A stretch of DNA of 64,000 bases from Mizuhopecten yessoensis (taxonomy: Eukaryota). Below the pieces are notes generated by a model. That model was not told the origin of the DNA and searched no databases. It saw only the letters and a program-made list of their open reading frames with translations. This document shows positions 1-64,000 of the stretch, piece after piece. The stretch spans positions 437,875 through 501,874 of the forward strand of contig NW_018405476.1 of NCBI RefSeq assembly GCF_002113885.1. Direction: 5' to 3'. A program made the translations under genes and the position numbers. Positions within the stretch are counted from its first letter, which is position 1. Every line of letters begins with the position of its first letter.

Positions 1-128
1 ACAACCACTACAACAGTCCACAGACAACCACTACAACAGTCCACAGACAACCACTACAACAGTCTACATACAACCACTACAACAGTCCACAGACAACCAC
101 TACAACAGTCTACAGACAACCAGCACAA
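1..128. repeat. 23-bp minisatellite (ACAACCACTACAACAGTCCACAG), truncated by window start
   Basis: About 5.5 tandem copies with period 23, visible directly. Confidence 0.9.
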
Positions 129-1292
129 CAAATGTAAAAGGATATTACAAGTTTCGTTATTAAATTCATATCTGTCAATTCATTTGATATGTACTACGTC
201 TGCAATAATATGTTTAGTTCTTTCACCGGAAACACTGCCGTTATTCTACCATGCACTGCGTCTCTGATTTCACACAAACTACAATCAAACCGTTTGGTGT
301 GATCTTGTCTGACATCTCCGGAATGATCATACGTCTTGCATTCAAATTCGCCCTAACAGTGCTTGGTTTTGTGATCGAGCGTTTTATGGCGTTCGTGCAC
401 CAACGTTTTTGGTAGGTAAATTATTTACCACAGTATAACTGTCAAAATAAACATGGTTGCGATAACGGAAATCGATTACATAATACAGGCTCGGGCAACG
501 AAACTGATGGAAACATAAACAAGCGCCTTCCGAAATCTTTACGAGGGCAAGTGTAAGACATACTCCGCTATTCTGCGCCAAATATCTCATATCAAAATCC
601 ATTCGTGTGTATTTTGAATTATTTTCTAATATCTTTGATCAGTTATAAACCACGTAAATCCAGTTCTAAGACTTTAAGGTCTGATGTATTGACAGAGCCT
701 CTGAGCCCACTTGTATAAAGCATCTCAACTCTTGAGATTTCCTCAAGTCTAAAATTTTCCATAGACAATACATTGCTTGAGATTTTCCTTGGTATGCATG
801 TATATGTATAAATATATAAATCAAGCATCATTCATTAAATAAGGTCAATGAGCTGAAATCACTTGACCGTTTTTAGAAAAAGAGACGATGATAAATCAAC
901 ATGAAACTCTATCAAAATAATCCAAACCAAAGAGCAGTGCTCAATACACACTGATGCGCGAGTGCATTTGCGTCCAAAGCTATTGATGTACCGGGTTAGC
1001 GTGTTTGTCGACTGCACAAGACTACACTGTCTGCACCGAGAACTCCATCTATCGCCGTACACATTTACCGCTAATGTTAGGCTATATCTAATTTAATTTC
1101 TATTGATTTTGATGTAAGATAAAGCGTTTGAGGAGCGGCGCTACACAAATCGTGTTACTTGTATGTTTTACCTGCAGCAATGTGAAGGTACCAGTAGATC
1201 AATAGCGGAAATGGTAAATACATCTACAGTTATAGATAGTCCATTAAATTATCTGTTAAGCATCGGAAAACAACATTTCAATATTTCCTCAC

Positions 1293-1828
1293 CTGTCGAA
1301 TGACGTGGAATGTGATTTTGGCGCTTGGGAAGGAGAAGGCGTCGTCGATGTTCTTGTCTTATTTGGAGATGCATTTGGCGTAGAGGATTTCCCGTGTGAA
1401 CGCGGAGCTTTCTCGTAAATATTGCCATGTCCATTCACCCCATTGTGCTCCTTGGTATTCCCTCCCTTGCCAATTAAACGTTCGTTACTTTTATGTAACA
1501 CTTTCGATTTTGAATTCATTCTCGCTCGTTCGTCTTTGGCCCTAATTTTGGTTAATTCCAGTTGCCCGTTGTCGTCCTTGAATGTCAAGTTGTCATACGC
1601 ACCGGGGCCAAGGCACAGGCCTTCAAACCCAGCCCTGTTTTGCGACCTTGGCGAGTCACTGGCCCCTACTACCTCGTCATCTTTGACCCTGTACTTCTCC
1701 TTCCGTCTCTCCCGAGGGGAATCCGACGCTTCACTGTCGCTCCGACTCCGGGAAGATCGGTGTGACTTACCAGGCCCGGGGGATGTGCGGAGATCGGTCC
1801 CCTTTGACGGATTGGGGTCTAAGTCCAT
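1293..1828 (-). CDS. Probable first coding exon of an unidentified gene (Ser/Arg/Pro/Lys-rich, likely disordered N-terminus)
   Basis: ATG at 1828 opens 178 codons of GC-richer, non-repetitive sequence (MDLDPNPSKG...STSFD). It ends at GACAG|GTGAGG, a consensus donor in phase 2; the apparent TGA lies in the intron. No downstream exon was found in 1-1292. Confidence 0.7.
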
Positions 1829-2896
1829 GGTGTAGTGAAGGATTGCCCTAGTTTAACCGGGGATACATAACGAGCTCTGCCAACTATGTCCAGCTCTCAA
1901 TCACTTACAGCTGGCCTATACAATCCCTGCTTTAAAACGTGGAGCGTGTCGGGTCGTGCGCGGACGTCTGTGTCTCGCGGACTGGTGAATCCGACCCCAA
2001 TACACACACATACAATGGGCTGTCCTCTTTTCTCGACTGATCCGCCTATCTGTTGTCTCTTATCCAATCATCGATCCGTGATGAGATGGCTTTTACAATA
2101 TAATATGACTTTTCAATAGGGATGTGTAACGCTGATAGTCAGCTTACAATGAACTGCTAGTGCCGTGTCATCGGGTTTGTGTGGCGATTCTACTCTCCGT
2201 TGGCTCGCCAAGGAAACACAGAGCTGTCTATACATATTGCACAAGTTTGCTTGATGTCATTTCGAAAACACGATTTACATAATATTAAAAGGACCGCACA
2301 CTCGTCATACATACACGCTGTATATATATATGTAAATCACACGTTTTGCTGGTTATACTTGCATTAATCTAAACACATTTACATGCTATACAATGAATGA
2401 CCGGTGTGTATGAAATAGAAGCACGATACACATTTATAACGCACATGTATAGATTTTCCCTGTAAAGGCAGTACTGCGTCATAATGCCCCCGATATAGCT
2501 CTACCTGTAGTTTCTCTCTGGCAATATTTTAATGATTAATAAGTATCGTCTGTGGGAAGGTTTCTCAATATTAAAAAAAATGTTATGGAATTGTTGTCCA
2601 TGATTTTTGACTTTATTGAGACTCGGTTTCAAGGACATATAATTTTTATATAGTTGAAAGAGGATAAGGTTTAGGTGTTCCTATACCGGAGATATTTATG
2701 TCAAAATATCTGGTGCTCTACATGTAGACGAGGTTCGGGGTAGAATACGTCTGGGAGGTGTTGTTCAGGCTGCAGTATATGAGGTGTTGGAGATACAAAC
2801 GACAAGGTAAAGAGCACCTCATCGCGATGGTGCTCCGGATATAGGTACGCAATGTGTACGATAAGTTTGCGTCTATGATGCTGTTGGGATAAGAAA

Positions 2897-4190
2897 CATA
2901 CAGTGAGGATTGACTAAAGAGTTCATGATGGAAATGGGCTTATAATGGTGCCCCATGTAGATACATACAATGAGGATTGACTAAAGAGTTCATGATGGAA
3001 ATGGGCTTATAATGGTGCCCCATGTAGATACATACAGTGAGGATTGACTTAAGAGTTTATGATGGAAATGGGCTTATAATGGTGCCCCATGTAGATACAT
3101 ACAGTGAGGATTGACTTAAGAGTTTATGATGGAAATGGGCTTATAATGGTGCCCCATGTAGATACATACAGTGAGGATTGACTTAAGAGTTTATGATGGA
3201 AATGGACTTATACTAGTGCCCCATACAGATACATACAGTGAAGATTGACTTAGGAGTTCATGATGGAAATGGGCTTATAATGGTGCCCCATGTAGATACA
3301 TACAATGAAGATTGGCTTAAGAGTTTATGATGGAAATTGGCTAATAATGGTGCCCCATGTAGATACATACAGTGAGGATTGACTAAAGAGTTTATGATGG
3401 AAATGGGCTTATAATGGTGCCCCATACAGATACATACAGTGAGGATTGACTTAGGAGTTCATGATGGAAATGGGCTTATAATGGTGCCCCATGTAGATAC
3501 ATACAATGAAGATTTGCTTAAGAGTTTATGATGGAAATTGGCTAGTAATGGTGCCCCATGTAGATACATACAGTGAGGATTGACTTAAGAGTTTATGATG
3601 GAAATGGGCTTATAATGGTGCCCCATGTAGATACATACAGTGAGGATTGACTAAAGAGTTTATGATGGAAATGGGCTTATAATGGTGCCCCATGTAGATA
3701 CATACAGTGAGGATTGACTAAAGAGTTTATGATGGAAATGGGCTTATAATGGTGCCCCATGTAGATACATACAGTGAGGATTGACTAAAGAGTTTATGAT
3801 GGAAATGGGCTTATAATGGTGCCCCATGTAGATACATACAGTGAGGATTGACTAAAGAGTTTATGATGGAAATGGGCTTATAATGTTGCCCCATGTAGAT
3901 ACATACAGTGAGGATTGACTAAAGAGTTTATGATGGAAATGGGCTTATAATGGTGCCCCATGTAGATACAAGCAGTGAGGATTGACTAAAGAGTTTATGA
4001 TGGAAATGGGATTATAATGGTGCCCCATGTAGATACATACAGTGAGGATTGACTTTAGAGTTTATGATGGAAATGGGCTTATAATGGTGCCCCATGTAGA
4101 TACAAGCAGTGAGGATTGACTAAAGAGTTTATGTTGGAAATGGGATTATAATGGTGCCCCATGTAGATACATACAGTGAGGATTGACTTA
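2897..4190. repeat. 67-bp minisatellite, ~19 copies
   Basis: Unit CATACAGTGAGGATTGACTAAAGAGTTTATGATGGAAATGGGCTTATAATGGTGCCCCATGTAGATA; copies at 3701 and 3768. Confidence 0.95.
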
Positions 4191-5380
4191 ATGTAAGATA
4201 CTGTACTTTGGTATGGTTGAGCTCACTCATGTTATGGTAATGTAAGTTACTTACTTTGGTATGGTTGAGCACACTAATGTTATGGTAATGTAAGATACTG
4301 TACTTTGGTATGGTTGAGCTGACTAATGTTATGGTAGTGTAAGATACCGTACTTTGGCATGGGTGAGCTCACTAATGTTATGGTAATGTAAGATACTGTA
4401 CTTTGGTATGGTTGAGCTCACTAATGTTATGGTAGTGTAAGATACCGTACTTTGGTATGGGTGAGCTCACTCATGTTATGGTAATGTAAGACGCTATAAT
4501 TTGGTATGGTTGAGCTCACTAATGTTATGGTAATGTAAGATACTGTACTTTGGTATGGTTGAGCACACTAATGTTATGGTAATGTAAGATACTGTACTTT
4601 GGTATGGTTAAGCACACTAATGTATTGGTAATGTAAGATACTGTACTTTGGTTTGGTATGGGTGAGCTCACTAATGTTATGGTAATAAAAGATACTGTAA
4701 TTTGGTATGGTTGAGTTCACTAACGTTATGGTAATGTAAGATACTGTACTTTGGTATGTGTGAGCTCACTAATGTTATGGTAATGTAAGATACTGTACTT
4801 TGGTATGGTTGAGCTTACTAATGTAATAGTAATGTAAGATACTGTCCTTTGTATGGTTGAGCTCACTAATGTTAAGGTAATGTAAGATACTGTATTTTGG
4901 TATGGTTGAGCTCACTAATGTAATGGTAATGTAAGATTCTGTACTTTGGTATGGGTGAGCTCACTAATGTTATGGTAATGTAAGATACTGTACTTTGGTA
5001 TGGTTGAGCTCACTAATGTAATAGTAATGTAAGATACTGTACTTTGTATGGTTGAGCTCACTAATGTTATGGTAATGTAAGATACTGTATTTTGGTATGG
5101 TTGAGCTCACTAATGTAATGGTAATGTAAGATACTGTACTTTGGTATGGTTGAGCTCACTAATGTTATGTTAATGTAAGATACTGTACTTTGGTATGGGT
5201 GAGCTCACTAATGTTATGGTAATGTATGAATCTTTACTTTGGTATGGTTGAGCTCACTAATGTTATGGTAATGTAAGAATCTTTACTTTGGTATGGTTGA
5301 GCTCAATAATGTTATGGTAATGTAAGAATATTTACTTTGGTATGGGTGAGCTCATAAAATTGGTAGTAATATAAGACACT
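4190..5380. repeat. 49-bp minisatellite, ~24 copies
   Basis: Unit AATGTAAGATACTGTACTTTGGTATGGTTGAGCTCACTAATGTTATGGT; copies at 4532 and 4581. Confidence 0.95.
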
Positions 5381-5454
5381 ACGATATGGATAAGCATATA
5401 CAAATGATGGTAATGTGAGATAAAACGGTATTAACGAGAAATTACCTTTTTTGA

Positions 5455-7550
5455 GGTCATAAAGGTGGTGGTAACGTGATTTTATACGGTATGGATTAGC
5501 TCGTAAAGGCGGTGGTAACGTGATTTTATACGGTATGGATTAGCTTATAAAGGCGGTGGTAACGTGCTTTTATACGGTATGGATTAGCTCATAAAGGCTG
5601 TGGTAACGTGATGGATGAGCTTATAAAGGCGGTGGTAACGTGCTTTTATACGGTATGGATTAGCTCATAAAGCCGGTGGTAACGTGATTTTATACGGTAT
5701 GGATTAGCTCATAAAGGCGGTGGTAACGTGATTTTATACGGTATGGATTAGCTCATAAAGGTGGTGGTAACGTGATTTTATACGGTATGGATTAGCTCAT
5801 AAAGGTGGTGGTAACGTGATTTTATACGGTATGGATTAGCTCATAAAGGCGGTGGTAACGTGATTTTATACGGTATGGATTAGCTCATAAAGGCGGTGGT
5901 AACGTGATTTTATACGGTATGGATTAGCTCATAAAGGCGGTGGTAACGTGATTTTATACGGTATGGATTAGCTCATAAAGGCGGTGGTAACGTGATTTTA
6001 TACGGTATGGATTAGCTCATAAAGGCGGTGGTAACGTGATTTTATACGGTATGGATTAGCTCATAAAGGCGGTGGTAACGTGATTTTATACGGTATGGAT
6101 TAGCTCATAAAGGCGGTGGTAACGTGATTTTATACGGTATGGATTAGCTCATAAAGGCGGTGGTAACGTGATTTTATACGGTATGGATTAGCTCATAAAG
6201 GCGGTGGTAACGTGATTTTATACGGTATGGATTAGCTCATAAAGGCGGTGGTAACGTGATTTTATACGGTATGGATTAGCTCATAAAGGCGGTGGTAACG
6301 TGATTTTATACGGTATGGATTAGCTCATAAAGGCGGTGGTAACGTGATTTTATACGGTATGGATTAGCTCATAAAGGCGGTGGTAACGTGATTTTATACG
6401 GTATGGATTAGCTCATAAAGGCGGTGGTAACGTGATTTTATACGGTATGGATTAGCTCATAAAGGCGGTGGTAACGTGATTTTATACGGTATGGATTAGC
6501 TCATAAAGGCGGTGGTAACGTGATTTTATACGGTATGGATTAGCTCATAAAGGCGGTGGTAACGTGATTTTATACGGTATGGATTAGCTCATAAAGGCGG
6601 TGGTAACGTGATTTTATACGGTATGGATTAGCTCATAAAGGCGGTGGTAACGTGATTTTATACGGTATGGATTAGCTCATAAAGGTGGTGGTAACGTGAT
6701 TTTATACGGTATGGATTAGCTCATAAAGGCTGTGGTAACGTGATGGATGAGCTTATAAAGGCGGTGGTAACGTTTCTTTTATATATGGTATGGATTAGCT
6801 CATTAAGGCTGTGGTAACGTGATGGATTAGCTCATAAAGGTGGTGGTAACGTGATTTTATACGGTATGGATTAGCTCATAAAGGCGGTGGTAACGTGCTT
6901 TTATACGGTATGGATGAGCTCATAAAGGCGGTGGTAACGTGATGGATGAGCTCATAAAGCGGTGGTAACGTGATTTTGTACGGTATGGATTAGCTCGTAA
7001 AGGCGGTGGTAACGTGATTTTATACGGTATGGATTAGCTCATAAAGGCTGTGGTAACGTGATTTTATACGGTATGGAATAGCTCATAAAGGCGGTGGAAA
7101 TGTAAGATACATTGTACTACGGTATGATTCGGTATGGATTAGTTCATAAAGGCGATGGAAATGTAAGATACTACGATATGGATTAGCTCATAATGGCGGT
7201 GGTTATGTAAGATACTACGGTATCGATTAGCTCATAAAGGCTGTAGTAGCTCATAAAAGTGGTGGTTATGCAAGATATTACGGTATGGGTGAGCTCATAC
7301 AGATGGTAACGTGGTAATGTAAGATACTACGGTATGGATTAGCTCATAAAGGCGGAGGTAATGTAAGATACTACGGTATGGATTAGCTCATAAAGGCAGA
7401 GGTAATGTAAGATACTACAGTATGGATTAGCTCATAAAGGCTCTAGTAGCTCATACAAGTGGTGGTTATGTAAGATATTACGGTATGGGTGAACTCTTAC
7501 AGGTGGTAACGTGGTAATTTAAGATACCACGGTATGAGTAGGCTCGTACA
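5455..7550. repeat. 44-bp minisatellite with homogeneous core and degenerate 3' tail
   Basis: Unit CATAAAGGCGGTGGTAACGTGATTTTATACGGTATGGATTAGCT; near-identical copies ~5800-6700; hybrid units from 7100 to 7550. Confidence 0.95.
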
Positions 7551-9774
7551 GATGCTGCAGAGTATACTACCGTAAATGGTCTTATGAAGATAAATATTGC
7601 CATGGACAACAGTAAACAGAAAATGTACTCAAACATAACAAGACATTGCCGTCTCGAGCTATAACAAGGCCGGTTTTCACAAATGCATTAGCCGATTATG
7701 ATTTGTCGAGCCTTTTTTTTCATAATGAATTGGACTCTTACACAATACAGTAGCTACCTATTATAGCATAGCATACAGTATCTTAGAGGTGCTTATTATC
7801 TGTATAGAAAATAACAATAAAATGAAGGGTCGTAGTACCCTACGGCCAAGCCCGAGTTCAGGTCAATATATTTCCGTGAAGGAATGACCGTATGTGTAAC
7901 GACTAGAACAGTCATGTTATAATCCTACATAAGTACCTTTGTGTCAAACAGTACTTAACCTACTTACTTAACTGACAAATTGTGTATATATTACATATAT
8001 ATATATATATATATGCTTAAATTGGGGCAATAAAGTAGTTCTCATGGTGTAGGCAATATGAGGTTGTCAAATGATCAAAACACAGAAAATCACAGAACAT
8101 TTAAATGACATAAAAACAAAATCGAACTATAATAGAATATAACTAATGAATTGAATAACTATATATGAAAGAGGATGATAACGATGATTAAGATGAATGA
8201 TTATGATGATGTTGATGATGATGATATTATGATGACAACGAAAATGATTGTGATAATGCTAAATCCATGTTCGTGTGTGTATATGTGAGAATGCGTAAAT
8301 GTCCTGTTTATGTATATGTATATGTAATGAAAAACTTGGAAAAATAAAACCATTACAAAAAAAATAAAAATATAATAATATTAAAAACAATTAGCCCCTC
8401 GGCCAGCGTGTGCCGTAGTCAAAATTTAAACTGACCTCGTCGTTGACCAATGATACTGTGTGTGTGCGAACAACGACAAAAAGATTATAACATACCGGGA
8501 AAACTGAAGCGTGAAAAAAGATGCTGAAGCTGGAATAAAATGACACGGCAATTCGTCCGGTGATGACGAATGTACTCCGTGTTACATGGGGAGTTTACTG
8601 TTTACAGTATAAAGTGTACTTAATTCTTTGACCCAAATGTCGAAACCATTTAGAGCTTTCGGAAGAGGTAATATTGGGTACAGTACAATATTTGGTAATA
8701 TAGGTACATGTACAATACTAATAGGTACCTGATTAAGGTACAAACGATGTTCTAAGGAACTTCGTCATATCTTGTGAAGCATGGTCCAAAAGTAGTGACC
8801 GGCGTCATTATTGACACTGCTCGATCTACGAAAGGAGTCGCCTCGTGTTTGCTCCTCTACAATTCAAGACAAAAACTCATAAGGCGTCCGCCTGGAATGG
8901 CGATAACCAGACAGGACACTCCACCAGCCACCCATAGTGCTTATAATGCGATTAACGCCATGTATGGACGTTTCCATTCTAGGCGTGCATTCCAGGGGTG
9001 ACTACTTCAGTACAGACAACGTCCGTATATAGTGATAATGAGTTTCTCGTGCGACGCAGTGCGGGGCCTGTAAATAAAACGAATACTTGAAAAGTATAAT
9101 CACCATAAACCGACACAAATATCAAAACACGGTATATTTTCCGAATTATTATTTCCTTTCACAAACACATTTTCTGGGCGCAAATTAAGTTCTTAAAATA
9201 GAATCGATGTTTTCCGCGAAACAGACCGGTCGCAGTATGTGGCGTCACTCCTTTCGCTGTAAATATAGTTCCTTTGAAACAGTAAAAAATGCATATTTTC
9301 GTTTGAAAAAATATTTATGATTTTGGAATCATATAATGACACCAAGTCGTTAAATAGAGTTGATACCTTAACGCGAATTCAATTCTGTGAAGTGGTTAAA
9401 AATTCCGACATCAATGTGTATCAAGATTAAACCGCCATACAATTACAATGAATCAAAAATTCGCATGCTGCAATTTGTATTTCGCAAAGTCGACCTTTCC
9501 CTTCACTGCAGAAACTGGGTCTTTATCAGTTTACAGTGTACATGTACTATGGTTTGAAAAAAGGGAATTGATGTCAAATAATGATACATTGTTTAAGGCT
9601 TAATCATGCTTGACAACTGAATGAATCTTAATGTTGTTTATAAAAATGTGTGATTGCCTTCTCTTGCACGTATCTCGACAGAAGAAAGCATTACACACAT
9701 TTTAGTTATGAGATTGAGACGAAAAAAACAATAAGATTGAGGAAAATAACAACAGCAGACATATTAGATGTGCC

Positions 9775-11490
9775 GACAGTCTGACGGAAGCAGACAGGTT
9801 CAGCAGTCCTGATCATGCTACATGTAATCTACCAGTCTGACGGAAGCAGACAGGATCAGTAGTCCTGATCATGTTACATGTAATCTACCGATCATGCTAC
9901 ATGTAATCTACCAGTCTGACGGAAGCATACAGGATCAGCAGTCCTGATCATGTTACAGGTAATCTACCAGTCTGACGGAAGCAGACAGGATCACCAGTCC
10001 TGATCATGTTACATGTAATCTACCAGTCTAGCGGAAGCAGACAGGATCAGCAGTCCTGATATCATGTAACATGTCATCTACCAGTCTGACGGAAGCAGCC
10101 AGGATCAGCAGTCCTGATCATGTTACATGCAATCTACCAGTCTGACGGAAACAGACAGGATCAGCAGTCCTGATCATGTTAGATGTAATCTACCAGTCTG
10201 ACGGAAGCAGACAAGATCAGCAGTCCTGATCATGTTACATGTCATCTACCAGTCCGACGGAAGCAGACAGGATCAGCAGTCCTGATCATGCTACATGTAA
10301 TCTACCAGTCTGACGGAAGCAGACTGGATCAGCAGTCCTGATCATGTTACATGTGATCTACCAGTCTGACGGAAGCAGACAGGACCAGCAGTCCTGATCA
10401 TGTTACATGTAATCTTCCAGTCTGACGGAAGCAGACAGTATCAGCAGTCCTGATCATGTTACATGTAAGCTACCAGTCTGACGGAAACAGACAGGATCAG
10501 CAGTCCTGATCATGTTACAGGTAATCTACCAGTCTGACGGAAGCAGACAAGATCAGCAGTCCTGATCATGTTACATGTCATCTACCAGTCCGACGGAAGC
10601 AGACAGGATCAGCAGTCCTGGTCATGTTACATGTAATCTACCAGTCTGACAGAAGCAGACAGGATCAGCAGTCCTGATCATGTCACATGTAATCTACCAG
10701 TCTGACGGAAGCATACAGGATCAGCAGTCCTGATCATGTTACAGGTAATCTACCAGTCTGACGGAAGCAGACAGGATCAACAGTCCTGATCATGTTACAT
10801 GTAATCTACTAGTCTGACGGAAGCAGACAGGATCAGCAGACCTGATCATGTTACATGTAATCTACCAGTCGGACGGAAGCAGACAGGATCAGCAGTCCTG
10901 GTCATGTTACATGTAATCTACAAGTCTGACGTTGAGAACATCAACACTTAAAATACAGGATCAGCAGTCCTGATCATGTTACATTTAATCTACCAGTCTG
11001 ACGGAAGCAGACAGCATCAGCAGTCCTGATCATGTTACATGTAAGCTACCAGTCTGACGGAAGCAGACAGGATCACCAGTCCTGATCATGTTACATGTAA
11101 TCTACAAGTCTGACGTTGAGAACATCAACACTTAAAATACAGGATCAGCAGTCCTGATCATGTTACAGGTAATCTACCAGTCTGACGGAAGCAGACAAGA
11201 TCAGCAGTCCTGATCATGTTACATGTCATCTACCACTCTGACGGAAGCAGACAGGATCAGCAGTCCCCATCATGTTACATGTAATCTACCAGTCTGACGC
11301 AAGCAGACAGGATCAGCAGTCCTCATCATGTTACATGTCATCTACCAGTCTGACGGAAGCAGCCAGGATCAGCAGTCCTGATCATGTTACATGCAATCTA
11401 CCAGTCTGACGGAAGCAGACAGGATCAGCAGTCCTGATCATGTTACATGTAATCTACAAGTCTGACGTTGAGAACATCAACACTTAAAAT
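9775..11490. repeat. 56-bp minisatellite with internal dyad symmetries, ~30 copies
   Basis: Unit ACCAGTCTGACGGAAGCAGACAGGATCAGCAGTCCTGATCATGTTACATGTAATCT; copies at 10261 and 10317. Confidence 0.95.
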
Positions 11491-13299
11491 GCACGAACTA
11501 GAATTAGAAAGTCGAATACAGAACAAATAACAGATGAAATATATCGAAATATTATGTTTGTTTCAAAAAAGATAATAGTTACATCTGATAATGAAGTAAT
11601 CAACAACATGCCACTCGCAGATTAACACTCTTTACATAGGCATTGTTATCCCTTTGTCTCACAGAGGATGAATCATTACTAACAACTCCGTGTTCTGTAC
11701 GAGTCTCACTGAACCTTCTACATGGACCTGCTATGTTGGTTTAACTTTGATTAAGATCTTTGGAGGTTTGTGTTTCTTGAGAAAATTTAACACATTAACA
11801 GCATTATTTTGTAGGAACACGGCCGTAAACGTTATTATCCCAGCAGCTTACATGTCATCAGACGGATGCGAGAGTACTCCAAAGTGGACCTTAACGCTCC
11901 ACTAGCTCCCGACACATGGTGCCAACAGTCCGTCAACTTGACCAAAGATAAATAAGCGGTAGCCCATCAACCTGAACAGACACCCCAACAAGAAGTTGGT
12001 ATAATGGTCCTTCCACCTGATCAAGGACATGCTAACAGTATTTTCAGACTAAATAACAGACTTCCAATAGAGACATTCCAACAGAGACCGATATATTACA
12101 TATACATGTCTCTGTTGGACGACGGTCATTTAGTCCGAAAATATTGTTCCATCCCACCAGACACGTTTACAACTACTGATTAGATGGTCACGTGCTTATG
12201 GATGCCGTGTTGTCTTGTCTTGTGTGTATTGATCAAATGACTGCCTTTTTTCTGACGGAGCCGAATAATATCGAAATGAGGTTTGTCTTTGATGAACCCC
12301 CATGTTATATGACGCGCTAGGTGGCGCCAAGGATATATCGGTTTATATAAAAAGCAGATTTAAGGTACATGTATGAAGCGACATGTATGTCCATTAAGCG
12401 AAATTTGTGTTATCAGCATCGACAATCAACAAAACTAAAGGTACAGAACAACACATTTGTAGGTGTGCGTGCAGTTTGCCGTGGTTTGAAAGTAGATGAA
12501 GTCCCAAGCTGCAGTGTAATGTATCGTAAGATGTTACAATGTAATTTAAAACATGTACGAGTTTAGAAAGACGTATCTCAATATCACTAAATCTTATTAT
12601 CTTTTTTTCTTCTTTTCTTCTTTTCTGAATCCTTGTATAAAATGTACAGTTGTATGTTATGAACTGTTATTGTGAAGTTTAAATTAAATCTTACACTAAC
12701 ATTCACCAATATTCACAGTCAATGTTGTTTTACCTTATAACTTTTCCTATGTAGAGAAGCTATTGGAATGCTATGTACAAAGCCGTTTACAACTTTACTT
12801 TTAACGTTAGAACTGCCGTTTATCTTATTTAAAGATATTTCTTGTTTTATGCTGCTTGTGGTAGACCTTGGTCAACGATCTTTGCATCTTCAGTTTGGTA
12901 CACGTTGAAGAAACAGTATTTATTTTGATTTGTCATACTGCCAGGAGCGTAGCTGGGATATACATCTTGTGTAGGTACTTGAACAATTGGCTGATAAAAG
13001 TGTATTGTTTTATTAACAACAACAGTTCAAAAATTTAAATAAAATGATATCCATACCAGTGCGTTTTATGATTAAACATACAAATTATACAAAATTATAT
13101 ATTAACGACTTTAATGATTTAAAAGTGAGGATTTCAGCAAGAATGTTCTATAAGTTCCAATTGGCAATAAGGTATGAAATGATTTTAATGTAGCAAAATA
13201 CTAGTTGTTATCCAGGAATCTGTGAAATCAATTTAAATTATTGAAGATAAAACTAGGGCAAAATATTGTCAAAGGCATGGAGACCCTTAAAAAAGACAA

Positions 13300-14560
13300 T
13301 GAAAATAAGACCAGGTGTTCCAAAAGGGTAAACATCTGATGCTTCATTAACAACACACAGCAAATCTAGGTCAAATAAGTATTAGGTTACGTCCAAGAAG
13401 CGAGAACTGGAGCGGTGACAACAAAACGTCAATAATAAACATTATCACCAACATCGACCTTCAAATCACACAAACAAATAGCATAGTTTCATATAAGGTT
13501 ATTAAAGCGACCATAAAACATGCCTATAGTCTTCATTAACCTGCATCGTTGGAAACCTTGGGTTGTTACTTTGTCAGTCAGCAGTCGACATCTATACTAT
13601 CATGATGAAGTCATGAAGTTACGCTATTTGCAGTAAACTGTTGAATTTCGACCGAATCAACAGCAACATGGGGGGTAGTGATGTAACTGTCAAGAAAGGG
13701 AAAAATCACGATCAGAAATTCAAGATAGTCTCTCTATTCGTACAGCGTATTTGTAAGCGGTCCCTTTAATCATATTATGAGTAAAGCTCGAGGAAAGTGA
13801 CTGATTTCAAGAGGAAATGTTTGTAAGATCGATGCAGTAAATACATTTCATGTTATGTAAAAACAGCAAATCGTCGCTATATGTGAATGTAATGTTGAAG
13901 GTTTTGTCTAGGTTTTTTTGGTCCTGATTGCCCATCAAAAGTTAGCTTCGTATGAAAAGTCGGCCACAAGAGGGCGCAGTTCTCCCCATATAAATGCCAA
14001 CAATCAGCTTACTCGAGGAAAGTCTTGCCACCGAACTTAATAAAGACATTGTCAACTAGGTAAAATATGCTCCAAAATGTTTTACAACCTTATATTTATT
14101 TCGCAGTTTCCCTTACATTTTGAAAAGAAACTTCTTATAAAAAAGAACACTAAGGCGGTCTTTCTGTTTGATATGATGAATGGTAGTGTAAATAGTAAAA
14201 ACGGAAAAAAATAACAAAAAGATAGAAGAAATATTTTTGAGGAGAGGATGTTCTAGATTGATTGAATGTTCTTTTGAATATTCCACTTACCGTATATACA
14301 CATGGTCACAATACGACTGTAACCCTGCGTATATGGTATTAAGAATGTTAAGAGAAGTTTATATAATATAACTGGAGTTATTACTTTGAATCACGCTTCT
14401 AATTAATTTAGATAATTAATTAACCTTTTTATAGCATGGGGGTCGAACAATGGAATATCAGCTATAAAGTAATTTCTTAACAAATTGTTTGCGTCATTGC
14501 ACTTAGGACGATTGTTTTCCCTCCTGTGATGCCAGTAATACTATATTTATCAACCAGAAT
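13300..14560 (-). mobile_element. Decayed reverse transcriptase relic of a Penelope-like retroelement (frameshifted, with stops)
   Basis: Collinear minus-strand motifs across frames: LVDNVFIKFGGK (~14025-14060), VGIYMG..NCAPLVAD..SYEANF (~13940-14005), FNITFTYSDDLL (13863-13899, the YIDD catalytic motif) and TLYE*RDYLEFLIVIFPFLDS (~13690-13750). These match the invertebrate PLE-type RT consensus LIDNIF / GIPMGTNCAPLLADLFLYSYE / FRYIDD / LYDKRDDFNFSIVNFPFL. Confidence 0.8.
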
Positions 14561-15220
14561 GTGAGGATAATTGAACATTTTGAGAAAAATTTAACGTAAA
14601 ATACAGGATTTTCCTTCCTATTATTATTGTACATCAAAACTGTTCATAGTATGAAGAATTCCATTGATATTGCAAGAAAGTTGTCTGGGAATCTGACAAC
14701 CGATTCGGCAGAAGAATGAATGGTTTGGTGGCCACCTTGAAAAGGAAAAAACTAACAAATCTGTTCTAGCTAGCATTTCGTCTTTCGGAGTTTCAGAAAT
14801 GTATAGGTAGGATAACCTTGGTTATCAATCAATCCTATCTCCGACTGATCTATATGCGTGCCAAATCAGGGTGGGGTTGGACACGGGAGTTAAAGCATGA
14901 CGCCTTACTTTGAGTAGCCTCGGAAGACAGAAGAGTTTCTCTGCGAGAGAGACCCTGCTCTCACCGTTGAGGTATTACCATTGTTTAATGTAAGCTCGAA
15001 AGTTGTATTGTACGTATGTGTATTACAAGATCTTTTTATGACTGTAGAAATAATAACCAATATTGTCCTTATTTGGTATAAGAACAATACAAAACATCAC
15101 GGATATAATACAATATGGTAGTAAATTGAAAACATATATTCATTATTTTGAAATTACACATGAATAAAAACAACACCTCTAAAAAAAATAGTTGTAGGCT
15201 AGTGCCTACTGGAGCCTCGT

Positions 15221-16128
15221 GCCTCTACGCTACTGACTGCGATATTTTTGTGGGTTTCTAGCTTTACCCAAAAATGATAATAGAGGCCTCTACGCTACTG
15301 ACTATGATACTGTTTGGGGTTTCTAGCTATACCCAAAAATGATAATAGAGGCCTGTACGCTACTGACTGCGATACTGTTTTGGGTTTCTAGCTATACCCA
15401 GAAATGATAATAGAGGCCTCTACGCTACTGACTATGATACTGTTTGGGGTTTCTAGCTATACCCAAAAATGATAATAGAGGCCTCTCCGCTACTGACTGC
15501 GATACTGTTTGGGGTTTCTAGGTATACCCAAAAATGATAATAGAGGCCTCTACGCTGCTGACTGCGATACTGTTTGGGTTTTCTAGCTTTACCCAAAAAT
15601 GATAATAAAGGCCTCCACGCTACTGACTGCGATACTGTTTGGGGTTTCCAGCTATACCCAAAAATGATAATAGAGGCCTGTAGGCTACTGACTGCGATAC
15701 TGTTTGGGGTTTCTAGCTATACCAAAAAATGATAATAGAGGCCTCTACTCTACTGACTGCGATACTATTTGGGGTTTCTAGCTATACCCAAAAATGATAA
15801 TAAAGGCCTCTACGCTACTGACTGCGATACTGTTTTGGGTTTCTAGCTATACCCAGAAATGATAATAGAGGCCTCTACGCTACTGACTGCGATACTGTTT
15901 TGGGTTTCTAGCTATACCCAGAAATGATAATAGAGGCCTCTACGCTACTGACTGCGATACTGTTTGGGGTTTCTAGCTTTACTCAAAAATGATAATAAAG
16001 GCCTCTACGCTACTGACTGCGATACTGTTTGGGGTTTCTAGCTTTACCCAAAAATGATAATAAAGGCCTCTACGCTACTGACTGCGATACTGTTTGGGGT
16101 TTCTAGCTATACCAAAAAATAAAATAGA
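15221..16128. repeat. 65-bp minisatellite, ~14 copies
   Basis: Unit GCCTCTACGCTACTGACTGCGATACTGTTTGGGGTTTCTAGCTATACCCAAAAATGATAATAGAG; copies at 15481 and 15546. Confidence 0.95.
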
Positions 16129-17547
16129 GTTTGTTTTATTAATGGATTGATTTCAGAACTGTATATTTATCAACGGATAAAGTTACAAAACCGGGTTATC
16201 TCACCCATATAACACTTTCCATACGTAACGAATGACACGTTTAAGGAATGATTGACCTGGCTTGGACCTTTAGCACCTCTGTAAAACTACCGCTTAATAA
16301 TTATTCTCACAAAATAATGTCTCCCCTGACATAGCTTATCAAGAATTGCCATCAAGACCATTGTACACATCAAATACAGCGCCATGTAATATTTTCATTA
16401 GTTAATAGGGATTACCTGATAATGTAGCGGTGGGCGCCTGTTACGTGTCTACCACTGTGTGTGATGACCCCCTAACCATAGAACAAGGCTTATGTTGACT
16501 AATCCTAACCGTATCCTGTTCTCATCTCGTGTTTATTGACAGCCCGGTCTGTAAATATTAGATGACACGTGTATCTGTATCGGTATCTCCACCAATCTGT
16601 TTGAAGCCAAATAATACGACACCGGGTGTAACGTTAACAGGACTGTCCAACAAGAGGGAAGAGTGAGTGGATTTTTGCCCACTGGTCATGTACATATTTG
16701 ATGGTGTTAGACAGTTTTAGGAAGTTCCCAGCAGGTGCTCGACAGCATTGCAGTAACGTGACGACAAAAAAACAAAATTAGAAATACTGATTAACGCCAA
16801 TGATGCCAAAAGGGTACGCTATTTTCAACACTTAGGGATTGAAATCGTCCTTTTAACACTGAATCTCAGTTCAACGTCCCTTTGGGTGACGGAGCTGTGT
16901 TGTATACTATCACAAATGTTAAAAAAGATGCAACAACAAAGATGAGTGAATTTCATCTTTCTTGCAGGTTCGTCATGAATAAGCCATTTCTGCAGAAACA
17001 AGGTCTTTATTGTGGTTGCCAGTTCCGCCACACCACAAGCGTCAATCGGAAACCATTCACGAATTTCTGCCGTAATTTGAATTTTTCGTCATGCAATGAT
17101 TACTCCCCAAATTATTCTAACAGCATGACGGAAATTCTCGAACAGTTTCCGGTCGGGAAACTATTCACGTGTAATGGTTCTGCCAATTACTGGTCTATAA
17201 CAACATCTTTTGTCAGTAGCTTTCTCTGATGACAGAGCAACGGAAATGTATGTTTTCTTGATTGATTTTTTAGCATTTAATGGAAGAGTCTTAGGTTCCG
17301 TTTAGAGATATTCCCGTGAAGCGCGGTCGAGCATCTTGGGAGATATGTTTGGACAGAACTATGTTGCATACATATTAGAATGATACATTTTGACCTGCAT
17401 TAACAACAAAGAAAAGTCTAATTCAGATTTCTTTGCTTTCTTTGCGGATCATTTTGATTCATGGATCATTTGAAACGGACTTTAAAAATTAAATGTTGGA
17501 ACGGCTATTTTGGCAGGTATAGCGGCCTGTTTTCTATTCAGTATCGA

Positions 17548-18310
17548 CGTAACCACCAGTTGTAGGTGTAACCACCAGTTGTCGGTGTAACCAGCAGTTG
17601 TCGGTGTAACCACCAGTTGTCAGTGTAACCACCAGTTGTAGGTGTATCAACCAGTTGTCGGTGTAACCACCAGTTGTCGGTGTAACCACCAGTTGTCGGT
17701 GTAACCACCAGTTGTAGGTGTATCCACCAGTTGTAGGTGTAGTCACCAGTTGTAGGTGTAACCACCAGCTGTAGGTGTAACCACCAGTTGTAGGTGTATC
17801 CACCAAATGTAGGTGTAACCACCAGTTGTCGGTGTATCCACCAGTTGTAGGTGTATCAACCAGTTGCCGGTGTAACCACCAGTTGTCGGTGTATCCACCA
17901 GTTGTAGGTGTATCAACCAGTTGCCGGTGTAACCACCAGTTGTAGGTGTATCCACCAGTTGTAGGTGTAACCACCAGTTGTCGGTGTAACCACCAGTTGT
18001 AGGTGTATCCACCAGTTGTAGGTGTAGTCACCAGTTGTAGGTGTATCCACCAGCTGTAGGTGTATCAACCAGTTGTAGGTTCATCCACCAGTTGTAGGTG
18101 TAACCACCAGTTGTAGGTGTATCCACCAGTTGTAGGTGTAACCACCAGTTGTAGGTGTTACCACCAGTTGTAGGTGTATCCACCAGTTGTAGGTGTATCC
18201 ACCAGTTGTAGGTGTAATCACCAGTTGTAGGTGTATCCACCAGTTGTAGATGTATCCACCAGTTGTAGGTGTAACCACCAGTTGTATTGTATCAACCAGG
18301 TGAAGGTGTA
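17548..18310. repeat. 19-bp minisatellite, ~40 copies
   Basis: Unit GTAACCACCAGTTGTAGGT with variants; it explains the overlapping TPTTGGYT ORFs. Confidence 0.95.
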
Positions 18311-19309
18311 AAAGGGGGGACTGTTTGTATGGAGGTAACGTCCTTGCAACAGTTGCAGAAGAGTGTCTAGCTACATGTAGGAAAACACAACCGAAAAGAA
18401 GGTGTATGAGATCGAGAAAAGATGGAGATCCTAGTCAAGTGTTGTAATGGGGGCAGCAGATTAATTTGTATTTCTTCAATATCCCCTCAGCAGAAAGCAC
18501 AGAATCCGATCTCGCAAGGGGATCCAACATAAGTCGCCTCTTACGATAACGATTTTCTTGACAGAAACATAAACCAGATATTCCATCGCTTAGTCATGCA
18601 TTTCATGTTTGTTCTCACATCCCCCTAGCATCGTGACTCATTTTGACACAACATAAAGACATGACATAGTTTGTGACTCGTCCTATTCAACGATTCAATT
18701 TTTAAATTCGGAAAATAAAGGTCATGCTGTGAAAAAAACATTGATCGAACGAATAAAAATACAAAAATGTTGAAATTATTGACAACTGCTTGAAAGAGGA
18801 ATATTAACAAAAGTGGTCATGCTTGGCGTTGTTTGAATATTCTGTTACTTTAAAGCTGTCAGATATTCAACACCAAATGTCACAATTGTTATCCATCGTT
18901 TGTAACGTAACGCGGTACTGTGAAAGCCTTTAAACATCTGGTTTTACACGTATCGGCGCTAAAAGTACGCGATACAGGATAAAACCGACCAAAGTGCTCC
19001 TTATTTTACAAGTACAGTGGCGGCTAAGCCAGGCGTTCTCGATACACAAGCGATAATTACATCATCAAATTCACTTTAATGCTTCAGTGGACGTTTTACG
19101 TCAGGATTAAAGCCGGTCTTTGTGTAATATTAAATGTACTTACCTTTTTTGGTATTATAATTAATCATATTTTGGAAATAATAACTTTAAGGATTCAGAA
19201 AGAAAGGATATTTTAATGAATTATCTCAAAACGATATTCATTACAACAGTGGGACAACACAGCGTAGCTAATAACACCAGTCTGTGCCGATTACAGGAAT
19301 AAAGACACG

Positions 19310-22300
19310 CATATTTGGACTGAACACTGCTCCCTGTTGTAAACTTAAAGAAAATGGAGACAGTTCTGCTCTCTGTTGTAAACGAATTTTAGAGAAGGGT
19401 TACAGTGATGCGCCCTGTTGTTCACACATTTAGGAAATGGAGACCATGCTGCTCCCTGTTGAAAACAAATTTAGAGACAGTGCTTTAATGCTCTCCCTTG
19501 TAGACAAATCTAACAGAATGGACACAGTACTAGTGCTGCTTTCTGTTGTAAACAAATCTAACAGAATGGACACAGTACTAGTGCTGCTTTCTGTTGTAAA
19601 CAAATCTAACAGAATGGACACAGTACTAGTGCTGCCCTCTGTTGTAAACAAATCTAACAGAATGGACACAGTACTAGTGCTGCCCTCTGTTGTAAACAAA
19701 TCTAACAGAATGGACACAGTACTAGTGCTGCCCTCTGTTGTAAACAAATCTAACAGAATGGACACAGTACTAGTGCTGCCCTCTGTTGTAAACAAATCTA
19801 ACAGAATGGACACAGTACTAGTGCTGCCCTCTGTTGTAAACAAATCTAACAGAATGGACACAGTACTAGTGCTGCCCTCTGTTGTAAACAAATCTAACAG
19901 AATGGACACAGTACTAGTGCTGCCCTCTGTTGTAAACAAATCTAACAGAATGGACACAGTACTAGTGCTGCCCTCTGTTGTAAACAAATCTAACAGAATG
20001 GACACAGTACTAGTGCTGCCCTCTGTTGTAAACAAATCTAACAGAATGGACACAGTACTAGTGCTGCCCTCTGTTGTAAACAAATCTAACAGAATGGACA
20101 CAGTACTAGTGCTGCCCTCTGTTGTAAACAAATCTAACAGAATGGACACAGTACTAGTGCTGCCCTCTGTTGTAAACAAATCTAACAGAATGGACACAGT
20201 ACTAGTGCTGCCCTCTGTTGTAAACAAATCTAACAGAATGGACACAGTACTAGTGCTGCCCTCTGTTGTAAACAAATCTAACAGAATGGACACAGTACTA
20301 GTGCTGCCCTCTGTTGTAAACAAATCTAACAGAATGGACACAGTACTAGTGCTGCCCTCTGTTGTAAACAAATCTAACAGAATGGACACGGTACTAGTGC
20401 TGCCCTCTGTTGTAAACAAATCTAACAGAATGGACACAGTACTAGTGCTGCCCTCTGTTATAACAAAATCTAACAGAATGGACACAGTACTAGTGCTGCC
20501 CTCTGTTGTAACAAAATCTAACGCTGCCATTTGTTGTAAACAAATCTAACAGGATGGACACGGTACTAGTGCTGCCCTCTGTTTTAAACAAATCTAACAG
20601 AATGTACACGGTTCTAGTCCTGCCATCTGTTGTAATCAAATCTAACAGAATGGACACGGTACTAGTGCTGCTTTCTGTTGTAAACAAATCTAACAGAATG
20701 GACACAGTTCTAGTGCTGCCCTCTGTTGTAAACAAATCTAACCGAATGGACACAGTACTAGTGCTGCCCTCTGTTGTAACAAAATCTAACGCTGCCATTT
20801 GTTGTAAACAAATCTAACAGGATGGACACGGTACTAGTGCTGCCCTCTGTTTTAAACAAATCTAACAGAATGTACACGGTTCTAGTCCTGCCATCTGTTG
20901 TAATCAAATCTAACAGAATGGACACGGTACTAGTGCTGCCATCTGTTGTAAACAAATCTAACAGAATGAACACGGTACTAGTGCTGCCCTCTGTTGTAAA
21001 CAATTCTAACAGAATGGACACAGTACTAGTGCTGCCCTCTTTTGTAAACAAATCTAACAGAATGGACACGGTACTTGTGCTGCTTTCTGTTGTAAACAAA
21101 TCTAACAGAATGGACACAGCACTAGTGCTGACCTCTGTTGTAAACAAATCTAACAGAATGGACCCAGTACTAGTGCTGCCCTCTGTTGTAAACAAATTTA
21201 ACAGAATGGACACAGTACTAGTGCTGCCCTTTGTTGTAAACAAATCTAACAGAATGGACACAGTCCTAGTGCTGCCCTCTGTTGTAAACAAATCTAACAG
21301 AATTGACACGGTACTAGTGCTGCCCTCTGTTGTAAAAAAAATCTAACAGAATGGACACGGAACTAGTGCTGCTTTCTGTTGTAAACAAATCTAACAGAAT
21401 GGACACAGCACTAGTGCTGACCTCTGTTGTAAACAAATCTAACATAATGGAGCCCTCTGTTGTAAACAAATCGTACAGAATGGACATAGTACTAGTGCTG
21501 CCCTCTGTTGTAAACAAATCTAACAGAATGGACACAGTCCTAGTGCTGCCCTCTGTTGTAAACAAATCTAACCGAATGGACACAGTACTAGTGCTGCCCT
21601 CTGTTGTAAACAAATTTAACAGAATGGACACAGTACTAGTGCTGCCCTTTGTTGTAAACAAATCTAACAGAATGGACACAGTACTAGTGCTGACCTCTGT
21701 TGTAAACAAATCTAACAGAATGGAGCCCTCTGTTGTAAACAAATCGTACAGAATGGACATAGTACTAGTGCTGCCCTCTGTTGTAAACAAATCTAACAGA
21801 ATGGACACGGTACTAGTGCTGCCCTCTGTTGTAAAAAAAATCTAACAGAATGGACACGGTACTAGTGCTGCCATCTGTTGTAAACAAATCTAACAGAATG
21901 AACACGGTACTAGTGCTGCCCTCTGTTGTAAACAAAATCTAACAGAATGGACACGGTACTAGTGCTGCCCTCTGTTGTAAACAAATCTAACAGAATGGAC
22001 ACAGTACTAGTGCTGCCCTCTGTTGTAAACAAATTTAACAGAATGGACACAGTACTAGTGCTGCCCTTTGTTGTAAACAAATCTAACAGAATGGACACAG
22101 TACTAGTGCTGCCCTCTGTTGTTAACAAATCTAACAGAATGGATACAGTACTAGTACTGCCCTCTGTTGTAAACAAATATAACAGAATGGACACAGTACT
22201 AGTGCTGCCCTCTGTTGTAAACAAATTTAACAGAATGGACACAGTACTAGTGCTGACCTCTGTTGTTAACAAATCTAACAGAATGGACACAGTAATAGTG

Positions 22301-24290
22301 CTGCCCTCTGTTGTTAACAAATCTAACAGAATGGACACAGTACAAGTGCTGCCCTCTGTTGTATACAAATCGAACCGAATGGACACAGTACTAGCGCTGC
22401 CCTCTGTTGTAAACAAATCTAACATAATGGACACGGTACTAGTGCTGCTCTCTTTTTTAAACAAATCTAACAGAATGGACACGGTACTAGTGCTGCTCTC
22501 TGTTGTAAACAAATCTAACAGAATGGGCACGGTACTAGTGCTGCTCTCTTTTGTAAACAAATCTAACCGAATGGACACAGTACTAGTGCTGCGCTCTGTT
22601 GTAACCAAATCTAACAGAATGGACACGGTACTAGTGCCGCCCTCTGTTGTAAACAAATCTAACAGAATGGCCACGGTACTAGTGCTGCCCTCTGTTGTAA
22701 ACAAATATAACAGAAAGGACACAATACTAATGCTGCCCTCTGTTGTTAACAAATCTAACAGAGGGGGGACAGTACTAGTACTGCCCTCTGTTGTAAACAA
22801 ATATAACAGAATTGATACGGTACTAGTGCTGCCCTCTGTTGTAAACAAATCTAACAGAATGGACACAGTACAAGTGCTGCCCTCTGTTGTAAACAAATCG
22901 AACCGAATGGACACAGTACTAGTGCTGCCCTCTGTTGTAACCAAATCTAACAGAATGGACACAGTACTAGTGCTGCCTTCTGTTGTAAACAAATCTAACA
23001 GAATGGAGCCCTCTGTTGTAAACAAATCTAACAGAATGGCCACAGTACTAGTGCTGCCCTCTGTTGTAAACAAATCTAACAGAATGGACACGGTACTAGT
23101 GCCGCCCTCTGTTGTAAACAAATCTAACAGAATGGACACAGTACTAGTGCTGCCTTCTGTTGTAACCAAATCTAACCAAATGGACACAGTACTAGAGCTG
23201 CCCTCTGTTGTAAACAAATATAACAGAATGGACACTGTACCAGGGCTGCCCTCTGTTGTAAACAAATCTAACAGAATGGACACGGTACTAGCGCTGCCCT
23301 CTGTTGTAAACAAATCTCACAGAATGGACACAGTACTAGTGCTACCCTCTTTTGTTAACAAATCTAACAGAATGGACACAGGACTAGTGCTGCTTTTTGT
23401 TGTAAACAAAACTAACAGAATGGACACAGTACTAGTGCTGCCCTCTGTTGTAAACAAATCTAACAGAATGGACACAGTACTAGTGCTGCTTTTTGTTGTA
23501 AACAAAACTAACAGAATGGACACAGTACTAGTGCTGCCCTCTTTTGTTAACAAATCTAACAGGATGGACACAGTACTAGTGCTGACCTCTGTGGTAAACA
23601 AATCTAACAGAATGGACACAGTACTAGTGCTGCCCTCTTTTGTTAACAAATCTAACAGAATGGACACAGTACTAATGCTGCCCTCTGTTGTAAACAAATC
23701 TAACAGAATGGACAACGTACTAGTGCTGGCCTCTGTTGTAAACAAATCTAACAGAATGGACACAGTACTAATGCTGCCCTCTGTTGTAAACAAATCTAAC
23801 AGAATGGACAACGTACTAGTGCTGGCCTCTGTTGTAAACAAATCTAACAGAATGGACACACTAGTGCTGACCTCTGTTGTAAACAAATCTAACAGAATGG
23901 ACACAGTACCAGTGCTGCTCTCTGTTGTAAACAAATCTAACAGAATGGACAACGTACTAGTGCTGGCCTCTGTTGTAAACAAATCTAACAGAATGGACAA
24001 CGTACTAGTGCTGGCCTCTGTTGTAAACAAATCTAACAGAATGGACACAGTACCAGTGCTGCTCTCTGTTGTAAACAAATCTAACAGAATGGACAACGTA
24101 CTAGTGCTGGCCTCTGTTGTAAACAAATCTAACAGAATGGACACAGTACTAGTGCTGCCCTCTTTTGTAAACAAATATAACATGATGGACACCGTACTAG
24201 TGCTGCTCTCTGTTGTAATCTAATTTAAGAGAATAGAGACAGTGCCGCTCACTGTTCTTTACGCCGACAGGAAAGACAGTGCTACAACCT
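19310..24290. repeat. 48-bp satellite array, ~100 copies
   Basis: Unit GACACAGTACTAGTGCTGCCCTCTGTTGTAAACAAATCTAACAGAATG; near-perfect ~19600-20380, more diverged distally, degenerate at both edges. Confidence 0.97.
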
Positions 24291-25164
24291 GTTGGGTACA
24301 ACATTTGTTTTCTAACAAAATGACATTGTTGTAGACGTTATAATATTTCTCGTCTTATTACTTCGAAAATAGTGACAGAACTATTCAAGAAATATATATC
24401 GTGTTTTTTCCAAATAAGGCTAAACAAAACTGTGTGTACCCACGACAACTCTCTATTGTTTCCCCCTTTGTGAATAAGCATGCCCTTATAATTGTCTTTG
24501 GTTGCGATTGAAGATTGAAGGTACATTGTGTACATATAACTCGGTGCACAAACAATTATTCTTGGAATACCAGAAAACGAACCCTAATACACACACGTCG
24601 CTTGGGAATGGCCCGCTTCAAACACGCAGTCCGATTACTAGTTTCCACGACAACCTGGTAAGATTGTGTTATCACAGTGATTGGTAGGGCGGCACGTGTG
24701 CGGGATGGCGCGGTTCGAGTATCTAATGTCAGAATGGTATACCGGTAATTTATATGCCTTTTTACTTGGCACTAAGCGCAGAGTATCCGTCCCTTTAGAG
24801 TGTGAAAGAAGAGTAGACATTTAACTGAAAGTTGTTGTATTGCGCTGATTCATGCATGTCATGTGGTTGCTAGTTTATAAACCAACCAGAACTAGAGCTG
24901 TAAGTGCAGTATACAAACTACAACAAGGGCAAGGGCAGATCTGCTAAATGTTGACCGATGTCACCTAACATAGAAATGGATGACAATGGAAGTTGTACGA
25001 ATACGTAACCTTTATCTAATATAGCTTTACAAGTAGTTTCATTATGTAGGTTTAATTTATACAATTTCAAACAACCTTGGTAACTCTATTTTCCATTTTT
25101 TTCTTTTGCCGAGTTAATAGTTCGATACCTGCAATGATCTTGAAAAGTGAGTACAAGTCGTAAT

Positions 25165-25419
25165 ATAAATATTATTTATTCTATAACAACTAATAAGAAA
25201 AGATTATGTATATCAACTAGTTATATCGACTATATCAATCACCCTTGTTGGTTCAGATGGTAACGTGCAACGGGTCTTGATATGTGAGAAGAAACTGGAA
25301 CACCCGGACAAACCCGCTGTGGTCGGGCAGGCGACCAAACATCTGTTCACGTCCGTTTGTGGAATCAGACCCCGGTGCATGGTGAAAGGCGTGTGTGCTA
25401 TCCATTTTGCCACCCGACC
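25165..25419 (-). mobile_element. Degenerate tRNA-derived SINE with V-domain-like core
   Basis: Minus strand: A-box-like TGGCAAAATGG, B-box-like GGTCTGATTCC, then GGGTTTGTCCGGGTGTTCCAGTTTCTTCTCACA, resembling the V-SINE core GGGTTTTCTCCGGGTACTCCGGTTTCCTCCCACA; AT-rich tail. Confidence 0.65.
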
Positions 25420-27721
25420 AACCTATGTCGTATGTCATTTCACCGTCACAAGTCGTGCCTCGTCACGCCATTGCTTGTGCAGCGATTGACGCTGTACCCC
25501 AATATGATGGGGATGCAGTCGTTATGGGGCGAGGCAATATAGACCAGAGCGAACTATGACAACTGTTATCGTGACTGAAGTAAACTATCATAAGGACATT
25601 CACATTTGGCATTTCTGAGGTTTACAATTTCAAATCCAATAAACGGTATGATAAGTTATGAAACAACGTCATTGACAGTGAAGTCATGTTCCTGACATTT
25701 ACGTGTACTTGGCAACACAACAGTATTGTCACTGTTAAATAGAGTCTGATAGAAATTGCTCTACAGACCCCATTCCTTTTCCGATTGACTTGAAAAAGAA
25801 ACATCACCCTCGCGTGTCAACCTTCTGCGGTCGAAAACTAGATCACTGTTACTTCGTATCGTCGGTGTTGGCTTGTTTATTGTTTAGTTGAACTTCGCGC
25901 GTACCTTGTACATTTGTGGATACTGTGTTCGACTCTGCAGGGCACTGTTTGTATTTACGACATCCTGTTGTAAAAAAGAGAAGACTTACAATACAAACTA
26001 TATTAGCAAGGCTTTCAGCGCGAGACAATATACCATAATTATGTCCAGTAGTTGATCAATAGAACACGTACAGTGGTACCAATGTGTGGTATTCTGGTCT
26101 GCAGGGGATCTAACGTTTGAAGTAATCACGCTTAATATTGATGATACCATTGATGATTCTTCACATAATTAGAGGTTGACTCTATCAGGAACTTGACGAT
26201 ACTGGAGAAATGGGTCGTGAATATCCGTCTTCTTGAACGATATTTGAAAGAAAAAACGTGGCTGTACTGAAAAAAACCCCAGAATCTTTGTATTGTATGT
26301 TGAGTTATGAACTTAACCCCCATTACTATGTAGCGGTTAGACTACAAATAGCTATGTTGGGTTTCATTGTACTGAGTTTTAAGATTTGTCGATGAAAATG
26401 ATGTATTGAGGGTTTTGTTTTGTTTTCTAAAGTTATCAATTTCAATCCCTCTTTTTTACATTATGTTAGCTACATCTTTACATAAAATGTATCAGGATTG
26501 AAAAGGTGTTTTTTTTCAATGTCATTCCGGCATATAACACAGGGAATCACTTATGTTTTCGATACGAGATTCCTGGAACAGCCTAATATAACGTCACCAA
26601 AATGTTTGCTTCTAACGGGTTTCTCATGCTATTCGAGACGGGAGGAGAAGCTTCAAAATGACGCTGATCAAATTGTGTTGCTAACCCTATGCGAACGTAA
26701 TTTCTTCTTGTACAGTTTAGAGAGAAAATTCAGTGGAAATGTAATATAGCGATGAGGTAATCATTCGAGATCGGGATCCCCTTATAACGATTGCATAGGG
26801 ATTAACTGAGGCCTATGTGATTATAGGTACAGCCTGTATGCACACGCCTCATTTGGAATTTTGAAGTTACAGATTGTACTACCACCAAATAGATGTTTTT
26901 AAGTACATGGACCGCAAGCACTTGGCGTTCCGAAATACTGTAGTTTAAATGAGCAAATATAAAAAAGCACAAAAATCAAACAAGCGATCTCACACATGTA
27001 GAATCAATATGAAGTATTTAATTCGCCTGCAGTCGTTGTCGGTACACGTGTAAGGTACAACATGGTACCTGCACATACTACTCGACACTTGCTGATGTGT
27101 CTAACATGATATCTATCTAACGTTCTAGCACTATCCCTGTTAGAAAAAACAGTGTTTATATTTGGTATAATTACCAGCCATATATATCATCGATACGTTT
27201 TCCAAGATGTGAAAATGGATCCAGTTCCAGTAACCGATTTCCGACATCTTAGCACTGGATCTACTGTTATTGGCGACGTCAATGTGATTGTTGGTTAAGA
27301 CAGCATTAGATTAACTACCGTCTGCTTGGTTGTCCGAAACGAAAGGGTTGGCAGCGATATATCGGTTTTAGTATCTGCTTTAATGGCTTTTATTTTGGCG
27401 CAATTCTATCCAGTATTCAACATTACCAATCCTTATTACAATAGATGGGATGACAAATGTAGCACGGCCTCACAGACCATCTCGATCAGCCGAGCCGTCC
27501 GACATCATCCACAGGTCGGGCCTAGGAAACATGTCCGATACGTAACAGTAAAGCAAGACGTACCAAGACCTCCGTGGACACTTGGCACGCACGTACGTTT
27601 GCTTCCACTAAGGCGGAAATTATGCTTCCACAATAACGAGGTTGGGTATGATATTGCACAATACCTAGATTTGATATACTGTGGTAGCAAGGGCAACACT
27701 CACAATGAGTAACATTAAAAA

Positions 27722-29125
27722 ATAAAGAGGCACAGGGGCCTTTCGGTCACGTGAGGGGAACAGTATATGCATGTATACATATACATCCTACGTCCTTTCG
27801 GAGAGCTAGCGGCAAAATAGATATGTGCGTTGTGTTGTAATTATATGCCAGTCGCTTAGTGGAGCGAGACCAGTATATGTATACAGGGATATTGTAGAAA
27901 TAGATGCGTAGATAAATTTCGTGGGCTTTTGTGAAAATGCTAATTTTGATAATAAGTTTTAAATATTATAAATTACAATAAAAGCAGTAGGGTATAAGCA
28001 GCGAGGACATCAGTTTGGGATGAAAAAGATAGAGACGTTATTTTGAAAGAAACAAAATGTAATGTTTCTGTGTTATATGGGATACATGGTGCCTACATGT
28101 TTTCAACCAACCCAAAAACGTTCAATTCTTAAAAGTAATAATCAAATAAAATGTTCAAGCTGACGGCTGTGGCGACTATTTCAGATATCTGACACTATAA
28201 TTAGTCAAGGCTAATTACCTAACATCCCTATGAAGTTTAACATTTAAACCCTTAAACAGGACCAGGGCTTAAGTTCAAAACAGATTTTCATTTTTTTGTC
28301 GTGATCATGTAGTAAGCATTCTAACGAAGTTTCATTGAAATCACTTCAGCAAAACTCTTATTTTAAGTTCAAAACAAATTTTCAAAAAAGTGGTCGCGGC
28401 GACCATCTTGATCGAGATGGCAGCCGTGGCGACTATCTTGTATACCTGACCGATTACAAACATAATGATGCTTAGTCACGACCATGTGCTGAACATATCC
28501 ATGAAGTTTTATTGAAATCCTTTCTGTAATATTCTCGTTTTATTTCAAAATTTGAAATAATAACGGACGACGACGGTCGTCTTTGATACTGGTCCACAAA
28601 ATAAATTTACATTATCTATAATATGGAATGTTTAAAGGTTTTAAACATATTTGGCCCCTGTGACCTTGAACTTAGTATCCCTTCATCCCAGCATGTTTCT
28701 GGCCTAATATCTACATACTTGACAATTTGGTAAATTAGAAGAAGTTGTTTCAAGGTTTTACACATATTTGACCCCTGTGACCATTCAATATAGGTCAAGG
28801 TCATTCATTTAAACAAGTTTGGTAGCTCTTAATCAAGCTCTTATTCAGAAGTCGTTTGTAGAAATTAAACATATTTGACCCCTGTGACCTAGAATATAGG
28901 TCAATGTCATTAATTTGAACAAACTTGGTAGCGCTTTATGCAAGCATGTAACAGGTCAAATTTCATCACTCTGAGCGTTTTATTTATTAAGAAGTTGTTC
29001 GAAAGTTTGTTTTTCAGGTTAATTGACCTCTGTGACCGTGAATATAAGTCAAGGTTATTCATTTGAACAAACTTGGTAGCCATTCATCCCTGCATGTTAT
29101 TGGCTAAATATCATCATCCCTGGCT
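27722..29125 (+). mobile_element. Decayed Helentron/HINE-like non-autonomous element(s) with internal TGACC(CCTGTGACC)TTGA repeats
   Basis: 5'-type motif AAGAGGCACAGGGGCC..GGTCACGTGAG, repeated GGCGACCATCTTG and AAGTTTCATTGAAATC motifs, GACGGACGACGACG microsatellite (~28563), and tandem TTTGACCCCTGTGACCTTGA..AGGTCAAGGTCA units 28630-29125. Confidence 0.55.
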
Positions 29126-29254
29126 TTCGAAAATCATAATTCCCTTCATGTAACCAAATACATTCAATGACCGACGACCTTGGCTAGTATGCGCCTTAAT
29201 ACGACACGATGATTCATCTTGAGCATTATTTCCTCAAAACCATCGTTTCCCAAT

Positions 29255-29770
29255 TAGATCATTTGACGTTTCCACTATGTACACGAGCGCCTTCCTTCTC
29301 TTTATTTCCAAGGGGGGAATAGCGTTAGAAATGGCTGTGATTTTTTTTCGAGCATATTTTGTGAGCAAGACCAAATACAATGAGGATGAAATTGTGAACT
29401 GAATTCCTAGTTGGAGTTTGTTGGCGATATTTTAACGCAGACTGTTAGCAGACAAATAACAAACTAAGCACTTCTCTTCTTTAGGCCGACTTATTTTTGT
29501 TTTACGAGGGTGAATTTATCAAAGACCAAAAATTTGATTTTCAGATATATTGATACGTTGTCTTTGATAACAATACCTAACATCTCTGCTTCCCTACTAA
29601 TGATGTTTTTGAGTCGCAGCTGATTCGATAAACATGGACTTGCTCGAATAGACTAACAGACAAACTTTGTCAGTTTCGAGGTTGATGGAGACTGGACAAG
29701 TGTTATGGGCACCATCATTATCGCATTGATCTCAGAAGACGCTTACTCTTCTGGAACATTTGGTCTTAAT
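29255..29770 (+). mobile_element. Second, internally deleted Penelope-like RT relic
   Basis: Plus-strand motifs FDVSTMYT (~29262, cf. FDFSTLYT), ADLFLFYEGEF (~29485) and SQLIR*TWTCS (~29614, cf. SQLIRYARACS). The 3' motif CAGAAGACGCTTACTCTTCTGGAACATTTGGTC is similar to the reverse complement of 13308-13340. Confidence 0.65.
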
Positions 29771-31049
29771 CTAGAATTGTTCATCCTTTCAACAGCCATT
29801 ATAAATCATGTATCAACGGTGAGTACTTTGCATATTTCAGATACCATCACAGGAGCCCATACATTTTGAAACAGATACTTTGAAACTTTGGTAAAGATGT
29901 TTCATGACTACTACAGTAAATGATAACAACTGAACTCATACATAGATATAATGCTGTATCTTTTATTACAAATCGCTTGGTCTTTAAAAAACATGATATC
30001 AGATACCCTGAAATACAAGATTAAAATCAATACGTGAATAGTACTATTTGCGTATGTTTCTGTTGGTGTAATTAAGTTAGTTACAAAATAAACCCGTTAA
30101 TTATAACCCTCCACCAGACGGTTATTTACTGCTGTGAAACAACCGTCCCCAGTATCATACTCTGTAATAGTTAGTTAGGGACGATCATCCGTAACGTCCA
30201 ATCATGCAAAGCCATCCGTATTACATCTTTAATACATTGCAAGTATACTTTCATATTACTATCTTATTGAGGTCTTGACCAATTGGTTCTCCAAACTACA
30301 GCAATAATGATAGCTTATCATGAGCAAAATTTAGTTTCTTGGGCGTCATTTCTTTAAATCTTTAATTAACTGACGCGATGTAAAGTATTGGTTACAGGGT
30401 ATATGATTGGGTGGTCTTTCAATGTGACATGGGATACGCAGGGCACTATGTAATCTATATGTTTAAGTACAGTAGGCCAGATTATCTTCAGAATTAAATG
30501 AAGTTCGGCAGTAATATTTTAAATAAATGTCCAAATTTTTCCTTCCAACAGCACCATAAACTAGTTTTGTATCCTTTTTCTATTTTCATGTAATCGGTAA
30601 GTAAGATCACTTGTTTGGCATTGTCAAAATGGATGATAGAGTGGGGTAATTACTACTGAACCAGAGGCAGGTATTTAACTTAATTTATAAATCACGATAA
30701 TTATCACATTGTTGCGCTGTAGGCTATGAACCTCTTTTTTTTGGAACTGAATTTCTTATGTAACTCTCTCAAATTTTATTAGGTACAGAAAACGGGAAAA
30801 AGAATACAGCCGACATATAAAACATATAATTACAAAAGCTACTAAATGTAAACATGATACAGTGTAGGAAGGGGAAGTGATGATCTTATAGAGTTAGCAC
30901 TGTGTGATCAATATATCATGGTGAAGTGGGTGATAAACAGGGTATCCAACAATGTACATTTTGATTGGTACAGTGATATAGGAGGTGATCATTGAAATAT
31001 TACACAAGTGATAAAAAATGGAGCAGAATACTTGTGGGGGAATCAATGA

Positions 31050-31410
31050 AACCTGTATGTCATTAACGTAAGAAACCTTCATTAATTGATGATACATGTA
31101 TGTCATTAACGTAAGAAACCTTCATTAATTGATGATACATGTATGTCATTAAAGTAAGAAACCTTCATTAATTGATGATACCTGTATGTCATTAATATAA
31201 GAAACCTTCATTAATTGATGATACATGTATGTCATTAACGTAAGAAACCTTCATTAATCGATGATACCTGTATGTCATTAATATAAGAAACCTTCATTAA
31301 TTGATGATACATGTATGCCATTAATATAAGAAACCTTCATTAATTGATGATACCTGTATGTCATTAATGTAAGAAACCTTCATTATATAGGAAATCTTCA
31401 TTAATTGATA
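31050..31410. repeat. 43-bp AT-rich minisatellite, ~8 copies
   Basis: Unit TGTATGTCATTAACGTAAGAAACCTTCATTAATTGATGATACA; copies at 31054 and 31097. Confidence 0.9.
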
Positions 31411-34400
31411 CCTAAATTTAATGAAGATACCTTAATTAAATGATGATCCCTTAATTTCATTAAGAGACCTTCACTAATTTCTTAAGCATCTAATTCTTAT
31501 GTAGAATTTCCTTACTGTCATGATTATGTTTTATGTTTATGATAAATCAAGCCTTAAGTCAATGAAAGCACTAACTGTAACGGAAACCATTATAAACGTA
31601 GGATATATCAGATACCTGACATCAGGTGTACACAGCTCTGTTTGTCTTATATTTACCTTAATATCTCTCTTTGACCCTCATCTTTCTATTTTTCCTATCG
31701 TAGCTAAACTATTATATAACTATACTCTATTATACCTGCTACATATATACATAAAATTGTTAATACCGAGTCACTGTAATGTATGACCTTACTTTTAATA
31801 TGTATTTTCTCCTGCTGCTGTGTTAGGTCTACAACAAAACTGTAAATAACTATTGATTGTAATGCCAAACATCAACAACACTGGTAACACACAGTAAAAT
31901 TGCACATATCCTTGGTGGCGACAACTTCATACACGCCCAAAGAGTACAACAGTTCACTTTTAAGAACATTTCCTAATTAAGTTATAGTCATCATTATATT
32001 ATCATCCTCATTATCATAAATAACTAGCCATCACAGTATTCAGATTTGTTTCTTTGAAGAAAACTTGACCATCACCATATATAACAAATCATTTTCAAAG
32101 AACACATTAAATAAAACTGATGCCATTATTACTGAAATTGCAGTCAAACTTTCTGATATTACAAACTATGTGGGATTTTATTTTCCAATTATAACTTCCT
32201 AACAACTCCAAACTTGCATTAGATTTTTACATTCCAAATAACAAAATATGCAAATAATACATGGGATTGATAATACATGCATGCTAACTTACATGGGAAA
32301 AAATATTTCACGTAATATAAACAGTTCTGAATAGCTAGAAGTGAGCGATCCTGCTACTGAAAACATAACAAACACCCCCTCCCCCTGCCTATCCACTCAA
32401 ATAGTGTAATACTATATGAACAGAAATGGCAAAGAGAAGTTACTGGGATTACATTGTACATTATTATGTCTCAGAATTAACATCAACATGAAAGTGACGT
32501 CATTGCGACCCCCAATGACCTCTATCATCACAGATAGCCCTGGAACATTATCAACTGACCAGTCTAGCACCACACAGGTCTGTAATATCTCACTGACTGG
32601 CAACATATCACAGGTCTCATCCATTTCTATACTTCTAAATACCTATTTACAGACACAGAGAAGAAAACCCCGCTAAAATATCTAAAAACATTTTTTCGGA
32701 AAAAAATCACATTTTTTACATTCCTTCAATATGTTTGAAAATCGGAAGAAAAGATAATACAAGGTTTCATATATAAAAAAAGTGAATATAAAAAGTAGAA
32801 AGTGAACATTTTAGTCATGCTGGAGTAATTTACCAAATTGAATTTGAACAGCGTTACATCAAGTTGATTACTTAACTGAAGTTGAGCAGCCCAACAACTT
32901 ATTTAATTATAATCTATTTTGTAAATTGTACAACAGGTAACTTCCTTATGGAAAGTTTGGTGAGATTCATAAACTGGCCACGATATCATGACTATAACGA
33001 ACAATTAGTATTAATAAATGTGACCCATTAAAATGAAATCAAAGTGAAATCTTCTACTACTGTATTACTAGGCCCAGTTTGTTTAAAGTTTTGTTAGCTT
33101 GACCACAACAAAATGCCAAAAGGTTTTCCCCTTGGCAAAGTTCAAAAATATTGAAATTCAAAACTTAAATTGCATGTAAGATTTAACATCATCGCAGTGA
33201 TAGATAGGAAACAACAAAATGTTTGTTTTTCAGTCATTTCTCAAAATTCACACTTTTAATTGATTTTTAATGACTCATTAATATAAGCTAAGCACACTTT
33301 GAACAATTGGACCTACGTCTAAATAATGAGTCATGCATGACTATATACAGCTACAAACAACATCTGGCAGACATTTTTAATAAAATAAATACAGTAACGT
33401 CACAGCTGCTAGGTACAAATTGAGAAATGACTCATTTGTAATTTTGATACGAGATACCATCAAGCTACAAACAGCAAAAACTTCGGCCTTTTTATAACTG
33501 TTTATAACTGTTAATATACAGACTGCATAGATTATGATAGTTTGCTGTTTCATTCCCATAGTTCATATCAGGCTGATTTTGTCCTCGATATTTTTTCTGC
33601 ATGCCACAAACACTAGCAAGTGTATTCGCCCTTCATCATTTAAATATTTACATAATATGATATTAAACTTAATTCCTTGTGTTACTGTTGCTGATGAAAA
33701 TGGCAGTGTCTGATAATAATGATTTCATAAAATATCATCAATCCAGATGTTAATGAATTATGTCGGTGTTGATTGCATATGATATACAGCTGTTAACCAG
33801 AGTTGAGGTTGACAAGCTAGTTTTTGAACCAAAAGCTCAAACTATTATTCCAGTTTATATTGTTTACTTAATATTTCTTATGACACATCTTAAAATACAT
33901 TCACAAAAAATGTCAGATTCAATAAAGAGGTGATTTAGTCATTACCTACAAATTGTCTGTTGAATGAGTTCACAAGTGAAAATAGATTCTATGAGAGGAA
34001 GAAATGATTTCATTTTGATCTTACCTGTCACATAGAAAAACAGGTATTAGAGTAAAAAACACCAAATATTGGTATGAAATATTTTTTTAGATGAGTATCT
34101 GACCCATATCACGTTTAGACTGAAGAACAGTGTTGTATTGTCATATGCAAATAACACATTGTCTAGTTTATATATTCAGCATTATCCTACATCAACTGAA
34201 GCTTTACCTGTTAAATTATTAGAATTTTAATTAAACTTAAACATAGAAACTTCAATAGGGTAACACTTTTAAATGAAACTGACAGAATGTAGTACATTTT
34301 TCTTCAGCATTCCTGTTTGAAAATTTATCTAGACAGATAAAATAGGTTAATTACTAAACATGTGGATTTCTCAATAATCACGACTAACATTGCCGTACAG

Positions 34401-34964
34401 CACCAGTGATTTTGTTCAAAGTCAAGATTGATTTTATTTTACAACTCAGATATATAGATACCCATATGCATGTACAACCTTTGTTTGTTTGATAATTATA
34501 AATCACATTTTAGGCCAGAGTAATCCTGCTGTAAGGGAACCCAAATAGGTGTCAACTGAGAAGCTAATTCAGTTACTTCACATCTAATGTTAACAACTTA
34601 GTATTAGACAGGAATCTTTTTATTTTCAATATAAAATTGAGATTTAATCAGCTGTTTTTGCCATTTGATTTTTCTTCAAGCATGAACGGAGTGTGTTGAT
34701 TGTCCTCGTATGGCTTATCCACCAATGGGTAATGGAAGGAGTCTAGCCTTTACTGTGACGGCGGTTGACTATCAATATGTAGGTAGGACCTATCAACAAA
34801 AGGATGTTCACAAAAATTGTTTATGAGTTGGAGTCACATTTCTTTAACAAGACTTTCCCATGATAATTGCCAATACATGCCTTTCCTTGAATGAGAAGAT
34901 TTCCCATGTTATGTGTCTAATACAGATGGTACACTGCTTTGTGGGGTGACGTGCGGTGTCATCA

Positions 34965-35470
34965 AAAGTCTCCACAGACTGCTTCAGACAATCCGACGAT
35001 ACGTCACCACAGACTGCTACAGACAATCCGACGATACCTCACCACAGACTGCTTCAAACAATCCGACGATACGTCACCACAGACTGCTTCAGACAATCTG
35101 ACGATACGTCACCACAGACTGCTACAGACAATCCGACGATATGTCACCACAGACTGCTACAGACAATCCGACGATATGTCACCACAGACTGCTACAGACA
35201 ATCCAAGGTACGTCACCACAGACTGCTACAGACAATCCGACAATACGTCACCATAGACTGCTACAGACAATCTGACGATACTTCACCACAGACTGCTTCA
35301 GACAATCCGACGATACGTCACCACTGACGGCTACAGACAATCTGACGATACGTCACCACAGACTGCTTCAGACAATCTGACGATACGTCACCACGACTGC
35401 TTCAGACAATCCAACGATACGTCACCAGAGACTGCTTCAGACAATCTGAGACGATACATCATCACTGACT
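34965..35470. repeat. 35-bp minisatellite, ~14 copies
   Basis: Unit GTCACCACAGACTGCTACAGACAATCCGACGATAC. Confidence 0.92.
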
Positions 35471-35540
35471 GGGTATTAACATATATAGTCATTGCAGTAG
35501 GGTTTTTAATTAGGCAGATTAAAAAAAACATAGGCTTGTT

Positions 35541-35681
35541 TCACCGAGTTGAATTTGGATGGGAGTTGGGTATAGACTGAGTTCTACGTGAATGCACTTG
35601 TCGTTGTCTAGCTAAAAATGATTGTCCAGTTGAAGCGTTGGCCAACCTCTCTTCTGTAGCCTGGCGATTCAACTGCATTCC
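35541..35681 (-). CDS. HOOK3: Hook C-terminal exon [13 protein letters not shown]...QSFLARQRQ...NSTR*
   Basis: TTTCAG|GGA...; TGA at 35541-35543. The TGA overlaps a possible donor CG|GTGAAA, so the true 3' end is uncertain. Confidence 0.88.
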   Translation of the reverse strand, partial: GMQLNRQATEERLANASTGQSFLARQRQVHSRRTQSIPNSHPNSTR

Positions 35682-38600
35682 CTGAAACACAAATCATTGA
35701 ACACTCCCATAAATATTGGACATTGTCAATTTGGTTTGGTTTATTTTGTTAAACATCCTATTAACAGCTACGGTCATTTAAGGATTGTTATAAACACTGT
35801 GCTCAGTTCATTATCTATTGATATAGACAGTTCACAGACAAGTCATTCCATGGCTACCATATTTGACTGCAAATAAGCCCCCTCCTCACTTTGGCAAATG
35901 TCCTGGGAAGAGGGTGGGTGCCTGCAATTAAGCCCTCTTCCTAATTTTGGTCAATCTTTTTCAAGGTGGGGGCTTATTTGCAGATAAATATGGTCTGTAT
36001 CGTCTTTGTTTCCTGGTTATACTGGATAACTTGATAAAGACTGAAGACAACTTACCAGATTGTACCAGGCAGATACTATGTATTTCTCCTCTTGTTCTCG
36101 TATATTTTTAGCCTTGTCATTTTCTTTCTGGAATAAGTAAGAAACATAACTTTAAGCAAAATGTAGTAGTACAATGTACAATAGAAAAGTGGTTGATACC
36201 ATGACATTGAATCAATTTGGTGAAATTATATGCTTCTTTGCACAAGGTAACCCACGTGCACCCCCATCCTCGATACTCCAGGAGTTAGGATCACTTTCGC
36301 TCTCTGCAACCCTAGAACATCATAAAATTGATGGCTCTGTGTTCCACACCTTGTGGATTTGACAAGATGACTAGTTTGATCTTTTGATTTGCATTAAAAG
36401 AATTTTGCGGTCGCATAACAGTAAAATTTACTGGCTTTGAAGTTAGGTGTTGCTTCTCTGTAATCTTCAAAGGACAGTGATCAGCCTAGCAATTGGTTAG
36501 GTTTTTTTACCTGATACCTATCGAAAAGCTAGCCATGTGCCATCAATTTTGTTATGACATATTCCAGGGGTGCAGAGAGTAAATGTGAGCGTAACCCCTG
36601 GAGTATCGAGGATGACCCAGCAGTGACTAAACTTGTCCTCTCGGTCATCCATAAACATTAAAAATGTACAAGTGTAAATATTTTTACCTTAAGACATTAA
36701 CAACACACAAGACAGACAAACAACATTTCTAGATATTTTTTATGAAACTTATTACCAGTATTTAAAGTCAAAAGGAGTAAATTGTGATATCAAAGTTTTA
36801 CTCAAGATCGACTGGTTCCATTGTCAAGCTATGACTGAGTGACAAAGGGACCATCTCACTCAGTCCCAGCTTGACGAAGGGACCATCTCACTCAGTCCCA
36901 GCTTGACAAAGGAACCATCTCACTCAGTCCCAGCTTGACAAATGGTCCAGTCGGGCTTGAAACATTGTGACACATTTAATATGTACATTGTCTGTGCATA
37001 AAGTAAAACTTTTATATCACATATTTCCAAACTGATGTACCTTATTGACAGTCCCAGGTTGACAAAGGGACCATCCCACTCAGTCCCAGCTTGACAAATG
37101 GAGCAGTCGGTCTTGAAACATTGTGACACATTTACTATGTACATTGTTTGTGCATAAAGTAAAACTTTGATATCACATATTTCCAAACTGATGTACCTTA
37201 TTGACAGTCCCAGGTTGACAAAGGGACCATCCCACTCAGTCCCAGCTTTACAAAGGGACCATCTCACTCAGTCCCGGCTTGACAAAGGGACCATCTCACT
37301 CACTCATAGCTTGACGAAGGGACCATCTCACTCAGCCCCAGCTTGACAAAGGAACCATCTCACTCAGTCCCAGCTTGAAAAAGGGACCATCTCACTCAGT
37401 CCCAGCTTAACAAAGGGACCATCTCACTCAGTCCGAGCTTGACGAAGGGACCATCTCACTTAGTCCCAGCTTGACAAAGGGACCATCTAACTCAGTCCCA
37501 GCTTGACAAAGGGACCAATCTCACTCAGTCCCAGCTTGACAAAGGGCCCATCTCACTCAGTCATAGCTTGACGAAGAGACCATCTCACTCAGTCCCAGCC
37601 TGACAAAGGGACCATCTCACTCAGTACCAGCTTGACAAAGGGACCATCTCACACAGTCCCAGCTTGACAAAGGGACCAGCTCACGCAGTCCCAGCTTGAC
37701 AAAGGGACCATCCCACTCAGTCCCAGCTTGACAAATGGACCTGTCGGTCTTGAAACATTGTGACACATTTAATATGTACATTGTTTGTGCATAAAGTAAA
37801 ACTTTGATATCACATATTTCCAAACTGATGTACCTTATTGACAGTCCCAGGTTGACAAAGGGACCATCTCACTCAGTCACAGCTTGACAAAGGGACCATC
37901 TCACACAGTCCCAGCTTGACAAAGGGACCATCTCCCTCAGTCCCAGCTTGAAAAAGGGACCATCTCACTCAGTCCCAGATTGACGAAGGGCCCATCTCAC
38001 TCAGTCCCAGCTTGACAAATGGACCAGTCGGTCTTGAAACATTGTGACACATTTAATATGTACATTGATGACTGAGTGACAAAGGGACCATCTCACTCCG
38101 TCCCAGCTTGACAAAGGGACCATCTAACTCAGTCCCAGCTTGACAAAGGGACCAATCTCACTCAGTCCCAGCTTGACGAAGGGACCATCTAACTCAGTTC
38201 TAGCTTGACAAAGGGACCATCTCACTCCGTCCCAGCTTGACGAAGGGACCATCTCACTCAGCCCCAGCTTGACAAAGGAACCATCTCACTCAGTCCCAGC
38301 TTGACGAAGGGACCATCTCACTTAGTCCCAGCTTGACAAAGGGACCATCCCACTCAGTCCCAGCTTGACAAATGGACCTGTCGGTCTTGAAACATTGTGA
38401 CACATTTAATATGTACATTGTCTGTGCATAAAGTAAAACTTTTATATCACATATTTCCAAACTGATGTACCTTATTGACAGTCCCAGGTTGACAAAGGGA
38501 CCATCTCACTCAGGCCCAGCTTGACAAAGGGACCATCTCACTAAGTCCCAGCTTGACAAATGGACCAGTCGGTCTTGAAACATTGTGACCCATTTAATAT

Positions 38601-41600
38601 GTACATTGTTTGTGCATAAAGTAAAACTTTGATATCACATATTTCCAAACTGATGTACCTCCCAGCTTGACGAAGGGACCATCTAACTCAGTTCTAGCTT
38701 GACAAAGGGACCATCTCACTCCGTCCCAGCTTGACGAAGGGACCATCTAACTCAGTTCTAGCTTGACAAAGGGACCATCTCACTCAATCCCAGCTTGACA
38801 AAGGGACCATCTCGCTCAGTCATAGCTTGACGAAGGGACCATTTCTCTCAGTCCCAGCTTGACAAAGGGACCCTCTCACTCAGTCATAGCTTGACGAAGG
38901 GACAATCTCACTCAGTCCTAGCTTGACAAATGGACCAGTCGGTCTTGAAACATTGTGACACATTTACTATGTACATTGTTTGTGCATAAAGTAAAACTTT
39001 GATATCACATATTTCCAAACTGATGTACCTTATTGACAGTCCCAGGTTGACAAAGGGACCATCTCACTCAGTCCCGGCTTGACAAAGGGACCATCTCACT
39101 CCGTCCCAGCTTGACGAAGGGACCATCTCACTTAGTCCCAGCTTGACAAAGGGACCATCTCACTCAGTCCCAGCTTGACAAATGGACCAGTCGGTCTTGA
39201 AACATTGTGACACATTTAATATGTACATTGTTTGTGCATAAAGTAAAACTTTGATATCACATATTTCCAAACTGATGTACCTTATTGAAGGAGTGAATTT
39301 TTTTTTTTATATACATGTGAAAAGTATGAAAAGCAATCATTCTCTGAATTGATGTTAAAACTGGTTTAAATCAAGAAACAGGCAATTACTGAGTTTGTTA
39401 ATGGGCAGTCAAAGAACATTGAGACTTGCTAGGGTTATGAACTATATACATCTACTATGGCTACCACTGGCACTATAACAGCTGTTTGATATTTGAATAA
39501 TTAGGACACCAAATACCAAAATATTTTGTCCTGGTTAAAGTTAACTTTTACTGCAAATACTACTTTTGTACGATCCTGTAATTTTTGTCACTCCTAAAAA
39601 TGTAATAAACTAAGTCCAATAGCTTTCCATTTATCAACACTGATTCAACTCATTCACCCCTGAAATTTCGTAATGAACTAAACTAACCTTTGAATTGGAT
39701 GAGTTCAAATGTGTCTTCAAGGGTGAATTAGTTATTTGGTACAATATATAATATAATGATTTAACACCTAAGTTTCAATAAATAAACACACCTGATGAAG
39801 AAATCAAATCACACATCATGCTCAAGTCATTAAAATCAATCAAACAGTCAACGACAGCACAATAAAACAAGAAACCAAATGGACAAGGTTACCTCTAACT
39901 GTTCAATGTGTCTCTCTTTTTCCTGCAGTTGATTTTTTAAGGCCGTCACTGTCACTTCGGAGACAGTTCCTGTGTTCTGTTTGGTATCTATAGCCTTGAA
40001 CACCTAGCAACGAGAAACAGGACAGACATTGTGACTTGGGTTGTCTCAGGAGTCATTACTGACATACTGATAGGTATGTAAGAGATCATAAGCAATCAAT
40101 GGTTAAGTTTTCCGATATTCTTGGAAAAATGTTAGTTGCACTTGTGGTGTTTTGACAATCCTAATTTTAATGGCAGCTGATTACTATTGATTGAGAGTTA
40201 CTCTATTGTTTTCTAGTAATTTAAATACTTATTATACCATACAAACGTGGTTATTACGTTCTTTGTAGGTAAAAGATTTTTCAAAAATCTTGACTTTAAA
40301 GTTCAAAAGATTAGGCAAACTGTAGTCCTAGTTATAAGGTATACACAGTGTCTTTACTAAGTAGGGGAAGCACAATGATAAAGTTCTACAAATAAATTAC
40401 GATATTTTGTCAAAGGCTTTCTGCAGGAAAAGAGAGAAACCACGACATGCGAAGGGAGATAATCATTTAAAAACCAAACATTACAAATAGACTGATAGTC
40501 ATTAGTATTTTGACTATTTTGCATCAACAGACACACCTGATTATATGATTAGTCATTGGGGAGAAACAATTCGTTGGTAGACACCAGCGAAAAAAATTGT
40601 CAAAATAAAATAAAATAAGGAAAAATAAAAATAAATAACACAATTCTTTGATAGACACAAATTACATTCATTCCAATACAGTCATATCTGACATGCTACT
40701 ATCAATGTGTTAGATTTGAGACTTTCATTCTTAATCTGCAAACAGCAAACTGTCAAGAATCAAATATACAGGAATACTACACACAGTTATACAATAACAT
40801 ATCGGGGTTGAACTTGGTTAGTACAGTAACTATACAGCAATCACAGGGACACCACAGTAGTGTTGTAAGCACCAGCCCAGTGTGTACGTACCGACTTGGC
40901 TTTCTCCAGATACTTTTTATACCTAGCCTCCATTAATTTCATGTCGTCGTCCTTCTTATTGAGTTGATCCTGTAGCTCCTGAACCTTATCTACACTACTA
41001 CTTAGCCTAGCCTCCAGGTCACCTATTGTCTCTTTATTTTTCTTAACCACATTTTCAGTATCTTGAGTCCGTTTAATCTGCTCGTTAAGTTTTTTCCGCA
41101 TCTCCAGCATTTCCTCATTAGATGTGGTGGTTTGACTCTCTTGTATATCTTCAACTTGGGCTTCCAAAGCCATTATACGCTGATTGGCTATCCTGTATCA
41201 AGACAATGTAAATACACTGATATATGTACAGGAACCTTATCATTCTCTGTCTAGATAATGAGAATTGATACTTTTTAAACCAACAATGCTAATGTACATT
41301 ACAAGTCATTTCTGTATTACTATAGCAGTAAAACAGGATTTATATAAGTACATATAACCAACACTTTAATTATACACATAGTACTATTCCAATATCTTGA
41401 CATTTACAATATAATTGTTACTGTCAATATATATCATATTCATCTCAAAACTCATAAAATTATTTGAGCTTTGTTATCAATCTAATGTACTGTTCTATTA
41501 ATTTTTTAATGTGAATTAAAATGTAAATAAAGTTTTAAATATTTGTTTATAAATGGTCATATGATTTCAAGACATTTCAGAACTCTACCAATTCAAGACC

Positions 41601-44600
41601 ATATAGTTTTTACTTGTACTCCAAAAATCAAGTGTTCCTGAATCTACATATCATAGAATTACATGACTACCAATAAATCAATTTATATTAATAAATCATG
41701 TTAGATATAATGTGTAGGCATTATACAGAAGAAATTTTAATCGATTTGAAATTGATCACCATCATCATTTTCTGCATTAGTAGGAGAGAGGAGTTTTGAC
41801 ACATGTAAATCATTCTGCACACACAGACTGACCGTAACTCTGTCTCGAGTTCGTTTTTGCGAGCATTAGCATCATCAAGCATCGACTGTAACATGGGTGC
41901 CTGTTCACTGTTGTCCTCGGACGTCCTCAGCTTCAGCATCTTGTTCTCATGTTCCAGCCTCAGCAGCTTCTCCCTACAATTAGTGATACTATACACTTAT
42001 TTAACATATTGCATGTAAGTTAAGTCAAGACTAGCCACATCTAATCAATATAAATCGGGGTTAGGTTCGTGGAAAAGGTAGACATTCTTACCAATATTAA
42101 GCGTGTGTGATTGGGTGGGGTGATGAGTGTGTTGAACTTAATGTTTGAAAATGTTTCGACATAATCCCCTCCCCCTTTAATTTTTTTGTTTGCAATAGCT
42201 GATTCTGGACTGGTAAATACTTAATTGAGTGATACCAATTGAAAGTATGTGCTATTGGAAAAATTGGTTATGCACTGAGTCAATGTCAGTGAACCAAAAA
42301 AATAGAAGATTGAATTTAATGGTAGAAGGGAAATTACTATATCAATTTAATTATTGTTGTAATATTAGACTGTAAAGCTATCATAAACCATGTATAAATA
42401 AATCCTTGAAGCTGAAAATGGCATCAAAACTCATTCCATGAAAATTAATCCATGTTCCAGACAATACAGTTCATATGTCTGGAAAGTGGAAAGTGAAAAG
42501 TCCATTGACAGATTATGATTTTCAATATTACAAAACTATAGTCCTTTTATCAAATACTCTGAAAATACTTTGAAATACACGTCAGAACATCTGTATAATT
42601 TTATATTCGAGACAAACTTATCAGTTGGACTGACTTGACTTCTGGAGGCAGTGACAACATCTCGAGTCTGGGTGAAGTAGCGATCTGGCCGGGGTCCTCC
42701 ATGTTCTGTAGCTGTGTTAGCTTCATCTCCTCGTTGAGTTCCCTCAGCGAGTCTCTTTCCTCTGCCATCCTCTGTAGTAACATAGTACACTCATTACACT
42801 GCCATACTATATCTTTACAAGTTCTGCTATGTATATTGTTCATAAAATAATATCAAAATAACTAATTCTTGCTTCATTAAGTGGCAAAGGTAAACAAGCA
42901 AATTCGTGGAATTTATATCCCCCGCTTTCAGGACATATTGTAGGTAAACATTATTGATGTTAGGTTTAAACATGTGAGTATCGTGCTGTTGAGACATAAT
43001 GTATAGCTTGAAACTTGAAGAAAAAAAGCCTTATCTTACATTTGCTAGACTTATTAAGTGGAAACTGCAGATAATGACTCTGCCAAATGGAGTCCGATTA
43101 AAGTGGTTGTCAAACTTGGCCGAGCCCTTAATGCGTTGAACCCTGTTTCGTTATTCAAGGGACCATAACTCCGTCAAATGGGGCTCGCTGAAAGTGGTCA
43201 TCAAATTTGGCCGAGCCCTTAAGGCATTTAACCCTGTGACCAAGTTTGAAAAAAATCAGTTAACATGTGTTGTAGTTATTTCACGGAAACGAAGCGCAGC
43301 AGATAATGACGTTTTTCGTTATTCAAGGGGCTATAACTCTGCCAAATAGGGTCCACTGAAAGTGGTCATCGAACTTGACCGAGTCCTTAAGGCATTTAAC
43401 CCTGTGAACAAGTTTGAAGAAAATGGGTTGATATTTGTTGTAGTTATTGCACGGAAACGAAGCGTGACAGAGGGACAGACGGACAAACCCAAATTAATAT
43501 CCACCGTTTTGGTGAAAGCGGGGGATAATAATAAACATTACATACAATGAATGTTATCAAGTATAAGCTGCTGGAGTCAAGATTGAATCGTTTAAATCTA
43601 CATTGTTACAGATACCACCACTTGTCCTATAACTGCACCTTTGAGACTTTATTCAGTTTGTGAGCCTCACCTCCTTTTCCCGTTGAAGGGTAGACATTTT
43701 ATCCTGCGCACGCTTGGCCTCAAAGTCTGCCTTATCTGCCCGCTTAGTTTCCTCGGTGAGTTTGTTCTGTAACTCATGGACTTGACGTTTGTAGCCTTCA
43801 AGTTGTTGTTTCAGTGATGATGCCTTCCTTAACTCCTGTTGCAGAAATAAATAAAGGTATTAGTACACCAATACAATTATTGGGTAAGGAGATTCCTAAC
43901 TCCTGTTGTAGAAATAGATAAAGGTATTAGTACGCCAATACAGTTATTGGGTAAGGAGATCCTTAACTCCTGTTGTAGAAATAGATAAAGGTATTAGTAC
44001 ACCAATACAATTATTGGGTAAGGAGATCCAACGTCCTGTGGGTGGTGTTCGGTTAATGTACCAGTGGAGGAATCCGAGTTGGATACCAAAGTATTCTAGT
44101 AGAGCTCCACCAAAGGGAGGTAACTACAAGTAGGCGAGTGATGGAGCATCAACACCAGGGATTCCGTAAATGTTCTGTGAGTTTTATTAGTTTACATGTT
44201 TATGATGGTTTTGTTCTGATGACGGTTGGCCTAGCCATCCGAAACATGTAAACTAATAAAACTTACAGAACATTTACGGAATCCCTGGTGTTGATGCTCC
44301 ATCTGACTTACCTACTTTTGTTTTAACTCCTGATGGTGAATCAGCAATATTCAGTAAATTCAAGTTAAACTTATGCAAGGAAAACAATCCAGATTTCGAT
44401 TTCAGATGTCATTAGAAGGTTTGAAATTTAATTTACCAATGTATAACATTCAAGGGTAATGAAATTGCATATCACTTTAGAACTCCAGATATATAACATA
44501 AAGTTGGGAAATTTTAGATTTTGAGACAAAATTTCAGCACAGAAAAAGGTGTGTGGCACATTGTGTTTACAAGATATGTTGTTTTTGTACCTGGTACCTT

Positions 44601-47600
44601 CTCCATTCCCTTGGGGAAAGGCTCCTAGAAAGGGAAGCATGATGTGTTGAAGTCTGCCTTGTCCAGCTCAGACCCCAGCCTTAATGGGGAGGATTACGGG
44701 AGGGATTACATATCCTACTTACCTCCTCTAACTCTAGATGTTCTGTCATATACTTGGTGTTTTTCTCCTCAAGCAGCTTCACCTGGCCTCGCAGGTCACT
44801 GAGTTCATCTGTAGGTCACCAAGTACACTTTACTAATTAGTACATTAATTGAGACAAAGCCACTGATAATTTTTTTTTATTATTTTTAAATAAGTTATAT
44901 TGATTCATAGTATATATATAACATAGTTATCATTATGAAGACATACCAGATAAGATTGCCATTTAAAATAAAAAGTGCTAGTTAAAATGGGAAAAGCACA
45001 CAAGATTTTTAGAACTTACCTAATTTCTTCTTGTAAGATTCTATACTTGATTCATACTTGGACTGGCAATGAAAAACACAAAATATATATAATGCCTGAT
45101 GAAATTTACTACTTTCTTACCCTATTAATAATAATAATAAAAATAATTTGAGGATCTTATATACCGCTTTATCACACCCTAGTTCGTAAGTTGTTTCAAA
45201 GCGGTTCATAAATTATTCTGGTACGGTAAATACTTAATTAAGTGATACCAATAGAAAGTATGTGCTATTGGAAAAATGGGTCATGCACTGAGTCAATGTC
45301 AGTGAACCAAAAAATTAGAAGATTGAATTTAATGGTAGAAGTGAAATTACTATATAAATATAATTATTGTTGTAATATTAGACTGTAAAGCTATCATAAA
45401 CCATGCATAAATAAATCCTTGAAGCTGAAAATGGCATCAAAACTCATTCCATGAAAATTAATCCATGTTCCAGACAATAAAGTTCATATGTACTTGCAAT
45501 TGTAGCAATAGAGAAAAGTCTTTTGACAGATTATGATTTTCAATATTACAAAACTATAGTCCTTTTAATAAATACTCTGAAAATACTGTGAAATACGTAT
45601 CAGTACATCAGTATAATTTTATGTTTGAGACAAACTTATCAGATGGACTGATCATGACTTGACTACGTGCCTCATGTAAATGATGACCTGCGGAAATATG
45701 TGTGCTACCTTTGGATTGTTTCTATATTGCTCTGTCATTTATACTCCGCTTCGACATACACATGCTTTTGTCAACACAATGATGGAGTGTGTATGTAATG
45801 GTCATTCTGAATGGTTAAAAGTTTATTGGGAGAAGAGCGATAACTCGGTATATCCACTAGTTGGCAGTGGAGGGAATTATGAAAACACGGCTATATCCGC
45901 CAAGGGTGAGTGGAGTGTATACGAAGCGAACACTTGGATAGCGAAGATGCCTGTGACCTTGAATATAGGCGAAGGTCATTCATCCAGCATGTTATTGACC
46001 AAATACCATCATCCTGGGCCTTTCTCAACTCCCTTATTTCGGCACTCACAGCTAGCATTCTACAATTCTAGCACTGCCCAACCACGTCCTCATTTACAGC
46101 TGAGTTGACTGGAACAAGCGGAGTAAAGTATCTTGCTCAAAGATACAACACAGAGCCATGCCGTGACTCGAACCCGCAACCCTTCGGTTACGAGCCCGGC
46201 GTCCTACCACTACGACTTTCGTGCCTCCGATACAATTCCTTTAATGTTACTGCAACTTGATCAATCCACAAAATATCAGAGCAAATATATATCTGTGTAC
46301 ACTCATTAAGTATCACAACAACATTTTATAATTCCTGATATTTGTCAGTCTGTGGAGACACAACCACGACCTCATCCTTACGATATAGCTGCCCCTACAA
46401 TTTCACATGTGATGCGTCATGCCTCCACTGGGGGTTATAAAACCGAGACCTCTTGTCTACTGCTCTTCTAATTTCTAGCCTGAAGCTCTACCAAAAGAGC
46501 TAGAGATATCGAATTAGGCTGGTATTTTAACAGAGAGACACACAACAGGATATAGTGGAACACTGGACATCATTTAGCCTTGGGTCTAGCTATTCATTAA
46601 ATATCTCATTGGTTTCTCCTTAATAACAAGTTCACTGAAATTTTGACCAAGAATCAAAATGATTTGAAACTAAAATACTAAATGAAATATTTTTGTTGAA
46701 CTCTCAAGGGGATTAAAGTTAATGAGGCATAGAACAGTTGAAGAGGAGTCAACCACTATATATATACTTACGACTTGTTCTGACGTATGACGTAGGACAT
46801 CCACCTCGTCCTTTAGAGACCGTGCCTCATCTGCTATTGCCATGAGCTCCACGTTCTGACGAAAAAAAAATGTTATCAGTTTTACAATTACTGCATACTT
46901 TTTGAAATTTCCATGGGAGAGATTAAGCATGCTCAGAATCTTAAAATGTGTGTATGTACGACATAGGGAAAAATTACTTTTTAAAAAGCATCTTACTTTT
47001 TAAAAAGCATCTTTTGAGCTGTTCTTTCAGGTGAAATCATCAGATCTTAGAAAATAGGAATGTTTAAGCAAATTCACTGGTGGAAAATGCTCAATTTAAG
47101 GGGCTAAAATCAGGAGTTTCCCTCCAAAATGGGGAGATTCGGTAAGTATGCATCAGGGAAAAATAAGTTACACACAACAATGTACATCTACTGACTTAAA
47201 TACCCAATAAACTCAAGTAATAACATATGAAATGAACAATTGTCCAAGAGTCATAACACAAAATCACCTGGATTTTTTCATTTTTCTTTCTTTTAGAAAA
47301 TACATTTTTTCTGAAATTCACTTACTTTTTGTTTGATTTCAGAAAAATCTCTTGCTAGAAGTTCAGACTTTATTTTCAAATCATCTCGACCTGCAATGAA
47401 GTGTTATTAATTTAAGTATATTCCATCTTTATTTATAGCTCACATGAAAATAATGAAGAGCACAAACCATGCCATGACATTGTCGGTATATGATAATATT
47501 AGAATATGTGTATTCATAAATGATCAGTGGCATGTATTTAGATCAAGAAAACAAATAGTGATAGAGCTTAGTTAGTAAACTTTATATCTGAAGACATCAT

Positions 47601-50600
47601 CAAAATATAAATACATACAGAACACATAACATCTCCAGCACACACCCAGGCATACACACAGGGACATATTAGCCAGGTGGCATAGGACTCGTAGTTAGCG
47701 CCCGATAAGGCAGCTCCTGCGAATTCCTCAAAATTGAATTGATTAATGTAAATGCTAATTGTATACCTATGTACTGTAAAGCGCTTTAGAGTGGCTTATG
47801 TTAGCTAGATAAGGTGCTATATCAAATGTTGTATATTATTATTACATTACATATATTTATTAAGTATTAAGTAGGTTTAAGGATATTAAATTTGATTTCA
47901 ATTAATTATAGCTGGTCTCAAATTTTGAGCTCAATAGAGCCATCGTAAAATGAAAACATCTGCACTCATTGCATGAATCTCATATGAAATGTAAATTAAG
48001 TCCATACGTATGTTGCACAAATGTCTGTAAAACTTCAATTCTGTCTATATCTATTGATGTACAAAGTATACAATACTCTCCCTAGGACCATGTCAGTCTT
48101 TCATTAAATAAGTGCATGCTCACACTCCAGTTTCAACAAAAAGCAAGAATAAAATCAATCAAAACTGCTTATATGTGTATAGAACAATGTTGCCTCACTA
48201 ATAATTTACTTACTGGAATCGAGTTTAAAATTTTCTTCCTGTAGTTTATCAACCTGTTGTTGTAGTTGTTGGAACCTTTTACCAGCAGGAGTACTGTAAA
48301 ACATAACGAAATAGACATGTTTATTCCAAAGGTTACTAATTAACACAGGCACAGGTACACACTGGTCAAAGTGGCCAATTTCTCCTGAAATAAAGCTTTG
48401 TCTTCAAAGAGGAAACACTTAATGATCATTTTTGGCTCTACACAAAATCTGCTGTCATATCTACCCTGTCTACTATCACGTAGGTATTCACAGAAACCCA
48501 CAAATCTATACTAGATATAAGCTCATCGCTTGTAGGCATTTTCAATGTAAACAGTATATTATCAAATGAATGTAAATCTTAGTGTCCTAAAATAAACTTT
48601 AACAAGGCATCACAAGTGATACAAATCCCCTCCCATTCACACATTGTGTGTTTTATGTAGGAGTTTTTAAAAATAGTAACAGTGACCTTGAACGCAGTTA
48701 GCTGAATTGCGAACGAGTTTAAGGTATTGTCATACCGAACACTTGTATGAAGTTTCATGAAATTCCGTTGAGAAATGATGTCGCTATAGAGCTATGACTG
48801 CAAAGAGTGTAACATATGTAAGGGCGGAATCCTATATCCCCTAGAACTTTTGTTGCGAGGGGATAATAAATACCACAGATTCATGGAAAGTAAAATTACT
48901 AATACACTTGCTCTTAGACATGTCATATTAAATGTTTTCTGTAAAACTAGAGTATATCGTAATTTTCAAAAATGCAAAATGTTTAATTGGTCTTGATCAT
49001 CAATTTTACAGTCGCAATTATTTCTGTACAAATGCAAAATGTTAGTTTTTATCATGTCATAATCAATATTATAATCGGAGTAGTTTCTGTACATGCAGTA
49101 AAAGTCATGTGATTCAGATGTCAGAGATTTCCTTTAGATCAATAAATAGGACATCAGACTTCAGTTTATTAAACAGCTTCATAAATCACTACATATGGGA
49201 ACAGATCATCTAGGGGTTTTCTGGTCATCAATTACTAAAAACATTTCAAAATTTATTCTTCAATGTAATTTAATTTTATCAATTATTTCTGACAACAATT
49301 AGGCCTATCCATCGTGGAAGGCCAGTAAGGTACGTAGTACACATTGAATACTGGATAATTAATGATGACAGGTACAAAAAATCTACTTTCATGTATATAT
49401 ATCAAAAGTAATAAAATAATGGAAGAGTCTTGCATTGATTGTCTAAAATGTATCACTATAATACATGATGAAAAGCATTATATTAATACAAATAGATATA
49501 AAATCTGAATATATTAATAAAAATAGATAAATATAATGAAACCACAGTATTCAAAAGATATACAGTACTGTATATGTTGTAAGCAATATTCCATACATTG
49601 TACATGTTATATAATAGTAAATAAGACAGCTACTGCATATATCAAGAGTTGGGAGAAAATAAGCTGGTAAATAAGTTGCAAAGTATGTTGTATGTTCTTT
49701 GTAAACACATTTCTGTGTACACTCGGCTACACTGGTACTTTCTATTTAAGAAACATAGGCTTATAAGAGTTTAATATTTGTAATACAGTTCTGCAGCAGA
49801 TTCTACACTCAAAATCTACCTCACTTTAGATTGTTACTTAGTTTTTGATAGTGTTAGTGAAACATTAAAACTTATTTTCATGATTCTTACTTTATATTAC
49901 TAGCATTGCCAAGACAGTCTAGCAAAACATTGGAATGGAGTTTAAAAATAATCCTCTATATATAAATAAATACTAAAACATTATCTGATGAAATCTATCT
50001 ATCCTGGACTGTTCATAGCATTGTACACTTACTTTTACCCCGACTTTAGGCTTTGTACACTTACTTTTACCCCGACTTTAGGCTTCAACACATTGATACA
50101 GGCTGATTTCTTTTTTAGGATTTTCTTTTGCAAATACAAGAATGCATTTGAAAGAGCAAAATATGAAGTATTTTTAATTTTACTGATTCTATCGGTTTTA
50201 TTTTTGTTTCTGTTATTCATGAATTGCTTCCTTTCATACATAAAGATTAAGAACGTCAACAATAAGTTAGCGTCCATCTTCAAGAAAGTCTCTACCTATA
50301 CTACAGGGGATCTCTCTTTCCAAAACAGCATAGCATTCTTAGGGTATTTAAATTTACAAATATTTAAATGCATTTACAAAATTTGTGAATTCAAATCCAA
50401 CTGCAACATTAGCAAATATATATATATAGTTCTATATTATTCTAAGAACACATGTATCTAGCGTAAGACAAGGATGAGAAACAGAATAGAAAGAGTATAT
50501 ATATTGTATTACAAAGAGCAAGAACTATTTCAATTTTAATGGTTATACGTACTAGTTTAAAATATCTTTATTTAAATTATTACAAGATCCAAGAAGAATT

Positions 50601-53600
50601 AAATTTTTAGAACTATAAGGGTATTATACAGCATTTTACTGTACAGAGAGGAGATAAACCAGAGGTAAATTTAGATCACTCTACAGTAAATGTAATCTAG
50701 GGAAAGTGGACTATTAATTTCACTTTTGAGAATGGCAGCTATAACCAAATGTTAATATGACTAACAAAACAGTAAGCCAAACCAGGAGGAATATCTTAAT
50801 GATAATAATAATAATTTGAGGTTCTTATATACCGCTTTATCACATTCTAGTTCATAGGTCGTCTCAAAGCAGTTCACAGATTATTATCCATAGTTATATG
50901 GGCCTTTGCAACCAGCCAATACCTTTCTCAACTGCCTGGGGAGTGTATACGTAACAGCCGGTGCTGCCATTTCGGCGCTCAAAGCTAAGCATTCAACAAT
51001 TCTAGCACTGCCCAATCATATACTCATTTACAGCTGAGTAGACTGGAACAAGCAGAGTAAAGTATCTTGCTCAAATTAAAGATACAACACAGTGCCGTGA
51101 CGTGACGTGACTCAAACCCGCAACCCTTCAGTCACCATCACGGCGTCCTACCACTAGACTACTGTACCTCCATCTTTGACACTCTTAACCTGAACTTACA
51201 GGTGTAGATATAAAATCACATTACTTTGTATTTTCACAGGTGACACAACATTCTAGATACTATTTTGCCAGATTTGGTTGTAACATTACTTCTTACTGAT
51301 ATGGGCCGTGAAGTGTGCTGTGCTTTATTTACAATAAGCAGGTACATATACAGACACGCTTATTTCAACCATAGAACATGTACAATAATTAAATAAAGTT
51401 CCTGGATATATATCACCAAAAATTGCCACAAAGTGTATAAATATATATATAAAAAAACAACGAAATATAATAAAACCAGATAAATGAAATACATATACAC
51501 AGATGTTTTTTCACACTGCTATACATTTAATGTATTTCTGTTCTATCCTGTGGTGGGGGTCACACTCAATGGTACAACATGCTGATGAACTCATACAAGT
51601 GATCTTATGACAAGATTAACAATGCTGACGAACTCATACAGGTGATCTCAGACAAGATTAACAATGCTGACGAACTCATACAGGTGATCTTATGACAAGA
51701 TTAACAATGCTGACAAACTCATACAAGTGATCTTATGACAAGATTAACAATGCTGACCAACTCATACAATTAGTGATCTTATGACAAGATTAACAATGCT
51801 GACGAACTCATACAAGTGATCTTATGACAAGATTAACAATGCTGACCAAATCATACAAGTGATCTTATGACAAGATTAACAATGATGACCAACTCATACA
51901 AGTGATCTTATGACAAGATTAACAATGCTGACGAACTCATACAGGTGATCTTATGACAAGATTAACAATGCTGACAAACTCATACAAGTGCTCTTATGAC
52001 AAGATTAACAATGCTGACCAACTCCTACAAGTGATCTCATGACAAGATTAACATTGCTGACGAATTCATACAAGTGATCTTATGACAAGATTAACAATGC
52101 TGACCAACTCATACAAGTGATCTCATGACAAGATTAACATTGCTGACGAATTCATACAAGTGATCTTATGACAAGATTAACAATGCTGACGAACTCATAC
52201 AGGTGATCTTATGATCACAAGATTAACAATGCTGACCAACTCATACAAGTGATCTTATGACAAGATTAACAATCTTTTTACAGTTAATAGGTGAAGGCTA
52301 ATAAAGTGACACTGTCTCTCCTGACTAGTTAATGTTAGCAAAACTAGAAGTTCACTTAACCAGAGTAATTTTACAAATTATATATGGCGCTATATTATCA
52401 CTACAAATTCTCATGTTGTTTTGTCTCGTTTAGGTGTGTGGTTCAATAGATAGCTGACCAGAATATCAGTTTCACCTGGTATATATGTTGGATAGAAAAT
52501 GTCTGACTTTCACCTCCAAATGCAAACTAGATTATTAATGCACTAAATTCTATAAGTAGACCTGAAGCTGAAGCATGTACAACAGTAGCTTCAGCCCATA
52601 AGAATAACTGCCCAGAGATGTGACATGCTTTGTAAGTACGGGTCAAGGGAATGTCAGCAATACAGGTGATATGGTGATGAGACTTATACTGTATACCTAC
52701 TATTATGATAATGACAGTCTACATATATCCTATTTTTTCCTAGTAAAGTTATATGCTTTAAAATTCAAATTTAATTAACTTAGTAACATTTCACTGTATA
52801 AATACTTTTATCAATTAGAATCAATAATGAAAAGTTTAAATAGTTCCTATCCACTGTAATGTCCCCAATTACTGGCTGAGGTCTCTATTACAATGCAAGC
52901 TTCAATGGAATCATTAAAGAATATCTATCTATATTTTGGTCAGGTTATGAGGTGTTACTCCAGTTGAGCACATGCAAATTTAAAATGGTACATTAATTTA
53001 AATATAAAAGATGTCAAAGCCATTTTAGATAAATTATTGAGACCTTTCTCAAAACTACTCAATATTGAAAACTATACGTAATATCTAAAGGAGCTAATCT
53101 ATATATCACATACTCCAAAAGCTTTTGAAAATGATTTAGTTTCAAAATGTTTACAAAACATGGGCTGCGACCTACAGACTGAATGTATTAGAGAGATAAA
53201 GACAACTTCAGCACTCTTCTTCCTATCACCATTTCTTTTTCTGTTAAGTATAAACAGGTAAACACAGTCAGATCATGGCAGAGGCTGTACGTCCTAGGAC
53301 CTTCCAGGGGCTGATCATGTCAATCGGCATGCTCACAAACTTACAAAGTAATCAGGGTCATATGGTTCCCACACCATTAAAAATGTGTTGGCAAATTGCA
53401 ATTCATGTTCATTAATACATTTGATGTCATGTCTTATTCTTCTATTATATATAGTCATAGCGAAAAATAGTAACTTTCACTGGTACATGTACCAATATCT
53501 CAAGGAAACAGTCTCAAATTGATTCCAATCCTTTTACGCAGGTAAGAAGATATATGCACTTTCAAAATATTTTATTTTTTATATAAATGTATTTAAATTT

Positions 53601-56600
53601 GATATTAATAAAGAATATATGCCTTTCATACATTTTTTTTAAACACTGTACGTATGTGCCTCACTCAAACTCATCAATGACTAAATGAGCTTTTGATTAA
53701 ATTTTACGATAAAATCTGTTTGAAATCAACTTAAGACTCTTTGTGAGAACTTAGCACCTGGGTATTAATAGAGAGTATTGTTATAAAGGGAAACACAGCT
53801 TGTTCATTTCTCCATGCACATTTCTGAAATGCCTAGAAGTCTATTGCTCTGTTACCTTGATTGGAGAATGTAATTGACACACCTGGTGAAGGAAGAATCA
53901 TTAAAATTACAACTGTGTTAAAATAATCCCTATAAAAAACCGGTAACCATTAGGCCGTACAATAAACTTACACCAAAACCGACTAAAAATATCAATCAAG
54001 AATTGAAATTTTCTCATGCACCCCTGAAATTTCCTAATGAACTTTTCCAACCTTTGAATTGGAAGAGTTTAAATGTGTCTTCAGGGGTGAATGAGTTAAA
54101 GCAACCCTTGAAGTCCATAACCTATTCACGTATGCAAAAATGGTTATTAAATAAAAGTTTGAAATACCATACACATCCAGAGGTACCAGTAGTACCAGGG
54201 TTTTTGGTAGTACTTAAAAGTAAGATAGAATGAGTCGACTTCAGTGAAACTATATCAGATATCTAGTATACATACAAATATACAAATAAATTATAAATTA
54301 CTACATAAAACACATGTCATAAATGAGTCACAATAATATTGCAGTTGTCATGAACATATATAAACCGAAATATAAAGAAAAGTATTTAAATAATGCATTC
54401 TGTCAGAAAAATCTATATAACTACATATTAAAACTACCACAAAATTCCATATAACTCCTGTTGATTAAATTTGAGTCAGACATGTATCCATTTTCCTAGT
54501 TAGATTTAAGTTTTATTAACAGTGGAATATTCCTTAGTGTATGCTTATTAACTATGTTCAACACCAGAATCTCATTTTCCCCGATAAATATAGAAATAAG
54601 TTTAATCCAATTTGTTGGTAGAATAAAATCTTCTGAACAGACAACACTGCCCTGAATGTTTGGTTGACTGACAGAAATCTACTCAAACCGTCCGACTCCA
54701 TTACCCCAACACTTCCTACTTACGCTGGATCATCTAAGTTTTCTGCTAAATTCAGCCTTTCATTCAATCTGTCATTTTCAAACACTAAACCCTGCTTTTC
54801 TTCTATTAAGGCAGCCACCTGCAAAAGGTATTTAAAATTATAATTGATATTATTCACAAAAAATAAAACAACAAGAAACCACCAATGGCGATATGGCCAG
54901 ATTGCTACAGTACATTTTCATGAAAAGCATCATATGTGATAAGCATTCTTAGATACATAACAAGCCATGCAAGTTAAGTTGATGTAGGACAAGTAGTTAC
55001 TTGGTAAGTGACCTAAACTAATCTTCTTAACCTTAATGCAGACAGACGGACAGGAATCGCCAATCTATAAGCCCTGATTGCGTTGCAATCCGGCCAAAAA
55101 TGGATAAAATTAACATTTTTGAAGGATGCATAGGAAAGGTGTGATATCACATTCAGTATATTGATGATCCCTGTCCCACCACACTGTGGGTTTTTCTATA
55201 AGCAGTTACCTCCCCTTAACTTCCCTTTGGATGTACCCGTAGAACAATTAGACCATCACACTTCTGTCGTCCAGGTATCTCAATCTGTTAGAGCGATATT
55301 TCAGCAGTCTGGGGTACAGGGTTCGAATCTGGGTTTAGCCCCACAGTGGGTTTTTTTAACATTCAGAACACAATTGTTGATTGTGTTTTGCTTATTTCCT
55401 CTTTATCATTTCTCACCAAAGTCCTTGAAGGTATGTTTTTTTGTTCAGAAATGATTTATCAAAGCTATAGTTGTGCCGAAAAAACCAGATTCCAATACTT
55501 AGTTAGTTTTTGGCGATGGTACGGGAATCCTTAAACAGTAGTGTAGATATTTATTTCATTGATCAAACATTTTCATCAATATTACAGAGTTTAAAAAAAA
55601 TAAATACCAGTGCAATTACAAATGAAAGTCATTTGTGCTGTTTTCTTCTGTCTGAAAGCTACCCAAGTTTGAAGTAATTTTATTGAAGAAACTTCTAAAA
55701 GAGTTATTTCCCTTTCCACAAGTTATATCTTATTCTCTGGATATTTGTTAATAAAGCAGTCTGCGCGTGTGACTGTACCTGTTGGTCCAGCTCATGACAT
55801 CTCTGTGTCAGTTCCTCTCTTGCCTCCATTGCACCGCTCAGTTCTTCGGTTGTCCGTCTCAACTGTGGTAGTAACATTGATATTTTATAGCATTTCACTG
55901 AATCAAATCTAGGGAATTATATCAAGCTTTTTTTGATGAAAGAGTGATGAATGGTGAAAAACGTGCTCTTCAATTGTAAATTGAATAGCATGGCTGTCAT
56001 GAAAAACAAAAATTCCAAGAATTAGTCAGCAGGGAAATATATTGACCGTAAGCTTTATCTAAAAAATTAAGGAGTCAACTGTTGCTACCTGTTTTCTGGA
56101 TTCCTTACCTGATCTGCCAGTTCTGATTCACCATCACTGCTTGTAGTTATTTCCTTCGTCATCAGCTGGAAAAAGCAATTAAAACATTGTCTTTGTATAA
56201 CTGACAACATGCTATAATATTCAATATGATTTCATGCAGTTATTAAGTATTTCACAGAACATGTGTGGTTAAAAGTAAGTGTCAAATATACTGTCAATTC
56301 GGTCCAGAAAACACAATACTCAGAAGATTTCAAAGTACCCAGGAGCTGTATGTAAAATACACAAGCCAACCAGTACAATTGCATTGGCTACCCATAAAGA
56401 GTTTACCTGTTTGTCAATTGACCTACATCAAGCTCCTGCAGTATGTATAGGGTGACTTGTATGATCAGTGACTTGTGTGTAGAATAACCTACCTCCTGTT
56501 TGTATAGGGTGACTTGTATGATCAGTGACTTGTGTGTAGAATACCCTACCTCCTGTTTGTATAGGGTGACTTGTATGATCAGTGACTTGTGTGTAGAATG

Positions 56601-59600
56601 ACCTACCTCCTGTTTGTATAGGGTGACTTGTATGATCAGTGACCAGTGTATAGAATAACCTACCTCCTATATGTATAGAGCTATTTGTATGATCAGTGAC
56701 CTGTGTGTAGAATTACCTTCCTCCTGTTTGTATAGGGTGACTTGTATGATCAGTGACCAGTGTATAGAATAACCTACCTCCTATATGTATAGAGCAATTT
56801 GTATGATCAGTGACATGTGTGTAGAATAACCTACCTCCTATATGTATAGAGGAATTTGTATGATCAGTGACCTGTGTGTAGAACAACCTACCTCCTGTAT
56901 GTATAGAGCAATTTGTATGATCAGTGACCTGTGTGTAGAATAACCTACCTCCTGTATGTATTGAGCAATTTGTATGATCAGTGACCTGTGTGTAGAATTA
57001 CCTACCTCCTGTTTGTATAGGGTGACTTGTATGATCAGTGACCAGTGTGTAGAATAACCTCCCTCCTATATGTATAGAGCAATTTGTATGATCAGTGACC
57101 TGTGTGTAGAATAACCTACCTCCTGTATGTAAAGAGCAGTTTGTATGATCAGTGACCTGTGTGTAGAATAACCTACCTCCTGTTTGTATAGGGTGACTTG
57201 TATGATCAGTGACCTGTGTGTAGAATAACCTACCTCCTGTATGCATAGAGCAATTTGTATGATCAATGACCTGTGTGTAGAACAACCTACCTCCTGTATG
57301 TATAGGGCAACTCGTATGATCAATGACCTGTGTGTAGAATAACCTACCTCCTGTATGTATAGGGCAACCTGTATGATCAGTGACCTATGTGTAGAATAAC
57401 CTACCTCCTGTTTGTATAGGGTGACTTGTATGATCAGTGACCAGTGTGTAGAATAACCTACCTCCTGTATGTATAGGGCAACTCGTATGATCAATGACCT
57501 GTGTGCAGAATAACCTACCTCCTGTATGTATAGGGCAACCTGTATGATCAGTGACCTGTGTGTAGAATAACCTACCTCCTGTATGGCGTTCATGACGACA
57601 TGCTGTACAGATTCCTCCATAGACATGATGCGCTGTATATACTCCTGCTTAGCATCACAGTTGACTGCACAGCCAAGGATGAGCTGGAGCAGGCGACCCA
57701 GTTCTGGTATGTTACTGTGCTCACCTGATTGTAACAATGAAAATGTCAATAATAAAATACATGGTAATTGATTACCAATGCACACAATTTTAACATGAGA
57801 ATTTAGCATTTATTGACCTTGGAGGAAGGTTATAATAATACTAATAACTATTTGAGGTTCTTGTATATACTGCTTTATTACAACCACTAGGTTGTCTCAA
57901 AGCAGTTCACAAATTATTATCCGTGGTCATTGAGCCTTTGCATCTTTCTCAACTCCGCCAGACTACCGTGCCTCTTATTCAGAGTATTAGTTTATTTTAG
58001 GTTGAAATAGTAGCCTGTCTTCTGATCTAATACCCCGGTATTATTAAAATCTATTTTCTAATGAACTCTTCTAACATTTAACCTATATCTATAAAAGCTG
58101 TCAAGTCAAGTTACACTTGTCTAGTAAATTAACTGTGCACTAGGATTTTTAACAACAACAGCTTCCTTAAATTTGTATCTATCCTGATTAATTAAAGATT
58201 TTACGAGAGGTCATGCTGGGGAATATCTGTACGACTTTTTGCTGTACATATTTCTCATTTCATTTATTAGAATTCAGACTTCATACCGTTACAACGGTAA
58301 TCAGAGAAATTGGTAATGTATCTGATCTAGCCTGTAGATCCAGTTATATATTAACTTATACAGTGAACACATCAACAGAATAAGCATTGTTAGTGGACGT
58401 GGTCCTTCTAATGATATACATCTCAAGTACATCAGCGTCATGAACAGGATGTGAGTATGACCATGTTCCGTAATAGCCTGGTTATATTTAGTCAGTAATG
58501 CACTATGAGCAGAGCTTAATTCTCATCATCTCCTATTGTGGGTATATACATGTATTCTGATGCAGTATCGTTATTGATAGTGTTCAAATTGATTTCAATA
58601 TTGATTTTTAATTAATTTTTCAACATTTTACAAAATGTTATTAACACAAACATATTGTGTCTATTTCTGATTAGAAATCATGTGCTTTTTAAATAGAAAA
58701 TTGGCACTTGATTACATTTTGTCTGTTTACAGTATTTTAAGATCTGACGTAAACATTCAAGAGTTTGTTATAATTGACAAATGAAATTAACTAGGAAGTT
58801 TATTTGAGCTGTTGACATTAGAAATAACTAGGTTTCTTTTAGTCGTTGACTAATGATCTATTCCATTTACTCAGTTAAAACAATGTGAACTGTAATACTG
58901 TCATCTCCGGTCTGAAAACTATAACTACACTGTCACCCTCTGACCTGTGAACTGTAATACAGTCATCTCCGGTCTGAAAACCATAACTACACTATCACCC
59001 TCTGACCTGTAAACTGTAATACTGTCATCTCCGGTCTGAAAACTATAACTACACTGTCACCCTCTGACCTGTAAACTGTAATACAGTCACTTTCAATTCA
59101 TAGACTGTAATATTGTCAATTTTTAATTCTGTAGACTGTAATATTGTCACTTTCAGTTCTGTAGACTGTAATATTGTCACCCTCTATTCTGTAGACTGTA
59201 ATATTGTCACCCTCTGTTCTGTAGACTGTAATATTGTCACCATCTGAACTGTAGGCTGTAATATTGTCACCCTCTATTCTGTAGACTGTAATAAGGTCAC
59301 CCTCTATTCTGTAGACTGTAATATTGTTACCCTCTAGTCTGTAGACTGTAATAAGGTCACCCTCTATTCTGTAGGCTGTAATATTGTTACCCTCTAGCCT
59401 GTACACTGTAATAAGGTCACCCTCTATTTTGTAGACTAATATTGTCACCTTCTAGCCTGTACACTGTAATAAAGTCAGTGTCACCCTCTATTATGTAGAC
59501 TGTAATAAGGTCACCCTCTATTCTGTACACTGTCATAAGGTCACCCTCTATTCTGTAGACTGTAATATTGTCACCCTCTAGCATGTACACTGCAATAAGG

Positions 59601-62186
59601 TCAGTGACAACCTCTATTATGTAGACTGTAATAAGGTCACCCTCTATTATGTAGACTGTAAAAATGTCACCCTCTATTCTGTAGACTGTAATATTGTCAC
59701 CCTCTAGTCTGTAGACTGTAATAAGGTCACCTTCTATTCTGTAGACTAATATTGTCACCCTCTAGCATGTAAACTGTAATAAGGTCAGTGTCAACCTCTA
59801 TTCTGTAGACTGTAATAAGGTCACCCTCTATTCTGTAGACTGTTATATTGTCACCCTCTAGTCTGTAGACTGTAATATTGTCACCCTCTAGCCTGTAGAC
59901 TGTAATATTGTCACCCTCTAACTATATATATTATAAGCCTGTAGACTTTAATAGTGTCACCCTCTAGCCTGAAAATGTAATATTGTCACGCTCTTGACTG
60001 TATACTGTTATATTGTCACCATCTGACCTGTAGACTGTAATATTGTCACCCTCTTGACTGTATACTGTTATATTGTCACCCTCTAGCCTGAAAATGTAAT
60101 ATTGTCACCATCTGACCTGTAGACTTTAATATTGTCACCATCTAACCTGTGGACTGTAATATTGTCACATTGTAATATTCACAGTCTACAGGTCAGATGG
60201 TAACAATATAACAGTTTACAGTCAAGAGGGTGACACTATTACATTTTCAGGCTTTTATTTGTAAACTATTGACCCCCATGGCTTAAAGTTGCTACCACCA
60301 CCAAACGTTGGTTGAAATGTACCCTGTAGGTTAGGAGAAGTTGTTGTTAAACAGAAAAAAAAGACGACAGATACTTAAGCACCACCACTTGCACTTCATT
60401 GTTATTTTGTACTTTATGAGCTTAAATTACAGTAAGTGCCAAAATGTTCAGTTTTATAGATCGATGATTGATACAGAATTGGCAAGTACAGAACATTAAA
60501 CTCATTGAACCATCATGCTTTTTCAGTATGTATTTATAGCCCAACCTATAGTGTATACTAGGTACATAAATTGCAACACATTTATGACTTCATCCTCAAT
60601 ATCCTGGGGTTATGATCACCTTCACTCTCTACACCCCTGGAATATGTCATAGCAAAATTGAAGGCTCGGTGTGTGCCACCTTGTTGATGAGACAAGAACA
60701 CTAGTGCGATACTTTTGATGTACATCTCGCGGTCACGTAACGGTTAAAATTGACAGGCTTTGGTGTCTGTCCTTTGTAATCTTCAAAGGACATGTATCAG
60801 CCTAGCGATTGGTCAGTTTTTATTACCTGAGACCAATCAAACAGCTATCTTTGTGCCTTCAATTTTGCTATGACATATTCCAGGGGTGTAGAGAGTGAAG
60901 GTGAGCGTAACCCCTGGATATCGAGGGTCAGGGGACCTGGGCAATAAGTTTACTATTTATAGCCAAACATGACAAAATTTTATAGATGTTTAGGAGATAA
61001 TTCTTTTCCTGGAGGGACTACTGTTATATTTAGCAGCAAATTGAAATGCATGATTTAGTGGTAACAAATTTTCTAAACATCTTCAATTTATAGTGTAACA
61101 TATGAAGCAAAAACATCTGAAGGAAATTATGAGTGTATTTTGCATTTAAAAAGGCATGCAACAATGCACATGATCCTAACATGTTAGATAATACATAGAA
61201 TACGCTGAAGACTGCATATTATTTGACAAGTGAAGTAAATAGTCTACAAGTACTATATGTAGTACATCAGTTTTGAGGATAAATTATTTACAAAATTACA
61301 CTGTTATATACATTACTACAATTCCAGTAAATATATAACAGTGCTGAATTGGTCGGGTTTCTTTTGTACAGAACTAACTGACTTTTTCATTTCAAATCAT
61401 ATACATTTGTATACGTATCTATCAATATATAAAATCAAAGGTCACAGAGCTTACACCAGTTGTGGCTTTCTGGGGTGATCAGTGGGGCACTTCACTTCTT
61501 CTCTGTATATAAATTTAGAAGAAACCACTTATTTGCTTGGACTGTCATGATGACCAGGCATTAATTACATGTATAGTCTCAGTGGTCTATAGAAGTACAG
61601 GGTTGAATGGACGTGGTCTATAGATCTAGAAGTACAGGGTTGAATGTACCCTTGTAGAGCAACAACTTACCAATGGAGTTGACATCAGGCATTTGGAAAT
61701 CATGGATCTGTATACCAATCACCTGCAATTATAGCAAACATATGTACATATTGTCTTTATATCTCCATACATTCCTAAATTATCAATTATAAAAATGTAC
61801 ACCCTTTATATATATTAATCAATAGCCCACAAGATGAATAAAAGTACAAACTCGAAAGTGTGGGCTTAACCCTTTGACCACTGTAGACCATAATGGACTT
61901 GTCCAAATCAATGCATGGTATTAATTGTCGACGAATATAAAGTTACATAGGAGTGAAAGGGTTAAAGTCATTTGGGCTAAAAGCCATTAATATGTGAAAA
62001 AATATTATATAACAGTATCTATAAAAGATAGGGTCACAGTAACATAAAATAATAGAGTGAAAATGTATTTACAAATCAAATCAAATACTTCAGTTTCAAA
62101 GATGATTTTGATATTACACAGTTATATTGGTTTACCTCTAGGTTGTACTCTAAAATGCCTTTCAACACTTTCTTCAAGTTGCTGAC
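35541..62186 (-). CDS. HOOK3: Protein Hook homolog (HOOK3-like dynein-dynactin cargo adaptor); multi-exon, 5'-partial
   Basis: 18 exons, all GT-AG and phase-compatible, 1914 nt. The translation includes [58 protein letters not shown] (Hook domain), [68 protein letters not shown] and QSFLARQRQ, all Hook family signatures. Invertebrate Hook is generally single-copy, so the HOOK3 label reflects similarity only. Confidence 0.96.
35725..35785 (-). mobile_element. Probable SINE 3' tail fragment
   Basis: Minus strand AAATGACCGTAGCTGTTAATAGGATGTTTAACAAAATAAACCAAACCAA, resembling the ...GACGTTAAAC(AAAC)n ends of invertebrate SINEs. Confidence 0.4.
35855..35994. mobile_element. Short MITE with Tc1/mariner-pogo-like TIRs
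   Basis: Terminal inverted repeats ACCATATTTGACTGCAAATAAGCCCCC ... GGGGGCTTATTTGCAGATAAATATGGT. Confidence 0.65.
36056..36127 (-). CDS. HOOK3: Hook exon [24 protein letters not shown]
   Basis: TTCCAG|AAA...CTG|GTAAGT, 72 nt, phase 0/0. Confidence 0.93.
36265..36614. mobile_element. ~350-bp MITE with long TIRs, copy 1
   Basis: CATCCTCGATACTCCAGG... and ...CCTGGAGTATCGAGGATG, with ~80-bp imperfect TIRs; a homologous copy lies at 60591-60928. Confidence 0.8.
36825..39290. repeat. Compound intronic satellite: 32-bp unit interspersed with a ~125-bp block
   Basis: Unit GACAAAGGGACCATCTCACTCAGTCCCAGCTT; block GGTCTTGAAACATTGTGACAC...GATGTACCTTATTGA recurs about 8 times (one truncated). Confidence 0.95.
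39648..39734. mobile_element. ~85-bp mini-MITE, copy 1
   Basis: TIRs AACTCATTCACCCCTGAA / TTCAAGGGTGAATTAGTT; homologous copy at 54012-54098. Confidence 0.65.
39893..40003 (-). CDS. HOOK3: Hook exon [37 protein letters not shown]
   Basis: TTGCTAG|GTG...GAG|GTAACC, 111 nt, phase 0/0. Confidence 0.92.
40892..41192 (-). CDS. HOOK3: Hook exon [18 protein letters not shown]...[10 protein letters not shown]
   Basis: GATACAG|GATA...TCG|GTACGT, 301 nt, phase 2/0. Confidence 0.93.
41833..41973 (-). CDS. HOOK3: Hook exon [15 protein letters not shown]...ELETEL(R)
   Basis: TTGTAG|GGAG...TACG|GTCAGT, 141 nt, phase 2/2. Confidence 0.93.
42635..42771 (-). CDS. HOOK3: Hook exon [18 protein letters not shown]...LPPEV(K)
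   Basis: CTACAG|AGG...GTCAA|GTCAGT, 137 nt, phase 0/2. Confidence 0.92.
42893..43530 (+). mobile_element. Helentron/HINE-like non-autonomous element
   Basis: Begins AACAAG. Subterminal TATCCCCCGCTTTCA (~42916) is inverted relative to the terminal TGAAAGCGGGGGATA (~43513). It has internal tandem repeats (TTCAAGGG..CATAACTC, CTTGGCCGAG), a GACAGACGGACA microsatellite and a 3' hairpin. Confidence 0.7.
43671..43835 (-). CDS. HOOK3: Hook exon [26 protein letters not shown]...QREKE
   Basis: GCAACAG|GAG...GAG|GTGAGG, 165 nt, phase 0/0. Confidence 0.93.
43827..44029. repeat. 67-bp x3 tandem repeat spanning a Hook splice acceptor
   Basis: AACTCCTGTTG recurs at 43831, 43898 and 43965. Confidence 0.9.
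44030..44322. mobile_element. Penelope-like pseudo-LTR remnant in inverted arrangement
   Basis: ~74-bp inverted arms 44128-44201 and 44242-44317 around a 40-nt spacer; contains a minimal hammerhead followed by AATAAA; interrupts the GGAGATCC|TTAACTCCTG junction of the 67-bp repeat. Confidence 0.65.
44208..44262 (+). ncRNA. Minimal type I hammerhead ribozyme (PLE-type)
   Basis: GTTTTGTT-CTGATGA-C-GGTTGGC(CTA)GCCATCC-GAAA-CATG-TA^AAC(TAAT)AAAAC. It has both core boxes, helix II (6 of 7 pairs), a bulged helix I, a palindromic minimal helix III (ACATGT) and a GUA cleavage triplet. Confidence 0.8.
44723..44808 (-). CDS. HOOK3: Hook exon [28 protein letters not shown]
   Basis: CCTACAG|ATG...GAG|GTAAGT, 86 nt, phase 1/0. 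Confidence 0.93.
45020..45062 (-). CDS. HOOK3: Hook exon [14 protein letters not shown](D)
   Basis: TTGCCAG|TCC...TTAG|GTAAGT, 43 nt, phase 0/1. Confidence 0.92.
45125..45673 (-). mobile_element. SINE shell (tail 45125-45217, 5' tip 45661-45673) filled with a copy of intron 42202-42640
   Basis: The tail (AAT)n-TTGAGGATCTTATATACCGCTTTATCAC matches 50797-50885; GACTACGTGCCTC matches the SINE 5' end seen at 57961-57974 and 46214-46227. Confidence 0.7.
46016..46227 (-). mobile_element. tRNA-derived SINE, head and core
   Basis: Minus strand: A-box-like GTCGTAGTGG, B box GGTTCGAGTCA, core CTTTGAGCAAGATACTTTAC...CTCAGCTGTAAATGAG; same family as 50797-51170. Confidence 0.8.
46772..46855 (-). CDS. 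HOOK3: Hook exon [28 protein letters not shown]
   Basis: TTCGTCAG|AAC...GTC|GTAAGT, 84 nt, phase 0/0. Confidence 0.93.
47326..47390 (-). CDS. HOOK3: Hook exon (S)[21 protein letters not shown]
   Basis: TTGCAG|GTCGAG...AAAAA|GTAAGT, 65 nt, phase 1/0. Confidence 0.9.
48214..48293 (-). CDS. HOOK3: Hook exon [26 protein letters not shown]
   Basis: TTTACAG|TACT...TCCA|GTAAGT, 80 nt, phase 2/1. Confidence 0.92.
48600..48868 (+). mobile_element. Short HINE-like element
   Basis: AACAAGG start, GTGACCTTGA and AAGTTTCATGAAA motifs, terminal hairpin TATCCCCT...AGGGGATA. Confidence 0.6.
50797..51170 (-). mobile_element. Near full-length tRNA-derived SINE
   Basis: Minus strand: head GAGGTACAGTAGTCTAGTGGTAGGACGCC..GGGTTTGAGTCA, core TTGAGCAAGATACTTTAC..CAGCTGTAAATGAG, tail GATAAAGCGGTATATAAGAACCTCAAA(TTA)n. 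Confidence 0.8.
51580..52275. repeat. 43-bp intronic minisatellite, ~16 copies
   Basis: Unit GCTGACGAACTCATACAAGTGATCTTATGACAAGATTAACAAT. Confidence 0.95.
54012..54098. mobile_element. ~85-bp mini-MITE, copy 2
   Basis: CTCATGCACCCCTGAA...TTCAGGGGTGAATGAGTTAA; similar to 39648-39734. Confidence 0.65.
54724..54818 (-). CDS. HOOK3: Hook exon [31 protein letters not shown](A)
   Basis: TTTTGCAG|GTG...CCAGC|GTAAGT, 95 nt, phase 0/2. Confidence 0.92.
54870..55100 (+). mobile_element. Short HINE-like element
   Basis: AACAAG start, subterminal GGCCAGATTGC inverted to terminal GCAATCCGGCC, GACAGACGGACA microsatellite, hairpin GATTGC-GTT-GCAATC. Confidence 0.6.
55779..55862 (-). CDS. HOOK3: Hook exon [28 protein letters not shown]
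   Basis: CCACAG|TTG...CAG|GTACAG, 84 nt, phase 0/0. Confidence 0.92.
56109..56165 (-). CDS. HOOK3: Hook exon [19 protein letters not shown]
   Basis: TTTTTCCAG|CTG...CAG|GTAAGG, 57 nt, phase 0/0. Confidence 0.9.
56435..57584. repeat. 57-bp minisatellite containing a Hook exon end and splice donor, ~20 copies
   Basis: Minus-strand unit ATACAGGAG|GTAGGTTATTCTACACACAGGTCACTGATCATACAGGTTGCCCTATAC. Confidence 0.95.
57576..57724 (-). CDS. HOOK3: Hook exon (G)[22 protein letters not shown]...MNAIQE
   Basis: AATCAG|GTGAGC...CAGGAG|GTAGGT, 149 nt, phase 1/0. Confidence 0.95.
57832..57974 (-). mobile_element. Internally deleted SINE copy
   Basis: Tail and 5' tip (GACTACCGTGCCTC) of the 50797-51170 family with the core missing. 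Confidence 0.65.
58885..60252. repeat. 30-bp intronic minisatellite with terminal inversion
   Basis: Unit CTGTAGACTGTAATATTGTCACCCTCTATT; ~61-bp dimers at 58885-59090; inverted units at 60174-60252. Confidence 0.93.
60591..60928. mobile_element. ~340-bp MITE with long TIRs, copy 2
   Basis: TCACCTTCACTCTCTACACCCCTGGAATATGTCATAGCAAAATTGAAGGC and its exact reverse complement near the other end; interior shared with 36265-36614. Confidence 0.82.
61671..61722 (-). CDS. HOOK3: Hook exon [17 protein letters not shown](G)
   Basis: TTGCAG|GTG...ATTG|GTAAGT, 52 nt, phase 0/1. Confidence 0.93.
61866..61965. mobile_element. piggyBac-like mini-MITE
   Basis: TTAA-CCCTTT...AAAGGG-TTAA termini. Confidence 0.55.
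62136..62186 (-). CDS. HOOK3: Hook exon [17 protein letters not shown]
   Basis: TTTTACAG|GTCAGC...CTAGAG|GTAAAC, 51 nt, phase 0/0. Confidence 0.93.
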
Positions 62187-62337
62187 CTGTAAAAGATTAA
62201 AATCAGTATATTTAGATGATTGTCATTAATTTATTATCATGGCAGTAAGTATCTATACATCATGTACATTCCTATTTGAACAAAATTAGTAATGTTGAAA
62301 TTAAGAATACTCCTATCAAATAGTTCATCATCAATTG

Positions 62338-64000
62338 TTTTTATCTATAGCTGTACTGTGATCAGTAACATGTACAAACCTTCAACCTCCAGTTAGTGAC
62401 ATCATCTGTCTTTATCTATAGCTGTACTGTAAACAGTAACATATACAAACCTTCAACCTCCAGTTAGTGACATCATCTGTCTTTATCTATAGCTGTACTG
62501 TAAACAGTAACATATACAAACCTTCAACCTCCATCCCAGTTAGTGACATCATCTGTCTTTATCTATAGCTGTACTGTAAACAGTAACATATACAAACCTT
62601 CAACCTCCAGCCCAGTTAGTGACATCATCTGTCTTTATCTATAGCTGTACTGTAAACAGTAACATATACAAACCTTCAACCTCCAGTTAGTGACATCATC
62701 TGTCTTTATCTATAGCTGTACTGTAAACAGTAACATATACAAACCTTCAACCTCCACCCCAGTTAGTGACATCATCTGTCTTTATCTATAGCTGTACTGT
62801 AAACAGTAACATATACAAACCTTCAACCTCCAGTTAGTGACATCATCTGTCTTTATCTATAGCTGTACTGTAAACAGTAACATATACAAACCTTCAACCT
62901 CCACCCCAGTTAGTGACATCATCTGTCTTTATCTATAGCTGTACTGTAAACAGTAACATATACAAACCTTCAACCTCCAGTTAGTGACATCATCTGTCTT
63001 TATCTATAGCTGTACTGTAAACAGTAACATATACAAACCTTCAACCTCCACCCCAGTTAGTGACATCATCTGTCTTTATCTATAGCTGTACTGTAAACAG
63101 TAACATATACAAACCTTCAACCTCCAGTTAGTGACATCATCTGTCTTTATCTATAGCTGTACTGTAAACAGTAACATATACAAACCTTCAACCTCCACCC
63201 CAGTTAGTGACATCATCTGTCTTTATCTATAGCTGTACTGTAAACAGTAACATATACAAACCTTCAACCTCCAGTTAGTGACATCATCTGTCTTTATCTA
63301 TAGCTGTACTGTAAACAGTAACATATACAAACCTTCAACCTCCACCCCAGTTAGTGACATCATCTGTCTTTATCTATAGCTGTACTGTAAACAGTAACAT
63401 ATACAAACCTTCAACCTCCAGTTAGTGACATCATCTGTCTTTATCTATAGCTGTACTGTAAACAGTAACATATACAAACCTTCAACCTCCACCCCAGTTA
63501 GTGACATCATCTGTCTTTATCTATAGCTGTACTGTAAACAGTAACATATACAAACCTTCAACCTCCAGTTAGTGACATCATCTGTCTTTATCTATAGCTG
63601 TACTGTAAACAGTAACATATACAAACCTTCAAACCCCAGTTAGTGACATCATCTGTCTTTATCTATAGCTGTACTGTAAACAGTAACATATACAAACCTT
63701 CAACCTCCAGTTAGTGACATCATCTGTCTTTATCTATAGCTGTACTGTAAACAGTAACATATACAAACCTTCAACCTCCACCCCAGTTAGTGACATCATC
63801 TGTCTTTATCTATAGCTGTACTGTAAACAGTAACATATACAAACCTTCAACCTCCAGTTAGTGACATCATCTGTCTTTATCTATAGCTGTACTGTAAACA
63901 GTAACATATACAAACCTTCAACCTCCAGTTAGTGACATCATCTGTCTTTATCTATAGCTGTACTGTAAACAGTAACATATACAAACCTTCAACCTCCAGT
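62338..64000. repeat. 71/76-bp satellite made of a Hook exon 3' end plus donor, over 22 copies, truncated by window end
   Basis: Minus-strand unit ATAAAGACAGATGATGTCACTAACTGGAGGTTGAAG|GTTTGTATATGTTACTGTTTACAGTACAGCTATAG. The first 36 nt encode IKTDDVTNWRLK, the Hook segment expected immediately before VSNLKK. Confidence 0.93.

What the first reader, a model, noticed from the sequence alone, without database searches (positions are those of the whole stretch)
44208..44262. Self-cleaving hammerhead ribozyme hidden in a Hook intron (antisense)
Seen: core CUGAUGA (44216-44222) plus one inserted C, helix II GGUUGGC/GCCAUCC, GAAA (44241-44244), palindromic ACAUGU in place of a stable helix III, cleavage triplet GUA (predicted cut after 44250), and helix I GUUUUGUU pairing with AAC(UAAU)AAAAC, whose bulge overlaps an AAUAAA. 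Established: minimal type I hammerheads with palindromic helix III are typical of Penelope-like pLTRs and related retrozymes, and often cleave as dimers. Inference: this marks a ribozyme-bearing retroelement family in this genome; a single copy may cleave weakly or need a partner in trans.
Basis: partly seen in the sequence, partly recalled or inferred. Interest (0 to 1): 0.85.

Follow-up and report, generated by a model that had tools for sequence, protein, structure and literature searches.

The report
Penelope-type minimal hammerhead in a foldback insertion
The motif is a real, intact copy of the "minimal" hammerhead ribozyme that Penelope-like retrotransposons carry near their 3' ends. It sits at the tip of a head-to-head double insertion inside a Hook intron, where it is probably inert, so it is a correct but ordinary find.

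Summary
The two core boxes alone are not beyond chance in 64 kb. A covariance model built from 40 other genomic copies, without this one, finds 44208-44258(+) at 76 bits, E about 1e-17.

The architecture is the published Penelope-like-element "min-HHR" (PMC4209133):
- 7-position helix II
- an unpaired C between A9 and G10.1
- a G10.1-C11.1 pair
- palindromic ACAUGU in place of helix III
- a short open helix I

The family has about 55 dispersed copies plus one array. It keeps the core while helices I and II change compensatorily between subfamilies. At one locus the module follows a reverse-transcriptase/GIY-YIG ORF on the same strand.

The window copy is one half of a head-to-head pair of 5'-truncated copies (43839-44322, 10-bp target duplication), a known Penelope insertion layout. 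It lies antisense in an 887-nt Hook intron. Its 69-nt arms form a -132.6 kcal/mol hairpin that buries the ribozyme. RNA-seq shows no transcript of this copy and no cleavage ends.

The scan has already noted Penelope-type and inverted hammerhead pairs elsewhere in this genome. Verdict: new member of a known kind, low interest.

The parts
44208..44262 (+). Complete minimal hammerhead (helix I 5' strand, core, helix II, GAA, palindrome, GUA, helix I 3' strand)
   Evidence: Leave-one-out CM R1 gives 76.1 bits, E 1.1e-17, for 44208-44258.
44216..44223 (+). Core box C3-A9 (CUGAUGA) plus the unpaired C between A9 and G10.1
   Evidence: The unpaired nucleotide is a stated hallmark of PLE min-HHRs (PMC4209133). 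It is C in 35 of 41 aligned copies (6 differ: 3 T, 2 A, 1 shifted by a gap).
44224..44240 (+). Helix II: 7 positions (6 standard pairs and one U.U) closed by loop CUA
   Evidence: Family pair counts show position 4 as U-A in 22 copies and A-U in 12.
44241..44250 (+). G12-A14, palindromic ACAUGU (A15.1 to U16.1) and A17. The predicted cut is after 44250.
   Evidence: In the family alignment A13, A14 and A15.1 never vary, and the palindrome is 93% paired.
44140..44208 (-). Left arm: inverted 5'-truncated second copy of the same tail. It keeps only the 3' part of a hammerhead and has no CUGAUGA box.
   Evidence: Inverted repeat I1. R1 gives only 21 bits for 44185-44249(-), with the core box missing.
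44235..44303 (+). Right arm of the foldback. It overlaps the 3' half of the hammerhead and its downstream tail.
   Evidence: Hairpin MFE -132.6 kcal/mol, z -22.
43839..44322 (.). Whole insertion: two head-to-head 5'-truncated Penelope-like tails. The left one is longer and carries a 67-bp triplication at 43826-44027.
   Evidence: Homology to other copies runs from about 43974 to 44319. Tail sequences recur in other loci. Repeat family D1.
43829..43838 (+). Target-site duplication, left copy (TTAACTCCTG)
   Evidence: Direct-repeat family D2. Sequence read.
44323..44332 (+). Target-site duplication, right copy (TTAACTCCTG)
   Evidence: Direct-repeat family D2. Sequence read.
43836..44722 (-). 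Hook intron (887 nt) that contains the insertion. The hammerhead is antisense to the gene.
   Evidence: The splice joint 43835|44722 is seen in all four RNA runs. The flanking exons 43671-43835(-) and 44723-44806(-) match Pfam HOOK profile positions 161-215 and 133-160.

Best explanation
The motif is an intact copy of the minimal (dimer-type, type I) hammerhead that canonical Penelope-like retrotransposons carry in the 3' region of their RNA.

The 484-bp insertion at 43839-44322 consists of two 5'-truncated copies of that 3' tail joined head to head. The outer ends are the element's 3' ends and the junction lies just upstream of the ribozyme. I infer, but have not shown, that this layout arose because the element's GIY-YIG nuclease nicked both target strands and both nicks primed reverse transcription.

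In source elements the ribozyme would work when two copies pair through the ACAUGU palindrome to build a 6-bp helix III, or when a neighbouring palindrome in a tandem supplies it. This too is inference.

At this locus the motif is a passenger:
- there is only one complete copy
- it is antisense to Hook
- it is locked in a 69-bp-arm hairpin
- it is not detectably transcribed from its own strand
For: Structure. The motif matches the published min-HHR point by point: long helix II, short helix I, an unpaired nucleotide between A9 and 10.1, G10.1-C11.1, and palindromic 15.2-16.2 (against PMC4209133).

Family.
- The arm pattern occurs 116 times in the genome, against 0 for the reversed control.
- The hammerhead pattern occurs 82 times, against 0 for the control.
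- Of 96 arm-anchored copies, 45 keep both core boxes with at most 1 mismatch each, and 27 keep them exactly.
- In 41 aligned copies, 77% of cells pair, against 24-44% when the partners are slid. No shuffle out of 500 reaches the observed covariation score. Helix II position 4 is U-A in 22 copies and A-U in 12. Helix I position 1.4 appears as U-A, G-C, G.U and A-U.
- The cleavage triplet is GUA or GUC, depending on the subfamily.
- The leave-one-out CM gives E 1e-17 for the window copy.

Link to Penelope-like elements.
- L030 94-975 is an ORF with a GIY-YIG domain. Its relatives carry RVT_1 plus GIY-YIG. Two hammerhead modules follow it on the same strand.
- The copy at L020 835-1602 starts in the same 3' UTR and ends with the module, between A-rich flanks.
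- A second GIY-YIG hit lies about 840 nt upstream of another module on the same strand.

Layout. 5'-truncated copies with an adjacent inverted 5'-truncated copy are described for these elements (PMC8557442). The element's protein cleaves and extends both strands in vitro (PMC11167929). 14 of the 81 fetched loci carry both arms.

Inertness.
- Forcing helices I and II costs 21-32 kcal/mol, and their pair probabilities are at most 0.0004.
- No reads fall on the arms of this copy.
Against: - No Rfam hammerhead model reports the motif, either here or in the tandem array.
- No cleavage has been shown. Reads from two paralogous loci run uncut across GUA|AAC.
- Helix II has a U.U mismatch, and helix I has only three contiguous pairs in this copy.
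- The covariation rests on a few subfamily-level changes shared by related copies, so the counts overstate the number of independent events.
- I saw the ORF only from the end of the RT onward, at one locus. The modules there could be nested insertions into the 3' UTR repeats and not the element's own end.
- No full-length element with pLTRs was recovered.
Confidence: 0.85

Rival explanations
1. The element is a MITE-like DNA transposon (terminal inverted repeats plus a target duplication) that happens to carry, or once captured, a hammerhead-like loop. The retroelement link would then be secondary.
For: - Near-perfect 69-nt inverted arms and a 10-bp direct duplication flank the insertion.
- 14 of the 81 fetched loci carry both arms.
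- No long ORF lies in or beside most copies.
Against: - Most copies have one arm only, with variable 5' ends as expected of 5' truncation.
- The inner junction of the two arms differs from copy to copy.
- The module lies downstream of a GIY-YIG/RT ORF on the same strand at two loci.
- Inverted 5'-truncated partners are a documented Penelope feature.
Confidence: 0.07
2. The hammerhead resemblance is a chance match inside an AT-rich hairpin repeat.
For: - The two-box pattern appears in 21 of 100 shuffles of the window.
- Rfam finds only sub-threshold miRNA-hairpin matches.
Against: - The core is kept across subfamilies whose spacers and arms differ, with compensatory helix changes.
- Features not searched for (the extra nucleotide, G10.1-C11.1, the palindrome) all match the published family.
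- CM E-value 1e-17.
Confidence: 0.03
3. What matters at this locus is the long perfect hairpin in the Hook pre-mRNA and not the ribozyme. It could be a substrate for small-RNA production or RNA editing that affects Hook.
For: - The hairpin folds equally well on the gene's strand (Rfam miRNA-hairpin matches on both strands).
- MFE -132.6 kcal/mol.
- It lies inside a spliced intron.
Against: - All miRNA matches fall below the gathering scores.
- No reads cover the arms in four RNA runs.
- No small-RNA libraries were examined.
- The hairpin is explained by the insertion mechanism without invoking any function.
Confidence: 0.05

Closest known systems
Minimal hammerhead ribozymes (min-HHR) of metazoan Penelope-like elements (Cervera & De la Pena 2014, PMC4209133)
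   Same: - Core boxes
- Unpaired nucleotide between A9 and 10.1
- G10.1-C11.1
- 7-position helix II
- Short open helix I
- Palindromic stand-in for helix III
- Many consensus subfamilies per genome, with compensatory changes
- Inverted pairs 100-700 bp apart, and mostly solitary truncated copies
   Different: - This is a scallop-type genome and a low-copy family (tens of copies, not thousands).
- Here the two inverted copies abut directly, so the ribozyme sits in the loop of a perfect hairpin.
- Helix II carries a U.U mismatch in this subfamily.
Poseidon element of Anolis carolinensis and its protein-assisted hammerhead (PMC11167929)
   Same: - RT plus C-terminal GIY-YIG element with a hammerhead in the repeat region
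- Both target strands are cut and extended, which offers a route to head-to-head copies
- RNA-seq there also showed no ends at the ribozyme site
   Different: In Poseidon the ORF starts inside the ribozyme. Here the ATG inside CUGAUGA runs into a stop after 10 codons, and the module lies downstream of the ORF.
Animal non-LTR retrozymes (type I hammerhead tandem repeats of about 170-400 nt giving circRNAs, PMC7229834)
   Same: - Type I hammerhead with a weak palindromic helix III that works in tandem
- Proposed to derive from Penelope pLTRs (bioRxiv 10.64898/2026.07.22.740005)
   Different: - The window holds a single copy, not a tandem.
- The only tandem in this family (L031) has a 48-nt unit, far below described retrozyme sizes, and most of its units carry a core mutation.
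- No circRNA evidence exists.
Rfam Hammerhead_1 / Hammerhead_3 families
   Same: Same catalytic core and three-helix junction.
   Different: No hit at E<=10. The extra nucleotide, the missing helix III and the short helix I probably account for this, though I did not test that.

Membership tests
PLE-type minimal hammerhead (min-HHR) | Conserved core CUGANGA ... GAAA with an NUH cleavage triplet | tested here: met
   CUGAUGA at 44216-22, GAAA at 44241-44, GUA ending at 44250.
PLE-type minimal hammerhead (min-HHR) | Unpaired nucleotide between A9 and 10.1, and a G10.1-C11.1 pair | tested here: met
   C44223. G44224 pairs with C44240. Both are listed as family hallmarks in PMC4209133.
PLE-type minimal hammerhead (min-HHR) | Long helix II (7-8 bp) and short open helix I (4-5 bp) | tested here: met
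   Helix II has 7 positions with one U.U. Helix I has 3 contiguous pairs, then 5 more after a 4-nt bulge. The family consensus is 4-5 pairs.
PLE-type minimal hammerhead (min-HHR) | Palindromic 15.2-16.2 / loop 3 allowing a dimeric helix III | tested here: met
   ACAUGU at 44244-49. The palindrome is 93% paired across 41 copies. The array consensus 54-mer folds into the three-way junction at -14.9 kcal/mol.
PLE-type minimal hammerhead (min-HHR) | Consensus subfamilies with compensatory changes in the helices | tested here: met
   29 cells changed on both sides (1 of 500 shuffles reaches this); covariation score 0.115 against 0.074. The copies are related, so few independent events underlie these numbers.
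PLE-type minimal hammerhead (min-HHR) | Residence in the repeat / 3' region of an RT + GIY-YIG element | tested here: met
   Met at family level only: L030 ORF plus downstream modules, the L020 truncated copy, and a second GIY-YIG neighbour. No full-length element was recovered.
PLE-type minimal hammerhead (min-HHR) | Self-cleavage at the predicted site | not testable with these tools
   RNA reads show no pile-up of ends and run uncut across the site in two paralogues. Short products would be lost from such libraries.
Rfam hammerhead families (RF00163, RF00008 and relatives) | Score at or above the family's gathering threshold | tested here: not met
   No hammerhead match at gathering, nor at E<=10 on 701 nt or on the array.
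Animal non-LTR retrozyme | Head-to-tail repeats of about 170-400 nt, each with a type I hammerhead, expressed as circRNA | tested here: not met
   There is one complete hammerhead in the window. The only array has a 48-nt unit. circRNA was not tested.
MITE (non-autonomous DNA transposon) | Constant terminal inverted repeats on all copies, with uniform ends | tested here: not met
   Most copies have one arm and variable 5' ends.
miRNA precursor families matched by Rfam (MIR7996, MIR831 and others) | Score at or above gathering | tested here: not met
   83.4 bits against 119, 59.8 against 100, and so on. These are generic long-hairpin matches on both strands.

The most novel reading that the evidence does not exclude
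The 48-nt, 36-copy tandem array of this same hammerhead (L031 2107-3837) could be a working miniature retrozyme.
- Each unit, with the palindrome of its neighbour, folds into a complete type-III-like hammerhead.
- The array is transcribed.
- Cleavage followed by ligation would give 48-nt RNA circles, about a quarter the size of any described retrozyme.
- Rolling-circle reverse transcription of such circles would explain why short hammerhead arrays recur in this family.

The window copy would then be a relic of that system.
Probability: 0.08. Interest if true: 0.55.

Novelty: new member of a known kind. Interest (0 to 1): 0.22.

Why it matters
It adds a bivalve family to the catalogue of Penelope-type minimal hammerheads. 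It also gives a clean example of the head-to-head insertion layout with the ribozyme exactly at the junction, which fits the both-strand priming seen in vitro. It does not change what is known about hammerheads or about Hook.

Two side observations may be of more use than the ribozyme itself: the target duplication that re-created the Hook splice acceptor, and the 48-nt hammerhead array.

Tried and rejected
- Rfam at gathering and at E<=10, on the locus and on the array: no hammerhead hit, only sub-threshold miRNA-type hairpin matches.
- Coding potential of the tail: a 59-codon open frame at 43947-44123(-) was searched genome-wide. Its relatives carry stops and none sits in a long frame, so it is not coding.
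- The ATG inside CUGAUGA, which is the start codon in Poseidon, meets a stop after 10 codons here (read).
- A 1294-codon 'ORF' in L113 is an artefact of an assembly gap read through as N.
- ORFs near two same-strand arm pairs (L112, L114) are unrelated. One is PP2C.
- RNA reads gave no start or end pile-up at 44250/44251 and no coverage of this copy. This cannot exclude cleavage, because short products are lost from such libraries.
- No cross-species comparison was possible, because the genome collections on hand hold only bacteria and archaea.

Full report
**1. The observation**

- helix I 5' strand at 44208-44215
- CUGAUGA at 44216-44222
- one extra C at 44223
- a 7-position helix II (44224-44230 with 44234-44240, loop CUA)
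- GAAA at 44241-44244
- the palindrome ACAUGU at 44244-44249
- A17 at 44250
- helix I 3' strand at 44251-44262, containing AAUAAA

Two things were missed. The third pair of helix II is U.U. The motif sits at the tip of a 69-nt-arm, 96% complementary inverted repeat (44140-44208 / 44235-44303) that extends to about 44128-44316. That repeat folds at -132.6 kcal/mol, z = -22.

The two core boxes alone are not significant in 64 kb: 21 of 100 shuffles give a match. No Rfam hammerhead model reports the site, even at E<=10. Whether it is real therefore had to be decided from related copies.

**2. The family**

The window is part of a 988-Mb, 82,659-contig assembly.
- The arm core occurs 116 times with at most 2 mismatches. 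The reversed control gives 0.
- The hammerhead pattern occurs 82 times, control 0. About 27 of those lie in one array.

I fetched 80 loci chosen by the arm alone. Of 96 arm copies, 45 have both core boxes within 80 nt upstream with at most one mismatch each, and 27 have them exactly.

The copies fall into subfamilies whose spacers and ends differ, while the ribozyme is kept.
- Helix II reads GGUUGGC/GCCAUCC, GGUUGGC/GCCAACC or GGUAGGC/GCCUACC.
- Helix I reads AACC/GGUU, AACU/GGUU or AACAA/UUGUU.
- The cleavage triplet is GUA or GUC.
- The extra nucleotide after A9 is C in 35 of 41 aligned copies.

On the 41-copy alignment:
- 77% of cells form standard pairs, against 24-44% with slid partners.
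- Helix II position 4 is U-A in 22 copies and A-U in 12.
- No shuffle out of 500 reaches the observed covariation score.

Because the copies are related, these counts reflect a few subfamily-level events and not many independent ones.

A covariance model built from the 40 other copies finds 44208-44258(+) at 76.1 bits, E 1.1e-17. The only other hit below E 0.1 is the truncated remnant on the opposite arm.

**3. What kind of hammerhead**

Cervera and De la Pena (PMC4209133) defined the 'min-HHR' of metazoan Penelope-like elements by exactly these traits:
- helix II of 7-8 bp
[quoted passage not shown] - a conserved G10.1-C11.1 pair
- palindromic 15.2-16.2
- many covarying consensus families per genome
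- mostly solitary truncated copies, with some pairs on opposite strands 100-700 bp apart

They saw no cleavage of single motifs and only weak cleavage of dimers in vitro.

The 'inserted C' that looked like a defect is therefore a family hallmark. The failure of the Rfam models probably comes from this extra nucleotide, the missing helix III and the short helix I.

**4. Link to a Penelope-like element**

Among 149 scored GIY-YIG matches in the genome, two lie on the same strand as a hammerhead module: one about 570 nt upstream of it (contig C4844), the other about 840 nt upstream of its arm (contig C76692).

The C4844 locus was already in hand.
- L030 94-975 is a 293-codon ORF, open from the locus start, with a GIY-YIG domain.
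- Its 43 relatives carry RVT_1, PF26215 and GIY-YIG. The best is from the scallop Ylistrum balloti.
- About 500 nt of 3' UTR with roughly 60-nt repeats follows, then two hammerhead modules.

A separate copy (L020 835-1602) begins in that same 3' UTR and ends with the module, between A-rich flanks. Another subfamily has a discrete 5' end about 525 nt upstream of the ribozyme.

Together these say the module is the 3' part of a Penelope-like RNA and that most copies are 5'-truncated. At C4844 the modules could also be nested insertions.

**5. The layout in the window**

The insertion spans 43839-44322 and is flanked by a 10-bp direct duplication, TTAACTCCTG (43829-43838 and 44323-44332).
- The right copy (+) begins a few bases upstream of helix I and runs to about 44322.
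- The left copy (-) begins inside helix II's 3' strand, so it lacks CUGAUGA.
- The left copy runs on for about 370 nt, through a tail that recurs at other loci and a 67-bp triplication (43826-44027).

The outer ends are thus the element's 3' ends, and the inner junction is the two 5' truncation points. Craig et al. (PMC8557442) describe this layout: 5'-truncated copies, often with an inverted 5'-truncated copy adjacent, forming inverted repeats. The Poseidon protein cuts and extends both target strands in vitro (PMC11167929), which gives a plausible route. That route is inference, not shown here. 14 of the 81 fetched loci carry both arms.

**6. Gene context and activity**

Four RNA-seq runs show the splice joint 43835|44722 with GT..AG on the - strand. 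The two flanking exons match consecutive parts of the Pfam HOOK profile, positions 133-160 and 161-215. The insertion is therefore inside an 887-nt Hook intron, and the complete hammerhead is antisense to Hook. The Hook pre-mRNA carries only the truncated remnant.

No read covers the arms of this copy. Reads on the 40-nt core differ at 44223 and 44240 and continue into the flanks of a paralogue on contig C4843. Six reads in one run show the unit-to-unit joint of the 48-nt array. All of these cross GUA|AAC uncut, and no pile-up of ends is seen.

Folding of 44120-44320 gives helix I and II pair probabilities of at most 0.0004. Forcing those helices costs 21-32 kcal/mol. This copy is best read as an inert passenger.

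**7. The array**

Contig C2575 holds 36 copies of a 48-nt unit that is this hammerhead plus a 5-nt loop closing helix I, flanked by the same inverted arms.

The consensus from one ACAUGU to the next (54 nt) folds by minimum free energy into a three-way junction with hammerhead topology at -14.9 kcal/mol. Helix III there is built from two successive palindromes.

Only 6 of 33 parsed units keep both boxes, and 16 have A9 changed to C. Most of the array therefore looks like neutral amplification of a mutated unit. Shorter arrays of 34-37-nt partial units without a cleavage site occur at other loci.

Described animal retrozymes are about 170-400 nt (PMC7229834).

**8. Verdict**

It is a new member of a well-described kind, probably inactive at this site.

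The scan had already noted Penelope-type hammerheads and inverted pairs elsewhere in this genome. That did not affect the score, which rests on the tests above.

Noticed in passing
window 43829-43838 and 44323-44332 (with 43836-43846 and 44330-44340): The 10-bp target duplication contains the Hook acceptor CAG plus the first 7 bases of the exon. The element landed 7 nt inside the exon, and the duplicated acceptor at the far end now restores the normal mRNA. All four RNA runs use the distal acceptor (joint 43835|44722). The insertion lengthened the intron by about 490 nt instead of breaking the gene.
   Followed up: partly
window 43826-44027; also G000 contigs C2665:482860-485708, C76709:265654-266660, C4717:158653-159697: The 67-bp triplication next to the foldback is made of the element's tail plus the duplicated exon start, giving three spare acceptor-like sites. 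The same tail module of about 63-67 nt forms kilobase-scale tandem arrays at other loci.
   Followed up: partly
L031 2107-3837 (G000:C2575:141906-143636): This is a 36-copy tandem of a 48-nt unit, each a complete minimal hammerhead, flanked by the family's inverted arms. Six reads in one RNA run cross the unit joint. Most units carry A9 changed to C.
   Followed up: partly
L113 3680-3890 (beside an assembly gap) and L059 about 560-690: Tandem arrays of 34-37-nt partial hammerhead units lack the palindrome and the cleavage site, so they cannot be kept for catalysis. This suggests the region is prone to slippage or template jumping.
   Followed up: no
window 44305-44332 (- strand): Read on the Hook strand, the outer end of the element is AG|GTAAGT, a strong donor-like site 18 nt after the old acceptor. 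Used together they would make an 18-nt micro-exon ending in an in-frame TAG. No reads support its use. The same GGTAAGT end is conserved in most copies of the family.
   Followed up: partly
L030 1126-1470 and 1798-2086: Tandem repeats of about 60 nt lie in the 3' UTR of the Penelope-like ORF and flank both hammerhead modules. The modules may be the element's own end or nested self-insertions.
   Followed up: no
L110 about 400-540 (G000:C4843:274765): A solitary paralogue of the hammerhead module is transcribed in one RNA run (about 20 reads). The reads run uncut through the predicted cleavage site.
   Followed up: partly
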